A stretch of 64,000 nucleotides of DNA from a virus, in IMG/VR virus record IMGVR_UViG_3300033128_000043, positions 15,639 to 79,638 of that record; one strand, written 5' to 3'. Positions 1 to 64,000 of the stretch are shown here, piece after piece. The position numbers and the translations under genes are program-made. Below the pieces are notes generated by a model, which saw only the letters and a list, made by a program, of their open reading frames with translations, was not told the origin of the DNA and did not search any database. Position 1 is the first letter of the stretch. Every line of letters starts with the position of its first letter.

Positions 1-1
1 A

Positions 2-49
2 GGCGAGTTAGTACAGGTTTTAATTAGACCGCGTGCTAAAGCCATTTAG
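2..49 (+). CDS. 3' end of upstream gene, possibly head decoration protein (partial)
   Basis: Open frame GELVQVLIRPRAKAI* stops at 49, just before the capsid RBS (AGGAGG); function inferred from position only. Confidence 0.4.
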   Translation, partial: GELVQVLIRPRAKAI

Positions 50-60
50 GAGGTAAGTAA

Positions 61-1080
61 ATGCCAACAAACTCACAGCATACGGTAAGCAACGTACATT
101 ATGATCAATATTTAACCAATGTTTCTGTCGGCTATAACGGTGACCAGAAATTCATTGCAGAAGAAGTAATTCCTGTAGTATCTGTTGAAAAACAATCAGA
201 CAAGTACATGGTGTTTGATTACCAGGACCATCTTGTAGAAGACAAGGACATTCGGCGTGCACCTGGATCAGTAGCATCAGAGATGGTTACTGGATTCAGC
301 GATGACTCCTACTTCTGTTCAGGATATGCAAAACGATATGCTCTTTACGATGAGTTAACTGCTAACGCAGACCAAGATCGTATTTTCAGACTAGAAGAAA
401 TGGCAGCACGCCAGGTCAAAGGACAACTCTTGCTTAGCAAAGAAATCAATGCGGCAGCCTTATTGACAAATCCACAGAAGTTTCATGAAGAACTTCGTAT
501 GAATGTTGGAGATAATCCAGGTACTGCGGACATTGTAAAATGGTCTGATTACGAAAACTCTAACCCAATTATGGATGTTACGAAGCTACGGGAGACGCAG
601 CACCGTTTAGGTGGACCAGGTGCGAATACATTGCTTCTTTCTCAGCCAGTGTATAATATTTTGCGCATGCACCCAAAACTGAAATCTACACTTGCTGGAT
701 TCACTTCACCTGAATTTGTATCAGATGAAGCGATTAAGCACCTATTTGGAGTAGACAACTTAATTATCGGCTCAGCTAGAAAAGCCACCAAGAACCAAAG
801 ACGGGCTGGTGAAGGTGGAAAAACAAACTACATCTGGGGGAATAATGCTGTGCTTATGTACCTTCCACCAGCACCTGGTGAAGATGTACCGGCAGCAGCT
901 TATACATTCCAATGGGAGAATGAAGCAGCAAATGTAGTAGGTAACCAGAAAACAAGAACCTACTACTCAGAAGACTCTAAAACAAAGTGGATCGAGAGTG
1001 AAGAATGGTATGACCAGAAAATCACATCTAAGCTATCTGCTGTTGTTTTACCTGATATCGTAAATCCGTTGATTAAATAG
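61..1080 (+). CDS. Major capsid protein (lambda gpE-like, HK97 fold)
   Basis: 339 aa, strong RBS, N-terminal 'YDQYLTNVSVGY' typical of this capsid family, first gene of the head-neck-tail order. Confidence 0.85.
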   Translation: MPTNSQHTVSNVHYDQYLTNVSVGYNGDQKFIAEEVIPVVSVEKQSDKYMVFDYQDHLVEDKDIRRAPGSVASEMVTGFSDDSYFCSGYAKRYALYDELTANADQDRIFRLEEMAARQVKGQLLLSKEINAAALLTNPQKFHEELRMNVGDNPGTADIVKWSDYENSNPIMDVTKLRETQHRLGGPGANTLLLSQPVYNILRMHPKLKSTLAGFTSPEFVSDEAIKHLFGVDNLIIGSARKATKNQRRAGEGGKTNYIWGNNAVLMYLPPAPGEDVPAAAYTFQWENEAANVVGNQKTRTYYSEDSKTKWIESEEWYDQKITSKLSAVVLPDIVNPLIK

Positions 1081-1093
1081 TAGACAACAATAC

Positions 1094-1134
1094 AAAAGGC
1101 AGGAAAAAGGGAGTAGCCCTTCCTGCCTTTTTTT
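1094..1134 (+). terminator. Rho-independent terminator after capsid gene
   Basis: AAAAGGCAGGA...AGGG-AGTAG-CCCT-TCCTGCCTTTTTTT hairpin plus T tract. Confidence 0.8.
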
Positions 1135-1146
1135 AGGAGGAAAACA

Positions 1147-1698
1147 ATGACGAAAAATGAGCTAGTGGATGTATTAGTGGAAAAAGAATTAGGGACTAAA
1201 ACTGAACTAAAGAAAAAGAGTTTGGATGAACTGAAAGAGCTCCACAACGCAATGGAAGAGACAAATGAAAGTGCCGCTGAGTCAGTAGAAGAGGAAACAG
1301 AAGAGCAAATCCCAGAAGAAGTACCCGACTTGGAAAAGATTACTGAGGCTACAAAAGTATCTGGTGAGTATGTGGGACAGTCTCCACTCACTGAAGTAGT
1401 TTCCTCCGTAGAGGAAGTGGAAATTACTGAACCGGACTCAGACATGAAAGAAGTTCATAAAGAAGAGATTCAACTAAGGATTTTCACAGAGTTTGTCTAC
1501 CATGTGAGAAATTTAGGGGCCAGAGTCAAGGTTGAAAATTTAGGTATGGGTGATTTCTACGTTAATAAATCGACTGCGGTGTTTGGAAAAAATGAAGACA
1601 GAGTGATATTTGGTGAAAATAAAGAAATTGATGGTACGGCAACCGTATCCCTTATTTCAGCAAGCCAGCCATTGGTGAGGATTACTGAACTTCTGTAG
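1147..1698 (+). CDS. Hypothetical head-associated protein, Glu-rich N half
   Basis: 183 aa ORF with RBS AGGAGG, between capsid and connector genes. Confidence 0.6.
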   Translation: MTKNELVDVLVEKELGTKTELKKKSLDELKELHNAMEETNESAAESVEEETEEQIPEEVPDLEKITEATKVSGEYVGQSPLTEVVSSVEEVEITEPDSDMKEVHKEEIQLRIFTEFVYHVRNLGARVKVENLGMGDFYVNKSTAVFGKNEDRVIFGENKEIDGTATVSLISASQPLVRITELL

Positions 1699-1709
1699 GA
1701 GGGGTTAGA

Positions 1710-2162
1710 ATGAGCCTCTTAATTGATAAAGAAACAGACATGAAATTTTTCGATTCAGTGCGCAGACTTCTAGGGGGCATTGAAGAAGAAGAGTTAACAA
1801 ATGAATCCATAGAAGATCCGGTATTTATGGACACCTCAGAGATGGAACTGATAAATGATGTCCCTTGTTTACTGTCAGAAGATGTGACGGATGCAGATAA
1901 AGAAAAAGGAAGGCTGGCTTTGATTTATTTAGTGGCTAGTAAACTCTGCCAAACAGTAAAAAGCAAGACAGAGCATGAGGTGAAAACCATCGATGTGAGT
2001 TGGAAGAAGTCACCAGTTAAGTGGGATGTACTGCAAGAAACGTTAGTAAATACCGCGCTGACTTTAATTAACGGAATTTCTTGTTACGAAGCAAAAGAAC
2101 AGACCAACATCTTGACTATAGCCCCTTCTAAAAGAGCGGTGAGCGAACGTGAAAAGTTATAA
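1710..2162 (+). CDS. Putative head-tail adaptor/connector
   Basis: 150 aa, helical, RBS GGAGGGG; synteny after capsid. Confidence 0.55.
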   Translation: MSLLIDKETDMKFFDSVRRLLGGIEEEELTNESIEDPVFMDTSEMELINDVPCLLSEDVTDADKEKGRLALIYLVASKLCQTVKSKTEHEVKTIDVSWKKSPVKWDVLQETLVNTALTLINGISCYEAKEQTNILTIAPSKRAVSEREKL

Positions 2163-2760
2163 ATCCACTATCATTAAAAAGTACGGGACACCTGTACAAG
2201 TGAAACGATTAATTGACCCTGAGGGTGACCCTGAAATAAAAGAAACTAAAGTACTTCTAGGAAGAGGATCAACAACTAGAGGAAATCCAGAAACGCTTGA
2301 GAACATAAAAAGTGGGCAATTTTTACCTAACTTCGGTATTGAAATTGGGGATTTTGTTGAAAACAAACAGCATGATGAAGTATATGTGATCCAATCAAGT
2401 CACAAAGAGTATGATGGGCCGAAAACTCTTTCAGTGGTTACAGTAATGCGGAAATGTAACCACTCCTTCTCTATCCGAAGAAATGTGGAAGAAGCCGATA
2501 GCCGAGGGAATATCAAAATTATCCCTCAGACGCTATATGCTGACACACCGTGTTCGTTGGAACACATTACAGGTGACCTCAGACAGTATGAACCTGGCCT
2601 CAGTCCAGACGCTAAATATCGGCTATACACCACTAAAATCGATGTAGAAAGTACTGATCAGATCAATGTAAGTGGGATGTCCTTAAAAGTAGTGGATGTG
2701 GATTACACCACTTACCCAAAATTGGCAGTTATTCAGCTATCTAGTGATATAAGGGATTGA
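2149..2760 (+). CDS. Putative head closure (stopper) protein
   Basis: 203 aa, beta-rich, two similar halves; synteny. Confidence 0.5.
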   Translation: MKSYKSTIIKKYGTPVQVKRLIDPEGDPEIKETKVLLGRGSTTRGNPETLENIKSGQFLPNFGIEIGDFVENKQHDEVYVIQSSHKEYDGPKTLSVVTVMRKCNHSFSIRRNVEEADSRGNIKIIPQTLYADTPCSLEHITGDLRQYEPGLSPDAKYRLYTTKIDVESTDQINVSGMSLKVVDVDYTTYPKLAVIQLSSDIRD

Positions 2761-2764
2761 TCTT

Positions 2765-3382
2765 ATGGGAAGGCATGTAAAGTTTAATCAAGATGCGTAT
2801 ATAAATGCCCTACTATTGGAGATCGAAAAAGCATTGGAGAAAGTTGAGCAAGAAGTTTTTAGGTCGATTGTGAACAATTTTGGGGCGTTGAAATTCAGGA
2901 CTCTTGATGCAAAATTTGTGGGGCAGATGAGAAAATCGATTAGATCGGCAACAAAACGCGCAGGAAACAAGCTTATATCTTCCATGATAGCTGGACATGA
3001 GAATGAACCGAATGAATCCTTTAGAGTCATCTATTACGAATACGGAACCGGCGAAAGAATGAATCCTCCGAAAGAGTATAGTCCTGCAAATGATGGTACA
3101 TGGAATAGAGCGCGTCCTCAGAGAAAAGGCGAACCAATATGGGTAAGGCCATACGGACCTTGGAAAGATGCAGGGGGGAATATCCATTTCTCTAGGTATA
3201 AAGGGATTCCCAGAAGGATGTCACCAAGGTCACCAAAGGCTACACCTATCGAGGCAAATTACTGGTTTCGTAGGGGTTTTTGGGAGGGCGCACGTAACAT
3301 AGATCGGTATGTACTAAATGCCGTTAAACAAGTCAATGTCGGGACTTATATTGAAATCGCAAGTATCCGTACAAGGATGTGA
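2765..3382 (+). CDS. Putative tail completion/neck protein (HK97 gp10-like position)
   Basis: 205 aa, basic, 'YYEYGTG' motif common to this class, ends 'WFRRGF'. Confidence 0.6.
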   Translation: MGRHVKFNQDAYINALLLEIEKALEKVEQEVFRSIVNNFGALKFRTLDAKFVGQMRKSIRSATKRAGNKLISSMIAGHENEPNESFRVIYYEYGTGERMNPPKEYSPANDGTWNRARPQRKGEPIWVRPYGPWKDAGGNIHFSRYKGIPRRMSPRSPKATPIEANYWFRRGFWEGARNIDRYVLNAVKQVNVGTYIEIASIRTRM

Positions 3383-3387
3383 TCATA

Positions 3388-3855
3388 ATGAAATCGCTTT
3401 GTTTAGCAGACGTTTATGCGTCAATCCATAAAGCGATTAGGGAAGATCAAAAAATCAGACAGTTGATGGGGTTCAGTGACGACACGAAGCAGGTGGAAGT
3501 GGCAAAAAGGATACAGAAGCGTAAGCAGCCTTCCAGTTTACTTAAAGGCAGCAAGGAGCAACAGAACCTGCCGGTCATTTCTTTCTACAAGTTACCTGGC
3601 AGGAGAGGTATACAGAACGATTTTGAGTATGAGACAGCTTTCGATTTTGATGTCTATACTCTCGATGATGTAGAGACAGCAATTGATATTGCCGACCGGA
3701 TAACAGAGTTATTCGACTCAAGATACCTAGACCTCCCAAAGGGCTCTAACTTTAAAGCACGCTACGTCACTTCCGCCGAAGACGATTCTGATTTAACCAA
3801 TGTGTACAAATACTTTGTACAGATTGAGTTCTCATTTGGTATTGAGGAGGGATAA
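3388..3855 (+). CDS. Putative tail terminator protein
   Basis: 'FDFDVYT...AIDIADRITELF' pattern, immediately before tail tube gene; ATG 3388 preferred over GTG 3379 from RBS spacing. Confidence 0.6.
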   Translation: MKSLCLADVYASIHKAIREDQKIRQLMGFSDDTKQVEVAKRIQKRKQPSSLLKGSKEQQNLPVISFYKLPGRRGIQNDFEYETAFDFDVYTLDDVETAIDIADRITELFDSRYLDLPKGSNFKARYVTSAEDDSDLTNVYKYFVQIEFSFGIEEG

Positions 3856-3856
3856 G

Positions 3857-4942
3857 ATGGACAAGTTCAAAACAAAAAACAGAAAGATGATCATTAAGGG
3901 TTCTGGGAAAATGATGGTCAAAATCCCGCACTGTGATGAGCTATTCACATTAGGACACATGATGAACATGCGACTTGATATTCAAATAGACATGCAGGAT
4001 ATCGAGGGAGGAGACACAGCAGTACCAATTGACACTCTTTTGCGTAAAAAAGTCATTGATGTCACAGGAGAAGATGCAAAATTTGATCTAAACATGCTGA
4101 GGTTAGCGCTAGGGTCAAAACTGAAAGAAGGTGCTTCGGGTGTACCTTACGAAATGCGCAATGAATCAATTGCTGCTCCTGCACCAGACCAAGATGGTAA
4201 TACAGAAATTAATGTGAGCAATAACATCTTAACTGGTGGGACAGCGCCTAAAATTCAAGTACTTAACAGCTCTAGCGGCGTAATGCTTCAAGACGATGCT
4301 TTTACAGTAAGTGGCCGGAAGATTACTATTACTTCAGGCGTAAATGAAGGGGATTCAGTAGTGGTGTATTATCCTGTTGCGTCATCTTCAATTGATCCTG
4401 ATGGCTTCTTATGGGTCCTTGAAGAGAAGCACGACATCAACGGAAATCAAATTCAATTGAAAAACCAGTTGTTTGGTGGATCTTTAGGAAACACTACAGG
4501 AAAAACAGAGCATGTCTCTGTAAGGCTGGTTAAAGAAAACAAGTTACTGAAAAAGGTAACTGGAAACCCAAAAGAAGGGGAGTACAGCATTGACCCAGAT
4601 TCAGCACAAATCACCTTTAACAAGTACCTGGATGGTGAGCAAGTTTACGTTAACTACAAAAGACCGGAAGTTGTTGATGTACTCGATCTCGGTAGCAAAG
4701 ACTTCCCACTCACAGTACATGTCGTCCATGATGGACACTTTGAGCAAAAGGATGGCACAGTACAAGGAGTACAGATCGAACTCTTCCAATGTCGCGTAAA
4801 ATCAAACGTTACTTTAGATGCTGCCAGACAAACAGCAGCCACCCACAGTGTAACACTCACAGTCTTGGATCCTGAACGATCTGACAACAGATTAGGCACG
4901 ATTAAACGTTATGGAATGGAAGGCGCAGCTGTAGACTGTTAG
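3857..4942 (+). CDS. Major tail tube protein with internal beta-rich insertion
   Basis: Start moved to ATG 3857 (RBS GAGGAGG); tube-like N and C termini; followed by chaperone and tape measure genes. Confidence 0.75.
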   Translation: MDKFKTKNRKMIIKGSGKMMVKIPHCDELFTLGHMMNMRLDIQIDMQDIEGGDTAVPIDTLLRKKVIDVTGEDAKFDLNMLRLALGSKLKEGASGVPYEMRNESIAAPAPDQDGNTEINVSNNILTGGTAPKIQVLNSSSGVMLQDDAFTVSGRKITITSGVNEGDSVVVYYPVASSSIDPDGFLWVLEEKHDINGNQIQLKNQLFGGSLGNTTGKTEHVSVRLVKENKLLKKVTGNPKEGEYSIDPDSAQITFNKYLDGEQVYVNYKRPEVVDVLDLGSKDFPLTVHVVHDGHFEQKDGTVQGVQIELFQCRVKSNVTLDAARQTAATHSVTLTVLDPERSDNRLGTIKRYGMEGAAVDC

Positions 4943-4946
4943 CACC

Positions 4947-4974
4947 GAAACCCCTTTAAGGGGTTTCTTTTTTT
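4947..4974 (+). terminator. Rho-independent terminator
   Basis: GAAACCCC-TTTAA-GGGGTTTC followed by T run. Confidence 0.8.
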
Positions 4975-4976
4975 AT

Positions 4977-5005
4977 GATAGAGATTAAAAGACTCTACCT
5001 ATACT
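4977..5005 (+). promoter_or_regulatory. Candidate late promoter, GATA-N19-TATACT
   Basis: Same motif and spacing recur at 23721, 33829 and 62805(-). Confidence 0.45.
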
Positions 5006-5054
5006 GAAATTAGATTTAAATAAATCTCATTACATTTTAAGGGGGACAATAACA

Positions 5055-5495
5055 GTGACTAGAGACTTAGAGATACCTACAAATACAGAAATTAAAGAAG
5101 ATGAAGAAGCTATTGAAAAGGTGCAGGCACCTGATGAACAACCGCTGACAAAAGAGGAGTCTGAGGAACAGCTCAGAGTGTTTTTTGAGGAAGATGAAAC
5201 AATTAACTTGCGTGATGGGAAACAGTATAAAATCCCTCCATTAGGACTTAAAGATGCTCACAGCTTGATGAGCAAATTAAATACAATCGATACCGCAGTT
5301 ATTTTAGGAAACATGATTAAAAATGAGGCAGGAGAAGACACATATGATGAACTGTTAGAGACGCTTCACATGGCATTTAAGCCCTACTATCCTGAGATTA
5401 CAGTGCAGCACTTAGAAAGATTTGTGGACATAGACACTGCCAAAAAAATCATTGATATTATGCTGGGGCTAAATGGCTTAAAAAAGTCACTATAA
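5055..5495 (+). CDS. Tail assembly chaperone (gpG-like)
   Basis: 146 aa between tube and tape measure genes; ends TTA AAA AAG TCA CTA TAA. Confidence 0.8.
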   Translation: MTRDLEIPTNTEIKEDEEAIEKVQAPDEQPLTKEESEEQLRVFFEEDETINLRDGKQYKIPPLGLKDAHSLMSKLNTIDTAVILGNMIKNEAGEDTYDELLETLHMAFKPYYPEITVQHLERFVDIDTAKKIIDIMLGLNGLKKSL

Positions 5496-5815
5496 ATAAC
5501 AAAAAGGAGGAAGAGGACTATGACAACAGTGCTGAAGTTGATTGGGCGCAAATATTTTTTGATCTAGCTCATTATTGTAATTTGCGTAAGGAGCATGTGT
5601 GGGAATTAACTCTTCCTCAACTAACCCTATACTTGAAGAAGTGCAGAAAGCAAAGAGAGTTTACTATTAAAGTACACAGTGCTGCGTATAGTGGGCTTTT
5701 CGGCGGAGCGGGAGAAGTAGAGAGCAATAGTAGCACAGATGCGGAAACTGGTGACGGAGAGTATGAAGAGTTAGACGAAGAAGGACTTGATTTTTTAGCA
5801 CAAGTGCTGGGGTAG
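5055..5815 (+). CDS. Tail assembly chaperone gpGT-like frameshift product
   Basis: ...GLKK|VTINNKKEEEDYDNSAEVDWAQIFFDLAHYCNLRKEHVWELTLPQ...; 'WELTLPQL' resembles gpT segments. Confidence 0.75.
5480..5486 (+). other. -1 programmed frameshift slippery heptamer A AAA AAG
   Basis: The -1 frame is open from 5480 to 5815 and joins the track ORF 5582-5815. Confidence 0.8.
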
Positions 5816-5824
5816 GTGATATAG

Positions 5825-8800
5825 GTGTCTGAAGAAGGAAAAGGAATTGGACTGTCGGCGGAAATATTATTGGGGTTTGAGCAGTCCATAAAGAATATCC
5901 AAGCCTTTGGATCGGCAATGGAGGGCTTGGATCATAAGTTTGGTTCGCTTGAACAAAGAATTAATTCGGCTAAAACCTCTTTATTGGGGTTGCAAACACA
6001 AACGGCCGGAAATAATGGACGAAATTTAAGAGAATCTATCCAGCAGGAGATAGATGCTGCGTTAAAAGTGAACGGAATAGCAATGAGTATGGTTGGAAAT
6101 GCCCCGTTAGAAGTGAAAAAAGATACAGTGAGACACCTGTTTGCGCGAATTGATGCCGAGCTGAATAGGGCCATTTTAAAGCAAGTAGGGAACATTAATA
6201 TCCAACTAGACCCTAACTACAATACAGGGACTATTCCTATAGGCAAGGATGAGTTCAACGCACTGAACAAAGAAATTGCTAGGCTTGTAAAGCTACAAAC
6301 GAAGAATTTAACTGATTCAATTAAAGGTGTCAGTGGATCAGTAAGTCCTGAAAATTTATCAGGACTGGATTTAGACATATCAAAGGACACAGTTAAGCAT
6401 ATACTGTCCGATATTCGAAAGCAGTTAAATCCTATCATCCTTAACCCTTCTGTAGATACAGAGGGTCTTTCTCTTAAATTTACATCAAAAGAATTTGAAC
6501 CATTAATAAAGCAAATCAAAAACAGAATTAGAGAAGCCGTGCACGTGGATGTAGGTAAGTTGCCTGCTGGTGAGAACAAGGTAAGTACTGAACTCAAAAC
6601 AACGACTAAAAAGATCGATTCATTGATTGAAGGATACGCTAAAAACATAAGGTTAGGGATGAATACAATTGATCCGAGGACTGTTGAAGTCCCGATGAAA
6701 TCTTTATCCAAACGCTTGCAAAGGCATATAGCTGATAGTTTAAACACTAACCCACAAGAACTGACTAAAACTTTAAAAACAATAGATACGGGATCTGCTA
6801 AAGCATACGAGCTTCAACGACAGTTTTCCTCTCTTGAGCGGACTATTAACAACAAGGTAACAGCGGGCATTTCTGGGACCATGAAAAGCCTAAGACAATC
6901 GGTTCGTGAGTTTGAGATGCACCCTAATTCAAGCGTTAAACATTATCTAATCCAAGAATTAGGTAAATTAAATAACGACATCATTAAGAAAATTAGGGAA
7001 TCTGTTGACATGCAGTTTAGCTCATTAAGGGGAGAAATTAACGCAGCACAAACGAATGCCAAGGCATTAAACCGCAACGGTAAACTAAAAGGTTCAGCAT
7101 CCTACGGAGCAGGTGGCGGTAATGTCTATAACAACACAGTCATAAACAACAACGCTCAAAGGAAAGATAGTGCTGGAATTGCAGGTAACGACCCCTATTC
7201 TAGAAGAGATAATTACTTTAATGGGCATGGAATTGAAGGTGCTGTAACTAATACCGTGAGACATGTAGTAGCTGGATCGATGGTCGGGGTACCATTAATG
7301 CAGGTGTATGAAGCGGTTGAGCAATTTAAAGCCTCCCAATTAGAGCAGTTAAAGATCATGCAGAACTATGCGCTTAAGCCGGAGTACAAAGATGAAAACA
7401 ATAGGACAGATTGGAGCAAGGTGAATAGTGACATCAATAAGATGACACCAGATTTACACAAGATGTCCAATCTGTATGCAGTCAGTTATGGTGAAATGAA
7501 TCAGGTGGCAGCAGTAGCTTCACGTCTTACAGAAGATAAAGCCTCTGCGATGCATTTCACTGACCAGGCATCCAAAATATACCGTTTAGATAACGAGTCA
7601 AATCTAGTGGAGGTTATCGCACCAGGACTAGAGGCAATCATGGCTCAGTTTAAATTATCGGTATGGGAATTGGATGGGGTTGTTAATGCTTTTGGAGTTG
7701 CTACACAGTTAACAAAGTCAACCTCAGATGAAGTTATGAAAGCTTTGACTAGATCAGGATCTGCACTACATTCCGCAAAGGTAAGTGCACCGGATGCAGT
7801 TGCATTGAACGCTCTGGCCATTCAAACTTCTGGCCAATCTGGGGAGAATATCGGTAACGCGATGAAGACAATTGCAGCTAGGGTTACACTCCCTTCTGTC
7901 ACCAATAAACTTGAATCCTATGGGATTAAAGTATTTGAAGAAAATGATATGGGGTTGAAGGTTCGCCGTGGACTAGTTGATATCTTAGCTGATACTTCCC
8001 GTGTAGCTAAAAGTAAGTACATGGGTGAAGATGAAATTCAATCCATTCTTTATGGCGAAGGTGGAGGGTACCAATACCCTAAACTGATGTCATTTTTAGA
8101 CGGCATGAATAAGGCTGGAATCGATTCAAGCGGTGGGGGCTTATCCTACTGGAGAATTAAACAAGAAGTAGATGAGTGGCAAAAGGATCCGAGCAGGCTT
8201 CAAGAGATGTTAGCAACCACTATGAACGCCCCTACAATTACTTTAGAGCGTGCAGGAGTATCAGTTCAAAACAGCCTAGTTTCTGTTTTAGAGGAATTAA
8301 ATCCTGAACTACAGAACCTTGCCAAGATCATCACAAACCTTGCACAAGGTATTGAAAACAACTCTGAACTGTTTGCACAGTTAACAGGGATTTTAGCCAA
8401 TGCTTTGATCGGATTCGGCGCACTTTATGGCGTTAAAAAAGTTGGGAAAGCCAGCAAATATGATGAACATTATGCCAATGCTCAAATGGCTCAGAGGTAT
8501 TTTGGAGGAAATACACTGACCGGAAGGCAAGTGTATGGAGGTAGGGACTTTTTAAATAACCATGTTCTTGGTGATAGCCGAGAGCTACGGGGAAAGCTAG
8601 GAGATCAGAAGTTTTACAATGCTGCAATGAAAAATAACACATTGAAGGGCTATTTTACGGAACTATCTAATTTAGACAATGACCGTAGGAGAGAAATCAG
8701 GCAGTACATCTCAGACAGGAATGGGAAAGTGAATAATTTACCTGATCTGTTTAGTGTAATGGATGAATCGAGGGGATATCGAAGAGAGAAGGGTCAGGGC

Positions 8801-11164
8801 GTGTCTGCGGAGGACATGCACGCAAGGGCTGCATATAGTGCAAGGAATATCATGCAGGACAGGGTTGTCCAAAGTGCATTTACAAAGGAATTTGCAGATC
8901 AGCTAACCTCCAGCTTGTCGGATAAAGATAAGTTTAACCAACTAGATGACAATCAAAGAGGTACTGCTAACCGATTAGGTAGCATGAGTGAGAGCAAAAG
9001 AGCTGATTTCAAGACTTACTTAGATACTGATTACATGTCTGTAGGTAAGGCGATTGGAAATGTAGATGAGCTAAATAAAGCCCTAGATGAGTTCGAGAAG
9101 AAGAATCGCGAAGCTCACAATGAGTCAAGAAGAGGATCTGAGGCTTACCGTGATCTTGGTAGGGCAGTCAGAAGCGTAGCAAGCGAAGCTGAAAATGCCA
9201 CCAAAGGCAGAATGCAAGGATTCTTAAACATGGTAGATTCCATTCCGCAGCGGGCACGTGGTGCAGGAAATGCCATGATTGGGCTTGCTAAAAATATCGG
9301 TGGAGTTGCAAAACAAATGGCATTGGCTGTAGCAGTAGGAGATGTGTTATCAAGCAATGCTGAAACACTTGCATTGACTGAGAAGCAAGAAAAGATTAGG
9401 GACTTCAGGACTGCTAATAACGATAGTGGAGAGGCTTGGGCAAAGCTACAGGGAGATATGAATAGTGGCAACTTTACTGCAGCTCTCGCTAGAGGTGGAG
9501 GCCTTCTATGGAATACGGTTATTGATGCTTTTACAGCTGGAAACGCTAAAGTTGGTGTAAATGATGTAAAAAGCTTTCAAGATGAAATGGCTAAATGGAT
9601 GCAAAAGGAGTATGGAACAAATGATGCTTCCGCTGCTTTAAAATCAGAAAACTCTAAAAGAGCAAAAGAAGCCAATGGTGGGACATACACCAAAGCAACC
9701 TATGAGGATTTAGCAAACAAGTACCTACAAGATTCAGGAAAGTTTACGGACTTGCAGGACATGGAAAAGGAGAATTTCATAGAAGAATATAAGAAATTCG
9801 CCATCTCTGAATCTGAACAAAACATGAGACGTGCTCAGGCTGAAAGAGCGAGAAAAGCCTGGGAGAACAACATGATTGAAGAGGGGGAATACGATTATTT
9901 CTCCTATGAAGACTTGAAAACTAGGATAGATGACAGTAAGAGTTCTGCTTCCAGAGATGGGCAGCTCAATCTCTTGAATTCTCTCTTAAATGGAGTGAAA
10001 TCTGACTCTGAAACTTACATGAAGTTTAGACTCCAAGCCATTGCACAAGAGAGGGAAGCGTACAAGAAAGAAATTGCTGACTTACGTACATTTATCCAAG
10101 AAAGAGAAAAAGAATTGGCGCTTCTAGAAAAGGCAGGCGGGCAATACACAATCGATCCTGCTACCGGTGAAAAGACAGAAACAAAAGAATACAAGAAGTT
10201 GAGGGAATCTGTAGAAAACAACAAGGACAAAGAGAAAAAACTTCGAGAAGAGTACGAAGTCCAAGACAGAGAAAAAGCGGTCGAGGCGCAGAGAATACGT
10301 ACCGATTTTTATATCACAAACACGCAAAAAGAGTTTTCTAGATCATCAGCACGTAAACAGTTACAAGATACATTGGCAGGTCTAACAATGAACACAGAAA
10401 GTCCAAAGTATATCGATTATCAGTTAGGGACTTCGGCTAACATGATCAGCGAGATGGAATCGAGGTTAGGCGCACTGAGAGCACAAAGTTTGGCGGATCC
10501 TGATAATACGTTAACTGATGCAATCCTTGCACTAGAGCAGCAAATAGCTGGAGCTAAGATGGAAGTGAAAAATCTTCGGCTGCAGCGACTGACTGCATGG
10601 AGAAATAACTTCAGTAATAACATGGACGATGTGGAAATTAAATATCTGCAAGAAAGAGTTAATTTGGGACCAGGAGTCAATGATGACAGCCCTCTTGCTA
10701 GGGATTTACGTATTGGAGAACTACAGGACCGTAAAAACATAATTGATCGGCAGTTAGCGGAGCGGGTTGCTCTAAAGGATAGCGGACGTTATGCGAAGGG
10801 TTCATCTGAGTTTGAAACCATCATGAAGGATATTAGGGACCTAACAAAACAGTCACTGCAGGCGCAATTAGGTATACATCAAGAATTGAAGTCACAGATG
10901 GGTGGAACGTTCAACTTACCAGAAGGAATTGCCGTGATGTCGCAGTACGATTACATGGCTAAAAAAGGTACACATTCCAGCATGACGTTGCAGCAAGGCG
11001 ATGCTTATGTAAATATCGTGCTTCCGAACGTTACAGATAAGACAGGAAGTAAACAACTTGCTCAGATAGGGAGTCAGATTGGAAAAGGAATTGTTGAGGG
11101 ACGCACCGCATCTCTCAGAAATCAAATTAATTCAGCCCCTTGGTCCTACCCCAAGATTGGGTAA
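5825..11164 (+). CDS. Tape measure protein
   Basis: 1779 aa, helical/coiled coil, TP901-like core ('SGENIGNAMKTIAAR'), directly after the G/GT genes. Confidence 0.9.
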   Translation: MSEEGKGIGLSAEILLGFEQSIKNIQAFGSAMEGLDHKFGSLEQRINSAKTSLLGLQTQTAGNNGRNLRESIQQEIDAALKVNGIAMSMVGNAPLEVKKDTVRHLFARIDAELNRAILKQVGNINIQLDPNYNTGTIPIGKDEFNALNKEIARLVKLQTKNLTDSIKGVSGSVSPENLSGLDLDISKDTVKHILSDIRKQLNPIILNPSVDTEGLSLKFTSKEFEPLIKQIKNRIREAVHVDVGKLPAGENKVSTELKTTTKKIDSLIEGYAKNIRLGMNTIDPRTVEVPMKSLSKRLQRHIADSLNTNPQELTKTLKTIDTGSAKAYELQRQFSSLERTINNKVTAGISGTMKSLRQSVREFEMHPNSSVKHYLIQELGKLNNDIIKKIRESVDMQFSSLRGEINAAQTNAKALNRNGKLKGSASYGAGGGNVYNNTVINNNAQRKDSAGIAGNDPYSRRDNYFNGHGIEGAVTNTVRHVVAGSMVGVPLMQVYEAVEQFKASQLEQLKIMQNYALKPEYKDENNRTDWSKVNSDINKMTPDLHKMSNLYAVSYGEMNQVAAVASRLTEDKASAMHFTDQASKIYRLDNESNLVEVIAPGLEAIMAQFKLSVWELDGVVNAFGVATQLTKSTSDEVMKALTRSGSALHSAKVSAPDAVALNALAIQTSGQSGENIGNAMKTIAARVTLPSVTNKLESYGIKVFEENDMGLKVRRGLVDILADTSRVAKSKYMGEDEIQSILYGEGGGYQYPKLMSFLDGMNKAGIDSSGGGLSYWRIKQEVDEWQKDPSRLQEMLATTMNAPTITLERAGVSVQNSLVSVLEELNPELQNLAKIITNLAQGIENNSELFAQLTGILANALIGFGALYGVKKVGKASKYDEHYANAQMAQRYFGGNTLTGRQVYGGRDFLNNHVLGDSRELRGKLGDQKFYNAAMKNNTLKGYFTELSNLDNDRRREIRQYISDRNGKVNNLPDLFSVMDESRGYRREKGQGVSAEDMHARAAYSARNIMQDRVVQSAFTKEFADQLTSSLSDKDKFNQLDDNQRGTANRLGSMSESKRADFKTYLDTDYMSVGKAIGNVDELNKALDEFEKKNREAHNESRRGSEAYRDLGRAVRSVASEAENATKGRMQGFLNMVDSIPQRARGAGNAMIGLAKNIGGVAKQMALAVAVGDVLSSNAETLALTEKQEKIRDFRTANNDSGEAWAKLQGDMNSGNFTAALARGGGLLWNTVIDAFTAGNAKVGVNDVKSFQDEMAKWMQKEYGTNDASAALKSENSKRAKEANGGTYTKATYEDLANKYLQDSGKFTDLQDMEKENFIEEYKKFAISESEQNMRRAQAERARKAWENNMIEEGEYDYFSYEDLKTRIDDSKSSASRDGQLNLLNSLLNGVKSDSETYMKFRLQAIAQEREAYKKEIADLRTFIQEREKELALLEKAGGQYTIDPATGEKTETKEYKKLRESVENNKDKEKKLREEYEVQDREKAVEAQRIRTDFYITNTQKEFSRSSARKQLQDTLAGLTMNTESPKYIDYQLGTSANMISEMESRLGALRAQSLADPDNTLTDAILALEQQIAGAKMEVKNLRLQRLTAWRNNFSNNMDDVEIKYLQERVNLGPGVNDDSPLARDLRIGELQDRKNIIDRQLAERVALKDSGRYAKGSSEFETIMKDIRDLTKQSLQAQLGIHQELKSQMGGTFNLPEGIAVMSQYDYMAKKGTHSSMTLQQGDAYVNIVLPNVTDKTGSKQLAQIGSQIGKGIVEGRTASLRNQINSAPWSYPKIG

Positions 11165-11168
11165 TTAC

Positions 11169-11200
11169 AAGACCTCATCAATTATATTGGTGGGGTTCTT
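11169..11200 (+). terminator. Possible terminator after tape measure gene
   Basis: AAGACCTCATCA-attatat-TGGTGGGGTTCTT imperfect hairpin. Confidence 0.5.
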
Positions 11201-11224
11201 ATAATTTATAAGAGGTGAAGACAA

Positions 11225-11842
11225 ATGTCGCAACAAAAACCAGGTAAAACACAAGATGATGTATACAAAAGAAAACTTTTTTATGATAACGGAGTTCATT
11301 TCGTAAGGGTTAAGGCTAGGCTCACAGGAGAATATAAGCCACCAACACCAATTATAAAGTCACAGGTGAATACTAACCTACAGTCCTCAGCAGGTTTGGT
11401 GAGCCAAGGGACAGCATACTACACAACCACCATACAACTATTGTTTTCGTCAAAGAATGAGTATGCAGATTGGGAGCAGTTTAAGGGAGCGCAACACAAA
11501 TTTTATGATGAAAAAGGGTCTATCTTTTTGGGGATTGTGCATGGAGATGTAGATTTACAGACCGTTGAGATGGAAACCAAGTACATGGTTACGGTCAATC
11601 TAGCGCTTATAAGAAAACAAGACTTCGAGCTCAGAAGACAACACAATTATGTAGATATAGAGGATCATTGGGCAAAAAAATATATTGAGGAGATGCATCA
11701 GCGTGGACTCATCCCATCGTTTGAAGATGATGGGACACCAGTGCAGTATTTTCAGCCTGAGGTCTGGATCAGTAGAGCGCAGGTTACCACTTACCTAGTA
11801 AGGACATACAAGCACATTGATAAGCTATTAAGGGGGAATTGA
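11225..11842 (+). CDS. Distal-tail-like protein with C-terminal SLH (S-layer homology) domain
   Basis: Dit position; C-terminus 'YVDIEDHWAKKYIEEMHQRGLI...DG...FQPEVWISRAQVTTYLVR' fits the SLH pattern. Confidence 0.65.
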   Translation: MSQQKPGKTQDDVYKRKLFYDNGVHFVRVKARLTGEYKPPTPIIKSQVNTNLQSSAGLVSQGTAYYTTTIQLLFSSKNEYADWEQFKGAQHKFYDEKGSIFLGIVHGDVDLQTVEMETKYMVTVNLALIRKQDFELRRQHNYVDIEDHWAKKYIEEMHQRGLIPSFEDDGTPVQYFQPEVWISRAQVTTYLVRTYKHIDKLLRGN

Positions 11843-11843
11843 G

Positions 11844-12923
11844 GTGCAAAAGAGTAAGAAATGGCTTGATATATCTCCGCACGATTGGTTTTTCAGATCA
11901 ATTACAGAAGCTGATACGATCTATTTAGATCAAGATAAAGAGGAAACATTGTTGTCTCCAAAGACATACAACAAATTTAAGACAGGAAAGACTAGAAATG
12001 TATTCAACTTTACCACTAGTGAGGGGCAGACATCGTTTTCAATAAAAGGATATAAGCCTGATTCCCGTGAGAAAGTTACAATTTATATTGATGGAGTCCC
12101 TACCAAGCCATCAAAACTGGCCAGTGGAAAAGTGCATATAGGTTACCCTATTGCAGGCGGAAAAGATGTCAGTATAGTAATGTCTGGCGTAGTGGATATG
12201 CACGAAGGGACTCATGAATCAAATAGCTGTCAGTCTTATCCTTTGAGCAGTTCATGTTCCGAGAAATATCCCACAAAGAAATTAGAGATGCAGAAGAAAT
12301 ATGTTTTTGATGTTAGGTACAGCTTGAATGAGTTGGCAGTTTGTTTAAATCGTAAGCTGAGAAGGATCTCAGTGCGTCCAAGAGCAAATGAGTCGGTCCA
12401 AAAAGCGCTGCAGCGGACAATAGGATTAAAAGATGATTGTTTTACCATTATTGATGGATATTTATACACTTCTCATAATTTGAACGGATTCCCTGTTTTT
12501 GTGAACTATAACTACAAAGCAGGAGCTGTAATCAAAAATAGACAACGAGAGAAAGTTGTACCAAAAACGGACTGCCCTAAATACAGTGATATGTTTTTCC
12601 CTGAGATTACAATTTCGAAGGGAGAGTTCTTCTATACATTACAGAGAATGAGAATAAACCTCTACAACAGATACTCTGATAGGGGGTACCAGCCGAAAAT
12701 TACTGAGAAGACTGAAAGGTATATCAAAGACCGCCCAAAAATTGTTGGGAAATGGTATGAAGAAGAAGTCTTAAACATCATGGATGAGAAATTTAATGAC
12801 GGATGTTATGTTTTTCCATTATACGATGATAAGACCTTTCAGCCAGAAACATGCATGACTAAGGCGGAGACAGCTGTATATCTGAATAGATTCATAGAGT
12901 GGGCATTAGAACGATTTAGGTAG
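11844..12923 (+). CDS. Tail-tip protein with SLH-like motifs
   Basis: 'WLDISPHDWFFRSITEA', 'FFPEITISKGEF' and 'DDKTFQPETCMTKAETAVYLNR'. Confidence 0.6.
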   Translation: MQKSKKWLDISPHDWFFRSITEADTIYLDQDKEETLLSPKTYNKFKTGKTRNVFNFTTSEGQTSFSIKGYKPDSREKVTIYIDGVPTKPSKLASGKVHIGYPIAGGKDVSIVMSGVVDMHEGTHESNSCQSYPLSSSCSEKYPTKKLEMQKKYVFDVRYSLNELAVCLNRKLRRISVRPRANESVQKALQRTIGLKDDCFTIIDGYLYTSHNLNGFPVFVNYNYKAGAVIKNRQREKVVPKTDCPKYSDMFFPEITISKGEFFYTLQRMRINLYNRYSDRGYQPKITEKTERYIKDRPKIVGKWYEEEVLNIMDEKFNDGCYVFPLYDDKTFQPETCMTKAETAVYLNRFIEWALERFR

Positions 12924-12925
12924 GG

Positions 12926-15900
12926 GTGAATAAGAATATGACACAAATTTATGACAAAGATACTCCGTCAACAGATTTAATAGAGGACATAACGAAAAAG
13001 ATAGACGCATTAGGTAGGGAGCCTAGGTTTATTATAGAGATCGATAAGTCAAGCTATGTGCCAGGACTCAAGGATCGATTTGAGGTCTGGGATCGTATTA
13101 GAAGCTCCTCTATCACATTTAATCAATTAGATGACGCACCTCTCACTTCTATTAAAACGGAGGAACCTGGAACAGTAGTATCTGGTGGGGAATCCGGTGA
13201 CCGGTTCGAGTATATTAAATGTACCTTCGCTAAATGGTGCTCTGTTTATGCTTTACCAAAACAAGCTTTTTATTTTCTACTCGCTGTCGCCAAGCATGAG
13301 ACAGGCTTCGGTACATTAGGTCAAGGGCGACCAGAGAAGGGGAGTTTTATTGTAGGATACGGCTGTCCTGGCGCATGTGATCAAACTTATTCAGGAATTG
13401 ATACACAGGCCAAATATGCTTGTAAGAGATATGCTGAGGCGATGAAAAGTCGGCTTGGGTCTATCAAGTCAAGGGGATACATGAATGCAAGCGATATTGA
13501 CTACTTCCATCAAGGTGGAGATAAAGGCTACAACAGATGGGTGTGGTCGGCAGACGGTGCGAACTGGAAAAGTAGGGTGAAGACCTACTATGATGTCATC
13601 CGTTTAGGTGGGTCAAAGTGGGAGTGTAAGGAAGGGACAAGCCAAGTCTCAGCTAGTATGGAGAAAGAAAATGAGGAAGACTGCGGGTGTGATGATTATG
13701 TCTATGAGGACATTCAAGGGACACAGTTACTGAGTGCGGGAGATGTCGAGTTAGGATCCGTGACATTTCCAATTGAAGGTGAAGATTTTAATAATGGGGC
13801 CTATGTTTCCTCACATCATATGGCTCACAAGGGTGGACGTGCAGGACACCGTGGGATAGATATAGTGTCTAAGACAGGCATTAATGGAAAGTGGGTTGTA
13901 GCTGCATTTGACGGCTACGTAAATAGAGCGTATCGCAGCACATCTTATGGGAATGTAGTGTTTATTAAGCATTCGAATGGATATGAAACAGTGTATGCGC
14001 ATATGCAGGAGAACTCCTTACAGGTAAAGGCAGGACAGAACGTTAAGGCCGGCGACAGGTTAGGGAGAGCAGGTTCAACCGGACAATCTTCAGGTCCTCA
14101 TCTACACTTTGAGGTGTGGAAAGGAGGATGGGTATACCACGGTTCAGGACACCTTGACCCTTATTGGATATTGACGGGAGCACAGAAGATAGGTGTTGGC
14201 GACAATGCCCCTCAGAACCCTAAAATGACGGTGAAAACTAACCTAAAATTCAACAAGTGCTTCGACAAAAATGCCAAATTAGATGCGAATTGGATCGGAA
14301 AAGAAAACGTTAAACACTTCACCTCTACGGTTACTGGTGAAAAGTACATCGGTTTCAGCAGCAATGTTAAAAAGGGGCAAGTGAAGGATTTTGGGTACAG
14401 GCACAATTTTAGCGCGGACGGTTGGTATGAGTATGCATTCTTTTGTCAGTTAAAGAGCGGGGATTCAGTGACAGTCACCTACGATGGGATTGTAGTGAAA
14501 AGGTACACTAACAAAGATAATACGTCTAAACCAACGTATGAAAAACCGATTTACACAAAGATGACTAACAATGGAACTGAGGGCGAAAATTCTCACATAC
14601 TTGACTTCACAATAGAGAATGTTAGTGGACAAGCAGAGTTCGGTATAAAGTGCTTTAAAGTAGCAGAAGTAGATGTACAGCACGGATACACCAATGTAAA
14701 TGTTACCTCTCGATTGAAGAAAAGAGATGTGTGGATTGAGACGGGGGCTTTTGTCTATGACAAGACTTTTACAATTGAGAAAGACGTGATGAATTGTGAA
14801 GTCAGTAGTCATTTTGATATGAGGACAGCCACAGCTAAATTCACTTTAGATAATAGTAAGGGAGTTTACTCACCTACCTACCAGCAGAACACCATTTTCC
14901 CTGACAATAAGCATGCAGCAGAAATGACCTATCTAGAAGGAAGCGACCTGCAGCACGTTCTGTCTGAGGGGGCTATGGTCAGAATATATGGGGGCTATGG
15001 TGATGAAATGGTTAGGGTATTCACTGGCAGGATTAAAGGGGAAATAGAACAAGATTCAGAAGCACGTACAGTCTCTATAAACTGCGTGGATATGTATGAT
15101 GACCTAGAAGAGTATGTGTTTGATCGCATGCTAACATTTCCAAGAAGAGATGAGATTCATGGTGATGAGACTCATAGCACGTTATGGGTAAAATCTGCAA
15201 TTGTCCACAACATTGTCAATGAGGCAGGCCTCTTTGGATGGAGGCAGCACGAAGATGACTTAAAGTACCCTGACGCACAAATAGAAGAGACATACTACAT
15301 TGACATAGACCGCGGAGGGAAAAAAGCCGTTGTCTGGGACCCGAAGAAAAAGCAGTACATTGAAAAGAAAATTGCCACAGTTAGAGATGCTTATGGTTTT
15401 AAGAATCCTTATGTGCAGGCTATTGATTTCAATGAGGGTACTAGGGCAGCGGATGCCATACAGGAAGTCATAGGTGATCTGATGTTTAGATCGTATTGTG
15501 ATAGGTATGGGACTTACCGTTTAGAGAACATGAGGAATTTAACCGCAGTTGAACCGAAATGGGAATTTATTGATAACGAAAATATCAAAACTCTCAGTAC
15601 ATCTATAGACCATTCTAGAGTTAGGAATCATTTGCTTGTAGTTGGAAGTGGTCTTCAGATAGAGCATTTTGTAGACAAGGAATTATTTATTGCAACCAAA
15701 GGAAGATGGCGCACAGCTAAAATCGTTCTTGATTGGATTGATGAATCCTTTGGTGCAACAGCAAAAGGAATTAAAACAGATGTAGCCGAAAAGCTGTTTT
15801 TCGATATGAAACGGCAAGCAAGAACAATTAATACCGCGGTTAAAGGTAACCCTATGATAGACATACTTGATGGTGTTTACGTATATGACCGTAATACATC

Positions 15901-16393
15901 ATCAGAAGGCTATTTCATCGTTAAAGGCAATCGGTTAGTTTTTAATAAGGAAGGCATGTTCAACTTTCTAGAGCTTACTTGGATGGATAAAGAAACCTAT
16001 GAAAAAGAAGTATTTGATTATTCCATTCCTGCCGAAACCTCCCCAGAAAATGTAGAGGGGGAAGTCGAATGTGGGGCAATTGTCAACTCAGGGCAGAAAA
16101 AAGCGTCATTTACTCACAAAGTTACAAAGAGTGGTTATGTATACGTTTCATGGGACATGTATGGGCAAGGAGATAAAATGTCTATTTACGTAGGTGGGAA
16201 GTTGAGATGGACTACAAATAAAATAGTCTCTAATAAAGGGTCAATTGGTTTCTACTATCGAAAATCCGAAGGGAAGATTGAAGTAAAACTGAACGAAGGG
16301 ATAGACATGACCTACAACACCTATTGGAAATATACCTTATATTGTCCTGGTACGGCTCCAGCAAATCTTGTTAAAAATACAACATTAGTATGA
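12926..16393 (+). CDS. Tail-associated lysin/hub protein with lysozyme-like and M23 peptidase domains
   Basis: M23 motifs HxGxD (HRGID), YAH and HLHFEV; 'LLAVAKHETGFG' lysozyme-like motif; hub-like C-terminal half ('RVFTGRI', 'CVDM'). Confidence 0.8.
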   Translation: MNKNMTQIYDKDTPSTDLIEDITKKIDALGREPRFIIEIDKSSYVPGLKDRFEVWDRIRSSSITFNQLDDAPLTSIKTEEPGTVVSGGESGDRFEYIKCTFAKWCSVYALPKQAFYFLLAVAKHETGFGTLGQGRPEKGSFIVGYGCPGACDQTYSGIDTQAKYACKRYAEAMKSRLGSIKSRGYMNASDIDYFHQGGDKGYNRWVWSADGANWKSRVKTYYDVIRLGGSKWECKEGTSQVSASMEKENEEDCGCDDYVYEDIQGTQLLSAGDVELGSVTFPIEGEDFNNGAYVSSHHMAHKGGRAGHRGIDIVSKTGINGKWVVAAFDGYVNRAYRSTSYGNVVFIKHSNGYETVYAHMQENSLQVKAGQNVKAGDRLGRAGSTGQSSGPHLHFEVWKGGWVYHGSGHLDPYWILTGAQKIGVGDNAPQNPKMTVKTNLKFNKCFDKNAKLDANWIGKENVKHFTSTVTGEKYIGFSSNVKKGQVKDFGYRHNFSADGWYEYAFFCQLKSGDSVTVTYDGIVVKRYTNKDNTSKPTYEKPIYTKMTNNGTEGENSHILDFTIENVSGQAEFGIKCFKVAEVDVQHGYTNVNVTSRLKKRDVWIETGAFVYDKTFTIEKDVMNCEVSSHFDMRTATAKFTLDNSKGVYSPTYQQNTIFPDNKHAAEMTYLEGSDLQHVLSEGAMVRIYGGYGDEMVRVFTGRIKGEIEQDSEARTVSINCVDMYDDLEEYVFDRMLTFPRRDEIHGDETHSTLWVKSAIVHNIVNEAGLFGWRQHEDDLKYPDAQIEETYYIDIDRGGKKAVVWDPKKKQYIEKKIATVRDAYGFKNPYVQAIDFNEGTRAADAIQEVIGDLMFRSYCDRYGTYRLENMRNLTAVEPKWEFIDNENIKTLSTSIDHSRVRNHLLVVGSGLQIEHFVDKELFIATKGRWRTAKIVLDWIDESFGATAKGIKTDVAEKLFFDMKRQARTINTAVKGNPMIDILDGVYVYDRNTSSEGYFIVKGNRLVFNKEGMFNFLELTWMDKETYEKEVFDYSIPAETSPENVEGEVECGAIVNSGQKKASFTHKVTKSGYVYVSWDMYGQGDKMSIYVGGKLRWTTNKIVSNKGSIGFYYRKSEGKIEVKLNEGIDMTYNTYWKYTLYCPGTAPANLVKNTTLV

Positions 16394-16397
16394 GTGA

Positions 16398-16434
16398 GAA
16401 GGCATTCCTTTGAATAGTTAGGGATGCCTTTTAT
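16398..16434 (+). terminator. Rho-independent terminator
   Basis: AAGGCATTCCT...AGGGATGCCTTTT. Confidence 0.7.
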
Positions 16435-16458
16435 TTTGCCTATAATGCGTGCAAGGAG

Positions 16459-17211
16459 TTGGTTGGGATGGGCGGAGAACAAAATTTTTTAAATACAAAC
16501 GATGTTTTTGCTGTACTGGATATCATCAATCGAAGTAACCAAATTAGCAAAAATAAAGGTGCAGTTGTCCATGAAGAAGCATCTACAGAAACAGTAGTAG
16601 GTACTCCTATATTTGATACCTCTCCTTGGCGAACAGAAGGTATGGAAATACTGCGTGAATCAGGGAAGTTAACAGGGGTGGTAGTGGCTTATACAAACGG
16701 AGCCATAAGAACCATCACTGTAAATAGAGAAGAGCTAGAAGATGGCAGGCAGGGCCTGATCAATACCATAGAAACTGTTACAGAGTTCTCTGGCCAAGTA
16801 GAAAGCATGACAGCAGAAATATTTAGGGACGATAAATCTAAAGTTATCAAGGTCACTTTCGAATACCTTGGAGAAGCAGTTCATGAGATAGAAGAGCTGT
16901 TTGTAGGAGAGGACGAAAATGCTAATGATTTCTTTGATGGTGGTGGAAGTGATGAAGGGTATGACAGTGAAGTAGATGACGCAGAAGACTATGCAGACTA
17001 TGAATACTTGGACGAAGATGAAATAACCCCTAACGAGAGTGGATATGAAGATGAAAGTATTTTAGATAACCAGCCTGAATGGATGGCAGGCATTACATCA
17101 GAAGGTGCAAGTGACGTTGTAATCGATACACCGCAGCAAATGGAAGAAGATTTTGCTGAGGAAGGGTACCCAGATGAAGAAATTGAGGAGGAGGAGGAAG
17201 TAGATGAGTGA
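16459..17211 (+). CDS. Hypothetical virion protein with very acidic C-terminal half
   Basis: 250 aa; the last ~110 aa are dominated by D/E. Confidence 0.55.
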   Translation: MVGMGGEQNFLNTNDVFAVLDIINRSNQISKNKGAVVHEEASTETVVGTPIFDTSPWRTEGMEILRESGKLTGVVVAYTNGAIRTITVNREELEDGRQGLINTIETVTEFSGQVESMTAEIFRDDKSKVIKVTFEYLGEAVHEIEELFVGEDENANDFFDGGGSDEGYDSEVDDAEDYADYEYLDEDEITPNESGYEDESILDNQPEWMAGITSEGASDVVIDTPQQMEEDFAEEGYPDEEIEEEEEVDE

Positions 17212-17659
17212 GGTAAATGCAAGTATTGTTTTGGGCGGTGATTTAGATAACTTAGGGCGTTTAGTTGGGGGAAGATTGGATTACCCTTTCATGCCCAGAA
17301 AAACTTTACCCTATATAGAGGGACTTCAAATGACCTTGCCAGGAATAGTCGAAACCTTTGATCTAAAATACACGCCACAGCAAGATATTGAGCTGTGCAG
17401 CATCGCTGTTGGGGCAAATAGGTACCACCCAACAGATAGCTGGAGTGTTTTTGTCGGTGAGGAAGAAGAGTTAAATTACATCTGCAAAAACATATACACC
17501 AAAGAGGTTCCTGAGGGCATTCAGCTTATGGCAGTCAAGTTGATCAAAGCAGGAGAAACAATCACTTTTCGCTACGATAACAGGGGCGGGAAGTCAAAAT
17601 ATGTTTGGATCAATTATCAGGGTTTGAGAGGCCCAGAAGTGAATGCAGAAGGGAGGTAG
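17204..17659 (+). CDS. Hypothetical virion structural protein
   Basis: 151 aa, beta-rich, overlaps previous stop, RBS present. Confidence 0.55.
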   Translation: MSEVNASIVLGGDLDNLGRLVGGRLDYPFMPRKTLPYIEGLQMTLPGIVETFDLKYTPQQDIELCSIAVGANRYHPTDSWSVFVGEEEELNYICKNIYTKEVPEGIQLMAVKLIKAGETITFRYDNRGGKSKYVWINYQGLRGPEVNAEGR

Positions 17660-17664
17660 ATAAA

Positions 17665-20181
17665 ATGCCTTGGGTGGAAGAGACATTAAGACACGATCAG
17701 TTTTTAGATGATCTTTTTTACAAAGTATTTAGACGTTTTGAAGATGAGAGAGGCAATAAATGGTGGCAGAATTTTAATACTGTTGCTGAAAAGGTGGACC
17801 TTTATAAAATATCTTTTGAGAAAGGTCTTTTTGTTAAAGGTAAGGACGGATATAAGGTACCTGAAGGAAGCAAAGAAGGGAACGTCTGCATTACAAGGCA
17901 TGTAATATTCCGAAGGTGGGACAATGAACTTTTAGGATTTGCACAATCTACAGGTACTGTAAAAGTAGACACTAGTGAGTTACCAAAGGAGAAAAAAGAG
18001 CTTTTCAAAGGGTTTGTACAAATGTATAAGGACTTAATACAGTACACAACCCTGTATGCCTATACGGTAGATGAGTATACAGGATTCACGCATGCATTAA
18101 CTACAGAGGGAAAAGCAGCACCAATTACCGTAATGTATGAAGATGCGGGATCCGGTGTTTTTAAATCTAGCCTAGATATTGAATACCACTCTGACGATGA
18201 GTTTTATCCAAACATGATGCAGTCTCCTATCGTGACAATGAATTTGAAGGGAGATACGAATGAGCATATTGCAAAAGTAGGTAAATTAAATTATAGAGCT
18301 AATACGAACTGGTGGGGAGATTCGCTGGTCCAACTAAAAGGAGTCTTTGATGAAACTAGCTGCTTCTTTACATTAAAAGTTGACTCTGCTCCTGGATGGG
18401 AAGATAACTTGGTTACACTAGTACCCTTCTTTTTTGGAAATCTGGTGCGAGAAGACACACCTAGGACAAACACCCCTATTGCATTATTAGGCGGAAGGCA
18501 AGTGGGTAAGTTCTTTGACTATGACAATGTAGAGACTGTCACTGATACCTTGCAGCCAACCACTAGGAATTATGTGGAGCATCCCTCTAATGGTATTGAA
18601 TCGATCATGATTAAAAAGAGCAAATACGGTGCGAGATATCAAAAGCATTATCTAAAATGGCAAGCACCTCCACACCTAATGCCTCCAACTAGAGAAGAGA
18701 TTAGAAAAGTCAAAGAGGCCAAGGGAACGGATAAGGAAGAAGAAATGGCGAGAAAGTACCCTAGAGCGTGGAATTATCTTAGGTATGGGTATTATCAATA
18801 CTCTTTCCATCCATCAAGGTACTCAGAAGACATGAAGGTATCGCGGGCATATGTGGTGCATCCTGAGGACGGTACACTTGGATACATCCCAAACATTATT
18901 TTAGCTCCGTTAATTAATCTTTCGGAAGGTACTATATTGAAAAAGCCTAACTGGTGCGCAGATTGTGCTGAGGCCAAATACCAACCAGAATCTCCTATAG
19001 AGGTCCCTATCACTACATGGGATCCATCAGAGGATATCGGAGATGGTGCAGGAGTAGAAAAGCAAAGTATAACATTTATGTGTGACGAATCATCAAATGA
19101 GGACACGGCTTATTGGATACCTACCTCGTATACTCAGGAGTTCTTTAGTGATAAAGATAAGGGGCTAGGTAGAAACATGGATAACCGTTTTTGGGAAGGG
19201 CGAAACGATCTATTGGAAGTGCTCCAGAAAGAGCACAGCGGATTTAACTATGCCCTTTCTCAGGTGGAAGAGGTGACAGCATACCACCACAATCTATGGA
19301 AAGCCATAAGGTTGAATAAAGAAGGGAAATTGAAGCAATTAGAAGAAACTTGGGTTCAATTTAAAGAGAATGGTTCAGAAGAGTTTAAATGCCTTAACAC
19401 ATTCGAAAAAGCATCTCTTTACTCATCGTTGATTCTTAATAAGCCGGTACTATTCTTTCCGCCAAGTCAACCATACTTAGAGGGAGACATCCTAGACGCT
19501 ATGCTGGCAGAAATGAAGAGAGTTCCGAATGACGTATATGATTGGATCGAGTTTAATCAAATTTATGAAGGGTCTGGCAGAATTGGGGCATTCACAACAG
19601 ATAAGAGAGTAATGGTCCGTTTCAGCAATGGGAAAGCAGAAAACATACTAAAGACGTTCAAAAGCGCAATCAATTTTGAACCTACACTGCTGCAGTACAG
19701 TCAGAAATCAATAAAAGCTAATAGACCCCATGATTACATTAAGACGGGCGATGGATTTGGAGAGCAAGTTGAGGGTGGGTACTCAGAGTATTTCATCAAG
19801 GAAATAACGGACGAAAGTGTACCAGAAACAATTGCAACAGAAACAGCAATACATGAAATGGGACACGCTATCTCAGCTCATGCAGAGGACGTACTTGGTG
19901 AAGAGCTGCACCTGAGCAGTGAATGGCTTGCTATAAGTGGTTGGGAGGAAAAAACAGACGGAACCTTTAAAGAACTGTATAAAACAAACCCAGGAACCAC
20001 AGCTGATAACGGAAAACTAGCGCCAGTCAGTGATTACGGATGCTTTGGGCCTGCAGAAGACTTTGCAGAGGCTTTTATGTTTTACGTAATAAACAGACCA
20101 TTCCTTAGAGAAAAATTTTATTTTAAGTTCAAATATATTGAGGATAAACTTAGTGAAATGGGAATGAATGTAGACATTTAG
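17665..20181 (+). CDS. Virion structural protein (paralog 1) with C-terminal zincin metallopeptidase
   Basis: Start at ATG 17665 (RBS GGGAGG); shares TNWWxDS and YQxHYL/HPSRYS motifs with three downstream genes; HEMGH at 19852-19866 and 'PAEDFAEAF'. Confidence 0.7.
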   Translation: MPWVEETLRHDQFLDDLFYKVFRRFEDERGNKWWQNFNTVAEKVDLYKISFEKGLFVKGKDGYKVPEGSKEGNVCITRHVIFRRWDNELLGFAQSTGTVKVDTSELPKEKKELFKGFVQMYKDLIQYTTLYAYTVDEYTGFTHALTTEGKAAPITVMYEDAGSGVFKSSLDIEYHSDDEFYPNMMQSPIVTMNLKGDTNEHIAKVGKLNYRANTNWWGDSLVQLKGVFDETSCFFTLKVDSAPGWEDNLVTLVPFFFGNLVREDTPRTNTPIALLGGRQVGKFFDYDNVETVTDTLQPTTRNYVEHPSNGIESIMIKKSKYGARYQKHYLKWQAPPHLMPPTREEIRKVKEAKGTDKEEEMARKYPRAWNYLRYGYYQYSFHPSRYSEDMKVSRAYVVHPEDGTLGYIPNIILAPLINLSEGTILKKPNWCADCAEAKYQPESPIEVPITTWDPSEDIGDGAGVEKQSITFMCDESSNEDTAYWIPTSYTQEFFSDKDKGLGRNMDNRFWEGRNDLLEVLQKEHSGFNYALSQVEEVTAYHHNLWKAIRLNKEGKLKQLEETWVQFKENGSEEFKCLNTFEKASLYSSLILNKPVLFFPPSQPYLEGDILDAMLAEMKRVPNDVYDWIEFNQIYEGSGRIGAFTTDKRVMVRFSNGKAENILKTFKSAINFEPTLLQYSQKSIKANRPHDYIKTGDGFGEQVEGGYSEYFIKEITDESVPETIATETAIHEMGHAISAHAEDVLGEELHLSSEWLAISGWEEKTDGTFKELYKTNPGTTADNGKLAPVSDYGCFGPAEDFAEAFMFYVINRPFLREKFYFKFKYIEDKLSEMGMNVDI

Positions 20182-20195
20182 GGGAGGTAGCAGAC

Positions 20196-21935
20196 ATGGC
20201 AGTACGACCGGTTCCAGATATGGAAACACCCCAAAATATTGGATTTGTTGAAGGGGATACCTCCCCTATCATACATTCAATACGCTGGAGACATTTGCCT
20301 GCAAGGTACATTTTTAATTCTGTAGGTGATGTGATTTCCTACCACAACAAAGGTCCATTAGAAATTGATATCTTTAGGCACAGCGCATCCTATTTAGATA
20401 TTTATTTATTAAGAGAAGATGAGGAAAGGATACAATCTGTCACTGCTAACCTTAGGTATGCAAGAGAAGGCGGGCAACTAATTGAAGAGCCTTATACTGT
20501 AGGAGAAGCAGGACGTAGTATTAGAGCTGAATCAGACAGTTCTAATCCCAAGCTTCTAGTCGTTAAAGGTATTGTGTTCACTCAGAAAGATTTGAACGAT
20601 GGATCGCCGTTGTATGACTTCATGAATATGGCTGAAGAAGGCATATATGAATTATGGTTAAACGTTAAAACAGTAAGCGGGAAAGAGTTGAATGTACGAA
20701 TCCCGTTTGTGTGGGCCAATCTAAAAGGGAGTGTTCCTGGAGAGGGTGGGGAAGAACCAGGTGACAGTGGCGGAAATGGAAGTGATAGGGAGTTACACGC
20801 ACTTTATGATGAATACTACTTAACTATCATTGAGGGAGATTCCCCATTCACAAAAAAGCCATCAACTCAGTATAGAATGGCTGCTGTGGGGATGCTGAAG
20901 GAGCCTTACTGTTTTGAGAGGATATCTACTCCTCCATTGCCATCTATTGAGAAACCAACAGACACAATTGTTGTTGGGGATGTAGTACCGCCGCAGTGTG
21001 GACTTAAATTAAGAGAAACCACTGTCAGAGGGCTTATTGACGAAGAACTATCGTTTGAGTTAATACACAGCAATACTTCTGGAATAAGAGATATTCACTA
21101 CAATTATGATGAAACAGAGATAGAGCGAACAGATGAAACAAAGTTCAAGTTGCTTAAGCAAGGCAGCTCAAAGGTGACAATTGTAGTGACCTATAACGAT
21201 GGGCAGGAGTGTTCTGTTGATGGGTACTTAGTTACAGAATTTAAATGTGCTTTTGCAGTCACAGCATCTAACACAGGCACAATAGAGGTAGGAGATACTG
21301 TTAACTTTACTTACTCGCATGGGGTAAATAAGGCAGATTTAAGGAGTGTTGTGTTGGAAGCACCTGATGGCGTAGAGAAAGTTTCCAATTCAAGGGTACT
21401 TCTAAGGAAAGAAGGCAGCTATCGGATACGCTTTGTGGCGGATTATGGGAACGGAAATGAGTGCGAGGTATATCTAAACATTACAGTCTCTAAAGCAAGC
21501 ATACCAGACCCTAATGGCGGCGGAGAAGACCCAGGAAACGGTGGAGGCACCAATCCAGGCGGAGGGGATGGAGGAACTGATCCAAGACCTAATGAACCCA
21601 CAAAGGAATTAAAATGTGGTCAGGCTGCAAACGGGTCACTAGGGTACGGAGCTTTTACACACAATGTCAATGAAACTGGAACTTACTTCGTAGAATTTAA
21701 TTTCTTCGGAGAGCCAGATGAAATGCATCTATATATTGGAGGAAAACACATTTATAGTACGGGACAACAGTTATATGAAAATGGCAGTCCTTTTGGATTT
21801 AAATACAAGCCATCCCAAGGGAAAATTAAAATTGTTATGAATGATGGAGGCAAAGGAACAAGATGGGCTTACACACTATACTGCCCTAGCAGTGTACCTG
21901 CTGGCATCAGCGGTAGAGCACATATTGTAAATTAA
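20196..21935 (+). CDS. Virion protein with Ig-like repeats, Gly/Pro linker and Cys-bounded C-terminal beta module
   Basis: 579 aa; 'DPNGGGEDPGNGGGTNPGGGDGG' linker; C-terminus similar to that of 12926-16393. Confidence 0.6.
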   Translation: MAVRPVPDMETPQNIGFVEGDTSPIIHSIRWRHLPARYIFNSVGDVISYHNKGPLEIDIFRHSASYLDIYLLREDEERIQSVTANLRYAREGGQLIEEPYTVGEAGRSIRAESDSSNPKLLVVKGIVFTQKDLNDGSPLYDFMNMAEEGIYELWLNVKTVSGKELNVRIPFVWANLKGSVPGEGGEEPGDSGGNGSDRELHALYDEYYLTIIEGDSPFTKKPSTQYRMAAVGMLKEPYCFERISTPPLPSIEKPTDTIVVGDVVPPQCGLKLRETTVRGLIDEELSFELIHSNTSGIRDIHYNYDETEIERTDETKFKLLKQGSSKVTIVVTYNDGQECSVDGYLVTEFKCAFAVTASNTGTIEVGDTVNFTYSHGVNKADLRSVVLEAPDGVEKVSNSRVLLRKEGSYRIRFVADYGNGNECEVYLNITVSKASIPDPNGGGEDPGNGGGTNPGGGDGGTDPRPNEPTKELKCGQAANGSLGYGAFTHNVNETGTYFVEFNFFGEPDEMHLYIGGKHIYSTGQQLYENGSPFGFKYKPSQGKIKIVMNDGGKGTRWAYTLYCPSSVPAGISGRAHIVN

Positions 21936-21978
21936 GGTTAAGCATAAATGTAAAGGACTTATATTTAGTATAAGTCCT

Positions 21979-22006
21979 TGCAACACATGAAGAATCAAAG
22001 CTACTG
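21979..22006 (+). promoter_or_regulatory. Candidate phage promoter TGCAAC-N16-CTACTG
   Basis: Variant of a motif found six times at identical spacing. Confidence 0.4.
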
Positions 22007-22009
22007 TTT

Positions 22010-22034
22010 AGGCGAGGGGAAACCTCGTCTTTTT
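22010..22034 (+). terminator. Rho-independent terminator
   Basis: AGGCGAGG-GGAAA-CCTCGTCT-TTTT. Confidence 0.75.
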
Positions 22035-22060
22035 ATTTTATTAAAAGGGTGGTGCATGAA

Positions 22061-23716
22061 ATGCCATATTTAAACAATCTAGCGGCATTATCAGAGTATA
22101 AGGTATATGAAGAAACCAAGCTAGATGACTTAGTTGAAATTTTTATAAAACATGGTTGGAACTTAGCTGCTGATTTTAAAAGAGCCGCAGTTTCAGATGC
22201 TTTAGTTTCAAGTAATAAATCTAACGTGGGCACATATGTAAGTGCATATGCCGAGCATAAGATACTGAGCAACGCAAATGGGAAGTATTTAGGGATAGCA
22301 GTTGCTTCAGAGATTAGTGAGCTAGGTAAGGAGTACCCTAACTATGACTTTTCAAAAGGGACAGAGGCAGAAAAAGCAGCTTTTTTAGCCGTAGTAGAGG
22401 CTCAATTCAACAAAAAGAGAATAGGGTCGCCGTTTTATTTTTATATGGTGGAATCACTACCGACTACCCCAAAGGGAAGTACTACTTTATTGCCGTGGAG
22501 GACTGCATTTGTTCCACCGACTAAAAGTGATGTAAGTAACTTTTTACAAATGGCGTTAGATGTAGAAATTACTGAAACAAACCTTAGTGGGACTGTTTCA
22601 AATATAAGTAAGCAGGAATCAAGGGTAATGCAGTCTCCTATCGTGCAAGCATTATTGAGAGCACCTAGCTTGGAAAGTATTAAAGAATACACCCAAGATA
22701 CAAATTGGTGGGGGGATTCTGAAATTGAGGTGACAGGGCATATAGACAGCACTGGCGCAATCCTGGTTATGCAGGCAGATGATACCCCATTATGGGAAGG
22801 AAACGCTGTGCCACGAATACCTTTCTACTTTGGAGAGTTTGTCCCAGAAGATGAGGGAGATGACGCTGTAGTGCTGTTTGTAGGGACAGTACCAGACCAA
22901 GACAGCCTCCAAAAAATTGCAGAGTATGACTACGATGATTCAAAAATACAGGCAGGTAAACAAATTCTTCCTGTAGGTAAAACTTATAAATCCTATCCAG
23001 GTAACGGTGTGGACAACATTATTGTGAGTAGGAGTGCCAGAGGGGCCAAATACCAAAGACATTATCTATCTGTCGAAGCCCCGCCCAACGCTATTGAGCC
23101 AAAGAGAGCATCAGCAGACGGAAAAAGGAAATACCCTAGAGCAATTTCTCAATCGAAGTACGGATACCACCCATCACGGTACTCTGGTAAGGTGCCAACT
23201 ACTTGGCTGAATATTGTGCATCCAGATGGGGGAACTAGAGGGCACCTAAAAAACACGATAGGGGTTACCGGCGGGCAAATGGGTGCGGGTGAAATTCGAA
23301 TACTCAGTGAAGAAGGTATTGAGGACAGCAAAAAATATGATGCGTATGTTGTGACAGAAGTAAGTGCCAGTTCTCCAGTTACTAAGAAACCTGCGACACC
23401 ATTTAGGCCAGTAACGATAGCGATTTATAAAGGGCTAGTTGATAGCAGAGGTGATTTGGTTAATAAAGAAGTACGCGAAGAAGAAGTAATAATTACTTAC
23501 CAAGTACTCAGGAAACATAAGCGTATAAGCTGGTCCGGTTACTCCGGTGATATTGATGTTTATGTTGACGGAAAACAATATGCTCAGGGGGTTACAGGCA
23601 CGACATCTTATGTCCTCAGTAACCAATTAGATGAGTCTAAGGAGCATAAAATCAGTATCTACGCCACAAAGACCAATGAACTGTTAGCAGAAACAACGAT
23701 CCCTTCCAAGACATAA
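22061..23716 (+). CDS. Virion structural protein (paralog 2), C-terminal FN3-like domain
   Basis: ATG 22061 (MPYL..., matching paralog starts MPW/MPY); conserved MQSP, TNWWGDS, YQRHYL and HPSRYS motifs. Confidence 0.7.
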   Translation: MPYLNNLAALSEYKVYEETKLDDLVEIFIKHGWNLAADFKRAAVSDALVSSNKSNVGTYVSAYAEHKILSNANGKYLGIAVASEISELGKEYPNYDFSKGTEAEKAAFLAVVEAQFNKKRIGSPFYFYMVESLPTTPKGSTTLLPWRTAFVPPTKSDVSNFLQMALDVEITETNLSGTVSNISKQESRVMQSPIVQALLRAPSLESIKEYTQDTNWWGDSEIEVTGHIDSTGAILVMQADDTPLWEGNAVPRIPFYFGEFVPEDEGDDAVVLFVGTVPDQDSLQKIAEYDYDDSKIQAGKQILPVGKTYKSYPGNGVDNIIVSRSARGAKYQRHYLSVEAPPNAIEPKRASADGKRKYPRAISQSKYGYHPSRYSGKVPTTWLNIVHPDGGTRGHLKNTIGVTGGQMGAGEIRILSEEGIEDSKKYDAYVVTEVSASSPVTKKPATPFRPVTIAIYKGLVDSRGDLVNKEVREEEVIITYQVLRKHKRISWSGYSGDIDVYVDGKQYAQGVTGTTSYVLSNQLDESKEHKISIYATKTNELLAETTIPSKT

Positions 23717-23720
23717 GCGC

Positions 23721-23749
23721 GTTATGGGCGCTTTTGTAGTGCCTATAAT
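23721..23749 (+). promoter_or_regulatory. Candidate late promoter GTTA-N19-TATAAT, overlapping a terminator hairpin (23715-23735)
   Basis: CCTATAATGAGC, near-identical to 33850 CTTATAATGAGC and 16439 CCTATAATGCGT. Confidence 0.5.
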
Positions 23750-23790
23750 GAGCTCAGCTAGAATAATTCAATTAGATTAGGGGTGAAGAC

Positions 23791-25917
23791 ATGCCTTATA
23801 TAGACTCTACGCCTAGGGAGTATCCATCAAAATTTGAAGAGGATAATCTTCAAGATATGTTTGCTGAGTTACTTACCAACAATGGCTGGGTAGTTGAAAG
23901 AACGTTTTACAAGGCTGCGTATGATACGAGAGCACACTATAAGACAAGAAGCAGAGTTAACTATGCTGCAGCTAAACATACGATTTTTAGAAACTCAGAC
24001 GGCATCCTTTTTGGATTAGCCACGATAGGTTATTTTGATCTTAAATTCAGGCAAGAAGAAGAGATACCAATTAGAACACCAGGAGACGGATTGACTCCAA
24101 GCTGGAATGAGTGGATTAGAACTCAATATGAGAACACTGTAACTAGATCCTCACTCTATTTCTACATGCTTGAAAAGATGCCAAACGAAGAACTTATTCC
24201 TGATAACGGATTAGCCACAATCGTAACCATGCCTGGCATGGGTAACACCGAATATCAGACTAAGAGAGACATGGATATCGATGTGGTTAAAACATTCTAT
24301 AATCCTGACTTATCTGATGACTATGATGAGGAGTCAAGGGATTTAAACTTTGATGGTAAATTATTGAACGCATCAAAGTATCACGTTATCCGTTCTGCTT
24401 TAGATATTGAAGTATGGGAAACCAAATGGGTAGAAAAGTTTTTAGAGGTAGTCATCGTCAAAACAGACCCAAGGGTAATGCAGTCTCCTATAAATAAAGC
24501 CAACCTTCGGGCAGAGCACTTAGATGTAGTGGAGAACCCTATCTGGCATACGAACTGGTGGACAGATTCTGAGGTAACTGTACAAGGGCATGTAGACAGT
24601 AAAGGGATTTTCTTAGTATTACAGGCAGATACAGCGCCAGCATGGGAACATAATTTAGTTCCAACAGTACCTCTTTACTTTGGACCATTAAAGTCCATGA
24701 TTGAAGGTGAAGAAGACGAAGGATACGCATTGTTTTCTGGGGCAGTACCTCCGGTTACAGCTAACACAGACGGTGATAATAGATCAGTGTTATATGTGAG
24801 GGAAACAGTATCCTCGCAAGCATTGAGAATCCCTGTTTCAGGGCTTTTTAACCTAGGAGAGTTGCCAGCTTACCTTGAGGTAGCAGGCAGTGATGAGATC
24901 ATAAAAATAGTAGATAAGGAAATTGTAGATGACAGTGAGTTCAGAGACGGCATTGGTTATGTCACTGTAGAGAGAGGACAGCTAGGTACTACAAAGAAAT
25001 TAATTCCCATGAGTACTAATTTGAACGCGCTTAGTGAAAAATCATACACTACAATTGATTTTGACCACCTAATTTCTCTATTTGATTTCGATGATCCAGA
25101 GGCGCAAGGCGGGACGTTGATTCAACCGTTACTGAAACTTTATCCCAACCATCCCTCCAACGGAATAGACTCAGTAATTGTATCCAGGTCAAGATTTGGA
25201 GCCAGGTATCAGTCACATTACCTGTCATGGGGAGCAACAACAAACGAGATGCCACCATTAAGGCGAGGGGCAGATAAGATTAAAAAATATCCACGCAGTT
25301 ATGAGCCGATGGAAGAAACACAAAACTATAAGTATCAGCACAATCCATCAAGGTACTCTGAGAAAACCCCTTCTACTCGGATATACGTATCCCACCCAGA
25401 AGAAGGAAATCGAGGATACCTAGACAAAGCAATAGCATTTAATCCTCAAGGGTTAAGGGCATCAAAACTTACAGTGTTGAAAGAAGGATGCCCAGATAAG
25501 GTATATGAAATGTACAAGCCTATGAAATTAGGGGCAGTTTCTCCGCTCACTAAGGTACCTGCAACGCCTTTTAGACCTGCGGGGTTAGGGATATATATTG
25601 AAGATCATAGCCCAACTAAAGAGCCACCTCTGATCGATGGGGATACTACCCCACCAAGCGATGTGGTAATTATAGAAGCAAGCAGCCCTAAATCACAAAC
25701 CTTGGATTTAAAGTTTACTTTACCAACTGAGGCAGATTTCAGTCACTTAAACATCTATGTGAATGGAAAGATGCATGCAAAAGGGGTTACTGGAACTGAT
25801 TTTTATAGAATTGCTGGCATTAGAACTGGCACAACACCAGAAGTAAAAGTAACAGCAGTTGATTTAGCGGGAAATGAATCTGCTGGGGAGCTTGCGCCCG
25901 CAATAAAAGTAATTTAG
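23791..25917 (+). CDS. Virion structural protein (paralog 3), C-terminal FN3 domain
   Basis: Same family motifs; ends 'DFSHLNIYVNG...VKVTAVDLAGNES', a classic FN3 signature. Confidence 0.75.
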   Translation: MPYIDSTPREYPSKFEEDNLQDMFAELLTNNGWVVERTFYKAAYDTRAHYKTRSRVNYAAAKHTIFRNSDGILFGLATIGYFDLKFRQEEEIPIRTPGDGLTPSWNEWIRTQYENTVTRSSLYFYMLEKMPNEELIPDNGLATIVTMPGMGNTEYQTKRDMDIDVVKTFYNPDLSDDYDEESRDLNFDGKLLNASKYHVIRSALDIEVWETKWVEKFLEVVIVKTDPRVMQSPINKANLRAEHLDVVENPIWHTNWWTDSEVTVQGHVDSKGIFLVLQADTAPAWEHNLVPTVPLYFGPLKSMIEGEEDEGYALFSGAVPPVTANTDGDNRSVLYVRETVSSQALRIPVSGLFNLGELPAYLEVAGSDEIIKIVDKEIVDDSEFRDGIGYVTVERGQLGTTKKLIPMSTNLNALSEKSYTTIDFDHLISLFDFDDPEAQGGTLIQPLLKLYPNHPSNGIDSVIVSRSRFGARYQSHYLSWGATTNEMPPLRRGADKIKKYPRSYEPMEETQNYKYQHNPSRYSEKTPSTRIYVSHPEEGNRGYLDKAIAFNPQGLRASKLTVLKEGCPDKVYEMYKPMKLGAVSPLTKVPATPFRPAGLGIYIEDHSPTKEPPLIDGDTTPPSDVVIIEASSPKSQTLDLKFTLPTEADFSHLNIYVNGKMHAKGVTGTDFYRIAGIRTGTTPEVKVTAVDLAGNESAGELAPAIKVI

Positions 25918-25933
25918 TTGAGGTGAAGAAACT

Positions 25934-27805
25934 ATGGAAATAAATACAGATGGATTTTTTGATTTAGACCTGCCGGTGCAGAAGTTACCAGAAAAACTAG
26001 AAGAGCTGTTTAACTTAGGTGGCTGGGGAACGTTGGCCAAATACCGTTCAGTAGCTCCTTTAGTGGTAGATGGTGTGGAGGACACCTATAGAAAAACTTT
26101 TGCTGAGACATATTTATTCGAATCAAAGGGCAGTGACGATCAACATAGATATGTCGGATTTACAGTGGGTTACGGCGGGAAGATTAGAGGGTTTGGAGAA
26201 GAGCCAATCATCACCAAAGATACGTTTCTAGGAGAATTGCAGGATGTAACGCCTGAGGGGAATAAGGATCGGACAGTATTTAAATTTATGGTTGGTCCAG
26301 TAGCAACTAGCACTGTAATTATTTATAAGGAAGACGGATCAATCCTTAGCCAAGACATTTCTCCTTACATCATCAACGGTGAAGAGGCAACTGTAGAATT
26401 TACTGAAACACAAGGCAAAATACGTGCGACATATGGGCTTACTGATAACGCCCCCGATCTAACAAAAAGATTGTGGGTTTTCACATTTGAAGGCTTTGTG
26501 CCAACATCATACGTACTAAGAAGCACTCATGGCGAAGATGCGCGTATGGAGGACCTTAAAAAAGGTGTATTCAAATTCCCGAATATGAGGGAAAACATGC
26601 GGATCAAGAAGGACACCTGTAAATTCTACGATACACTCACAGGAAGTATCCCTATCGCAGCAGCAGATTACACTTTAGATGTAGATGCAAATACAATTAC
26701 ATTTAAGGACGGCATTGAACCAACCACAGTGTTTGCAGAATACGAAGTCGAGTATAAAAAAGATGCCAACAATAGCTTAGGAGACATAGTGGTTCCATCA
26801 TTCGACCCAGACAAGCCGAAGGAGTTAATGGGTGCTGCATATAGAGCAATCAGGTACATCTATCCATCGATCCCTACCGGACTATCATTTATTCCTCAGC
26901 AAGAGCTAGGGCTAGGTTGGGGAAGGGACTCTCAAGTATATTTTTGGGGGAATATTACGAAAGATAGAATCGTAGGGTACTTCCGTTTAGACCCTGCACC
27001 AGATCCTGAAAGCACATATTTTACTCCTTTATATGTAGGCAGACTCGCAACAATTGGAAAAGCACCAAGGGGCAATACAATTATCATTGGCGGGTGTCGG
27101 GAAGAGGATGAAATTGAGTATGAGGAAGGCATAAAGATTGGAAATAATTTAGTCGATTATGGGATAAACACATCAAACGGGAATAACTCGGTTCTACTAC
27201 AGAGAGCAATTGGTGGCGGAATGTATCAAAAGCATGTACTAGAGTTTACAACTTTTGATCCCAATATTGATACATCTCATGAATCTAGGTATAACCCATC
27301 GGTGTATACATCAAAATATCACATCCCTCCGATGTTCATTACACACCCATCAGATGGGCAAGTCGGCAGACTAGATGATACTTACGCGGTACACCCAAAG
27401 AATATCGCCCAACTTGATGAGTTAGAGGTAAAAGAAACATCAAAAAATGAAAGTATGGGTAAAGGCGATGGAGATAAAAAGACATTCCATTTCTACCATT
27501 TACCTATTATCGATGACACGTTTGAGATCAAATTGGTCAGTGATGATGGCTGCACCTTCTTGAAAAAGGCTGCCTATGTGAGTAAAGCAGAAGACTTAGA
27601 GGAAGGAAAATTTACAGTAGACAGAGTGAATAAGAAATTAATCTTATTCGGTGCGGTAGACGCAGGAGTAGAAGTAATTGGCACATACAATTTTGCGCAA
27701 GTATATCGCTATACAGTTGCAGATACACCTAGAACTCCGTTCTTATTGTCCAATATCACACCATACCCATCAATCGGGTTAGGATTTTTAAAGAAGAACC
27801 TGTAG
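25934..27805 (+). CDS. Virion structural protein (divergent paralog 4)
   Basis: 'SNGNNSVLLQRAIGGGMYQKHVL' and 'YNPSVYTSKY...HPSDGQVG' are divergent versions of the family motifs. Confidence 0.6.
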   Translation: MEINTDGFFDLDLPVQKLPEKLEELFNLGGWGTLAKYRSVAPLVVDGVEDTYRKTFAETYLFESKGSDDQHRYVGFTVGYGGKIRGFGEEPIITKDTFLGELQDVTPEGNKDRTVFKFMVGPVATSTVIIYKEDGSILSQDISPYIINGEEATVEFTETQGKIRATYGLTDNAPDLTKRLWVFTFEGFVPTSYVLRSTHGEDARMEDLKKGVFKFPNMRENMRIKKDTCKFYDTLTGSIPIAAADYTLDVDANTITFKDGIEPTTVFAEYEVEYKKDANNSLGDIVVPSFDPDKPKELMGAAYRAIRYIYPSIPTGLSFIPQQELGLGWGRDSQVYFWGNITKDRIVGYFRLDPAPDPESTYFTPLYVGRLATIGKAPRGNTIIIGGCREEDEIEYEEGIKIGNNLVDYGINTSNGNNSVLLQRAIGGGMYQKHVLEFTTFDPNIDTSHESRYNPSVYTSKYHIPPMFITHPSDGQVGRLDDTYAVHPKNIAQLDELEVKETSKNESMGKGDGDKKTFHFYHLPIIDDTFEIKLVSDDGCTFLKKAAYVSKAEDLEEGKFTVDRVNKKLILFGAVDAGVEVIGTYNFAQVYRYTVADTPRTPFLLSNITPYPSIGLGFLKKNL

Positions 27806-27807
27806 CA

Positions 27808-27835
27808 TGCAACAACAGCATATAACTGACTACTA
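27808..27835 (+). promoter_or_regulatory. Candidate phage promoter TGCAAC-N16-CTACTA
   Basis: Matches the motif upstream of four minus-strand operons; 20 bp before the next ATG. Confidence 0.55.
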
Positions 27836-27855
27836 CTTAAGTGGAGGACAACTGA

Positions 27856-28632
27856 ATGAAGCATATTGTGTTTTATAGTGGCGGAGTTGGGAGTTGGGCT
27901 GCGGCTAGGCGAGTCATTGAGTCGTTTGGGAAGGATAATACAATTCTGCTTTTTACAGACACTCTAATAGAAGATGAGGATTTATATAGATTTATTGATG
28001 ACACAGTAAAAGACTTAGGTGCTCAGTTTGTGAAAATCGCTGATGGAAGAACGCCTTTCGAAGTCTATAAGGAGGCAAAATTCCTAGGTAACAGTAGAAT
28101 AGCCCCGTGCTCACATAAATTAAAACAGGAAATTGCTGAGAAATGGGTAAAAGAGAACTTTAAACCAGATGAGTGTGTACTTTATCTCGGAATTGATTGG
28201 ACAGAAGGCCACCGAGCCAAAGCCCCTCAGAGAAATTGGTATCCGTACCAAGTGAAGTTTCCTATGTGCGAAGAGCCATATGTTACGAAGGATGAAGTAC
28301 TTCAGGACATTAAATCAATAGGAATTGAAATACCAAGACTATATAAGATGGGATTCTCTCATAACAATTGCGGGGGATTTTGTTGCCGCGCTGGACAAGG
28401 ACATTTTGCTAACCTTCTAAAACAGATGCCAGAGAGATTCGAAGAGTACGAGAAAAAGGAAGAAGAAATGCGTCAGTTCTTATCTAAAGATGTCGCGATC
28501 CTGAAAAAGACAAAAAATAAAGTGACCTCTCCTTATACGCTTCGTCAGTTAAGAAAAGATATCGAAGCTCAACAAGATGTAGATATGACGGATGTTGGCG
28601 GTTGTGGCTGTTTTGTTGAATCGGTACATTAA
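27856..28632 (+). CDS. PAPS reductase-like (PP-loop) protein
   Basis: 'IVFYSGGVGS' PP-loop, 'LLFTDT', Cys cluster 'GFSHNNCGGFCCRAG', C-terminal GGCGC. Confidence 0.75.
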   Translation: MKHIVFYSGGVGSWAAARRVIESFGKDNTILLFTDTLIEDEDLYRFIDDTVKDLGAQFVKIADGRTPFEVYKEAKFLGNSRIAPCSHKLKQEIAEKWVKENFKPDECVLYLGIDWTEGHRAKAPQRNWYPYQVKFPMCEEPYVTKDEVLQDIKSIGIEIPRLYKMGFSHNNCGGFCCRAGQGHFANLLKQMPERFEEYEKKEEEMRQFLSKDVAILKKTKNKVTSPYTLRQLRKDIEAQQDVDMTDVGGCGCFVESVH

Positions 28633-28687
28633 AGAAAATAGGATAATACCGAAAAAATAGTATTCCTAATGGTAGGGGTGGTGGACG

Positions 28688-31600
28688 ATGAGTAAAGGTA
28701 AACAATACGTACTCCGTTTCACTGCCCTTTTTTGTAATGAAAAAGGGTATGTGCTTGGATTTAACAACCATACAGCAGCTAACAGTAAAACAAAAGTCCC
28801 GCTAATGTTTAATCCTTGGAGTATATATGACGCACAGAAAATTGAAGGAGGGTTATATGGCCAAAAGGTGTTAAGTGGTGAAGTTGTTACTGGAACCATA
28901 GCAGCAAGATTATCGAATACAAAACAAGGTCATCCATTCCAAGGTATTGTAGGGGAGACAGGAAAGCACCTTTATGGTTCTGCTTCAGGGGCCGCTCACG
29001 GGCACAAGTATTCAGGGGAATCATTCGTACCAAGTACAGTGTCCAAAGGGGTACCTAAAGCTTTAAGTGAAGTGATAGAGCATATTGGGGCTGCAGCAAT
29101 CATAGAGGCCAGACATAACGAGAGAAATAAGAAAGGAAATACCTACAAACTTGGGGTAGAGAATATTAACTCCTTGGCAAAGAAAGAAATTGAAAGTCAT
29201 GAGGGGATAAATACAGACGTAACCAGGAGTTTTAAAAAACTCGATGCTCTGTTTGGCAGCTATGATGAAAACATCCTTTCAAGTGGGCCAGTAAAGGTAG
29301 GGTACAACAGCTATAGTGATGCCGCAGATAGATTATTTGATGTTGTGGGTAGTAATTCTACTGTCTCTCAGGTCAATAGATTACTTACTTTAAATTATGG
29401 TTCGAGAGCGCTAGAGGCTGCTAAAGCAGAATATGTGAAAAGCAAAATAGGGGGTATTATTTCAAAGACTTCTGGTGAAAAGGTTATTTCATCCAACCAG
29501 ATGACAACTCCTGATGATCTAAAAACAAACAAAGTGGCCCATACAGAGATAAATCATTTAAATCAGACGCAAGCTGAACTAATTTTAGATAGAACAGCTA
29601 ACCCAAAGAAGGTAAAAAGAGGCACCAAGTCTGCAGAAGCAGACCTTTCTAGATACAAAGAAAATAAAGCAATTCTTCAGATTATTGGTGGTCGCAATGA
29701 CTTCGGTTCTAACGCATTAGGTGCTAATGTAGCAGGCATTCAAATAGAAAGTAACCAAGCCCTGAAACTCTCACCAGAAGGAAAAAGCCCTGAACACTTG
29801 GCAGAAGGGTTCATTGAAGAGGAACAATCTACCCAACAAATAGACCTCAATGGACTCACCAATGCGGATATAAGGGAAGTTAACACAGAGGGAAGCCTGG
29901 GGGAAATATCAGAACTATTCTGGTTTAGAGAAGAGGAAATGGATAGTGGAGAAGGCTATCCAGCTGACTTGATAGATAAAGAATCAGATACTTACTCTCC
30001 TAAACTCAACGATACTTTTAAACTGCTGATAAGACATCAGGAAACGGATACAGAGATGGGAAGTGGCTTTATATATGAGAGTACAGAAAGCGAAACTTTA
30101 CCGTATTTCATGGATTTAGGGAAGATAAAGAATCCTGATATCAATGTTGCGGCAACAAGAAGCAGTATCAGCCAATTAAAGATGGATCCAATTACATTAG
30201 ATGAAAATGGGTTATCTAGCCATACAAAAATTGAAACACAACTAGAGTCAGATTTGGGCTTTTGGTCCCTTGGACAACAAGAGGAACTAGATAATATCGT
30301 GGGATTGATTAAGGGAAACACTGCATCTATTCGAAACACGGATACTCTGTTGATCCTTAGCGAAGTCGAGCGCGGAAAGCAGCCTGAGGGTAAAGTGGGC
30401 ACAGACGTACTTGGCCACTACCATGAGGCACAAATTAAAAATCTCCAGCCGGTTAACATAAACATACCTGCTTATCTCAAAGAGTCCTATAAATCCCCTG
30501 AGGAAACAAGGATTGAAAGAGATGTTGTACTAGGTATAGACATAGGCACCCAAAGCGATTCAATTATACAAGCCCACTCAGTTTATGAAGTTTTTACAGA
30601 GGATATAGACACAATGCTAATTACTGCTAGTGAAGCAGGCATGGGCTCAAAAGAAATTAGCTCTGCCGTCCGTTTATATTCCTCAGGAATTACTACTGTA
30701 GAAAATGATGAATTGAGCATGCATGCCTTAAATAATGCTGTTGTAGTAAATGATCGAGAGTTGGTTGTTATTAAAGAGAACAAAGCAAGCATCAATCATA
30801 CTACAGTACATGGGGAAATATTGAAATCAGGTGAGGCAGGAATTTTAGCACAAGAATTGGATGTAGGTGTTGATCAAAGCCTTAATGGAAAACCAGTCGA
30901 ATATGAGGTGCGGGTAGGCAATTACGGGGTCGAGGCTTATACGTTAATAGAAGCAAATTCAGGAGTTTTCTTGGAAGCTTTGAGTGAATCGATACAAGCG
31001 AGTGAAGTAGAATCTGCACAGACCAGTACCTCCAATGCCATCAGAAATGAAGATGTCCTTCAATCTGATACAGTAACACACAACCCTAGCAAGCTTTTCC
31101 ATGAAAGTGAAGAGGAATTAATTATTACACCTCAGATGAATACTACTTACCAGGTAGACAGTAACAAGACTACACAGATAATCACAGAAGCAGCTGGAAT
31201 GAAACAAAGTATCGATAGAATAGCCGATGTTGGGAGGGTTTCTCCTGGACATGTACTTTATATTGAGCAACAAGGAGAAATCAATGGACCATTCATATTC
31301 GATAGGCAAAGAAATTCAGGAGAAATTCAATTAAACGTAAATTATCTTGGCGCGTCTGAGGATACGATAGTAACAAAAATACAGGAGACTTCTTCAGGCG
31401 AGGCAGCGATAATTGACCAACCATTGGATATGATGTCAACTGATCTCGCGTCAGAGGCAAGCGAATCCATAGATACTAATGTCATTCTGCCGTCTTATGG
31501 AGATCAAATCGATAGTTACTTGATTAGTGAAATCAATGCCGCAGATGATGGATATAAGGTCACTAGTTACCTGATTGATATTACAGAAGAGGATGAGTTT

Positions 31601-32056
31601 TTAAAACACACTACGATTAGAGTAGATAGTGAAGAGGAAAATGGTGCGGTCAAAATAAGTAACCAGTTCGTAGAAATTGATGATGAAACTCTAGGAGAAA
31701 TCAGTAGATTGGGGCTCATTTCTTTAGGTATAGAGAAAGAGAGTCAAAAGCTATTAGAGTCTAATATTTCACTAGAAGAGGAAGGATATGCTGTAAATCA
31801 AAGTGAAAGCACCCTCTCATTCAATGATGTAGCGCAAGCTGATGTACCGCATCAATACAAAGTGCAAGCTACTGAGGAAGATTTGATGACTAAAACAGTA
31901 GTGAAGAAAATCGAGCTAGTCTCGGAAGAGTTAGGGGAAGATATTATGCCTCCTGAGCCTCCTTGGGAAGACAAACCTAACAAAGATAAAATTTGGCTTA
32001 TTGGCGGAAAGAATTACCCAGCATGGAATAACTGGAACAATAAAAAAACGAGGTGA
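28688..32056 (+). CDS. Large fibre-like virion protein
   Basis: 1122 aa, acidic and low-complexity, with an aromatic C-terminal 'KIWL...YPAWNNWN' cap; lies in the tail cluster. Confidence 0.55.
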   Translation: MSKGKQYVLRFTALFCNEKGYVLGFNNHTAANSKTKVPLMFNPWSIYDAQKIEGGLYGQKVLSGEVVTGTIAARLSNTKQGHPFQGIVGETGKHLYGSASGAAHGHKYSGESFVPSTVSKGVPKALSEVIEHIGAAAIIEARHNERNKKGNTYKLGVENINSLAKKEIESHEGINTDVTRSFKKLDALFGSYDENILSSGPVKVGYNSYSDAADRLFDVVGSNSTVSQVNRLLTLNYGSRALEAAKAEYVKSKIGGIISKTSGEKVISSNQMTTPDDLKTNKVAHTEINHLNQTQAELILDRTANPKKVKRGTKSAEADLSRYKENKAILQIIGGRNDFGSNALGANVAGIQIESNQALKLSPEGKSPEHLAEGFIEEEQSTQQIDLNGLTNADIREVNTEGSLGEISELFWFREEEMDSGEGYPADLIDKESDTYSPKLNDTFKLLIRHQETDTEMGSGFIYESTESETLPYFMDLGKIKNPDINVAATRSSISQLKMDPITLDENGLSSHTKIETQLESDLGFWSLGQQEELDNIVGLIKGNTASIRNTDTLLILSEVERGKQPEGKVGTDVLGHYHEAQIKNLQPVNINIPAYLKESYKSPEETRIERDVVLGIDIGTQSDSIIQAHSVYEVFTEDIDTMLITASEAGMGSKEISSAVRLYSSGITTVENDELSMHALNNAVVVNDRELVVIKENKASINHTTVHGEILKSGEAGILAQELDVGVDQSLNGKPVEYEVRVGNYGVEAYTLIEANSGVFLEALSESIQASEVESAQTSTSNAIRNEDVLQSDTVTHNPSKLFHESEEELIITPQMNTTYQVDSNKTTQIITEAAGMKQSIDRIADVGRVSPGHVLYIEQQGEINGPFIFDRQRNSGEIQLNVNYLGASEDTIVTKIQETSSGEAAIIDQPLDMMSTDLASEASESIDTNVILPSYGDQIDSYLISEINAADDGYKVTSYLIDITEEDEFLKHTTIRVDSEEENGAVKISNQFVEIDDETLGEISRLGLISLGIEKESQKLLESNISLEEEGYAVNQSESTLSFNDVAQADVPHQYKVQATEEDLMTKTVVKKIELVSEELGEDIMPPEPPWEDKPNKDKIWLIGGKNYPAWNNWNNKKTR

Positions 32057-32060
32057 TCCT

Positions 32061-33134
32061 GTGGATCTGACTAGAGTATCGTCAGGGTTGATATTTGATG
32101 ATCACTTTGATCGATTAGACAGTAAATGGCTGGTTTCTCCTTCCAGTGCTGCAGAAGTAGTAGAGGAAGGACTGAAGTTAAGATTCAATTCCATTGAACG
32201 AAGCACTAATGCACTATACGAATTACCTGCGGAAGATAATCTTCTTCTGCAGGTTTATGCAGATTACACACCTACTGATCATGATGCAAAAGCTGGGTTG
32301 GTAGTATGGAAAAACGCACAAGAAAAGATAGAGTTTTTAGAAGAGTACGATAAAGATAGTGAGAAGGTTTTCGGGACATGGCAGGCTGTAAAACGCAGTA
32401 GATTATGGTCATTCTTCGCTAAAAAGAGTGGGGTATGGGAGCTCTTTGAGTCAACTATATTAGATGGGCACACCATGTCAGGAATTGTTTTAAAGGGGGA
32501 AAGTACGGCAGCAGCAACAATAAAGAGGGCAATAATGTGCAAAGGGAATGAGGTGATTGTCTCCAGCCTTAACGAAGGTGATGTGGTCATCAGAGAAGAT
32601 ATAGATGGGAAAACTACATCGAATAAAGTACCTGTAGGATATACAGGAGTAACCTTGAGGCTAGATGAAGTTCCTTTTACAGGTAGATTGATAATAGAAA
32701 GGGCTGCAGATGACAGTAAAATCAGTACCCCTCTAATAGATGTGTATGGAGGGGATGTATTCTCTTTAAGCAGTTCGCTTACTGCGGACATAGACGGTAT
32801 TCCTTTTAGTGAAGTAGATCCTAACGAGCTAGGAACTCTCCGAGGTGGAGAAATCATGAAGAAAGTACGTATACGTAATTTGAATGACAATAGCCTTGCT
32901 AAGCAAGTAAAGGTGTCTGTAAGGGCGTACAATAAGGGTTTTGGTTGGAAATGGTGTGACATAGCATCTGACAATGGAGGAACTCCTGGGACGTTCCTAG
33001 ATGCGCTAGATTTAGGCGACTTACCAACCAATGGGGAAGTATTCTTTTGGTTGCGTGTGACTAGGCAAACAGAAGAGCACCCAAGCAACTTACTAAGGCC
33101 AGCTTATTTGTACCTAGACATTAGCCATAACTGA
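32061..33134 (+). CDS. Tail protein with ConA-like/lectin beta-sandwich N domain
   Basis: GTG 32061 after RBS GAGGTGA; 'IFDDHFD..LDSKW' and 'KAGLVVW' resemble GH43 C-terminal lectin folds. Confidence 0.5.
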   Translation: MDLTRVSSGLIFDDHFDRLDSKWLVSPSSAAEVVEEGLKLRFNSIERSTNALYELPAEDNLLLQVYADYTPTDHDAKAGLVVWKNAQEKIEFLEEYDKDSEKVFGTWQAVKRSRLWSFFAKKSGVWELFESTILDGHTMSGIVLKGESTAAATIKRAIMCKGNEVIVSSLNEGDVVIREDIDGKTTSNKVPVGYTGVTLRLDEVPFTGRLIIERAADDSKISTPLIDVYGGDVFSLSSSLTADIDGIPFSEVDPNELGTLRGGEIMKKVRIRNLNDNSLAKQVKVSVRAYNKGFGWKWCDIASDNGGTPGTFLDALDLGDLPTNGEVFFWLRVTRQTEEHPSNLLRPAYLYLDISHN

Positions 33135-33150
33135 AAAAGGATGTGATCTG

Positions 33151-33840
33151 ATGGGAAGTAAAATGGCAGTACATCTCTACGGGCCGAGTGAAACAGCAAC
33201 TTATAGTGATGTTGTGTACAACGTCAATGAGGAATTTTTAAATAAATACGGCAGGGAGAATCCGATTTTATCCTTAGAAGGCACGTATGAAGTCGGCATA
33301 ATTAATATAGACACCTATATAAATGGCAAATTACTTTTAGCGGACAACCAAGTTCATATAGATGATTCAACCATTAAACTACTCTCTACATTTACAGAGG
33401 GGGATGTAATAAACATACGATTATGGTATGGCAAGTATAAAGGTGAAGGTCCTGCAGCAGTTAGCGGGCTTGATATGTACCGTGTACAGAGAGAATTGAT
33501 TGATGCCAGAGGTAAGTTTCCTTTTAACTACAACACTTTAGGTGCCAGATTAGATGACATCCAGCAAATGATTAGAGAGTTAAATGGAAGTACTGAAAAC
33601 ATAGAAGTCTCTTACGAATATGACATAGATGGAAATGTAGTAAGTGAGTTAGTCTCAGGTGCTTACAGGCTACGCAGAGATTTTGAATATTATAATGATC
33701 CACCGCTGCAAGGGGAGCTGAAGACTGAGAGTGTGTACAGATTTGATTCCAATGATCAGCCGTTCCTCCACACTAAAAAACGATTTGAGTATAATGCCAA
33801 GACACTCAGGATTGAGAAAATAACGAATGTTAAAGGATAA
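33151..33840 (+). CDS. Hypothetical virion protein
   Basis: 229 aa, RBS, tail cluster. Confidence 0.55.
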   Translation: MGSKMAVHLYGPSETATYSDVVYNVNEEFLNKYGRENPILSLEGTYEVGIINIDTYINGKLLLADNQVHIDDSTIKLLSTFTEGDVINIRLWYGKYKGEGPAAVSGLDMYRVQRELIDARGKFPFNYNTLGARLDDIQQMIRELNGSTENIEVSYEYDIDGNVVSELVSGAYRLRRDFEYYNDPPLQGELKTESVYRFDSNDQPFLHTKKRFEYNAKTLRIEKITNVKG

Positions 33841-33857
33841 GTCCTGTCTCTTATAAT
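33829..33857 (+). promoter_or_regulatory. Candidate late promoter GTTA-N19-TATAAT
   Basis: Recurring motif; 23 bp upstream of ATG 33881. Confidence 0.5.
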
Positions 33858-33880
33858 GAGCGTGACTTGGAGGGGATTAG

Positions 33881-34303
33881 ATGGACCAGTATTTAAATAC
33901 GCAGATAAAAAAGACCAACAAAGCATTAGAGGTATTGAGGGAAAAAACGATTGTTTTTGTTATTCCTTTACTACAGGCAGGCCCTTTTGATTTAATAATC
34001 CGGTTTCCCTATTCAGGTGAATTTAAAGAGGTGTATGCATCATGCAGTAAGCCGACAGTAAATAACATTGTGATTGATATTGAAAAATGCAGTTCGGCGG
34101 ATATCGAAAACACCCCCAAGTGGAAAAGCGTATTTAATGTACTTCCTGAGATAAAAAGTGGAAACATTACAACCTCAAGTAGCCCTAAAAAGGCGGAATT
34201 TATTCAAGAGGCAGTAAATCAATCAGATCACTTTAGGGTCAATTTCAAAGAGGTGTCTGGTGAAGGGACAATAACAATAGAGCTAACAATTAAATTAACT
34301 TAA
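33881..34303 (+). CDS. Hypothetical virion protein
   Basis: 140 aa beta-rich ORF with RBS GGAGGGG. Confidence 0.55.
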   Translation: MDQYLNTQIKKTNKALEVLREKTIVFVIPLLQAGPFDLIIRFPYSGEFKEVYASCSKPTVNNIVIDIEKCSSADIENTPKWKSVFNVLPEIKSGNITTSSSPKKAEFIQEAVNQSDHFRVNFKEVSGEGTITIELTIKLT

Positions 34304-34317
34304 GTGGAGGAGATAAT

Positions 34318-34818
34318 ATGGCGGCACCGGTTATTTCTTGGAGAAGTCAGGACAATAGTCAAGCTGTAGCAGCATGGGATAGTGGAATAGTGGATGCAGG
34401 CACGACCTCCAAAGATTTTGGGGTCTTAATTTGGAACAACTATAAAGGCAGCACAGACTTAGCAACAATGACAAACTGCACTGTTACCACCAAGGATTCA
34501 GCTGGAGGTAATACCGGAGAATTAGTACAAAACCAATGGGTTCAGGTACTGCTTGTAAGTAAACAAACAGGTAGCGAAACAGCCAGAACAAACATAGGTG
34601 GGAGCAAAACGCACCCAATTGAAGCAGCTGGCACCACACAGAACAGTTCAGGAGCATCCATTGCAGGAGCAAACGAGATTTTAGGTGTAGCAAATGATGG
34701 ACAAAAAGACAATTCAAAAGGGAATTTTGCTGAGCTACTTCTTCGGTTAGATATTCCAGGAAATGCGACTTCAGGTAATATTGATTTCCTAACAAGGGTT
34801 TCTTACCAATTCACGTAA
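34318..34818 (+). CDS. Hypothetical virion structural protein
   Basis: 166 aa, RBS GGAGGAG, 'GVLIWNN' motif. Confidence 0.6.
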   Translation: MAAPVISWRSQDNSQAVAAWDSGIVDAGTTSKDFGVLIWNNYKGSTDLATMTNCTVTTKDSAGGNTGELVQNQWVQVLLVSKQTGSETARTNIGGSKTHPIEAAGTTQNSSGASIAGANEILGVANDGQKDNSKGNFAELLLRLDIPGNATSGNIDFLTRVSYQFT

Positions 34819-34827
34819 GGGTGGAGA

Positions 34828-35451
34828 TTGAGTATGAGTAGTAATTACGCTGTCGAGGGGAAAGGGGCTAACTCTTTCCCTCAAGACTTTTTATGGCTTG
34901 CTGAGTACCCAGATGGGACAAATCTAGCGGAATATGATGTTAGAAAAGAGAGTTACAATAGCTTTTACAGCATAGATAAGAGCAAGTTATTTAGATTTGG
35001 GCTAGTCGGACATGGAAGCCACCTATACTTTGAGCGTGATGGGGTTTTCAACATCGAGGGACGAAGAATACATTTTATATACGAAGTAGACGGGAAGGAA
35101 ATACCGCTGAACGGTGATTACAGACAGAATATAGTGGATATCATCACTTTTAAAGAGGCTGAAGCAACTAGCAACATGATCCCAATGAGAAATGAAGGTA
35201 CATTTTTTAATCAGATAGTTTCATATAATTTCGGATACAAAACAAAGAAGGTTTTTGCCGGACATGTCATTCATTTTAAAGCCATCGTTCAAATCAAGCA
35301 GGATGTGCCCGTAAGCATCCTAATAAAAATGACATCTGACAAAGAACTGAATGGGAAATTTAATATAAAAGTGAACGGGTCGAATAGCTTTAGCTGTCAA
35401 GCACCTATCGCTAGTAACCTAGGGGGTGAGCTGTCTTGGGTAGTAAGTTAA
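34828..35451 (+). CDS. Hypothetical protein
   Basis: 207 aa ORF in the tail cluster. Confidence 0.55.
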   Translation: MSMSSNYAVEGKGANSFPQDFLWLAEYPDGTNLAEYDVRKESYNSFYSIDKSKLFRFGLVGHGSHLYFERDGVFNIEGRRIHFIYEVDGKEIPLNGDYRQNIVDIITFKEAEATSNMIPMRNEGTFFNQIVSYNFGYKTKKVFAGHVIHFKAIVQIKQDVPVSILIKMTSDKELNGKFNIKVNGSNSFSCQAPIASNLGGELSWVVS

Positions 35452-38288
35452 ATAGGGCAGAAGTAGAGCGAGTATTGGAATCCACTGCATACAATTTAGA
35501 TGGCAGTGTAACACCTGTATCTGAAAAGGTCAGAAATTATAGAAAATACCTTAATGAAGAGGGAAAAGTAGAAGTTACAGTTCATTCATATCCAGTCCAG
35601 ATAAACGTAGCGGGTAAATGGGAAGACATTGAAAATGTCGTGACCGATGAGGCAAAAGAGTATCTAGTAGAGAATTTTACTGAACGTCACATGACAAGCA
35701 GGATTATATTAGATACTCAAGATATTGAAGGCATATCTGTTAGGGGCAGAGAACGTGTACCCAATCTCATAAAAAAGTTAGATAGCAGCGAGATTAAATA
35801 CCCAAGAGAATTTACATGGGTTGACGGTGCGTCAGACATCAGCGGTGTTATTGAACTGCCTTATGATGACTATAGTGATGTATATGTCGCCTCAGACTTA
35901 ATAAATGGCGAACCTGACATTGTTTTTGTACCAAGGAAGGTGTCAGAAGAACAAGAAAGGCCTTATTATACACAAGAAGATGGTAAAACCTTTGTATATG
36001 TCAGTCACTTCTCTGGAGGGGGTGGCATACAAAGTGACCCTTATCTTGTTGAAACTGAGGATGATTTGGATAAAGTACGAGAGAAATTAAGCGCTTATTA
36101 CATCCAAACTGCGGATATAGTGATGGCTAAAAATCAAACAGGGGAAGGATTTAAACCCATAGGAACGTCTTCACAGCCTTTTACGGGTTTTTATGACGGC
36201 AGAGGGTTTAGTATTGCCAACCTATATATCAACTCTACTCAAGCAAATACAGGGCTATTCGGACGAATTGGTGGAACATCTACAATAAAAAGATTAACCC
36301 TTATTAATGTAAACGTCACAGGCGGCCAGTATACTGGGGCGTTAATTGGATTCATGGATGCAGGAACTTTGTTACATGACTGTATAGTTAAATCAGGGAC
36401 AGTACTAGGGAAGGGAAATTATACGGGCGGAGCTATAGGCTATGCAAGTAATTCACAGGTCTATCGGATACAGTCACATGCAGATGTCGCAACTGAAGGT
36501 AACATCTACTGTGGAGGACTTATTGGACAATTCTCTAATAGTAGGGTAGGTTCCTTAGCATACTCACTTTCAACAGGAAAAGTACAAGACAGTTCTCCTG
36601 GAAAGACAGGAAAAAATATTGGTGCTTTTATAGGTAACCTTGGAAGCATTAATTCTATAGCCGCAAATTTCTATGACTCTACAAAAGCAACAATAATTGA
36701 TCCATATGTTAGTGGAGCCACTACGGATGAGTTAAGCAAAACAAGTACGTATAAAGCGGTGGGATGGGATTTTGCGCTGAGATTTAAAGAGCCTGACCCT
36801 AAAATTAACAATGGTTACCCTAATCCACGACCTTTAAGCCTATTGGAACGTGGCAGGGGGGTTAAAGGAGATCCCTACCGTATTAACTCTCCTGAAGAAT
36901 TGTTACAAGTGACACATTTCCCTTGGGCATCATTTGAATTGGAGAATGACATAGACCTAAGTATATACCAAGATGGATTCCCTGGGATAGGTTTTGGGAC
37001 TAACGTTGGTTGGGCAGCTATAGACACTGAGGCTTTTCAAGGGCAGTTCGATGGGGCAGGATATTCAATAGGAGGGCTATTTATAAACCAGCCAACTTCT
37101 GATTACCTCGGTCTTTTCAGGTACACGGTTGGTGCGGAAATCAAAAACTTAACTTTAATCGATGTAAAAATTACTGGAAGGAGGTATTGTGGTGCGCTAG
37201 TAGGGTCACTGCAAGATACCAAATTAAGTAACATACATCTAAAAGAATTTGCCGGAAGTAGCATGGTCGGAACAGATAATTTCGGGGGTTTAATAGGTCG
37301 AGCATTTGGTGTTGAGTTGGAGGATGCTTCTGTCACAGTAAATATGGTATCCGCAGGTGGCACGTTCGGAGGAATAGTTGGGAACATTTCCGATACAACC
37401 AAAGACACGATCATGAAAAGAGTATCAGTAAGAGGTAAGATAGTACTATCTACAACATCTAACACTAATTACAGATTTGGCGGACTTGCCGGAAACATGA
37501 GTACTAGCCCTTTACTGCTGGAAGACATATATGTGAACGTATTTGCGGGCACTACTAATAGCGTTATGCCTGTTATGGGAGGATTGTTTGCATCATATAT
37601 AAGACTAACTTCCACAGCCCGCACAGAATTTAGGCGGATCATAGCAAGGCCGGATAGGTTAACTGATCCTAAAAAGGATCTAGTCTACCCTCTAACCACA
37701 TTTAGCACTACTTCACACGTTAGTACAGGAATTGTTTTTGATCAGACGTTTTATGATAAGGATACGGTAGGAGCTACTGCATATGTAGCTGGCTTTCTTC
37801 CAAAGTACACCGTAGAGCTACAAGATAAATCGACATATAACAACTCATGGAATTTTGAATCAGTATGGAAGCATGATTCTGACCTTAACAATGGGGTGCC
37901 AGAGCTAAGAGTAGCATTACCTATTGCTATTCCTGGGCTAGGTATAAGGGATAGGTACGGGAATTATTATACAGATGCTAAGGGAGATATACTACGTTAT
38001 TTAGATTACGGCAATATGGTGGCAGGTGTGACAACTGCAGCTAAACAGCTATTTTTGCAAAACAACTCAGGATCATCTTTTTCAGACGTTGCAGTGTGGA
38101 CTGAAGGCAACGATGACGCAGAAATAGAGTTAAGTGAGCAAGTTGATCCTTTCACGCCAGAGAAGCGCCTAGAGCTACAAGAACTTGAGGACGGGGAAAG
38201 TCACCTAGTGTATGCCCGCTTGAAGACAAATGTTGCTGCCTCTGGGGTTGGTTACATTGATTTATTTACAAAAGCAACTCCAAAATAA
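35436..38288 (+). CDS. GLUG-repeat beta-helix protein, candidate receptor-binding protein
   Basis: Two modules starting 'GxGxxxDPY.(V/I)...L', with repeated GLFG/GALIG/GGLIG/GGIVG motifs. Confidence 0.7.
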   Translation: MGSKLNRAEVERVLESTAYNLDGSVTPVSEKVRNYRKYLNEEGKVEVTVHSYPVQINVAGKWEDIENVVTDEAKEYLVENFTERHMTSRIILDTQDIEGISVRGRERVPNLIKKLDSSEIKYPREFTWVDGASDISGVIELPYDDYSDVYVASDLINGEPDIVFVPRKVSEEQERPYYTQEDGKTFVYVSHFSGGGGIQSDPYLVETEDDLDKVREKLSAYYIQTADIVMAKNQTGEGFKPIGTSSQPFTGFYDGRGFSIANLYINSTQANTGLFGRIGGTSTIKRLTLINVNVTGGQYTGALIGFMDAGTLLHDCIVKSGTVLGKGNYTGGAIGYASNSQVYRIQSHADVATEGNIYCGGLIGQFSNSRVGSLAYSLSTGKVQDSSPGKTGKNIGAFIGNLGSINSIAANFYDSTKATIIDPYVSGATTDELSKTSTYKAVGWDFALRFKEPDPKINNGYPNPRPLSLLERGRGVKGDPYRINSPEELLQVTHFPWASFELENDIDLSIYQDGFPGIGFGTNVGWAAIDTEAFQGQFDGAGYSIGGLFINQPTSDYLGLFRYTVGAEIKNLTLIDVKITGRRYCGALVGSLQDTKLSNIHLKEFAGSSMVGTDNFGGLIGRAFGVELEDASVTVNMVSAGGTFGGIVGNISDTTKDTIMKRVSVRGKIVLSTTSNTNYRFGGLAGNMSTSPLLLEDIYVNVFAGTTNSVMPVMGGLFASYIRLTSTARTEFRRIIARPDRLTDPKKDLVYPLTTFSTTSHVSTGIVFDQTFYDKDTVGATAYVAGFLPKYTVELQDKSTYNNSWNFESVWKHDSDLNNGVPELRVALPIAIPGLGIRDRYGNYYTDAKGDILRYLDYGNMVAGVTTAAKQLFLQNNSGSSFSDVAVWTEGNDDAEIELSEQVDPFTPEKRLELQELEDGESHLVYARLKTNVAASGVGYIDLFTKATPK

Positions 38289-38322
38289 TACATCTCAATA
38301 CAATGAGATAGGGCGTGATTAG

Positions 38323-40206
38323 ATGGAAAATGGAACCAACCCTAAAGGGTTCGTGGCTTGGCAGAGTCCCACACAGTCAGCATTAAGAGCAAAATACAAC
38401 ATTCGGGGGATATTCTCTAGCGGGCTCCCTGCAGCAGTCCAAGTAAAAAGGCATTCAAATTTTAAAGGAACACTTAAAGTACCTTTTAGCACTAAGCTGC
38501 GGGCTAAATATGACATTTCAGGGGTTGAACGCGCCTACCTAGGTGCGACAGTTAAAATAACTACTCCAGCGGATACGCCATCGAATGTCACGGTCAGTTA
38601 TCAATCATACGCACGTGCGAGGTACCAGGTCGAACCTAAAGAATCAGTAGATTTTAACTCTTCGGTAACTATCGCCAATACGACTAATATGGCATCTAGA
38701 GTTAAGATTCCTTATGAAAACAGGGTGGTTTCTAAGTACTCTTTAGAAGAAAGAAAAAAGAGTACTACTGTAATTCCTGTAGATATAGATGCATATGTCA
38801 GACAAAACAGCCCGAAACAAAACTTCGGTAAAGAATCAAAATTTTACGTAGGTAGCGATGCCCTTGGCGATAGGTACCGGTCATTTATCGGCTTCAAGCT
38901 AAATAATATACCTAAGGTCAATACCCTTATAGGGAAAGCCATTCTTAGGGTTTATTATGAGGGCAGGAGTGAATCAGAAGGTCCTATTCAGTTACATGAA
39001 GTACTAAGTACATGGACTGAAGATGGGGTCACATGGAATGGACAGCCTCGCTTAGGGGAAATTAAGAATTCGTTTAGTGTATTTGGCCAACCTAATGTAG
39101 TTGATATAGATGTAACAAGTACTGTATCTAAGTGGCATCTCGGTGAGCTGGATAACAATGGATTCGCATTAATCGCTGAGAATGAACTCGTAGGGGATAT
39201 AAAAGGGTTTCGCGCCAAGGAAGGTGTTGAAAGAAGACCCGAACTCCATGTAACCTACTACGACATGCAGGCGTACTCTTTTGGGTATACATCACTATCT
39301 TCAACAGTTACTGTGGTACAGGCAGCTGCAAAAGACTTAAAGGGTAGACTGAGAATACCTGACTACAAAGGAAACAGCGATATCTTTTCCAAAGTATTTG
39401 TACACAACGATAGAGAGTTACCATCAAGGGCTACTGTTAATAAACCAAACTTACATGCAAGTGCTGTAATCAGGCGCAGTAACTACAAAGTCATAACATC
39501 AAAAGTAAAAGTTAGGGTGTCGGGATACGCTGAACTGCCTATAGAATACAAGGTAAACGAACAATCTAAACCAGCCAGAGTGGCAGTTCCTCACAGGAAT
39601 GATTTAATCGGCACTCTTTTTGTTGAAGGTGCGGAGGAAAAGAGCTATCTAAGTGCTACAGTTAAGGTAGCTAGAAGATTCGAGTTGCCAGGAAGTGTGC
39701 AGGTAACTATACCAAACTCACTGCCATCTAAAGTAGTGATACCTACTTTAGGAACAGATGAGCTACAGGGTCATTTGCTATTACCGTATAGGGATGAGGT
39801 AGAAGGGAGCTTACAAGTAAGTAACCCGTTATTGAAAGGGCATGTTGAAGTTTTTAGTGTCAGTACACTTAAATCTTCTGTAACCGTTGCACGTAATGAT
39901 TTTGGGGAACTGCCTTCAACTATTTTGGTAAGCCAACAGGGGAAAGATGATCTTCTTTCTAGGGTTAAATTAAGTATAGGGCAGTACATGGACTCCCAGG
40001 TAACAGTCAATTCCCCTTACCTTAGAGGAGCAGTACAAATCCCAACACACGAATCAAAAGATTTATATGGAAATCTTACTGTTAGAGTCATTAGATTGTC
40101 AGATTTACCTTCTACAGTAGAGATTAAGAAGTTAATAACCACAACACACGACCTTAAATCGATGGTTACGGTCAGACAAGGAATTGCATATGTTTTCATA
40201 ATGTAA
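38323..40206 (+). CDS. DNRLRE-domain fibre protein
   Basis: 'DAYVRQNSPKQNFG...YRSFIGFKL...KAILRVY...WTEDGVTWN...RPELHVTY' flanked by short LxSxVxV repeats. Confidence 0.7.
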   Translation: MENGTNPKGFVAWQSPTQSALRAKYNIRGIFSSGLPAAVQVKRHSNFKGTLKVPFSTKLRAKYDISGVERAYLGATVKITTPADTPSNVTVSYQSYARARYQVEPKESVDFNSSVTIANTTNMASRVKIPYENRVVSKYSLEERKKSTTVIPVDIDAYVRQNSPKQNFGKESKFYVGSDALGDRYRSFIGFKLNNIPKVNTLIGKAILRVYYEGRSESEGPIQLHEVLSTWTEDGVTWNGQPRLGEIKNSFSVFGQPNVVDIDVTSTVSKWHLGELDNNGFALIAENELVGDIKGFRAKEGVERRPELHVTYYDMQAYSFGYTSLSSTVTVVQAAAKDLKGRLRIPDYKGNSDIFSKVFVHNDRELPSRATVNKPNLHASAVIRRSNYKVITSKVKVRVSGYAELPIEYKVNEQSKPARVAVPHRNDLIGTLFVEGAEEKSYLSATVKVARRFELPGSVQVTIPNSLPSKVVIPTLGTDELQGHLLLPYRDEVEGSLQVSNPLLKGHVEVFSVSTLKSSVTVARNDFGELPSTILVSQQGKDDLLSRVKLSIGQYMDSQVTVNSPYLRGAVQIPTHESKDLYGNLTVRVIRLSDLPSTVEIKKLITTTHDLKSMVTVRQGIAYVFIM

Positions 40207-40237
40207 AATAGCCTCTTCTTTACAGAGGCTATTTTTT
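40205..40237. terminator. Bidirectional terminator
   Basis: AAAATAGCCTCT-tctttac-AGAGGCTATTTTT between convergent genes. Confidence 0.8.
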
Positions 40238-40255
40238 GTACATATATTCTTATAA

Positions 40256-41116
40256 TCAAGCAAGAGGGTGGAACTGCAAGAAATTCTTCTTTTTTGCTTC
40301 TTTAGTAATGGTAGCATAAATCCGTGTAGTATTGATGTTTTTATGCCCCAAGAGATCCTGAACAGTTGCTAAGTCACAGCCGTGATCAACTAAATGTTGA
40401 GCATAGGAATGTCTGAAAACATGAGGGCTGGCATCCTTTGGGTCAATTCCAATCTTTTCTGCAAGACGTTTTACTGCATAAAAAACACTTTCACGTGTTT
40501 GATGTTTATTTGGATTATTCTTGTTAGGGAACAGGTAACCCGAAGTGATATTATTCTTATCAATATATTCGCGTAGCAGTGCTATACACTCAGTATGCAA
40601 GGGATTAGCACGCTCTTTGTTTCCTTTACCAATTAAGGATACGTACCCATTATCTAAATCAATTTGATCAGTGGTGAGGGATACGACCTCAGTCACCCTA
40701 CCACCTAGACCATACAACATATGGAAGATAATGTGTGTTTTTAAACCCTCTTTTGCTGAGGCCTGAAGTAATTTATCTATAACTTCCTCTGGAAGAGATT
40801 TACGAAGACGCTGTTCCCTAGATTTAATTTGAACACCATCTACTGGATTGGGGCCTGAAATTTTATGTGAATAAATTAGGTAATTAAAATAGGTCTTTAG
40901 TGAACTAATGCGACGTATAACTGTTTTTCTGTTTTTACCTGCTGCCAGGCTATTAGCAACAAATTCTCTAATTAAATCTGCTGTTACATCCTCTACCGTA
41001 ATATCAGGAAAAGAATTAAAAAATATTTTAATATCTCTTAGATAAGCTGCAATTGTGTTTACTGAGAGATCCCTTTCAGTCTTCAAATAAAAGGAAAATT
41101 GTTTAGTGTAAGACAT
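40256..41116 (-). CDS. XerC/D-like tyrosine recombinase
   Basis: R (GGRVTE), K (GKGNKER), HxxR (HVFRH), LGH and Tyr (TTRIY) catalytic motifs; start at 41116 behind RBS GGAAGGGTG. Confidence 0.9.
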   Translation of the reverse strand: MSYTKQFSFYLKTERDLSVNTIAAYLRDIKIFFNSFPDITVEDVTADLIREFVANSLAAGKNRKTVIRRISSLKTYFNYLIYSHKISGPNPVDGVQIKSREQRLRKSLPEEVIDKLLQASAKEGLKTHIIFHMLYGLGGRVTEVVSLTTDQIDLDNGYVSLIGKGNKERANPLHTECIALLREYIDKNNITSGYLFPNKNNPNKHQTRESVFYAVKRLAEKIGIDPKDASPHVFRHSYAQHLVDHGCDLATVQDLLGHKNINTTRIYATITKEAKKKNFLQFHPLA

Positions 41117-41130
41117 AAAATACACCCTTC

Positions 41131-41171
41131 CATTTAACATAATTCGATTATATACAACATTATGTTAAATG
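41131..41171. repeat. 13-bp perfect inverted repeat made of two XerD-type dif arms
   Basis: CATTTAACATAAT-tcgattatatacaac-ATTATGTTAAATG; TTATGTTAAAT equals the XerD arm of E. coli dif. Confidence 0.75.
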
Positions 41172-41190
41172 TAAACAGGAGGAACATATT

Positions 41191-41547
41191 ATGTATAGGT
41201 ACAGAGCTGTTGAGGCGGGGCTAATATTAATTGCAATTTGGTGGGGAGTCGTATTCTCTATCATGCCTAAAAGTTCCTTTGCTAACCAGATGTACTCACA
41301 TATGAGTACTGTCATGTCAGAGAAAAGTTGGGCGGTATCTTGCCTGACTTTAGCAACAATCATGCTTCTAGGCGTAGTTACAGATAAAAAAGTAGTACAA
41401 GCTGCGGGGCTGTTGGTATCATCGGGATTCTGGATTTTTGTATCTGCATCTCTATGGTTAAGCGACCATTATACAACAGGAACCAGCTACGCTGTATGGG
41501 CTATTTTATCAACATGGTCCTATGTTTGTTTAATGCGAGGTGAATAG
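41191..41547 (+). CDS. Multi-pass membrane protein (holin-like)
   Basis: 118 aa, about 4 hydrophobic segments, start of lysis cassette. Confidence 0.55.
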   Translation: MYRYRAVEAGLILIAIWWGVVFSIMPKSSFANQMYSHMSTVMSEKSWAVSCLTLATIMLLGVVTDKKVVQAAGLLVSSGFWIFVSASLWLSDHYTTGTSYAVWAILSTWSYVCLMRGE

Positions 41548-41549
41548 GA

Positions 41550-41912
41550 ATGGGGCAGCTATCGGACTCTACAATTTCTGCAATTATTTCAGTTATTGGG
41601 ATGGTAGCAACTGGATTTGCGGGCTACTTACAGGCACGAAGAAAAGCATCTAAGGATGATAGACAACTATTATCAGAGGACGAACGGCTGTTTAGAGCTG
41701 AATTAAGGGATTTGGCTAAAGATGCACAAGAACGCGTAAAAGGGCTCACAGCAAGCGTAGAGGAGCTAAATAAGGCAAATCTGGAGCTAGTGGCCACAGT
41801 AGGCGAATTAAAAAGAAAAAATGATGCCTTAACTAGAGAAGTTTCAGTGCTAACTGCAGCAAACAACAGGCTCAGAGAAGAGGTGAGGAGGTATAGAGAA
41901 GGTGGAGCCTAA
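41550..41912 (+). CDS. Single-TM coiled-coil lysis-associated protein
   Basis: N-terminal TM then heptad coiled coil, an XhlA-like architecture. Confidence 0.5.
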   Translation: MGQLSDSTISAIISVIGMVATGFAGYLQARRKASKDDRQLLSEDERLFRAELRDLAKDAQERVKGLTASVEELNKANLELVATVGELKRKNDALTREVSVLTAANNRLREEVRRYREGGA

Positions 41913-42156
41913 GAAAAAGCCCAAAAATAAATCTTTCTGGGTAGATGGGCTGTCAATCGATGAAGCACGTTTTTCTGCACTGGTCGCTATGACACTACTA
42001 GGCTTTGCATATGCCCTATTCTCTCATTTCTTTACTGGAGATATCACAGAAAATCTCCTCAATTTAATCCAAACACTTATTTTGAGTATTGTTGGAGTTA
42101 ATGTAAGCGGGCACGTCACAGCAGCAATACACGCTAAGCGTGAAGATAAAAAATAG
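41902..42156 (+). CDS. Two-TM membrane protein (holin-like)
   Basis: 84 aa, basic N terminus, two hydrophobic segments. Confidence 0.5.
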   Translation: MEPKKKPKNKSFWVDGLSIDEARFSALVAMTLLGFAYALFSHFFTGDITENLLNLIQTLILSIVGVNVSGHVTAAIHAKREDKK

Positions 42157-42190
42157 CATCACTATATTGAACTTGAAGGATTAAAGAGAG

Positions 42191-43027
42191 GTGACCAAAA
42201 TGACACAGAAAATTATGCTTGATCCAGGACACGGCGGGCATGATCCTGGAGCGGTTGACAACGGATTAAAAGAAAAGGACTTGGTTCTTGATATTGCTAA
42301 ACGGACTAAAGCTATTCTTGAGAAACAGTATGATGTAGATGTGAGACTTACAAGGTCCACAGATGTATTTATTGAACTATCTCAAAGAGCACGGTTAGCA
42401 AACAGTTGGGGAGCAGATTATTTTATCTCTATCCACATCAATGCGGGCGGAGGTACTGGTTTTGAGACATACAGGTATGAATTGCTCGCCTCCTCATCAG
42501 CTACAGCCAATCAACAGTTTAAGGTCCATGAAGCCATCTATAGCTTGGTTAAAAGTAAGGGTGTAAAAGATCGTAAATGTAAGGCAGCCAACTACTCTGT
42601 ACTAAGGGAAACTCACATGCCTGCAGTTCTGACGGAAAGTCTCTTCATTGATCGAAAAGAAGATGCCGATTTACTTAAACAAGACTCCTTCATTGCTCTA
42701 TTGGCAGAAGGGCATGCAAAAGGAATTGCAAATGCGTTGGCACTAAAGCCAATTACATCAACAACTGCATCAAAGACGAAGCAGCCTACCAAGAAAAAGG
42801 TAACCCAAGAAAAGGGTACAAGCATTGCTGTAGTCAAATCTAATGCTGATGGTTGGCTGTGGGTTTATGATCGTCCAGATTGGTCGGCTAAGTATAAGAA
42901 GGTTAAACCAGGTGAGGCATTTACAATCACAAAAACTGTAACCGTAAAAGGTTCAAAAATGTATCAGTTAAAGTCAGGGCTATACATCACAGCAGCAAGT
43001 AAGTACATTCAACTGAAAAACAAATAG
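42191..43027 (+). CDS. Endolysin, N-acetylmuramoyl-L-alanine amidase (Amidase_3) with C-terminal wall-binding domain
   Basis: 'IMLDPGHGGHDPGA', 'LKEKD', 'SIHINAGGGTGFE', 'PAVLTE'. Confidence 0.92.
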   Translation: MTKMTQKIMLDPGHGGHDPGAVDNGLKEKDLVLDIAKRTKAILEKQYDVDVRLTRSTDVFIELSQRARLANSWGADYFISIHINAGGGTGFETYRYELLASSSATANQQFKVHEAIYSLVKSKGVKDRKCKAANYSVLRETHMPAVLTESLFIDRKEDADLLKQDSFIALLAEGHAKGIANALALKPITSTTASKTKQPTKKKVTQEKGTSIAVVKSNADGWLWVYDRPDWSAKYKKVKPGEAFTITKTVTVKGSKMYQLKSGLYITAASKYIQLKNK

Positions 43028-43039
43028 GGGTGAGATAAC

Positions 43040-43339
43040 ATGGAATTTTTAGACGCGTTAACTGTAAACACGGCTTTATTAGTTGCAGTAGCTCTTTTGA
43101 CCGAAACACTTACAGACATCGTAAAAGCATCGTTGCCTGATAACAAGATCAACGGGAAAATCACATATTTCACATCCATTCTTGTAGGTGTTCTGTTAGC
43201 CTTTGCATTTAATTTAAACCTGTTTAACCTCGCTGGCTACGGAGAGTACGTTTCAATTGTTTTTGCAGGGCTCCTCGCAAGTCGAGGGGCAAATTATGTG
43301 AATGGATTTGTAAAGAAATTTGATATTTTACGAAAATAA
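43040..43339 (+). CDS. Holin
   Basis: 99 aa, 3 hydrophobic segments, 'GLLASRGANYV' motif, follows endolysin. Confidence 0.7.
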   Translation: MEFLDALTVNTALLVAVALLTETLTDIVKASLPDNKINGKITYFTSILVGVLLAFAFNLNLFNLAGYGEYVSIVFAGLLASRGANYVNGFVKKFDILRK

Positions 43340-43365
43340 AAAGCCCCTTAGGGGCTTTATTTTTT
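43337..43365. terminator. Bidirectional terminator
   Basis: AAAAGCCCCT-TAGGGGCTTT with A/T tracts on both sides. Confidence 0.8.
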
Positions 43366-43728
43366 TGTGTCTACTCTTGCGATGCTTGCAGCTTCAGAGA
43401 AACCTTCAGGGAACCTTTTTTTCAACTTGTCGATATTACCTTCCAGTACCTCAGGAAGCTCAATTTCAAGTAATGTTGCGATGCCTGCCACATAGTGCAT
43501 CACATCACCTAACTCTTTTACAATCTTATCTTTGTCTAGGGAGTGGCCATGAAAAACATGCTTTTTAATAATATCCACTACCTCGCCAGATTCTCCTGAG
43601 AGCCCTAGTGCATAGTTAGTAAGGGATGATGTTGCTAATAATTGTTCAACATTACTTCCACTGAGTGATGTTGGTACCTGGTTGGGCATCGTTCTCTTTG
43701 ATAATTCTTGAAATTTTTCGATATTCAT
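43357..43728 (-). CDS. mazG: MazG-like nucleotide pyrophosphohydrolase
   Basis: 'LGLSGESGEVVDIIKK...KELGDVMHY' ExxE...ExxD motif. Confidence 0.85.
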   Translation of the reverse strand: MNIEKFQELSKRTMPNQVPTSLSGSNVEQLLATSSLTNYALGLSGESGEVVDIIKKHVFHGHSLDKDKIVKELGDVMHYVAGIATLLEIELPEVLEGNIDKLKKRFPEGFSEAASIARVDTKK

Positions 43729-44687
43729 GCTAATTCCTCCTCACAGTTACAATCATCTAATTCTATTCCAGACTGACGCAAAGCCTTTTCTCTGATGTAA
43801 TATAGGTTCCGGTTGGAGTAAGGTCCAGAGTAACCACAGACATCCAACAGTTCTGCTATATCCTCTATACGCATGAGGCATCCTCTTTCCACTAGTTCTT
43901 CAGAGATGACGTTGATTTCATCTACATAGATGGATACTCTCCCGCCTACATAGGTTTTATTGATTTTTGCGCGTATCTTATCAATGGTCCTATTAATTGC
44001 CATAGGGTACACATTTAATTTTTCAGCTATTTTGGACTTAAGCATGTCCTGTTTCAGCAGTTCAATGACAGTTAGTTCAAATTTAGACAGGTTTGCGTCT
44101 TTAAACATAACCTCTACATCGAGTTTAGATAGTGCAGTATCTTCTGTGTTATCATCTGAAGCGACTTCTGTACACGCATCAATCTGCTGAAGGCTATTTG
44201 AAAAACGCAGTACTTCTTGTATTTTATTTTCTGGCACTTCCAGCAGGTTAGCCATTTCAGCAGTTGCCGGATAATACCCCAGAGACTCTTCAATTTCACT
44301 CATACGCTTCATAAGATTAATCCCACTACGTCCGATACGGACAGTCTGAGAATCCCTATAGAGCATGTCATTAATTTCCCACACCATTGGACGGTAGATG
44401 TAAGTAGTGAATTTGATTTCCCTATTAAAGTCAAATTGCTCTAATGCTTTTAATACTCCTATAAATGCTTGTTGTAAAAGCTCTGATTCAGTTACTGAAA
44501 AATTGTATTTAATTTCTTCTATTGAGCCTACACAACGCTCAATAATGTAAAAGATAAATTTGGAGTTTTTGAGTAATACTTCTCCTAACAGGTCCTTATC
44601 ATCCTTACAGGCTTTCAGCAATTCATTATTATGCAGATCAGGGATGTCTTCTTTGTGCAATTCACGGTACTTATTCATCGGAGTCAC
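43725..44687 (-). CDS. RNA polymerase sigma-70-family factor (SigF/SigG/SigB-like)
   Basis: Region 2 'ELLQQAFIGVLKALEQFD...KFTTY', region 3 'EMANLLEV', region 4 HTH, plus a C-terminal extension. Confidence 0.85.
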   Translation of the reverse strand: MTPMNKYRELHKEDIPDLHNNELLKACKDDKDLLGEVLLKNSKFIFYIIERCVGSIEEIKYNFSVTESELLQQAFIGVLKALEQFDFNREIKFTTYIYRPMVWEINDMLYRDSQTVRIGRSGINLMKRMSEIEESLGYYPATAEMANLLEVPENKIQEVLRFSNSLQQIDACTEVASDDNTEDTALSKLDVEVMFKDANLSKFELTVIELLKQDMLKSKIAEKLNVYPMAINRTIDKIRAKINKTYVGGRVSIYVDEINVISEELVERGCLMRIEDIAELLDVCGYSGPYSNRNLYYIREKALRQSGIELDDCNCEEELA

Positions 44688-45271
44688 TTAACCTCAAATG
44701 TACGAGAGCCCTCAAGGTTCTCAACAGACACGAAAGGCAGAATCTCTCCTGATTCTGTATCAAGAACTAGACCTTCATCCGTGTGTTTCAGTCGCTTCTT
44801 CAATTCTCCCCAAAGGACCTTGGGTGGCATGTCCTCAGTAAAGCCCTCTTTTTTCGCATAAGCAATGAGCTCTTCATCAGCCGTATCTGCGACTAGTTTA
44901 GGATTTACTGCCCTCGAAGTCAGTTTTACGCCATATGGCAGTGAGATCGATTTAATTTTAGCTCTCTGAGCTTCGTTTGCTTCGTCATAAAGTCTAGAGT
45001 GGTATGAGCTAAGCTGTGCCTCAACAAATGAAATAGCATCTAATTTCTTCTTGTTGACCCCTTCTAACCAGGAATCAACAGCAGCAAGTTTCTCTTGCCA
45101 GTGCGCGCGTTCACTTTCCGCAACTGCTTCGTTTGCCTTAATTTCGTCACGTAGATGATGAAGCCATCTTGCATATTTGGCCGCATCTTCTGCAGAATGG
45201 ACGTGAATACCGTCTAACTTGTTACTGGCTTGACCATCTAACTGGTCAAAAACTTCCTGTAATTCTTCCAA
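44684..45271 (-). CDS. Host-nuclease inhibitor Gam-family protein
   Basis: Coiled-coil N half, then 'KSISLPYG' and 'WGELKK' motifs of Mu Gam-like proteins. Confidence 0.7.
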   Translation of the reverse strand: MEELQEVFDQLDGQASNKLDGIHVHSAEDAAKYARWLHHLRDEIKANEAVAESERAHWQEKLAAVDSWLEGVNKKKLDAISFVEAQLSSYHSRLYDEANEAQRAKIKSISLPYGVKLTSRAVNPKLVADTADEELIAYAKKEGFTEDMPPKVLWGELKKRLKHTDEGLVLDTESGEILPFVSVENLEGSRTFEVK

Positions 45272-45304
45272 AAATAACCCCTCCTAATGTGTGTCTATAA
45301 GGAA

Positions 45305-45332
45305 TAGTGGAGGGGGTTTTGTAGCTGTTGCA
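45305..45332 (-). promoter_or_regulatory. Candidate phage promoter TGCAAC-N16-CCACTA
   Basis: Upstream of the gam-sigma-mazG operon, directly after a terminator. Confidence 0.6.
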
Positions 45333-45334
45333 TC

Positions 45335-45357
45335 AAAAAACCGGCAAGGCTGCCGGC
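45335..45357 (-). terminator. Terminator after 3D-domain gene
   Basis: CCGGCA-GCCT-TGCCGG-TTTTTT on the minus strand. Confidence 0.75.
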
Positions 45358-46077
45358 TCATTTTCCTGATCTAATAATCGTTACGCTCTTTGTATTTCTA
45401 CCCATCTTCATTGCCTCTCCTTGCGTGGCAACCAACATGTCAATTTTATTCCCTTTAATTGCACCGCCAGTATCTAAAGCAATGGCCTTCACCTTAGTTC
45501 CATCCAAAACAAACTCTATGATGGAGTAGGTGGGGATGACATTAGGATCTGTTGCCACTATGCGCATCCCGTTATAGTATATGGATTTCCTGACATCATG
45601 TCCGGTAGCAGTAACACCCGAACATCCAGTGTCACAGAGTGCTACATAGTAGGTAAATTCAATACTTAGCTGCCTTTGCTGGGACGTAGACTTCTGTGTT
45701 TTGGGTGTAGGTGTTTCTGCAGCTACTTTGGAAGTGTAGTGACTTGATGTTTTAGCACGCTTCTTCCTCTCTGCATCAAGTCGCTTTTGTTTTTGTTCTC
45801 TCGCAATTGCTGCAGCTCTAAGTCGTTCTTGGTTAGCCTTTGCTTTGGCTTGCTGTTTTTTAGCATCGATCTTTTTTTGTTTATTGACTGCTCTAAATAA
45901 TTCATCCTGTTTGACCTCCTTATTATTCACGTTTAGTGTCTCAGGAAGCGAATCTTTTTCGATCACCTTCTTCTTGACTGCATCTTCTTTGTGCGAAACC
46001 AAGAAAAATGCAGTGACTGCGGCGGAAGTAAGCCACAGCCCCAAACACATCACTCCTACCCACATAATTTTTTTCAC
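45358..46077 (-). CDS. Membrane-anchored 3D-domain (MltA-like) protein
   Basis: N-terminal TM, Lys-rich linker, 'SGVTATG...IVATDPNVIP...AIALDTGGAIKGNKIDM'. Confidence 0.85.
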   Translation of the reverse strand: MKKIMWVGVMCLGLWLTSAAVTAFFLVSHKEDAVKKKVIEKDSLPETLNVNNKEVKQDELFRAVNKQKKIDAKKQQAKAKANQERLRAAAIAREQKQKRLDAERKKRAKTSSHYTSKVAAETPTPKTQKSTSQQRQLSIEFTYYVALCDTGCSGVTATGHDVRKSIYYNGMRIVATDPNVIPTYSIIEFVLDGTKVKAIALDTGGAIKGNKIDMLVATQGEAMKMGRNTKSVTIIRSGK

Positions 46078-46082
46078 TGTAC

Positions 46083-46928
46083 CTACTCCTTGACAGAAAA
46101 GAAATTCAAAAGAGCTTCAGGAGCATGGACATCTAAATAATTAAAGTCCGAATAGTCATTAAATACTTCAAAATCTGTGGACATGTCGTCCACAAAGGAC
46201 TCTGTTTCATCCTTCATTAGATGTAATGTATCAGCCCCGTCTACCCTTTCAATTACTTCTGTTCTTTTAGTCTCATCCGCTATGACCTTGACCGTAGTGA
46301 AACCAAGGCCCGTGAAGAAAGCTAAGTCGCTGGGCTGCCTGATATCAGTTACAGCAAACATGGTTATACTTGAACATTCTTCAATTGCGCTTTTTAGCCA
46401 CGCCTTTGCCCAAACAAACTCGTCTCTCTCACGAAGGGACTGTCCAATAAATATAAGGCTGTTGCGATCTTTTTTTACGGATTTCCCGTAAATAACTTCG
46501 ACACATGCCTGTATTGGTTCTGCTAGGTCAATGTGGGCAACCTCTCTTAAAACCTCGCCAGAAGTGGTACTTATTTGGTGGCGATTAGGTACCCCTTTGT
46601 CTACTTTCTGAACCCCCCCTGTGTACTTATTCTTCAACAAATGAGTTAATAAAGTACCTTTGCCAGACCTAGATTTACCTACTATGCCAAGGGATTTGCT
46701 CATTCTTTTCCTGATCCCACGCAACGTCCCAAGCGCGTGCAGCTCCTCAAATTCAAAATCATCCACAACAGTTAATTCCTTTACAAATGATGTGAATGCG
46801 AATGTAACTACATCCTCCATGTTTAAATCAGCACCGATTCCATAAGTAAGTCCTTCATGATTCACAGTTGAAAACACATAAAATTTTTGACCATTTTCTA
46901 ATAAATAAACCTTATCGGAATAAATCAT
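46083..46928 (-). CDS. Deoxynucleoside monophosphate kinase-like protein with N-terminal extra domain
   Basis: P-loop 'GIVGKSRSGKGT', 'LAEPI', 'LIFIGQSLR...W', 'VTDIR'. Confidence 0.7.
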   Translation of the reverse strand: MIYSDKVYLLENGQKFYVFSTVNHEGLTYGIGADLNMEDVVTFAFTSFVKELTVVDDFEFEELHALGTLRGIRKRMSKSLGIVGKSRSGKGTLLTHLLKNKYTGGVQKVDKGVPNRHQISTTSGEVLREVAHIDLAEPIQACVEVIYGKSVKKDRNSLIFIGQSLRERDEFVWAKAWLKSAIEECSSITMFAVTDIRQPSDLAFFTGLGFTTVKVIADETKRTEVIERVDGADTLHLMKDETESFVDDMSTDFEVFNDYSDFNYLDVHAPEALLNFFSVKE

Positions 46929-46963
46929 CGAATAGCCCCTCCTTTTAGTTGGTTGCCTATAAG

Positions 46964-46991
46964 TAGTGGAGGGTACATTGGAGCAGTTGCA
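46964..46991 (-). promoter_or_regulatory. Candidate phage promoter TGCAAC-N16-CCACTA
   Basis: Motif recurrence at identical spacing. Confidence 0.6.
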
Positions 46992-47008
46992 AAACTGTTA
47001 AATCAACA

Positions 47009-47056
47009 AATAAATTAATACATAAATTTATTAATATATTTTTATATTAATTTATT
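47009..47056. repeat. 8-bp-periodic AT-rich array with inverted ends
   Basis: AATAAATT AATACATA AATTTATT AATATATT TTTATATT AATTTATT; 12-bp IR at 47009-47020/47045-47056. Confidence 0.65.
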
Positions 47057-47110
47057 GAAGCGACACCAAAAAATCGGGTGGAGGGAGGTTCATGCCACAT
47101 AAATAGGCAT

Positions 47111-47174
47111 AATTAAACCATTAAACGCGTAAATTAGTTACAGGTTTAATGGTTTAATCATTAAAGCATTTAGT
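47111..47174. repeat. 8-bp-periodic array containing a 15-bp perfect inverted repeat
   Basis: ATTAAACCATTAAAC (47112-47126) / GTTTAATGGTTTAAT (47144-47158). Confidence 0.7.
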
Positions 47175-47227
47175 GAGTTATTTGGGAGTAAAATCAAAAG
47201 TTAAAGAAGAGAGAGGGGAAGAGAGTT

Positions 47228-47494
47228 ATGAAAAGAAAAGTTTCTGAGGTAAGTAGAAAAGAAAGATCAGATAAAAAAATTAGAGTAAATGCTGCCTTAC
47301 CTAAAGAAGTTCATGACAAATTGAAGAAGTTAGCCATTGCTTGTGATAAAGATAAGACTCCACTGGCGGCAGAAATATTAGAGATAGCATTAAATAATGA
47401 GAGCGTAGTTAATTGGTTCCAAACTAAGTACAACAAGGATGAGGCATATAGAATTATTGTCGTAAAATCAAATGGGAACGTGCACTATAGTTAA
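47228..47494 (+). CDS. Ribbon-helix-helix DNA-binding protein
   Basis: 'KKIRVNAALPKEVHDKLKKLA' beta-strand/helix CopG-like pattern. Confidence 0.65.
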   Translation: MKRKVSEVSRKERSDKKIRVNAALPKEVHDKLKKLAIACDKDKTPLAAEILEIALNNESVVNWFQTKYNKDEAYRIIVVKSNGNVHYS

Positions 47495-47616
47495 CACGTT
47501 CCCCAAGTCTTGCCTATCTTCTTCCAGACTTTTAGGCACCTGGAACAAAGACGACCATTCTCTTTATGTTTGGTAGCTGATACCCTCACCGTTTTATCGC
47601 AATGTTTACATTTCAT
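47491..47616 (-). CDS. Small Zn-finger protein (41 aa; not in ORF track)
   Basis: MKCKHCDKTVRVSATKHKENGRLCSRCLKVWKKIGKTWGTC; RBS GGAGG; two CxxC pairs. Confidence 0.6.
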   Translation of the reverse strand: MKCKHCDKTVRVSATKHKENGRLCSRCLKVWKKIGKTWGTC

Positions 47617-47688
47617 TAGAGACATCCTCCTCAAGCCCTTATACAAGAAGGATGGTCAATTTAACAGCTTTTTAAACGGTCAAAGGGT

Positions 47689-48087
47689 TTAGAAATCAAT
47701 ATCATAGTCTTCTTCGATACTGCCTCTTATTTCAATGTCAGAGAAGTCCTTAATGACTTCTTTTTTATTTACCGGTTCGTTTTCTGGTGCAGCATGACTG
47801 ATATCTACCTGACCTGACTTCAGTGCACTATGAATGTCTTTTGTGAGTTCTCGAAGTGAACTAAGTTCCATACGCATTTCATCTAGTTCCCTTCGAATCT
47901 CTGGGTCAACTAAGCCTTTCCGTGCCTGCATATCCCTTTCAATTAAGGGGAGCACGTATGAGATAAAAGTCTTTCCTTCCATTTCCGCCTCGACATGCTT
48001 GTATACCTCTTCAGATAGGGAGGAGGTGCGGAGATTAAATACGGCGTGCTTTCTTTTCTTGCTGCTGTTTACTTTTTCTCTAGCCAT
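47689..48087 (-). CDS. ParR/Alp7R-like partition adaptor
   Basis: 132 aa; basic N terminus, RHH-like 'VFNLR...SYVLPLIERD', coiled coil, acidic tail 'EEDYDIDF'; same operon as the actin-like gene. Confidence 0.6.
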   Translation of the reverse strand: MAREKVNSSKKRKHAVFNLRTSSLSEEVYKHVEAEMEGKTFISYVLPLIERDMQARKGLVDPEIRRELDEMRMELSSLRELTKDIHSALKSGQVDISHAAPENEPVNKKEVIKDFSDIEIRGSIEEDYDIDF

Positions 48088-48560
48088 TCATCTGGCCGCC
48101 TTTCCAATGCACCCGAAAGCATGGAGTTTCTAAGATATTCCTTAGTACCCTGCAGAGCCCTATCTGAGGTTGTGTTAAGTTCCAATTCTCGCACTAACAA
48201 GTCATCAGCCCAACCATGCATAAATCGAAAGGCTTTAAGTGCCCAATAACACTCAGCCCTTGAGGGAATTTCCCCTTTATCAATGTCCTCTAAGATATCA
48301 CTTAAGTTTCTAAGTTCCGCTGGATCGGATGGCCTTGGATTTGAACTCCAAGTCATAGAATGATCTAGAATGCCCCTCAAATTCTTAGGGTTGGCGGGCA
48401 AGATGAATCTTAAGATATTCTCATCAATTACATCTGTTTTGATGAAGCCATCAACATTCCGCTCTTTTTTATAGGCTAATGAAGACTTAACCTTCACCCA
48501 GCCGTATTCGTGTAATATTCTTAGATTATCTGCTACTTGGTTATATAACAGTTTAATCAC
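48069..48560 (-). CDS. Hypothetical protein within partition operon
   Basis: 163 aa, overlaps both neighbours. Confidence 0.55.
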   Translation of the reverse strand: MIKLLYNQVADNLRILHEYGWVKVKSSLAYKKERNVDGFIKTDVIDENILRFILPANPKNLRGILDHSMTWSSNPRPSDPAELRNLSDILEDIDKGEIPSRAECYWALKAFRFMHGWADDLLVRELELNTTSDRALQGTKEYLRNSMLSGALERRPDEWLEKK

Positions 48561-48756
48561 CCTCCCCTAGGTTACCTAATGTGTCCAGCTCACACAGGAC
48601 CCATTTCAAGGCAAAGTATCGTTCACTAAGTAAATCCATTTTATTAAAATAAGCAGGCTTGTCCAGTTCTCCAGAGGAGTGCTGTGTGATTAGAGTGTAA
48701 AATCCTTGCATAACATCCCGCAACGCAGAACGTACTTCTTTTTCTGATCGCGTCAT
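48553..48756 (-). CDS. Hypothetical protein within partition operon
   Basis: 67 aa, start overlaps the stop of the actin-like gene. Confidence 0.55.
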   Translation of the reverse strand: MTRSEKEVRSALRDVMQGFYTLITQHSSGELDKPAYFNKMDLLSERYFALKWVLCELDTLGNLGEGD

Positions 48757-49916
48757 TTTGAAGCGTTCAGTCTTTTCTGTTCAATGTCACGACTTATGAT
48801 TTCTAAGCCATCAATGTTTAGGGTTCTTGCATTTGGTGGAACGATGTGATTGGCAGAAGCCAAGTCTTTACCGAACATCTCAATTGCAACTTCTTCTATA
48901 TAAGGCTGCAGGATTTCAGCTACTCCTCCGATATAAAGGTACTTGTAGAATGTCCCTTTAGGAATTGGGAATGCCTCGATAGCTTGCGTTATTTTAATCT
49001 TTGCATAATCTTTCAGTGAAGTTTTTATAACATCAGTAAGGTCAGTCGCCTCACCTGTAACCCCATTTATTAACTCCATTTTTTCTTTTTTACTATAGCT
49101 GTATATGAATTTATCCAAACTTCTTAAGTCACTGAAGTGCTCAGCTAATTTTGATTTCCGTAGCTCTTCTAGATGCTGCAGGTAGGAATAATCTGTGAAC
49201 GGAATAAATGAGTCCTTACTTGTTGGAGACTTAAGACCAGGAGGGAGCAATACTGCGTCATCTGTCCCGCCACCCATATCAAAAATAACCGTGTAATGCT
49301 CATCATACTTTTTGGCTTCTTTTTTATCAGCCAAGTCCAGTCCCTTTTTGATACCCATTCGTGCGACTTCAGATTCAATTCTGCATAGAGCCTCTTCCAC
49401 TGTAATGGTGATTTCACTCTCCATACCTAGTGTCAAAATTTTGACTGTGTGAGTGCCCTTAAATCGCTGTGACATTAAATCTTGCATCTCACTAAACTTG
49501 TTCAACTTTTTAAGCAGCCATATAGGCAGCATTGTCTGGAAAAGTTCAATGTGTACTTCGTCAGTATCATCATCTTCTTCATTCAGCTTTTTAAAGAAAG
49601 CCGTTGCAGCTAAAAACATGACAAACGGGATAGGAGATGTCACTTTATTGTGTAATTTATTAATATGGCGATTTCCAAATATGTGGTTGTTGGCGATTTC
49701 TCCTACTAGATAATACTTTTCTTCACCATCAATCTCAGTTGAGATCAACAGTCTATCGATCAAGTCCTTTGGATCATCGATTGAGTTAGTAAAAACTTCC
49801 TCCGATTCTGCCTTAGAGAGCTCTACAACGTTTGTTGGGATTTCAAAAAACACCCCATTAATGTAGTTCATGTACATGGAATTACCCATGTCTGAGTTAA
49901 ATCTTGTTATTTTCAC
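48753..49916 (-). CDS. alp7A: Actin-like plasmid segregation ATPase, Alp7A family
   Basis: Actin motifs 'DMGNSM', 'DMGGGTDD', 'YIGGVA'; 'FQTMLPIWLLKKL.KFSEMQ' and 'CRIESEVAR' recalled from B. subtilis plasmid Alp7A. Confidence 0.85.
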   Translation of the reverse strand: MKITRFNSDMGNSMYMNYINGVFFEIPTNVVELSKAESEEVFTNSIDDPKDLIDRLLISTEIDGEEKYYLVGEIANNHIFGNRHINKLHNKVTSPIPFVMFLAATAFFKKLNEEDDDTDEVHIELFQTMLPIWLLKKLNKFSEMQDLMSQRFKGTHTVKILTLGMESEITITVEEALCRIESEVARMGIKKGLDLADKKEAKKYDEHYTVIFDMGGGTDDAVLLPPGLKSPTSKDSFIPFTDYSYLQHLEELRKSKLAEHFSDLRSLDKFIYSYSKKEKMELINGVTGEATDLTDVIKTSLKDYAKIKITQAIEAFPIPKGTFYKYLYIGGVAEILQPYIEEVAIEMFGKDLASANHIVPPNARTLNIDGLEIISRDIEQKRLNASK

Positions 49917-49949
49917 CTAAATAGCCCCTTTCTGTATTCAACATAACTA

Positions 49950-49978
49950 AATTTATCATTTTGTGCGCACAATGTCAA
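49950..49978 (-). promoter_or_regulatory. SigA-type promoter of the partition operon with palindromic operator in the spacer
   Basis: TTGACA-N17-TAAATT with TG extension; spacer contains the palindrome TTGTGCGCACAA. Confidence 0.65.
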
Positions 49979-50064
49979 TATCATGTATACACTTTTAACC
50001 CTTAATAATAAAAGATTATGTGCGGTTTTTGTCTATTTTTGTATTCATTAAATTTCATGTATAC

Positions 50065-50097
50065 AAAAACCCCATCAAGATAGCTGACGGGGTTTTT
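50065..50097 (-). terminator. Terminator at end of methyltransferase gene
   Basis: AAAAACCCCATCA-agatagc-TGACGGGGTTTTT. Confidence 0.7.
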
Positions 50098-50902
50098 CAT
50101 TAATGGAATTTAGTCTAACATTTGCAATGTCTACATATTCTTTAGCAATTTCAAAGCCTATCCAGTCTCTGTTATTCAAGCTGGCCATTTTAGCAGTAGT
50201 TCCAGAGCCCATAAAAGGGTCTAAAATAACGTCTTTTTCTTTTGACCATGACAAGATATGGTCGTTTGCTAATTTCTCAGGGAAAATCGCTGGGTGCTTG
50301 TACGCAATGGAATCTAAGGTGCTTTTTTGATGTCCGTTAGGTATACGCCAAATGTTAAATCTGACACCATACTCCTTAAGTAGATTCTGTTTTCTATGTT
50401 CGACTTGCTCCCCATCAACAGTACGAAACCTACCCTTGATATGTTTTTTGCCATTAAAGCATTTATTCTTTCTATCAGACAACAGGTTGACTGTCTTTGG
50501 TTTACCTTTAGAGAAAACGAACATATACTCAAATATTTGATAGTAACGAGTCTTCTCTGGGAAGCTGATACTGTCTTTTTCATAAAGCATAGTGTCATGT
50601 AAGTTAAACCCTTGTTCCATAAAGAATAAGGCTTGTTTAAATGATGTTCCTGTTTCAGATCCTTTGTGTACTTTATCCCCAACTACCCATACGACTACTC
50701 CACCTTCTTTTGTAACACGGAAGAGTTCTTTTGCCACTTGTTCAAAATCAAAAGAATGTCCGTGATAGTTTCGAAGATCGTCATATGGCGGTGATGTCAC
50801 AGTCAAATCAACACAGTTGTCGGGCAATTCTGCAAGGCCTATCAAGCAATCAGTGTTGTGTATTTTATTCAGTTCAAGGGTACCTATTGATTTATTAACC
50901 AT
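50075..50902 (-). CDS. DNA amino-methyltransferase (N4-C/N6-A, beta class)
   Basis: Motif IV 'VTSPPY' precedes 'HPAIFP' and motif I 'DPFMGSGTT'. Confidence 0.9.
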   Translation of the reverse strand: MVNKSIGTLELNKIHNTDCLIGLAELPDNCVDLTVTSPPYDDLRNYHGHSFDFEQVAKELFRVTKEGGVVVWVVGDKVHKGSETGTSFKQALFFMEQGFNLHDTMLYEKDSISFPEKTRYYQIFEYMFVFSKGKPKTVNLLSDRKNKCFNGKKHIKGRFRTVDGEQVEHRKQNLLKEYGVRFNIWRIPNGHQKSTLDSIAYKHPAIFPEKLANDHILSWSKEKDVILDPFMGSGTTAKMASLNNRDWIGFEIAKEYVDIANVRLNSINEKPRQLS

Positions 50903-50926
50903 ATTGCCCTCCTAGTAGGGTGATTT

Positions 50927-51664
50927 TTAAACATACACCTGGAATACCATTTCAACCTCTGTTTCGGAGGTCTTGGCAACGCTAGGTGAAGAGGTACTGC
51001 TGCTGTTTACTGCATTAGATAATGGCCGACTGCTGCGCATAGGGGTTGGCGTTGTTAGAAGGACCTTACACGCCTGCACTGAGTCTTTTTTATACTTCTT
51101 TGAAGCAGGCTCAGATAATTTTGCAACCACTTTGCTGATGTTCCCATAAAGGTAAACTGATTTATCTTTTTTGGTGTAGAACCCTTTAACAGAAAAGCCT
51201 TTTCGTAATGAATCATATGTGACTACATACTTTTCGCCTGCAGTAGTCTCGAATGTATATGGCATAGCGCTTCGTACAAACTCATGTTTTGTTGCTTTAC
51301 CTCCTGTAACTTCATACACGGAGAGTGATTCTACATCTGTTAGAGATAGAAGCGTCTTTTTACCTCCACATGAACTAGCAACAGCAACGGGCTTAGGTGC
51401 CAAGTCACTGAAATCACCTTCAAAATCAATACAATGCATGCACCGCTCAATTGACTCCATAACCGTAACGAAGTTCAGATTGTCGAAGCTGAAGTTAGTC
51501 CGACTTAATTCATACGCCTGCTGCTCCAAATATTCCACTTCAATCCTTAGCCGGCACTTAGTTACAGAGTCGCAATCAGCATTTTCAATATCTACCCGCA
51601 TCCTGCTGATAGCTTCTTCAAGGGTTACCATTTCTTCGTATAAGTCACCAAATTTCACACCCAT
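50927..51664 (-). CDS. Hypothetical protein with N-terminal helical hairpin
   Basis: 245 aa ORF with RBS GAGGTG. Confidence 0.6.
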   Translation of the reverse strand: MGVKFGDLYEEMVTLEEAISRMRVDIENADCDSVTKCRLRIEVEYLEQQAYELSRTNFSFDNLNFVTVMESIERCMHCIDFEGDFSDLAPKPVAVASSCGGKKTLLSLTDVESLSVYEVTGGKATKHEFVRSAMPYTFETTAGEKYVVTYDSLRKGFSVKGFYTKKDKSVYLYGNISKVVAKLSEPASKKYKKDSVQACKVLLTTPTPMRSSRPLSNAVNSSSTSSPSVAKTSETEVEMVFQVYV

Positions 51665-51673
51665 AAAGACACC

Positions 51674-52711
51674 TCACTTTTTAGGGGCTTTTGTTGGGTC
51701 AAGTGTCCATTTAACCCAATCATCCACATCTTTTAATGTTTTAGCATTCCAATACTCTCTGGACTGACGGAACATTTTTCGAACGTCCTTATTCCATTCA
51801 GATTTTAGAGTTCCTTTTTTCCCCTTGTGCCAGATAGAAGGGAGGGTGGTATAACCCACTTTCATTGGAATCAAAGCGTACCGGTTAAAAACTTTTAATT
51901 TATCTAACTTTGCTTCTAGCATCTTGAACGTAACCTCATTTGGGTAAAGTGGGTGAGGAGGGGCGTTACCACCTTTTAATTTCTGTCTTTCATCAGATAC
52001 TAGAACAAGGCTGTTTTCCACAGGCTTGCCGTTAACAATAGACTTATCAATGACTTTATCTATTGTTTTGTAGATACAAGTCATTCCTGACTCTGGCCAA
52101 GAAGATCCACGTGCCCATTTACCGCGATTGATACGGCTAATTGCATTAGACAAATCAGCAATATTTTTTGACTTGTTTAATTCAATAGTCCAGAAAACAG
52201 GGCGGTTACGGGGAGGCTTATTTTTATCCGTTGGATCGGTGTAAGCAACCATTGAAACTTTACAAGGGATCTTGGCAAGCTTTGCATATCTCTCTACCTC
52301 ATTAGCAAATGCAACTAATAGTTTCCTAACCCTTCCACCTTTTTCAAGACCCCCTGCTTCAAACATGGAGTCAGAGGTATCCAGCACAAGGATTAAATTG
52401 ACTCCTGTCACTGTAACCGGTGGCTTCCACGGGTCTGGTTTAGGCTTTGGAAGTACTTGTGGCTTCCCTGTATAGGATGGCTGCACGCATTCTCTGATAC
52501 ATTCCCGCAGCTTCACAAAAAGGCTGTCCAAATTCTCTCCTGACTCTAGATCAGCCTGCATGATGCTGTCCCTTATATCCTCTAACTCATCAACGTAAAA
52601 CCTCAAAGCGTCTACTGAGTATGGATGTCCGTGAGACATTCCTTTTCTTAAATCTTTAATTGTCGCGTCAATCTCACGCATATAACGCATAACTGTTTTT
52701 AACTGCGTCAT
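51674..52711 (-). CDS. von Willebrand factor A domain protein with N-terminal helical hairpin
   Basis: MIDAS 'LILVLDTSDSM', 'MVAY', 'LVLVSDE'; Pro-rich linker. Confidence 0.7.
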   Translation of the reverse strand: MTQLKTVMRYMREIDATIKDLRKGMSHGHPYSVDALRFYVDELEDIRDSIMQADLESGENLDSLFVKLRECIRECVQPSYTGKPQVLPKPKPDPWKPPVTVTGVNLILVLDTSDSMFEAGGLEKGGRVRKLLVAFANEVERYAKLAKIPCKVSMVAYTDPTDKNKPPRNRPVFWTIELNKSKNIADLSNAISRINRGKWARGSSWPESGMTCIYKTIDKVIDKSIVNGKPVENSLVLVSDERQKLKGGNAPPHPLYPNEVTFKMLEAKLDKLKVFNRYALIPMKVGYTTLPSIWHKGKKGTLKSEWNKDVRKMFRQSREYWNAKTLKDVDDWVKWTLDPTKAPKK

Positions 52712-52775
52712 TTATTGCACACCTCCCAATCAAAAGCATTATAAGAAGGGTGCGCCGATTAGACACACCCTTTTG

Positions 52776-52991
52776 TTATAGTGGAGATTTTGCTATTTCT
52801 AATGTAGGCTCCATAAGCTCCCGACATTTTTCATTTACACAGTGCATGTCGGTACACACATGATATCCTTGAATGGAGTAGTACTCACTATTTTCTGTAA
52901 TTTCGTTTCCGCAGATTGGGCAAGTTCCCATCACAGCAGGTGCCTTTGGAGAGCTAAATTTCCATTCATCATAACCTGGTATAGGTTTCAT
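52776..52991 (-). CDS. Small Zn-finger protein
   Basis: CPICG...CTDMHC; ATG 52991 overlaps the upstream stop (ATGA). Confidence 0.6.
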   Translation of the reverse strand: MKPIPGYDEWKFSSPKAPAVMGTCPICGNEITENSEYYSIQGYHVCTDMHCVNEKCRELMEPTLEIAKSPL

Positions 52992-53155
52992 GATCCGCAG
53001 CCACAACCAGCTCTAAGTGCTCGATTGTACGTATTACCGTCACCTAGTTTTTTCGCCTTCTCAATAGCAGACTTAGCAGAAATAGCTTCAATATTTACTT
53101 CAACTTCTCGGCCTTCTTTATCGTATCCAGTAACAGTGTAAGTTCTAATAATCAT
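52988..53155 (-). CDS. Small hypothetical protein ending GCGCGS (55 aa; not in ORF track)
   Basis: MIIRTYTVTGYDKEGREVEVNIEAISAKSAIEKAKKLGDGNTYNRALRAGCGCGS; RBS GGAGGT; coupled to next gene. Confidence 0.65.
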   Translation of the reverse strand: MIIRTYTVTGYDKEGREVEVNIEAISAKSAIEKAKKLGDGNTYNRALRAGCGCGS

Positions 53156-53173
53156 GTGATTACCTCCAGTAGC

Positions 53174-53229
53174 TTAATCAATTAAATAATTTATTTACAA
53201 ATAGATTAATCTATAAATTAATTAATCTA
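53174..53229. repeat. 8-bp-periodic AT-rich array
   Basis: TTAATCAA TTAAATAA TTTATTTA CAAATAGA TTAATCTA TAAATTAA TTAATCTA. Confidence 0.6.
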
Positions 53230-53611
53230 TTTCTTGATTTGTTAATTCCTCAACTTTCTTTTCAGCCAGCAACAATCGCTCGATTAAAGCGTAAAAATCC
53301 AAATCATTGAGGATCATAAAATCTTGACCATCCCCGAAACCCACAACATAAAGGGGTATTTTCCGTTCTCCGATAGCTTCTAGACGCAGCTTGTCAAAAA
53401 CATCTCTATGGATTGTACGTTGCTTTGCAGGGGTAGCTTTGTCTTTTGCTTCTACCAGGAACATCTTGCTTATTGCATCCCCTTTTGCATACCAGCGGGA
53501 ACCCGAACCACTTACCTTTTTGGCTAAGTCACCAGAATTAGTTAGTCCTGAAGCTATTCGGTTACTTTGTATCTTGTCGATGTTTCTATAATTCACTCTA
53601 GGTCTATTCAA
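53222..53611 (-). CDS. Holliday junction resolvase-like PD-(D/E)xK nuclease
   Basis: 'SGSGSRWYAKGD...LVEAK' motif, downstream of recA. Confidence 0.7.
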   Translation of the reverse strand: MNRPRVNYRNIDKIQSNRIASGLTNSGDLAKKVSGSGSRWYAKGDAISKMFLVEAKDKATPAKQRTIHRDVFDKLRLEAIGERKIPLYVVGFGDGQDFMILNDLDFYALIERLLLAEKKVEELTNQEID

Positions 53612-53625
53612 TTACTGCACCGTCC

Positions 53626-53832
53626 TTACTCAATGTAAGTGTCTAATAAAGCCTTCAACCCTTTGATGACTACAGGTCCTGTATTTCTTGTTTCAGCGGG
53701 CAATGTACGGGGGATATCCAATTTGTAATCTGCGTCACAGCGCGTACATCTAATCAGCAATCGATTTTCAGTCAGTGGTGCCCAATAACCTAGCGCCACA
53801 CATCTAGGGCAATACCTAATCAAAGTATTCAC
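53626..53832 (-). CDS. Small Zn-ribbon protein
   Basis: CPRC...CTRC. Confidence 0.55.
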   Translation of the reverse strand: MNTLIRYCPRCVALGYWAPLTENRLLIRCTRCDADYKLDIPRTLPAETRNTGPVVIKGLKALLDTYIE

Positions 53833-55028
53833 TCCTCAACCGAAAGTACTGTGGACTTAATTTCTTCCCATTCCTCGATTACTGAAAGGGGAGTCATGCC
53901 ACGTAGAGCATAAGTAAGCAAGTAGTCAAACTTTGCATAATCCTCTTTATTTTCAAGGAGATGTTTTTGGAAATTAGCCTGCCCTTGTTTCTGAAATACC
54001 TTTTGTCCTGTAGAAACATCCACTAGACTTAACCAAGTACCGGTAGTAACTATTCCATGATTCTGTGCCACTTGTATCGCGTTCCCTAGAAGATCAAGTC
54101 CCTTACCATAGTAAAAATCAACTGAGGCAGTAGAACCGTAGAGCCCACCCACTTTTGATTTCATTTGACGGAATTTTATACGTTGCCCAATATACGGGGA
54201 TTCCCCTGTATTTTCTTTTTGATGGTTGTATTTCTCATTTTTGAAGTCTGCACCAAGCGTGCGGGTAACTGCTAAACGTTGCGCTGCAGTAAAACGTACT
54301 TTACGTCCTCCTGGTGTCTTATCAGGGTCTTCATACAACCCAGCGCCTATATTGTCACGCAACTGATTTAGTAGAATTAAATGCCCTTGAGACTCCATAA
54401 GAAGCCCGCTGTCTACGATTACGCGCAAAAATTTAGACATGAAGTTAGATATCCCACCAACACGTGAATCCTTGCCCCACTTCTTAGCATCTTCACCTTC
54501 ATTTTTGGAAACTAAAGCCCCTATAGAATCAACACCGATAATGCCAATTCGATCTTTAAGGCTTGGGTTGCGGAGAAAGTACTCTATCTGCTCTGCAATA
54601 TCCTCTGCATACAAGTTAACTCCGTCTTTAGGTGCTATAATCATTACCTTTGAAGTATCTACACCTATAGACTCCATATGTGCCCTTGCATCAGAGGATG
54701 AGTTTTCAGGGTCTGCTATGATGTGGATATCATGAAATCCAGATGGGTGGCTCCTCTGAGCTTCTGCAATAACTGCATATAGCAATGTAGATTTACCTGC
54801 GTTATTTTCCCCTGCTATTTCACTTACCCTACCACCTGCAAGACCACCACCTAAAATACTATCCAGAGACAGTATCCCCGTAGAGTACCAAATTTTTGGC
54901 ATATCTTTCTTATATTCAGACAGCCTTTGCGCGGCATTGTTCTTAAACTTCTTACTAACCTCATCTTCAAGGAGCTTGAGAGCGTCCTCTGTACTCAAAT
55001 CACCACTGACGGATGCTTTTCTAGCCAT
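53829..55028 (-). CDS. recA: RecA/UvsX-like recombinase
   Basis: 'STGILSLDSILGGGLAGGRVSEIAGENNAGKST', 'IGVDSIGAL', 'LNQLR', 'TPGGRKVRF'. Confidence 0.9.
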   Translation of the reverse strand: MARKASVSGDLSTEDALKLLEDEVSKKFKNNAAQRLSEYKKDMPKIWYSTGILSLDSILGGGLAGGRVSEIAGENNAGKSTLLYAVIAEAQRSHPSGFHDIHIIADPENSSSDARAHMESIGVDTSKVMIIAPKDGVNLYAEDIAEQIEYFLRNPSLKDRIGIIGVDSIGALVSKNEGEDAKKWGKDSRVGGISNFMSKFLRVIVDSGLLMESQGHLILLNQLRDNIGAGLYEDPDKTPGGRKVRFTAAQRLAVTRTLGADFKNEKYNHQKENTGESPYIGQRIKFRQMKSKVGGLYGSTASVDFYYGKGLDLLGNAIQVAQNHGIVTTGTWLSLVDVSTGQKVFQKQGQANFQKHLLENKEDYAKFDYLLTYALRGMTPLSVIEEWEEIKSTVLSVEE

Positions 55029-55041
55029 AAGTATCTACCTC

Positions 55042-55662
55042 CTAGTCCTTACGTATAAAGCCGGTAACGACAGTGATGTTGATGTTGTCGTTACGCAATT
55101 TCTCTAATTCAGCTTCTGTAAATCCTTCATCTACCACTACACCGCCGGAAAGACCGTCTAGATAACCTTTTTCAGCCTCTTTTTGATCAACCACATGGGC
55201 ATCCCTTTCCTCCTCACCAAAAACTCCCCTATAAGCGCGTCTATCTTTAACCAGCACAGTGAAGTTATGGGCCTCTGCAAAATCAAACAAAGCTGTACTT
55301 TTACCGGTACCTCGTAAACCTTCTGTTGTAGTAAGCAGCTCTTGGTTTTGTCCAGCAGCTAGAAGAAGTTTTAACCATGAGCTGTAAGCTTTATGAATCC
55401 AGGAACCGCGGTTAGATGGCTCAAGTACCTTGTAGTTCCCATTGTCAATTGCCCAATCCCTATCTTTAAAATTACTTTCAAATCGTGCATGGACTAGGTC
55501 TCTCTCTACATATTTAACAACTCCATACTCGCCTTTACGGAAATAATGGTCATGCCCCGCTAGTGTATAGAGTAGTACACCCTTTGTTGGCTCTCTATCA
55601 ACTTCCGCATACTCACGGAGTATGCCTAACGTTTTATCCTTAATGAAATGAGCTTTTCTCAA
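55042..55662 (-). CDS. Hypothetical protein with C-terminal P-loop
   Basis: 'GLRGTGKST' Walker A and 'VVVDE' Walker B-like motifs. Confidence 0.55.
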   Translation of the reverse strand: MRKAHFIKDKTLGILREYAEVDREPTKGVLLYTLAGHDHYFRKGEYGVVKYVERDLVHARFESNFKDRDWAIDNGNYKVLEPSNRGSWIHKAYSSWLKLLLAAGQNQELLTTTEGLRGTGKSTALFDFAEAHNFTVLVKDRRAYRGVFGEEERDAHVVDQKEAEKGYLDGLSGGVVVDEGFTEAELEKLRNDNINITVVTGFIRKD

Positions 55663-56165
55663 TTTATTTCCTCCTTATAATCACCGTAAATTGTATCTTT
55701 CCTTACATTTATCAATTTCGCTCCGCAGCATTTTGATCTAAAGCGTTGAGGGCGTTTCAATATAGATAAGTTGTCTCCAACAGCATGCTTATTGCACGCT
55801 TCGCAGTCGTAGCGAACAACAGGACCAAATATATAAGGACCTGTACCAGAAGAACTTATCCCGTGCTTACACAATTCCTCTTCAAAATAAGCATCCCCGT
55901 CATTGTATGGCTTACCCAACGTATACATGGCATAGTGGACTAGTTCATGGCGTAAGCAGTCTATCACATCCGATCTGCTCCCATAATCCATAAATTTACC
56001 GCTGATCTCTATATCCAACGCGCCGTGTTTTTTATTGAAACTGAACCAACCGAGGGTAGCTTTTAATCGATTGTTGCGTTTGATGGGAATGTCTAAAGTA
56101 AGGTTATAGGCCTCTTTGAGGAATTGTTCTGCCTCTACAGTCATTTCCTCAACTGTGACACTCAT
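55659..56165 (-). CDS. SprT-like zinc metalloprotease
   Basis: 'NNRLKATLG', 'LRHELVHY', C-terminal CEAC...C ribbon. Confidence 0.8.
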   Translation of the reverse strand: MSVTVEEMTVEAEQFLKEAYNLTLDIPIKRNNRLKATLGWFSFNKKHGALDIEISGKFMDYGSRSDVIDCLRHELVHYAMYTLGKPYNDGDAYFEEELCKHGISSSGTGPYIFGPVVRYDCEACNKHAVGDNLSILKRPQRFRSKCCGAKLINVRKDTIYGDYKEEIN

Positions 56166-57313
56166 TTACCTGCACCTACTCCCAAAAGAAAGTCCTTAAT
56201 AGAGGCAGCTATTGCGTATGCGACATCGACTGTAACTGCATTGCCAAATTGCTTGTATAGTTGACTATCCGATACTGTAAACTCATAAGACTCTGGGAAG
56301 CCTTGGAGTCGGGCATATTCTCTAGGAGTTAACTTCCTCACCTTATACTCAGGAACTAATTCCATGTCCGTTAAACTTGTATGATTGGGTACTCCTGTAA
56401 CCATCACTTTGATCCCTTCACCCTTATTTGTTGTAAGGGTAGGAGAAATACCTTCTTCAAAATAAACGTTCCCATTCATGCCTCTCCCGCTAGGGTTACA
56501 ATTCGCCAAATAAATGATCCCGTGCAAGTCTTGGGAAGTTAAAGTGAACATCTCTTGTTCATTCTCTTTAGCTCTTCTGCCATTCTGCCTCTTATTGACT
56601 CTATCCGGTGTAATGGTTGCGTGTACTTGATCAAGCCTGTCTATTCTCTTCAATGCTTGATCAATAATTGCTTTTGCCTTCTCACTACTAATGAAATATT
56701 TATCAGGTACCTTATCTTCCAGAACCGAGGATAGTTTTGGAACATATGACTCATCCTGCTTAGGAAATTTGAAAACACTTGATAAGTCTTCACGCACACC
56801 TACGATAAAGTATCTTTCTCTGTTTTGAGGCACACCCCAGAATTTAGAGTTATACATAATTGAATACATCTTGTATCCAGCTAATTCATATTCCCGCTCA
56901 ATTTCAGCTAAATACTTGTTGACTGCCTTAACGTTCTCGGCTAAAATAATTTTCGGTAAGTTTGTTGGTTTGTTGGTGCGGGTTTCATCAAGTAGTCGCA
57001 TGACTTCATAGAACAAACCACTTCTAGTCTTGTTTTTAATCATTCCCGCCTGCTTACCTGCCACTGATATGTCCTGACATGGGAAACCAAATGTCCATAC
57101 ATCCGCATAAGGTAACTCATCAAATGTCATATTGGTTATATCCGATAACTTTACTTTCGGACTAACATTCTGCCCATAGCTTTCTACTGCCCACTTATCA
57201 AAATCCCAAGCGCCTGCTAAGCGAAAGCCTGCATACTTAAAACCTAGCCCCATTCCACCCGCACCACAAAACAAATCATTTACTTTTAGAATTGAATCTA
57301 GTTCTCTTTCCAT
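56162..57313 (-). CDS. C5-cytosine DNA methyltransferase, probably multispecific
   Basis: LFCGAGG, GFPCQ, ENV, QNRER and KQFGNAV motifs; variable region has two TL-containing segments. Confidence 0.92.
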   Translation of the reverse strand: MERELDSILKVNDLFCGAGGMGLGFKYAGFRLAGAWDFDKWAVESYGQNVSPKVKLSDITNMTFDELPYADVWTFGFPCQDISVAGKQAGMIKNKTRSGLFYEVMRLLDETRTNKPTNLPKIILAENVKAVNKYLAEIEREYELAGYKMYSIMYNSKFWGVPQNRERYFIVGVREDLSSVFKFPKQDESYVPKLSSVLEDKVPDKYFISSEKAKAIIDQALKRIDRLDQVHATITPDRVNKRQNGRRAKENEQEMFTLTSQDLHGIIYLANCNPSGRGMNGNVYFEEGISPTLTTNKGEGIKVMVTGVPNHTSLTDMELVPEYKVRKLTPREYARLQGFPESYEFTVSDSQLYKQFGNAVTVDVAYAIAASIKDFLLGVGAGK

Positions 57314-57666
57314 TAAACCCTCCCGTAGGTCGTCAAATATTGATTCAAGACCCCTGCATATTTTTTACTGTGTAGAAAATTAAATCGTTCTTGGTGTAAC
57401 TTCTGAGTCCATCTAGTCAAATAATCCAACTCGTTCATTTGGTGGAACCCTTTTCGAATCTCTTTGTAATAGAGCTCAGTATCACTGACAGCCCGCCAAT
57501 GACGCATGGACCTAACTTGCTGTGCTGTTTTAGCAGTAGACATAGCAATTGCTTCAGCTTTTAATTGTTTTTTTCGGTTTGATACTATGCCAGCTACGAT
57601 TTTCTTTAAAATTAAGTCACTGTATGCTGCAACAAAGTCAGTAGGCTGGTTCACTTCCAAAGTCAC
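57313..57666 (-). CDS. Hypothetical protein
   Basis: 117 aa ORF with RBS. Confidence 0.55.
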   Translation of the reverse strand: MTLEVNQPTDFVAAYSDLILKKIVAGIVSNRKKQLKAEAIAMSTAKTAQQVRSMRHWRAVSDTELYYKEIRKGFHQMNELDYLTRWTQKLHQERFNFLHSKKYAGVLNQYLTTYGRV

Positions 57667-57705
57667 CCCCTAGATAGATCAAAATAAAATCCCTTACGCA
57701 ATAAG

Positions 57706-57733
57706 TAGTGGCAAGGGATTTTTTGAAGTTGCT
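57706..57733 (-). promoter_or_regulatory. Candidate phage promoter AGCAAC-N16-CCACTA, overlapping a terminator hairpin
   Basis: Motif recurrence; upstream of the methyltransferase-sprT-recA operon. Confidence 0.55.
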
Positions 57734-57739
57734 ATTAAA

Positions 57740-58273
57740 TTAAACTGACCTGCGGGAAATCGCTCTTGATATAGTAAACTCAATCTTTTCCCACTTATAA
57801 ACCATTCCGCTTAACATGGTGACTCTTTCTTCATATTTCACAAGCTCATCCATAATTTTCTTATACAGCGGGTGGCTTCCAGCTACTGCGGATTTCTGCT
57901 CACGGCTACCTGAAGCATGCGCAAATATATAATCTTTCACATACGATGCCGCACGCTCTAGGATAGTCTTTTGGCCTTCCCTCACACCTCGAACCCAATA
58001 GGCATACCCTAGCAATCTGAGCCATTTCTCTAAATATTTTTCAAGATCGTGGTTATGCAAATTAACAATACCTACAGTATCCATGAGATTGTCCCATTCA
58101 TCGGGAAGCGTCTGCCACTCAGAGGGCAGCCTATCAGGAAACATCACACCAGATTGGGGGAGATGTTTAACGTCAGGGGATTCAACCGAAGCTATTGCTC
58201 CCTCGACATATTGAGCAATCATTTGTTCTTGCTCCTCAGATAAACATTCAAAAGGATTTCCCACGCTCAGCAC
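57740..58273 (-). CDS. Helical protein, possible UvsY-like recombination mediator
   Basis: Long amphipathic helices ending 'ISRAISRR'; near recA; weak call. Confidence 0.4.
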   Translation of the reverse strand: MLSVGNPFECLSEEQEQMIAQYVEGAIASVESPDVKHLPQSGVMFPDRLPSEWQTLPDEWDNLMDTVGIVNLHNHDLEKYLEKWLRLLGYAYWVRGVREGQKTILERAASYVKDYIFAHASGSREQKSAVAGSHPLYKKIMDELVKYEERVTMLSGMVYKWEKIEFTISRAISRRSV

Positions 58274-58500
58274 TCCTTATAGTTTATGAAAGGGTTAAGT
58301 GCCCCACCTTCACCTTTGCGATTCAGCCAATAAATAATTGCATCAGCCCCTGAGTGCAGCGTGTAACTAGCAGCAACAGAAGCAAGCTTTTTATTGCATC
58401 CAGCAGCGTTATAAATATTCTTCATCTCTTCTAGAGTAATAGGGTATTTAGTTACCATATCAACCAAAAAAGGATCTTCTGTCATAAAATCGTAATTCAC
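58267..58500 (-). CDS. Hypothetical protein
   Basis: 77 aa ORF in operon. Confidence 0.5.
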   Translation of the reverse strand: MNYDFMTEDPFLVDMVTKYPITLEEMKNIYNAAGCNKKLASVAASYTLHSGADAIIYWLNRKGEGGALNPFINYKEC

Positions 58501-58518
58501 TTGCTTTACCTCACTAGC

Positions 58519-58818
58519 TTAAGTATTTAATACTTTGTCAATCTGTACTTTAATCGATTTGATGTCTTTCAATAGCTCCGATATTGTGGTAGCTTCAGAA
58601 TCACGTATTGATTGATCCAAGATCCACTTAAGTGCTTTCTCCACAGTACGGCAGTACGCTACATCTTTAAACGATAGTACCGGTTCTGGTGATTCACCTT
58701 TAGCCTCTCTTTCTTTCCAGTTGGGGGCTTTAGTTGGATCAGCCATGTAGCAGTGTCTGACAGTGATATTTAATCTATCCGAAACGATCTTGTAATCGGG
58801 AGTAACCTGAATGTCCAA
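58519..58818 (-). CDS. Hypothetical phage protein (DUF5405-like)
   Basis: 'YKIVSDRLNI...AL..ILDQSIR.SEATTI.EL...I' pattern. Confidence 0.55.
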   Translation of the reverse strand: MDIQVTPDYKIVSDRLNITVRHCYMADPTKAPNWKEREAKGESPEPVLSFKDVAYCRTVEKALKWILDQSIRDSEATTISELLKDIKSIKVQIDKVLNT

Positions 58819-58830
58819 TATAACTACCTC

Positions 58831-59034
58831 CTAGCTGTGTCTTTTCATTCTTTTAACGTACTGAACCCGAATACCTGATGATTTTAATTGAGCCTTACTA
58901 GCCCTAACAGCACACCACAGCGACAAACCCTCAAAAAATGAAAAAACGGCTTCAAATACCACAACAAATACATAGAAAAATGAACCGACAGCACTTGATA
59001 AATTTTCAAGTAATTTTAAAGTGAAATGTTTCAA
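58831..59034 (-). CDS. Small hydrophobic protein
   Basis: 67 aa, one hydrophobic segment, RBS GGAGGT. Confidence 0.5.
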   Translation of the reverse strand: MKHFTLKLLENLSSAVGSFFYVFVVVFEAVFSFFEGLSLWCAVRASKAQLKSSGIRVQYVKRMKRHS

Positions 59035-59816
59035 TGAATATCCTCCTTTGAACGCACTCTGCGCTCCATAGTGGAAATTGATTTTGGGTCATTATCATTT
59101 AATATAAACCTACGTCCAGTGTTCATAGCCGATATACCAGTAGTCCCACTCCCCGCACAACAATCGATAACGATTCCGTTATCGTCCGTATATGTCTTTA
59201 TCAAAAACTCAAATAAAGAAACAGGTTTTTGGGTAGGGTGTAGGCCTTTTTCGATATTAAATTTTTGGACACTACGAGGGTATCTTCTTCCTTCGTATAC
59301 CCCACTAGTACGCTCATACCCATCAGAAGTTGCAAGATTACTAGTCATGCCACTACGATTAACCTTGTAGGGTTTCCCTTCCAAATATTGCGGGTTATAT
59401 TTCATGTTTGTCCCTTTTTTGGTGTAAGTTGTTGCACTTTTCCCAAAAATAAGAACTTGCTCATGTACCTTAAACGGTTGATATTTGACATGCGTAAAAT
59501 TACTACCGTTATCTTTCTCCCAAATCCACTCATACTTAAACCAATTCAAGTGATTGGTTACCAAATAACTTGCAAACGGATTGGTCGCTGTTAAGGCGAT
59601 AACTCCTGTTTTTGTTAATAGTTTTGTGGCTAATTCAAAGAATCTATCCGTATCTACAGGTAAATCCCATTTATTTGCAGTTACTCGATTCTTACCTCTA
59701 AACGTATATGGGAAGTCCACTAAAAACATATCTATGGACTCATCCCCAAACTCCTCATATACCTGTTCTAAAAACGTAATTGCGTCAAAATTATATATTT
59801 TATTTTGTTCTATCAT
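59031..59816 (-). CDS. DNA amino-methyltransferase (probably N6-A, beta class)
   Basis: Motif IV variant 'LVDFPY', 'HPTQKP', motif I 'DCCAGSGTT'. Confidence 0.88.
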   Translation of the reverse strand: MIEQNKIYNFDAITFLEQVYEEFGDESIDMFLVDFPYTFRGKNRVTANKWDLPVDTDRFFELATKLLTKTGVIALTATNPFASYLVTNHLNWFKYEWIWEKDNGSNFTHVKYQPFKVHEQVLIFGKSATTYTKKGTNMKYNPQYLEGKPYKVNRSGMTSNLATSDGYERTSGVYEGRRYPRSVQKFNIEKGLHPTQKPVSLFEFLIKTYTDDNGIVIDCCAGSGTTGISAMNTGRRFILNDNDPKSISTMERRVRSKEDIH

Positions 59817-59898
59817 CTAGGTACTCCTATTCTCCACAAGATTGCAACAAACTAAGGGTAAGAAGCAATCTTATTATTCTGGTTTATCTCCTGATAAT

Positions 59899-60624
59899 TC
59901 AATTTCCCTTAATACGGCGTGTTAGGCTTCCGTCTTCCTCAAACGTAAATCCATTACGATGAGCAATTTCCTTTAACTCAGGTCCATAGTCAGTACCTTC
60001 TTCATTTAAAATGGTAAGCAGTGTCTCTATGTCTTTGATCTGCTGCTCTTTTTGCTCAGCCCTAAGCACAGCTTCTTTTAGTACTTCTTTATACGGCGTT
60101 ACCCCGCCATGTAGTGGATCTAGAGGGGTCAGGACATAGTAGCGCCACTTTTCTGCTTCACTTAATTCCCCAATGTTGGGGAAATCTACTTTGGAAACCT
60201 CCGCACCTCCACCACTATGCCTATTGTTCCCTTCGCTGAAATGAGTGACAGCACATACGGGACTTTGGATAGCCCCGTCACTATCGTGATACACGATTAA
60301 ATCCCCCAAAGAAGCAGGAATCTTTCTTAGCAAGTACCTGCTATTCGCAATGTGTGCTGTAGATGTTTTTTTAAGTACGTTATATTGGTCTAATTTAATT
60401 AGCCCCTCTGCGTTAGCACGTGATACGGCTTCCGTACAGAACACATCGCCTTTATTCTTAGTGCATTCCTTACTTACTGTGAATATTGTTCCTGACCTGT
60501 GGATACCGTCAAAATAGGATCTAAGTAAAACAATCTTGTCTCCTTTTTTGGCTAAGGGTAAATTTGAAGCAACATACTCCATATCCACACCCAACACGAT
60601 GTCTTTTAAAACAAAGGTTTCCAA
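59899..60624 (-). CDS. Hypothetical protein
   Basis: 241 aa ORF with RBS. Confidence 0.55.
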   Translation of the reverse strand: METFVLKDIVLGVDMEYVASNLPLAKKGDKIVLLRSYFDGIHRSGTIFTVSKECTKNKGDVFCTEAVSRANAEGLIKLDQYNVLKKTSTAHIANSRYLLRKIPASLGDLIVYHDSDGAIQSPVCAVTHFSEGNNRHSGGGAEVSKVDFPNIGELSEAEKWRYYVLTPLDPLHGGVTPYKEVLKEAVLRAEQKEQQIKDIETLLTILNEEGTDYGPELKEIAHRNGFTFEEDGSLTRRIKGN

Positions 60625-60637
60625 TCAATATCCCCCT

Positions 60638-61048
60638 CTACAGTGCATTCTTTCTAATCGTGACCCGCTGCTCAGGCGACATGTAGTGATATTTTTGGTA
60701 TTGCTCTAAGGTCAACTTACCTTGCTCAGTTAGGTCAATCAGTACGTCTTTTTTATTTGCATTAGATACAGCAATACCTAGATCGCTGGCCAATTGATCT
60801 GTATCTACTTTTTTAACTTCTACCTGTTTAACTGTGATTTTAAGGTTGTGATTTTCGTCCAAGATTACATCATAACTATCACTGTCTATCTCCTTCATAA
60901 GACGAAGTAGTTTTTTCTTAAGTAACTCCTTGGTGTCCTCTGCCTTTGCAATTTGTCGCGTACACTCGTAGTAGCTCAAAGCTGCCTGCTCTATTTGCGT
61001 AGGTAACGATTCCTTTGGTGTCTCTTGATTTGTTTTTTCTTTAGACAT
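60638..61048 (-). CDS. Hypothetical protein
   Basis: 136 aa, coiled-coil N half. Confidence 0.55.
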   Translation of the reverse strand: MSKEKTNQETPKESLPTQIEQAALSYYECTRQIAKAEDTKELLKKKLLRLMKEIDSDSYDVILDENHNLKITVKQVEVKKVDTDQLASDLGIAVSNANKKDVLIDLTEQGKLTLEQYQKYHYMSPEQRVTIRKNAL

Positions 61049-61640
61049 TTCTATCCACTCCTAAGTAATATTTTTTATAACCGTAATAAGCAAAGCCTGT
61101 AGCATCAGCTGCATCCATATTTCCATCAAAAACAGACACTTCAATACCCAATTCACCAGCCAGCACGTTTGCAACATCGCCTTTATCTGCATGACCATGC
61201 CCTGCAACGAACAATTTCATTTCTGACGGGGTAAGGAACTCAATGTCTGTGCCCAATAACTCAGCCTCCATTACGCCTCTAACTCGATATAACGCTTTGA
61301 CATCATTTTTGAATTTTACGAAACCATCCTCCGCAAATACGATAGGGAAAATTGGGTCGTATTTAGCGCGAAGCTCTCTAATCTTTGCTTGAATCAACGC
61401 CAATTTAGTTGCATAGGTCGTTCCTTTTGGCCAAGTGGGTGTCCTACCTGAAACTGATCCCATTTCAGCGATCTTTGGGGGTTTCTTCTTGTGCAAACAA
61501 TCCAGCACACTAAAGCCGAAACCGTCCAATGAAGGATCAAATGCGACAATAAACCGATACTTCTTACGGACCGTTTCCACGTCCATAAGTGACGGGTTTA
61601 ATGTCAATATCCTTGGCGGTACTTTTTCTTTTTTTGCCAA
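61041..61640 (-). CDS. ruvC: RuvC-like Holliday junction resolvase
   Basis: 'IVAFDPS..GFGF', 'FAEDGF', 'PSEMK..VAGHGHADK', 'DAADA'. Confidence 0.8.
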   Translation of the reverse strand: MAKKEKVPPRILTLNPSLMDVETVRKKYRFIVAFDPSLDGFGFSVLDCLHKKKPPKIAEMGSVSGRTPTWPKGTTYATKLALIQAKIRELRAKYDPIFPIVFAEDGFVKFKNDVKALYRVRGVMEAELLGTDIEFLTPSEMKLFVAGHGHADKGDVANVLAGELGIEVSVFDGNMDAADATGFAYYGYKKYYLGVDRNV

Positions 61641-61666
61641 ATCTCTTCTCTCCCTTCTGAATTAAA

Positions 61667-61694
61667 TAGGGGGTAGGCGCGGGAAGTAGTTGCA
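61667..61694 (-). promoter_or_regulatory. Candidate phage promoter TGCAAC-N16-CCCCTA
   Basis: Motif recurrence; upstream of the ruvC operon. Confidence 0.55.
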
Positions 61695-61729
61695 CACAAA
61701 ATAAAAAAAGTCTGCTAATTTAGCAGACT

Positions 61730-62749
61730 CTAAGAAATAGTGAGTATGAATTTGTTGGATAGTTCAGATTCGTTATCACTTGTATCTACGGCGGTCATTG
61801 TAATTTCATGTGTTTCTTCCTCATCTCCCGAAGGCACAAGAGGAAGGGCTATCGGATTATCAACAAATTTTGATTTCACTTCCACGCCGTCAAGGAAAAG
61901 CCTGTAGTACGCAACATCATCATCAGGGCTCTCTTCATAGGTAACAATGTATTCATCCGCAGCTTCCTCAGATGGTTCAACGAAAAGAACACTTGGCGGT
62001 TCAGGAGCAATATCATCCCTTACTAAGACAGGCACTACGATCTCAGTTGGACCATTAGAGATAATGATACGTGTGCTACCGCCACCTACAGCATTAACCA
62101 ACCCTACATCATTTACAGTGGCTATTGTTTCATCCTCTGAACGGAAAAGCACGCTCATTTGCCCAACATATACATCCATGCGCCAATTGTCTCCAGTTGC
62201 CACTGCATCGTCTGTAGTAAACTCAATTCCAATAGATTCTCCTTTGAAATCAGTCACAGTATATAGATGTTCCTCTTTTTGAGTTACGCGTAGCCCTTGT
62301 GTAAAAATGTCATCATCAATATCAAAGCCTGCGTCTGTTTTAATTAGCTCAAAGAATGCTGTAGGTCCTGTGTATTGAGAGACATCTACATTTAAAATGT
62401 TCCCTGTGTTATTGGCAACTTTGTCGAAGTCTCTAAAAAGAATCACAGGTTCGATCCCATTCTTTAAATCTTTGCTTGTCCCATCGCTCTTCACTGCTTT
62501 GATGTGCAGCTGCACATAGTTTCCGCCATCCAGTTTAATCTCTTTAGGGCTAGGGACTAAATAGAGCGCCGTAGAAGCTGGCACAAACTCAGATGATAGG
62601 AATGTATCAATACTGTTGTTGTACCTGTCTAGTGCTTGATTAAGTACTGTACGCGGGGCTTCTAAATCTGTGGTACTAAGTACTTCTTCCAACTCTTCCT
62701 TTTTCTTATTTAACTCATTGAGATTATCTAAAATATCCGATGTCCTCAT
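61730..62749 (-). CDS. Ig-like (Big_2) plus FN3 protein with N-terminal helical hairpin
   Basis: 'FRSEDETIATVNDVGLVNAVGGGSTRIII' (Big_2) and 'YYRLFLDG...ITMTAVDTSDNES' (FN3). Confidence 0.75.
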   Translation of the reverse strand: MRTSDILDNLNELNKKKEELEEVLSTTDLEAPRTVLNQALDRYNNSIDTFLSSEFVPASTALYLVPSPKEIKLDGGNYVQLHIKAVKSDGTSKDLKNGIEPVILFRDFDKVANNTGNILNVDVSQYTGPTAFFELIKTDAGFDIDDDIFTQGLRVTQKEEHLYTVTDFKGESIGIEFTTDDAVATGDNWRMDVYVGQMSVLFRSEDETIATVNDVGLVNAVGGGSTRIIISNGPTEIVVPVLVRDDIAPEPPSVLFVEPSEEAADEYIVTYEESPDDDVAYYRLFLDGVEVKSKFVDNPIALPLVPSGDEEETHEITMTAVDTSDNESELSNKFILTIS

Positions 62750-62776
62750 ATCCTCGCCTCCTCAGTTACTGAAATT

Positions 62777-62805
62777 ATTATAGGGAGGAGGGGCTTTGTT
62801 ATATC
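62777..62805 (-). promoter_or_regulatory. Candidate late promoter GATA-N19-TATAAT
   Basis: Same motif and spacing as in the structural module. Confidence 0.5.
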
Positions 62806-62825
62806 GAATAGCAGGTGAGGGTATA

Positions 62826-62873
62826 CTAATTAATTAATATATTTATTAATTAAAGTATTAATATATCAATTGA
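62826..62873. repeat. 8-bp-periodic AT-rich array
   Basis: CTAATTAA TTAATATA TTTATTAA TTAAAGTA TTAATATA TCAATTGA. Confidence 0.6.
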
Positions 62874-62898
62874 CTTGTCGATGAATAAAAAATACTAT
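62870..62898 (+). promoter_or_regulatory. SigA-type promoter
   Basis: TTGACT-N17-TACTAT upstream of 62913. Confidence 0.65.
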
Positions 62899-62912
62899 TT
62901 AATGGAAAACAT

Positions 62913-63545
62913 ATGAATGGAGTGGAAATTTTGGATAAAGATTATGCTGAGGATCAACTATTGAAATGGAGTAATGCTGTGGAAAGTTTATTTCCGCAAG
63001 GTGTCCCTTCTCAGGAAGAATGGACGGACATTGATGAAATACGCGAAGTCCTGAAGCACATGACCGCATCACCAGCAGCCAACCATACCTTTTTAAATTC
63101 AGGTGGGATGGATTTTGATTCTATCGGCACCCCGTTCGAGGAAGATGCAATTACAATAATCATGTCAGGTGCTAGGCTCATCATTAAACCAAAAAGACTT
63201 ACATTTTATAATTTGTTAGACGGTGACCCTAATTGGCTTTTCTTCTATATTGAGTTAGACGAATTAAACCCCATAGGCGCTTATGATGTTGATCGTACTT
63301 CAGAGGAGGTTGTATGGCTTAGTCCAGGTGAATACATTCCTAGAGAGCATTGGGATAGGGACAGTTACAACGGAAGAAACCTGCCGTCTAGCGCTAAGTT
63401 AGTAAAAAGGGAATGGAAAGGGAATTACGTCATGTTTTCGAAGGGCTCTCGCTATAATCGAGGACCTGGTGGGTATGACGGAAGTCATTCTAAGCTGGGC
63501 AGAGATGCATTCAAAAATTACCTTGTTAGAGGACTTCAAGGTTGA
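62913..63545 (+). CDS. Hypothetical protein (moron-like)
   Basis: 210 aa, own SigA promoter, opposite strand to its neighbours. Confidence 0.65.
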   Translation: MNGVEILDKDYAEDQLLKWSNAVESLFPQGVPSQEEWTDIDEIREVLKHMTASPAANHTFLNSGGMDFDSIGTPFEEDAITIIMSGARLIIKPKRLTFYNLLDGDPNWLFFYIELDELNPIGAYDVDRTSEEVVWLSPGEYIPREHWDRDSYNGRNLPSSAKLVKREWKGNYVMFSKGSRYNRGPGGYDGSHSKLGRDAFKNYLVRGLQG

Positions 63546-63600
63546 TTTATCATGCATGATCGTGTAGTCTTTTAGAGATTAAGGAAAAAGGAGCAAGTTA

Positions 63601-63840
63601 ATGGATTTCAATGAACTGTTTGTTTTAACAGGAGATAAAATAATCACATGCGAAAGCGTTTCTGATGCTGCCAATCAATTTGTAATGGCATATAGCGATG
63701 GTAAATCTATTGAAGATTTATCCCTTCACGCACCAATGAGCTTCCCAGATGAGAACAAAAAAGAAGTATTGGATAGCTTCATTGCTAAGTTGAAAGACAT
63801 TAATACTGAAGTTTACACGCGCTTTATCTCTAAAGCGTAG
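63601..63840 (+). CDS. Hypothetical protein
   Basis: 79 aa, RBS AAGGAG. Confidence 0.55.
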   Translation: MDFNELFVLTGDKIITCESVSDAANQFVMAYSDGKSIEDLSLHAPMSFPDENKKEVLDSFIAKLKDINTEVYTRFISKA

Positions 63841-63844
63841 TATA

Positions 63845-63880
63845 AAAAAGACAACCAGATACGTGCTGGCTGTCTTTTTT
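63845..63880 (+). terminator. Rho-independent terminator
   Basis: AAAAAGACAACCAG-atacgtg-CTGGCTGTCTTTTTT. Confidence 0.8.
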
Positions 63881-64000
63881 ATTAATCGTTATATTCCTGG
63901 AACTTACTGCACAGGTGAGTAAAACCACAGAAGTTTTTGCAGTAGAAGTCTTGATATATTGCAGGAAATTTATTTGTATTCCGGTATGTGTTCATCTGGA

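Follow-up and report, generated by a model that had tools for sequence, protein, structure and literature searches.

The 64,000-nucleotide stretch analysed here (the window) encodes an actin-type partition cassette that is a variant of the alp7ARC system of Bacillus subtilis plasmid pLS20, with two additional genes lying between motor and adaptor. The window is part of one record of 118,627 bp, and the element as a whole is well supported as a Jenstvirus-like tailed phage of the B. pumilus group with a prophage that is a circular plasmid of about two copies per chromosome. The best reading of the cassette, and one that we hold to be probable, is that Alp7 acts as a lysogenic segregation spindle alongside a ParA system, with an acquired plasmid module and with the two orphan genes as passengers.

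A complete tailed-virion and lysis set was found (major head, tape measure, endolysin, terminase and portal genes), in agreement with the original prediction that the genome encodes a full virion. Its description of the element as a phage-plasmid is likewise supported, by circular relatives of about two copies and by plasmid-type replication and partition genes (ParA, RHH and a Rep-like protein, plus alp7). Bacillus phage EZ-2018a (CP027117.1) is 94% identical to the record over 96% of the length, circularly permuted. This phage was recovered from total DNA of B. pumilus 145 by PacBio sequencing, with Canu and Circlator; its contig was distinct from that of the complete chromosome and had a coverage of 487x, compared with 266x for the chromosome (PMC5920177). 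The coverage corresponds to about 1.8 copies per chromosome, and spontaneous induction could be a partial cause of this roughly twofold excess of free circles. In GM3FR the relative is a contig of 116,324 bp whose ends overlap by 127 bp, which marks it as a closed circle, and a more distant Jenst-like element has been deposited as the circular plasmid pPlas1 (NZ_CP061173.1). Coverage and circularity, which had been proposed as a check, therefore point to a plasmid in EZ-2018a and GM3FR, whereas the record itself is classed as linear, with ends that lie 195 bp apart within a flagellin gene by comparison with EZ-2018a.

This break bears on an alternative in which the prophage usually resides in the chromosome, inserted either at a dif-like site by the Xer-like recombinase or through flagellin recombination, with the cassette at work solely on excised circles. 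Both record ends fall inside the flagellin gene, the 195 bp missing between them are 96% identical to the flagellin copies of the GM3FR host, and the genome has both a tyrosine recombinase and a dif-like palindrome. However, the same identity of the 195-bp stretch to host flagellins explains where the record ends, namely at a collapsed repeat. In EZ-2018a and GM3FR both the flagellin gene and the palindrome are uninterrupted and lie within the contig, the GM3FR circle is closed at a different place, and the chromosome of strain 145 is complete with the phage assembled separately. Normal integration is very improbable. The idea that the flagellin sequence at the contig end is host chromosome was also rejected, since the whole gene is internal in two relatives.

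The flagellin parts occupy record positions 1-334 and 117963-118627, and the gene is whole in CP027117.1 and GM3FR. The flagellin that the phage encodes is complete (301 aa in EZ-2018a) and variable in its central part, with 60% identity in the C-terminal part compared. The locus has its own sigD-type promoter and a csrA-like ORF (a weak match, E 0.006). Flagellar conversion or superinfection exclusion are possible roles, and phage flagellins with TldR have been published for enterobacteria.

Whole-genome searches identified one tyrosine recombinase, the XerC/D-like gene at 40256-41140 (minus strand), which is conserved in Jenst and pPlas1; they returned neither a serine recombinase nor a resolvase. 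The original observation that the window holds no obvious integrase besides the Xer-like gene thus extends to the whole genome, and this sole recombinase is probably a dimer resolvase. A perfect dif-like palindrome, ATTTAACATAA-7-TTATGTTAAAT, at genome positions 115252-115280 is conserved in EZ-2018a and GM3FR, intact and internal in all three genomes; it is a likely resolution site, which fits dimer resolution. The Xer-like gene has the palindrome arms again at its 5' end, spaced by 17 bp (window 41132-41170), where they may form an autoregulatory site.

The motor gene (48753-49916, minus strand, 387 aa) encodes an intact Alp7A-family actin-like ATPase, as predicted. It matches Pfam Alp7A_like_C (E 2e-52) and the Alp7A structure PDB 5EC0 (E 8e-139), and the close match to Alp7A named in the original prediction was found as 58.5% identity to the pLS20 protein. 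A motif check showed that the residues of the phosphate-1, connect-1, phosphate-2 and adenosine motifs are all retained, with D9, G11, N12, E181, D213, G215-217 and G330-331 in place; E181 corresponds to Alp7A E180, the hydrolysis residue (10.1101/098954). The dN/dS of the motor is 0.019, a value which, like the others given for the cassette, is a rough pairwise estimate against seven relatives that are not independent, and it points to strong purifying selection. A pseudogene or decayed cassette was ruled out, with zero stops in the cassette genes of the window and dN/dS far under 1; one stop was flagged in the GM3FR zinc-finger alignment.

Motors are 99% identical within the phage group, and the nearest ones beyond it are 60% identical. 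The tree places the phage motor with three plasmid-like sequences (96/86 support), adjoining the pLS20 family and away from B83, on a stem of 0.78 changes per site. The phage protein differs at 10 of 98 highly conserved columns, all of them non-catalytic, and together with the long stem these deviations could reflect a changed role of phage Alp7A. No further Alp7A locus was found in a scan of IMG/VR.

The predicted SigA promoter was recovered upstream of the motor as the sequence match TTGACA-17-TAAATT with a TG extension (extended -10) at 49950-49978 (minus strand), 34 bp from the start codon and with boxes on either side. The region shows no excess of promoter-like matches (8 against 10.2 expected), so the support for this promoter comes from its position and conservation: it has the joint best score, it is the only one of the matches with a TG extension, and its -35 is invariant among relatives. 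The boxes, four copies of TGWATACA, make up a putative alp7C-like centromere/operator at 49933-50065 (minus strand). This cis site extends past the bounds of the cassette as first delimited (47689-49978), and its four boxes had been missed. They start at 50058, 50040, 49984 and 49933, which is -149, -131, -75 and -24 from the start codon, and nowhere else in the 118-kb genome are such boxes as densely clustered (4 where 0.16 would be expected; 0 of 5000 shuffles). Across 8 relative loci all four stay unchanged although the spacers differ, the sister plasmid-like loci agree in box sequence as well as in gene order, and three of the four boxes match the offsets of pLS20 boxes at -132, -76 and -25. 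Although nine repeats have been described in pLS20 (10.1101/098954) and the phage has only four perfect boxes, the cluster is a good candidate for the alp7C centromere and operator.

Between the cassette and the upstream methyltransferase gene lies a terminator-like hairpin (50065-50097, minus strand; -18.8 kcal/mol, z -5.6), which is kept in relatives without the methyltransferase and would insulate the operon from upstream transcription. The methyltransferase itself (N6/N4 DNA type, window 50075-50902), directly upstream of this terminator, is present in some relatives and missing from three. The motif TGCAAC-N17-YACT, a candidate phage-sigma promoter, occurs at window positions 21979, 27808, 45306 and 46965 (4 against 0.26 expected) and has no occurrence between 49917 and 50075. 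A SigA-type promoter behind a terminator, with no phage-sigma motif upstream, would fit lysogenic expression.

The ParR-like adaptor of the original prediction turned out to be a true Alp7R homolog. This Alp7R-family adaptor/repressor (47689-48087, minus strand, 132 aa; dN/dS 0.19) is 33% identical to pLS20 Alp7R (E 2e-15), with an acidic C-terminal tip common to both, and 41% identical to the sister-clade adaptors of the nearest plasmid-like loci. Downstream lies a small CxxC-CxxC zinc-finger ORF (47491-47616, minus strand, about 41 aa), 61% identical to the ORF downstream of pLS20 alp7R and with a similar ORF in a sister locus. It is followed by a convergent Arc/RHH-like gene (47228-47494, plus strand, 88 aa), which is 61% identical to a pLS20 neighbour gene and 49% to the sister loci, almost invariant (dN/dS 0.006) and present in 61 plasmid records. 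Both genes belong to one plasmid module with alp7. The convergent pair (window 47228-47616) travels with alp7 modules on many Bacillus plasmids, and no description of its function was found. The RHH gene is separated from a putative phage promoter by a strong hairpin (window 47109-47161, z -6.7).

Motor and adaptor are held apart by two coupled ORFs, one of 67 aa (48553-48756, minus strand) that overlaps the actin stop codon (ATGA) and one of 163 aa (48069-48560, minus strand) that overlaps both of its neighbours. These conserved ORFs, orf67 and orf163, fill the whole of the 665-bp gap. In pLS20, other pLS20-family plasmids, B83 and the sister loci, the adaptor immediately follows the motor without the two orphans, a bicistronic layout that is absent from the phage cassette. 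The simple motor-adaptor cassette first described is therefore correct in that both genes are real, but not in their adjacency. A single frameshifted gene was rejected as the origin of the two ORFs, as both lengths and the overlaps are conserved across all relatives.

Both orphans are restricted to the phage's own group (83-97% identity), and their dN/dS values (0.11 for orf67, 0.13 for orf163) resemble those of the ordinary phage genes around them. Neither could be named from Pfam, PHROGs, NCBIfam, PADLOC or the Atlas, with zero defence-system matches, and for orf67 the Atlas offered only weak resemblances to viral hypothetical proteins. A search of the full library found two short proteins matching residues 83-160 of orf163, the C-terminal half of which resembles small stand-alone hypothetical proteins. 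One of the two is encoded in a primase-linked cluster without partition genes and the other matches phrog_21314, a PHROG annotated as unknown. Fold models of orf163 were of low confidence twice (pLDDT 41.5 and 42.6). The simplest and most likely reading is that orf67 and orf163 are passenger phage genes.

One or both of the orphans might instead be dedicated regulators of the filament or adaptor in a four-component system, for example as a switch from lysogeny to lysis. Such a role would suit their tight translational coupling on both sides, their presence in every phage-group locus seen, the purifying selection on them and the coincidence of their appearance with the long stem of the motor. 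However, all other inspected Alp7 loci are bicistronic and do without them (PMC8557374), the C-terminal half of orf163 stands alone in an unrelated primase-linked context, and the orphans evolve at dN/dS values like those of ordinary neighbouring phage genes, so we consider this role unlikely. We are similarly doubtful of an extended form of the idea, in which the orphans co-evolved with the fast-diverged Alp7A and the phage switches it between segregation and lytic positioning while ParA secures inheritance.

A second partition locus was found outside the window, at genome positions 105803-108436, comprising a ParA-Ib without the N-terminal HTH, a 73-aa RHH-like adaptor and a Rep-like protein whose gene has internal 33-36-bp tandem repeats. 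The ParA is 99% conserved in EZ-2018a and GM3FR, and the locus, about 40 kb from the Alp7 cassette, is probably the replicon of the prophage together with its second partition system. Because of this ParA-Ib/RHH/Rep locus, the Alp7 cassette is not the sole, and possibly not the main, maintenance system. The proposal that the cassette keeps the prophage as a plasmid accordingly holds for the plasmid state and the Alp7 identity, with Alp7 beside a second partition system. The ParA system beside rep could be sufficient alone; on SCP1, just one of two functional partition systems matters in the laboratory (PMC13245405). More than one partition system is present in some 19% of the plasmids that have any, and the combination of type I RHH with type II is among the most frequent (PMC13245405).

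The presence of a second system also leaves room for a division of labour in which ParA/RHH segregates the prophage and Alp7 mainly positions phage DNA during induction or lytic replication, in the manner of CGP3. The cassette lies among lytic DNA-metabolism genes in the same direction, its motor sits on a long branch, and AlpC/AlpA of CGP3 provide a precedent (PMC4446434). Against this, and leaving the original suggestion that the filament might position replicating phage DNA without support, the cassette lies behind a terminator that would insulate it, the promoter is of SigA type with operator-like boxes and no putative phage-sigma motif at 49917-50075, the architecture is that of a plasmid module, and Jenst and pPlas1 lack the cassette. 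We regard such a division as rather unlikely, and favour segregation of the lysogenic plasmid by Alp7 alongside ParA.

The Alp7 system is an accessory, plasmid-derived module. Its accessory nature, and the independence of the phage-plasmid call from the cassette, follow from Jenst and pPlas1, which use an unrelated ParM beside a rep-like gene. The family occurs in 230 plasmid records compared with three phage records, and from this distribution, together with the absence of alp7 from Jenst and pPlas1, we infer transfer from plasmid to phage. Jenst (NC_028805.1) has ParM, rep and Xer-like genes and the Paenibacillus plasmid pPlas1 is a Jenst-like phage; Jenstvirus as a whole group may be phage-plasmids.

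Under the favoured reading of a lysogenic spindle, an ancestor of the phage would have gained the whole alp7 module (centromere, motor, adaptor, zinc finger and convergent RHH gene) from a pool of plasmids to which the pLS20 family belongs. The SigA-type promoter would drive the operon in the lysogen, and by homology to pLS20 Alp7R dimers would bind the TGWATACA boxes and repress it. Clustered Alp7R would then, again by analogy with the plasmid system, nucleate and stabilise dynamically unstable Alp7A filaments, which would push sister phage-plasmid circles apart. Alp7 would act beside the ParA-Ib/RHH system adjoining rep, as in dual-par plasmids, and the two inserted genes would use the lysogenic promoter while translational coupling to the adaptor is kept.

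These findings overturn nothing known. The cassette is a further well-supported case in which Bacillus plasmids and phage-plasmids have exchanged a module, and Jenst-like phages are seen to swap partition systems, with ParM in Jenst and pPlas1 and ParA plus Alp7 here. Since pLS20 Alp7A is well characterised biochemically and structurally, the natural variant offers a cheap test of extra-gene control of a type II spindle; it also bears on why a phage-plasmid keeps two segregation systems.

Compared with alp7ARC of B. subtilis pLS20 (PMC8557374; 10.1101/098954; 5EC0), the phage cassette has a homologous motor (58.5% identical) and adaptor (33%) and the same catalytic residues. Around the promoter of each, 8-bp TG-N4-CA boxes stand at corresponding offsets, and both have the downstream zinc-finger and convergent RHH genes. 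However, the pLS20 boxes are mostly TGATTTCA/TGAAATCA and those of the phage TGWATACA, four of them perfect, two orphan genes separate motor and adaptor, and the cassette is placed away from the replication region, on a phage replicon with a second (ParA) system. As motor, adaptor and cis site agree with the plasmid system and the bicistronic layout does not, the cassette is a variant and not a canonical alp7ARC.

The Brevibacillus phage Jenst and Paenibacillus peoriae pPlas1 share syntenic virion and replication genes with the record (terminase 75% and 71%), an Xer-like recombinase and partition genes beside a rep-like gene, but there the gene beside rep is a ParM unrelated to Alp7A and the alp7 module is absent. 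Actin-type ParM-like and RHH adaptor pairs have been described in the Bacillus plasmid prophages vB_BtS_B83, IEBH, phiS58 and Bp8p-C (PMC8026635, PMC6669507), which are likewise tailed phages maintained as circular plasmids, with an Xer-like recombinase in B83 and phiS58. The B83 motor itself belongs to the Alp7A family (41% identity to the phage motor). The pair is bicistronic in these prophages, whereas the present case is a 118-kb Jenst-like virus whose motor groups with pLS20-like plasmid proteins.

AlpC/AlpA of the Corynebacterium glutamicum prophage CGP3 (PMC4446434) are also a phage-encoded actin and an adaptor that binds its own promoter region, but CGP3 is integrated and its system acts on induction, whereas the evidence here points to a plasmid state. 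Dual partition plasmids (pB171 with type Ib and type II, R27, pINV; PMC13245405) similarly combine a type I RHH-ParB and a type II system on one replicon, a pairing common enough to account for 971 PLSDB accessions (PMC13245405); here some 40 kb separate the two loci, which lie on a phage-plasmid. Both dual partition systems and the partition of Bacillus phage-plasmids by actins have thus been published before, and the only unusual detail of the cassette is the pair of genes inserted between motor and adaptor.
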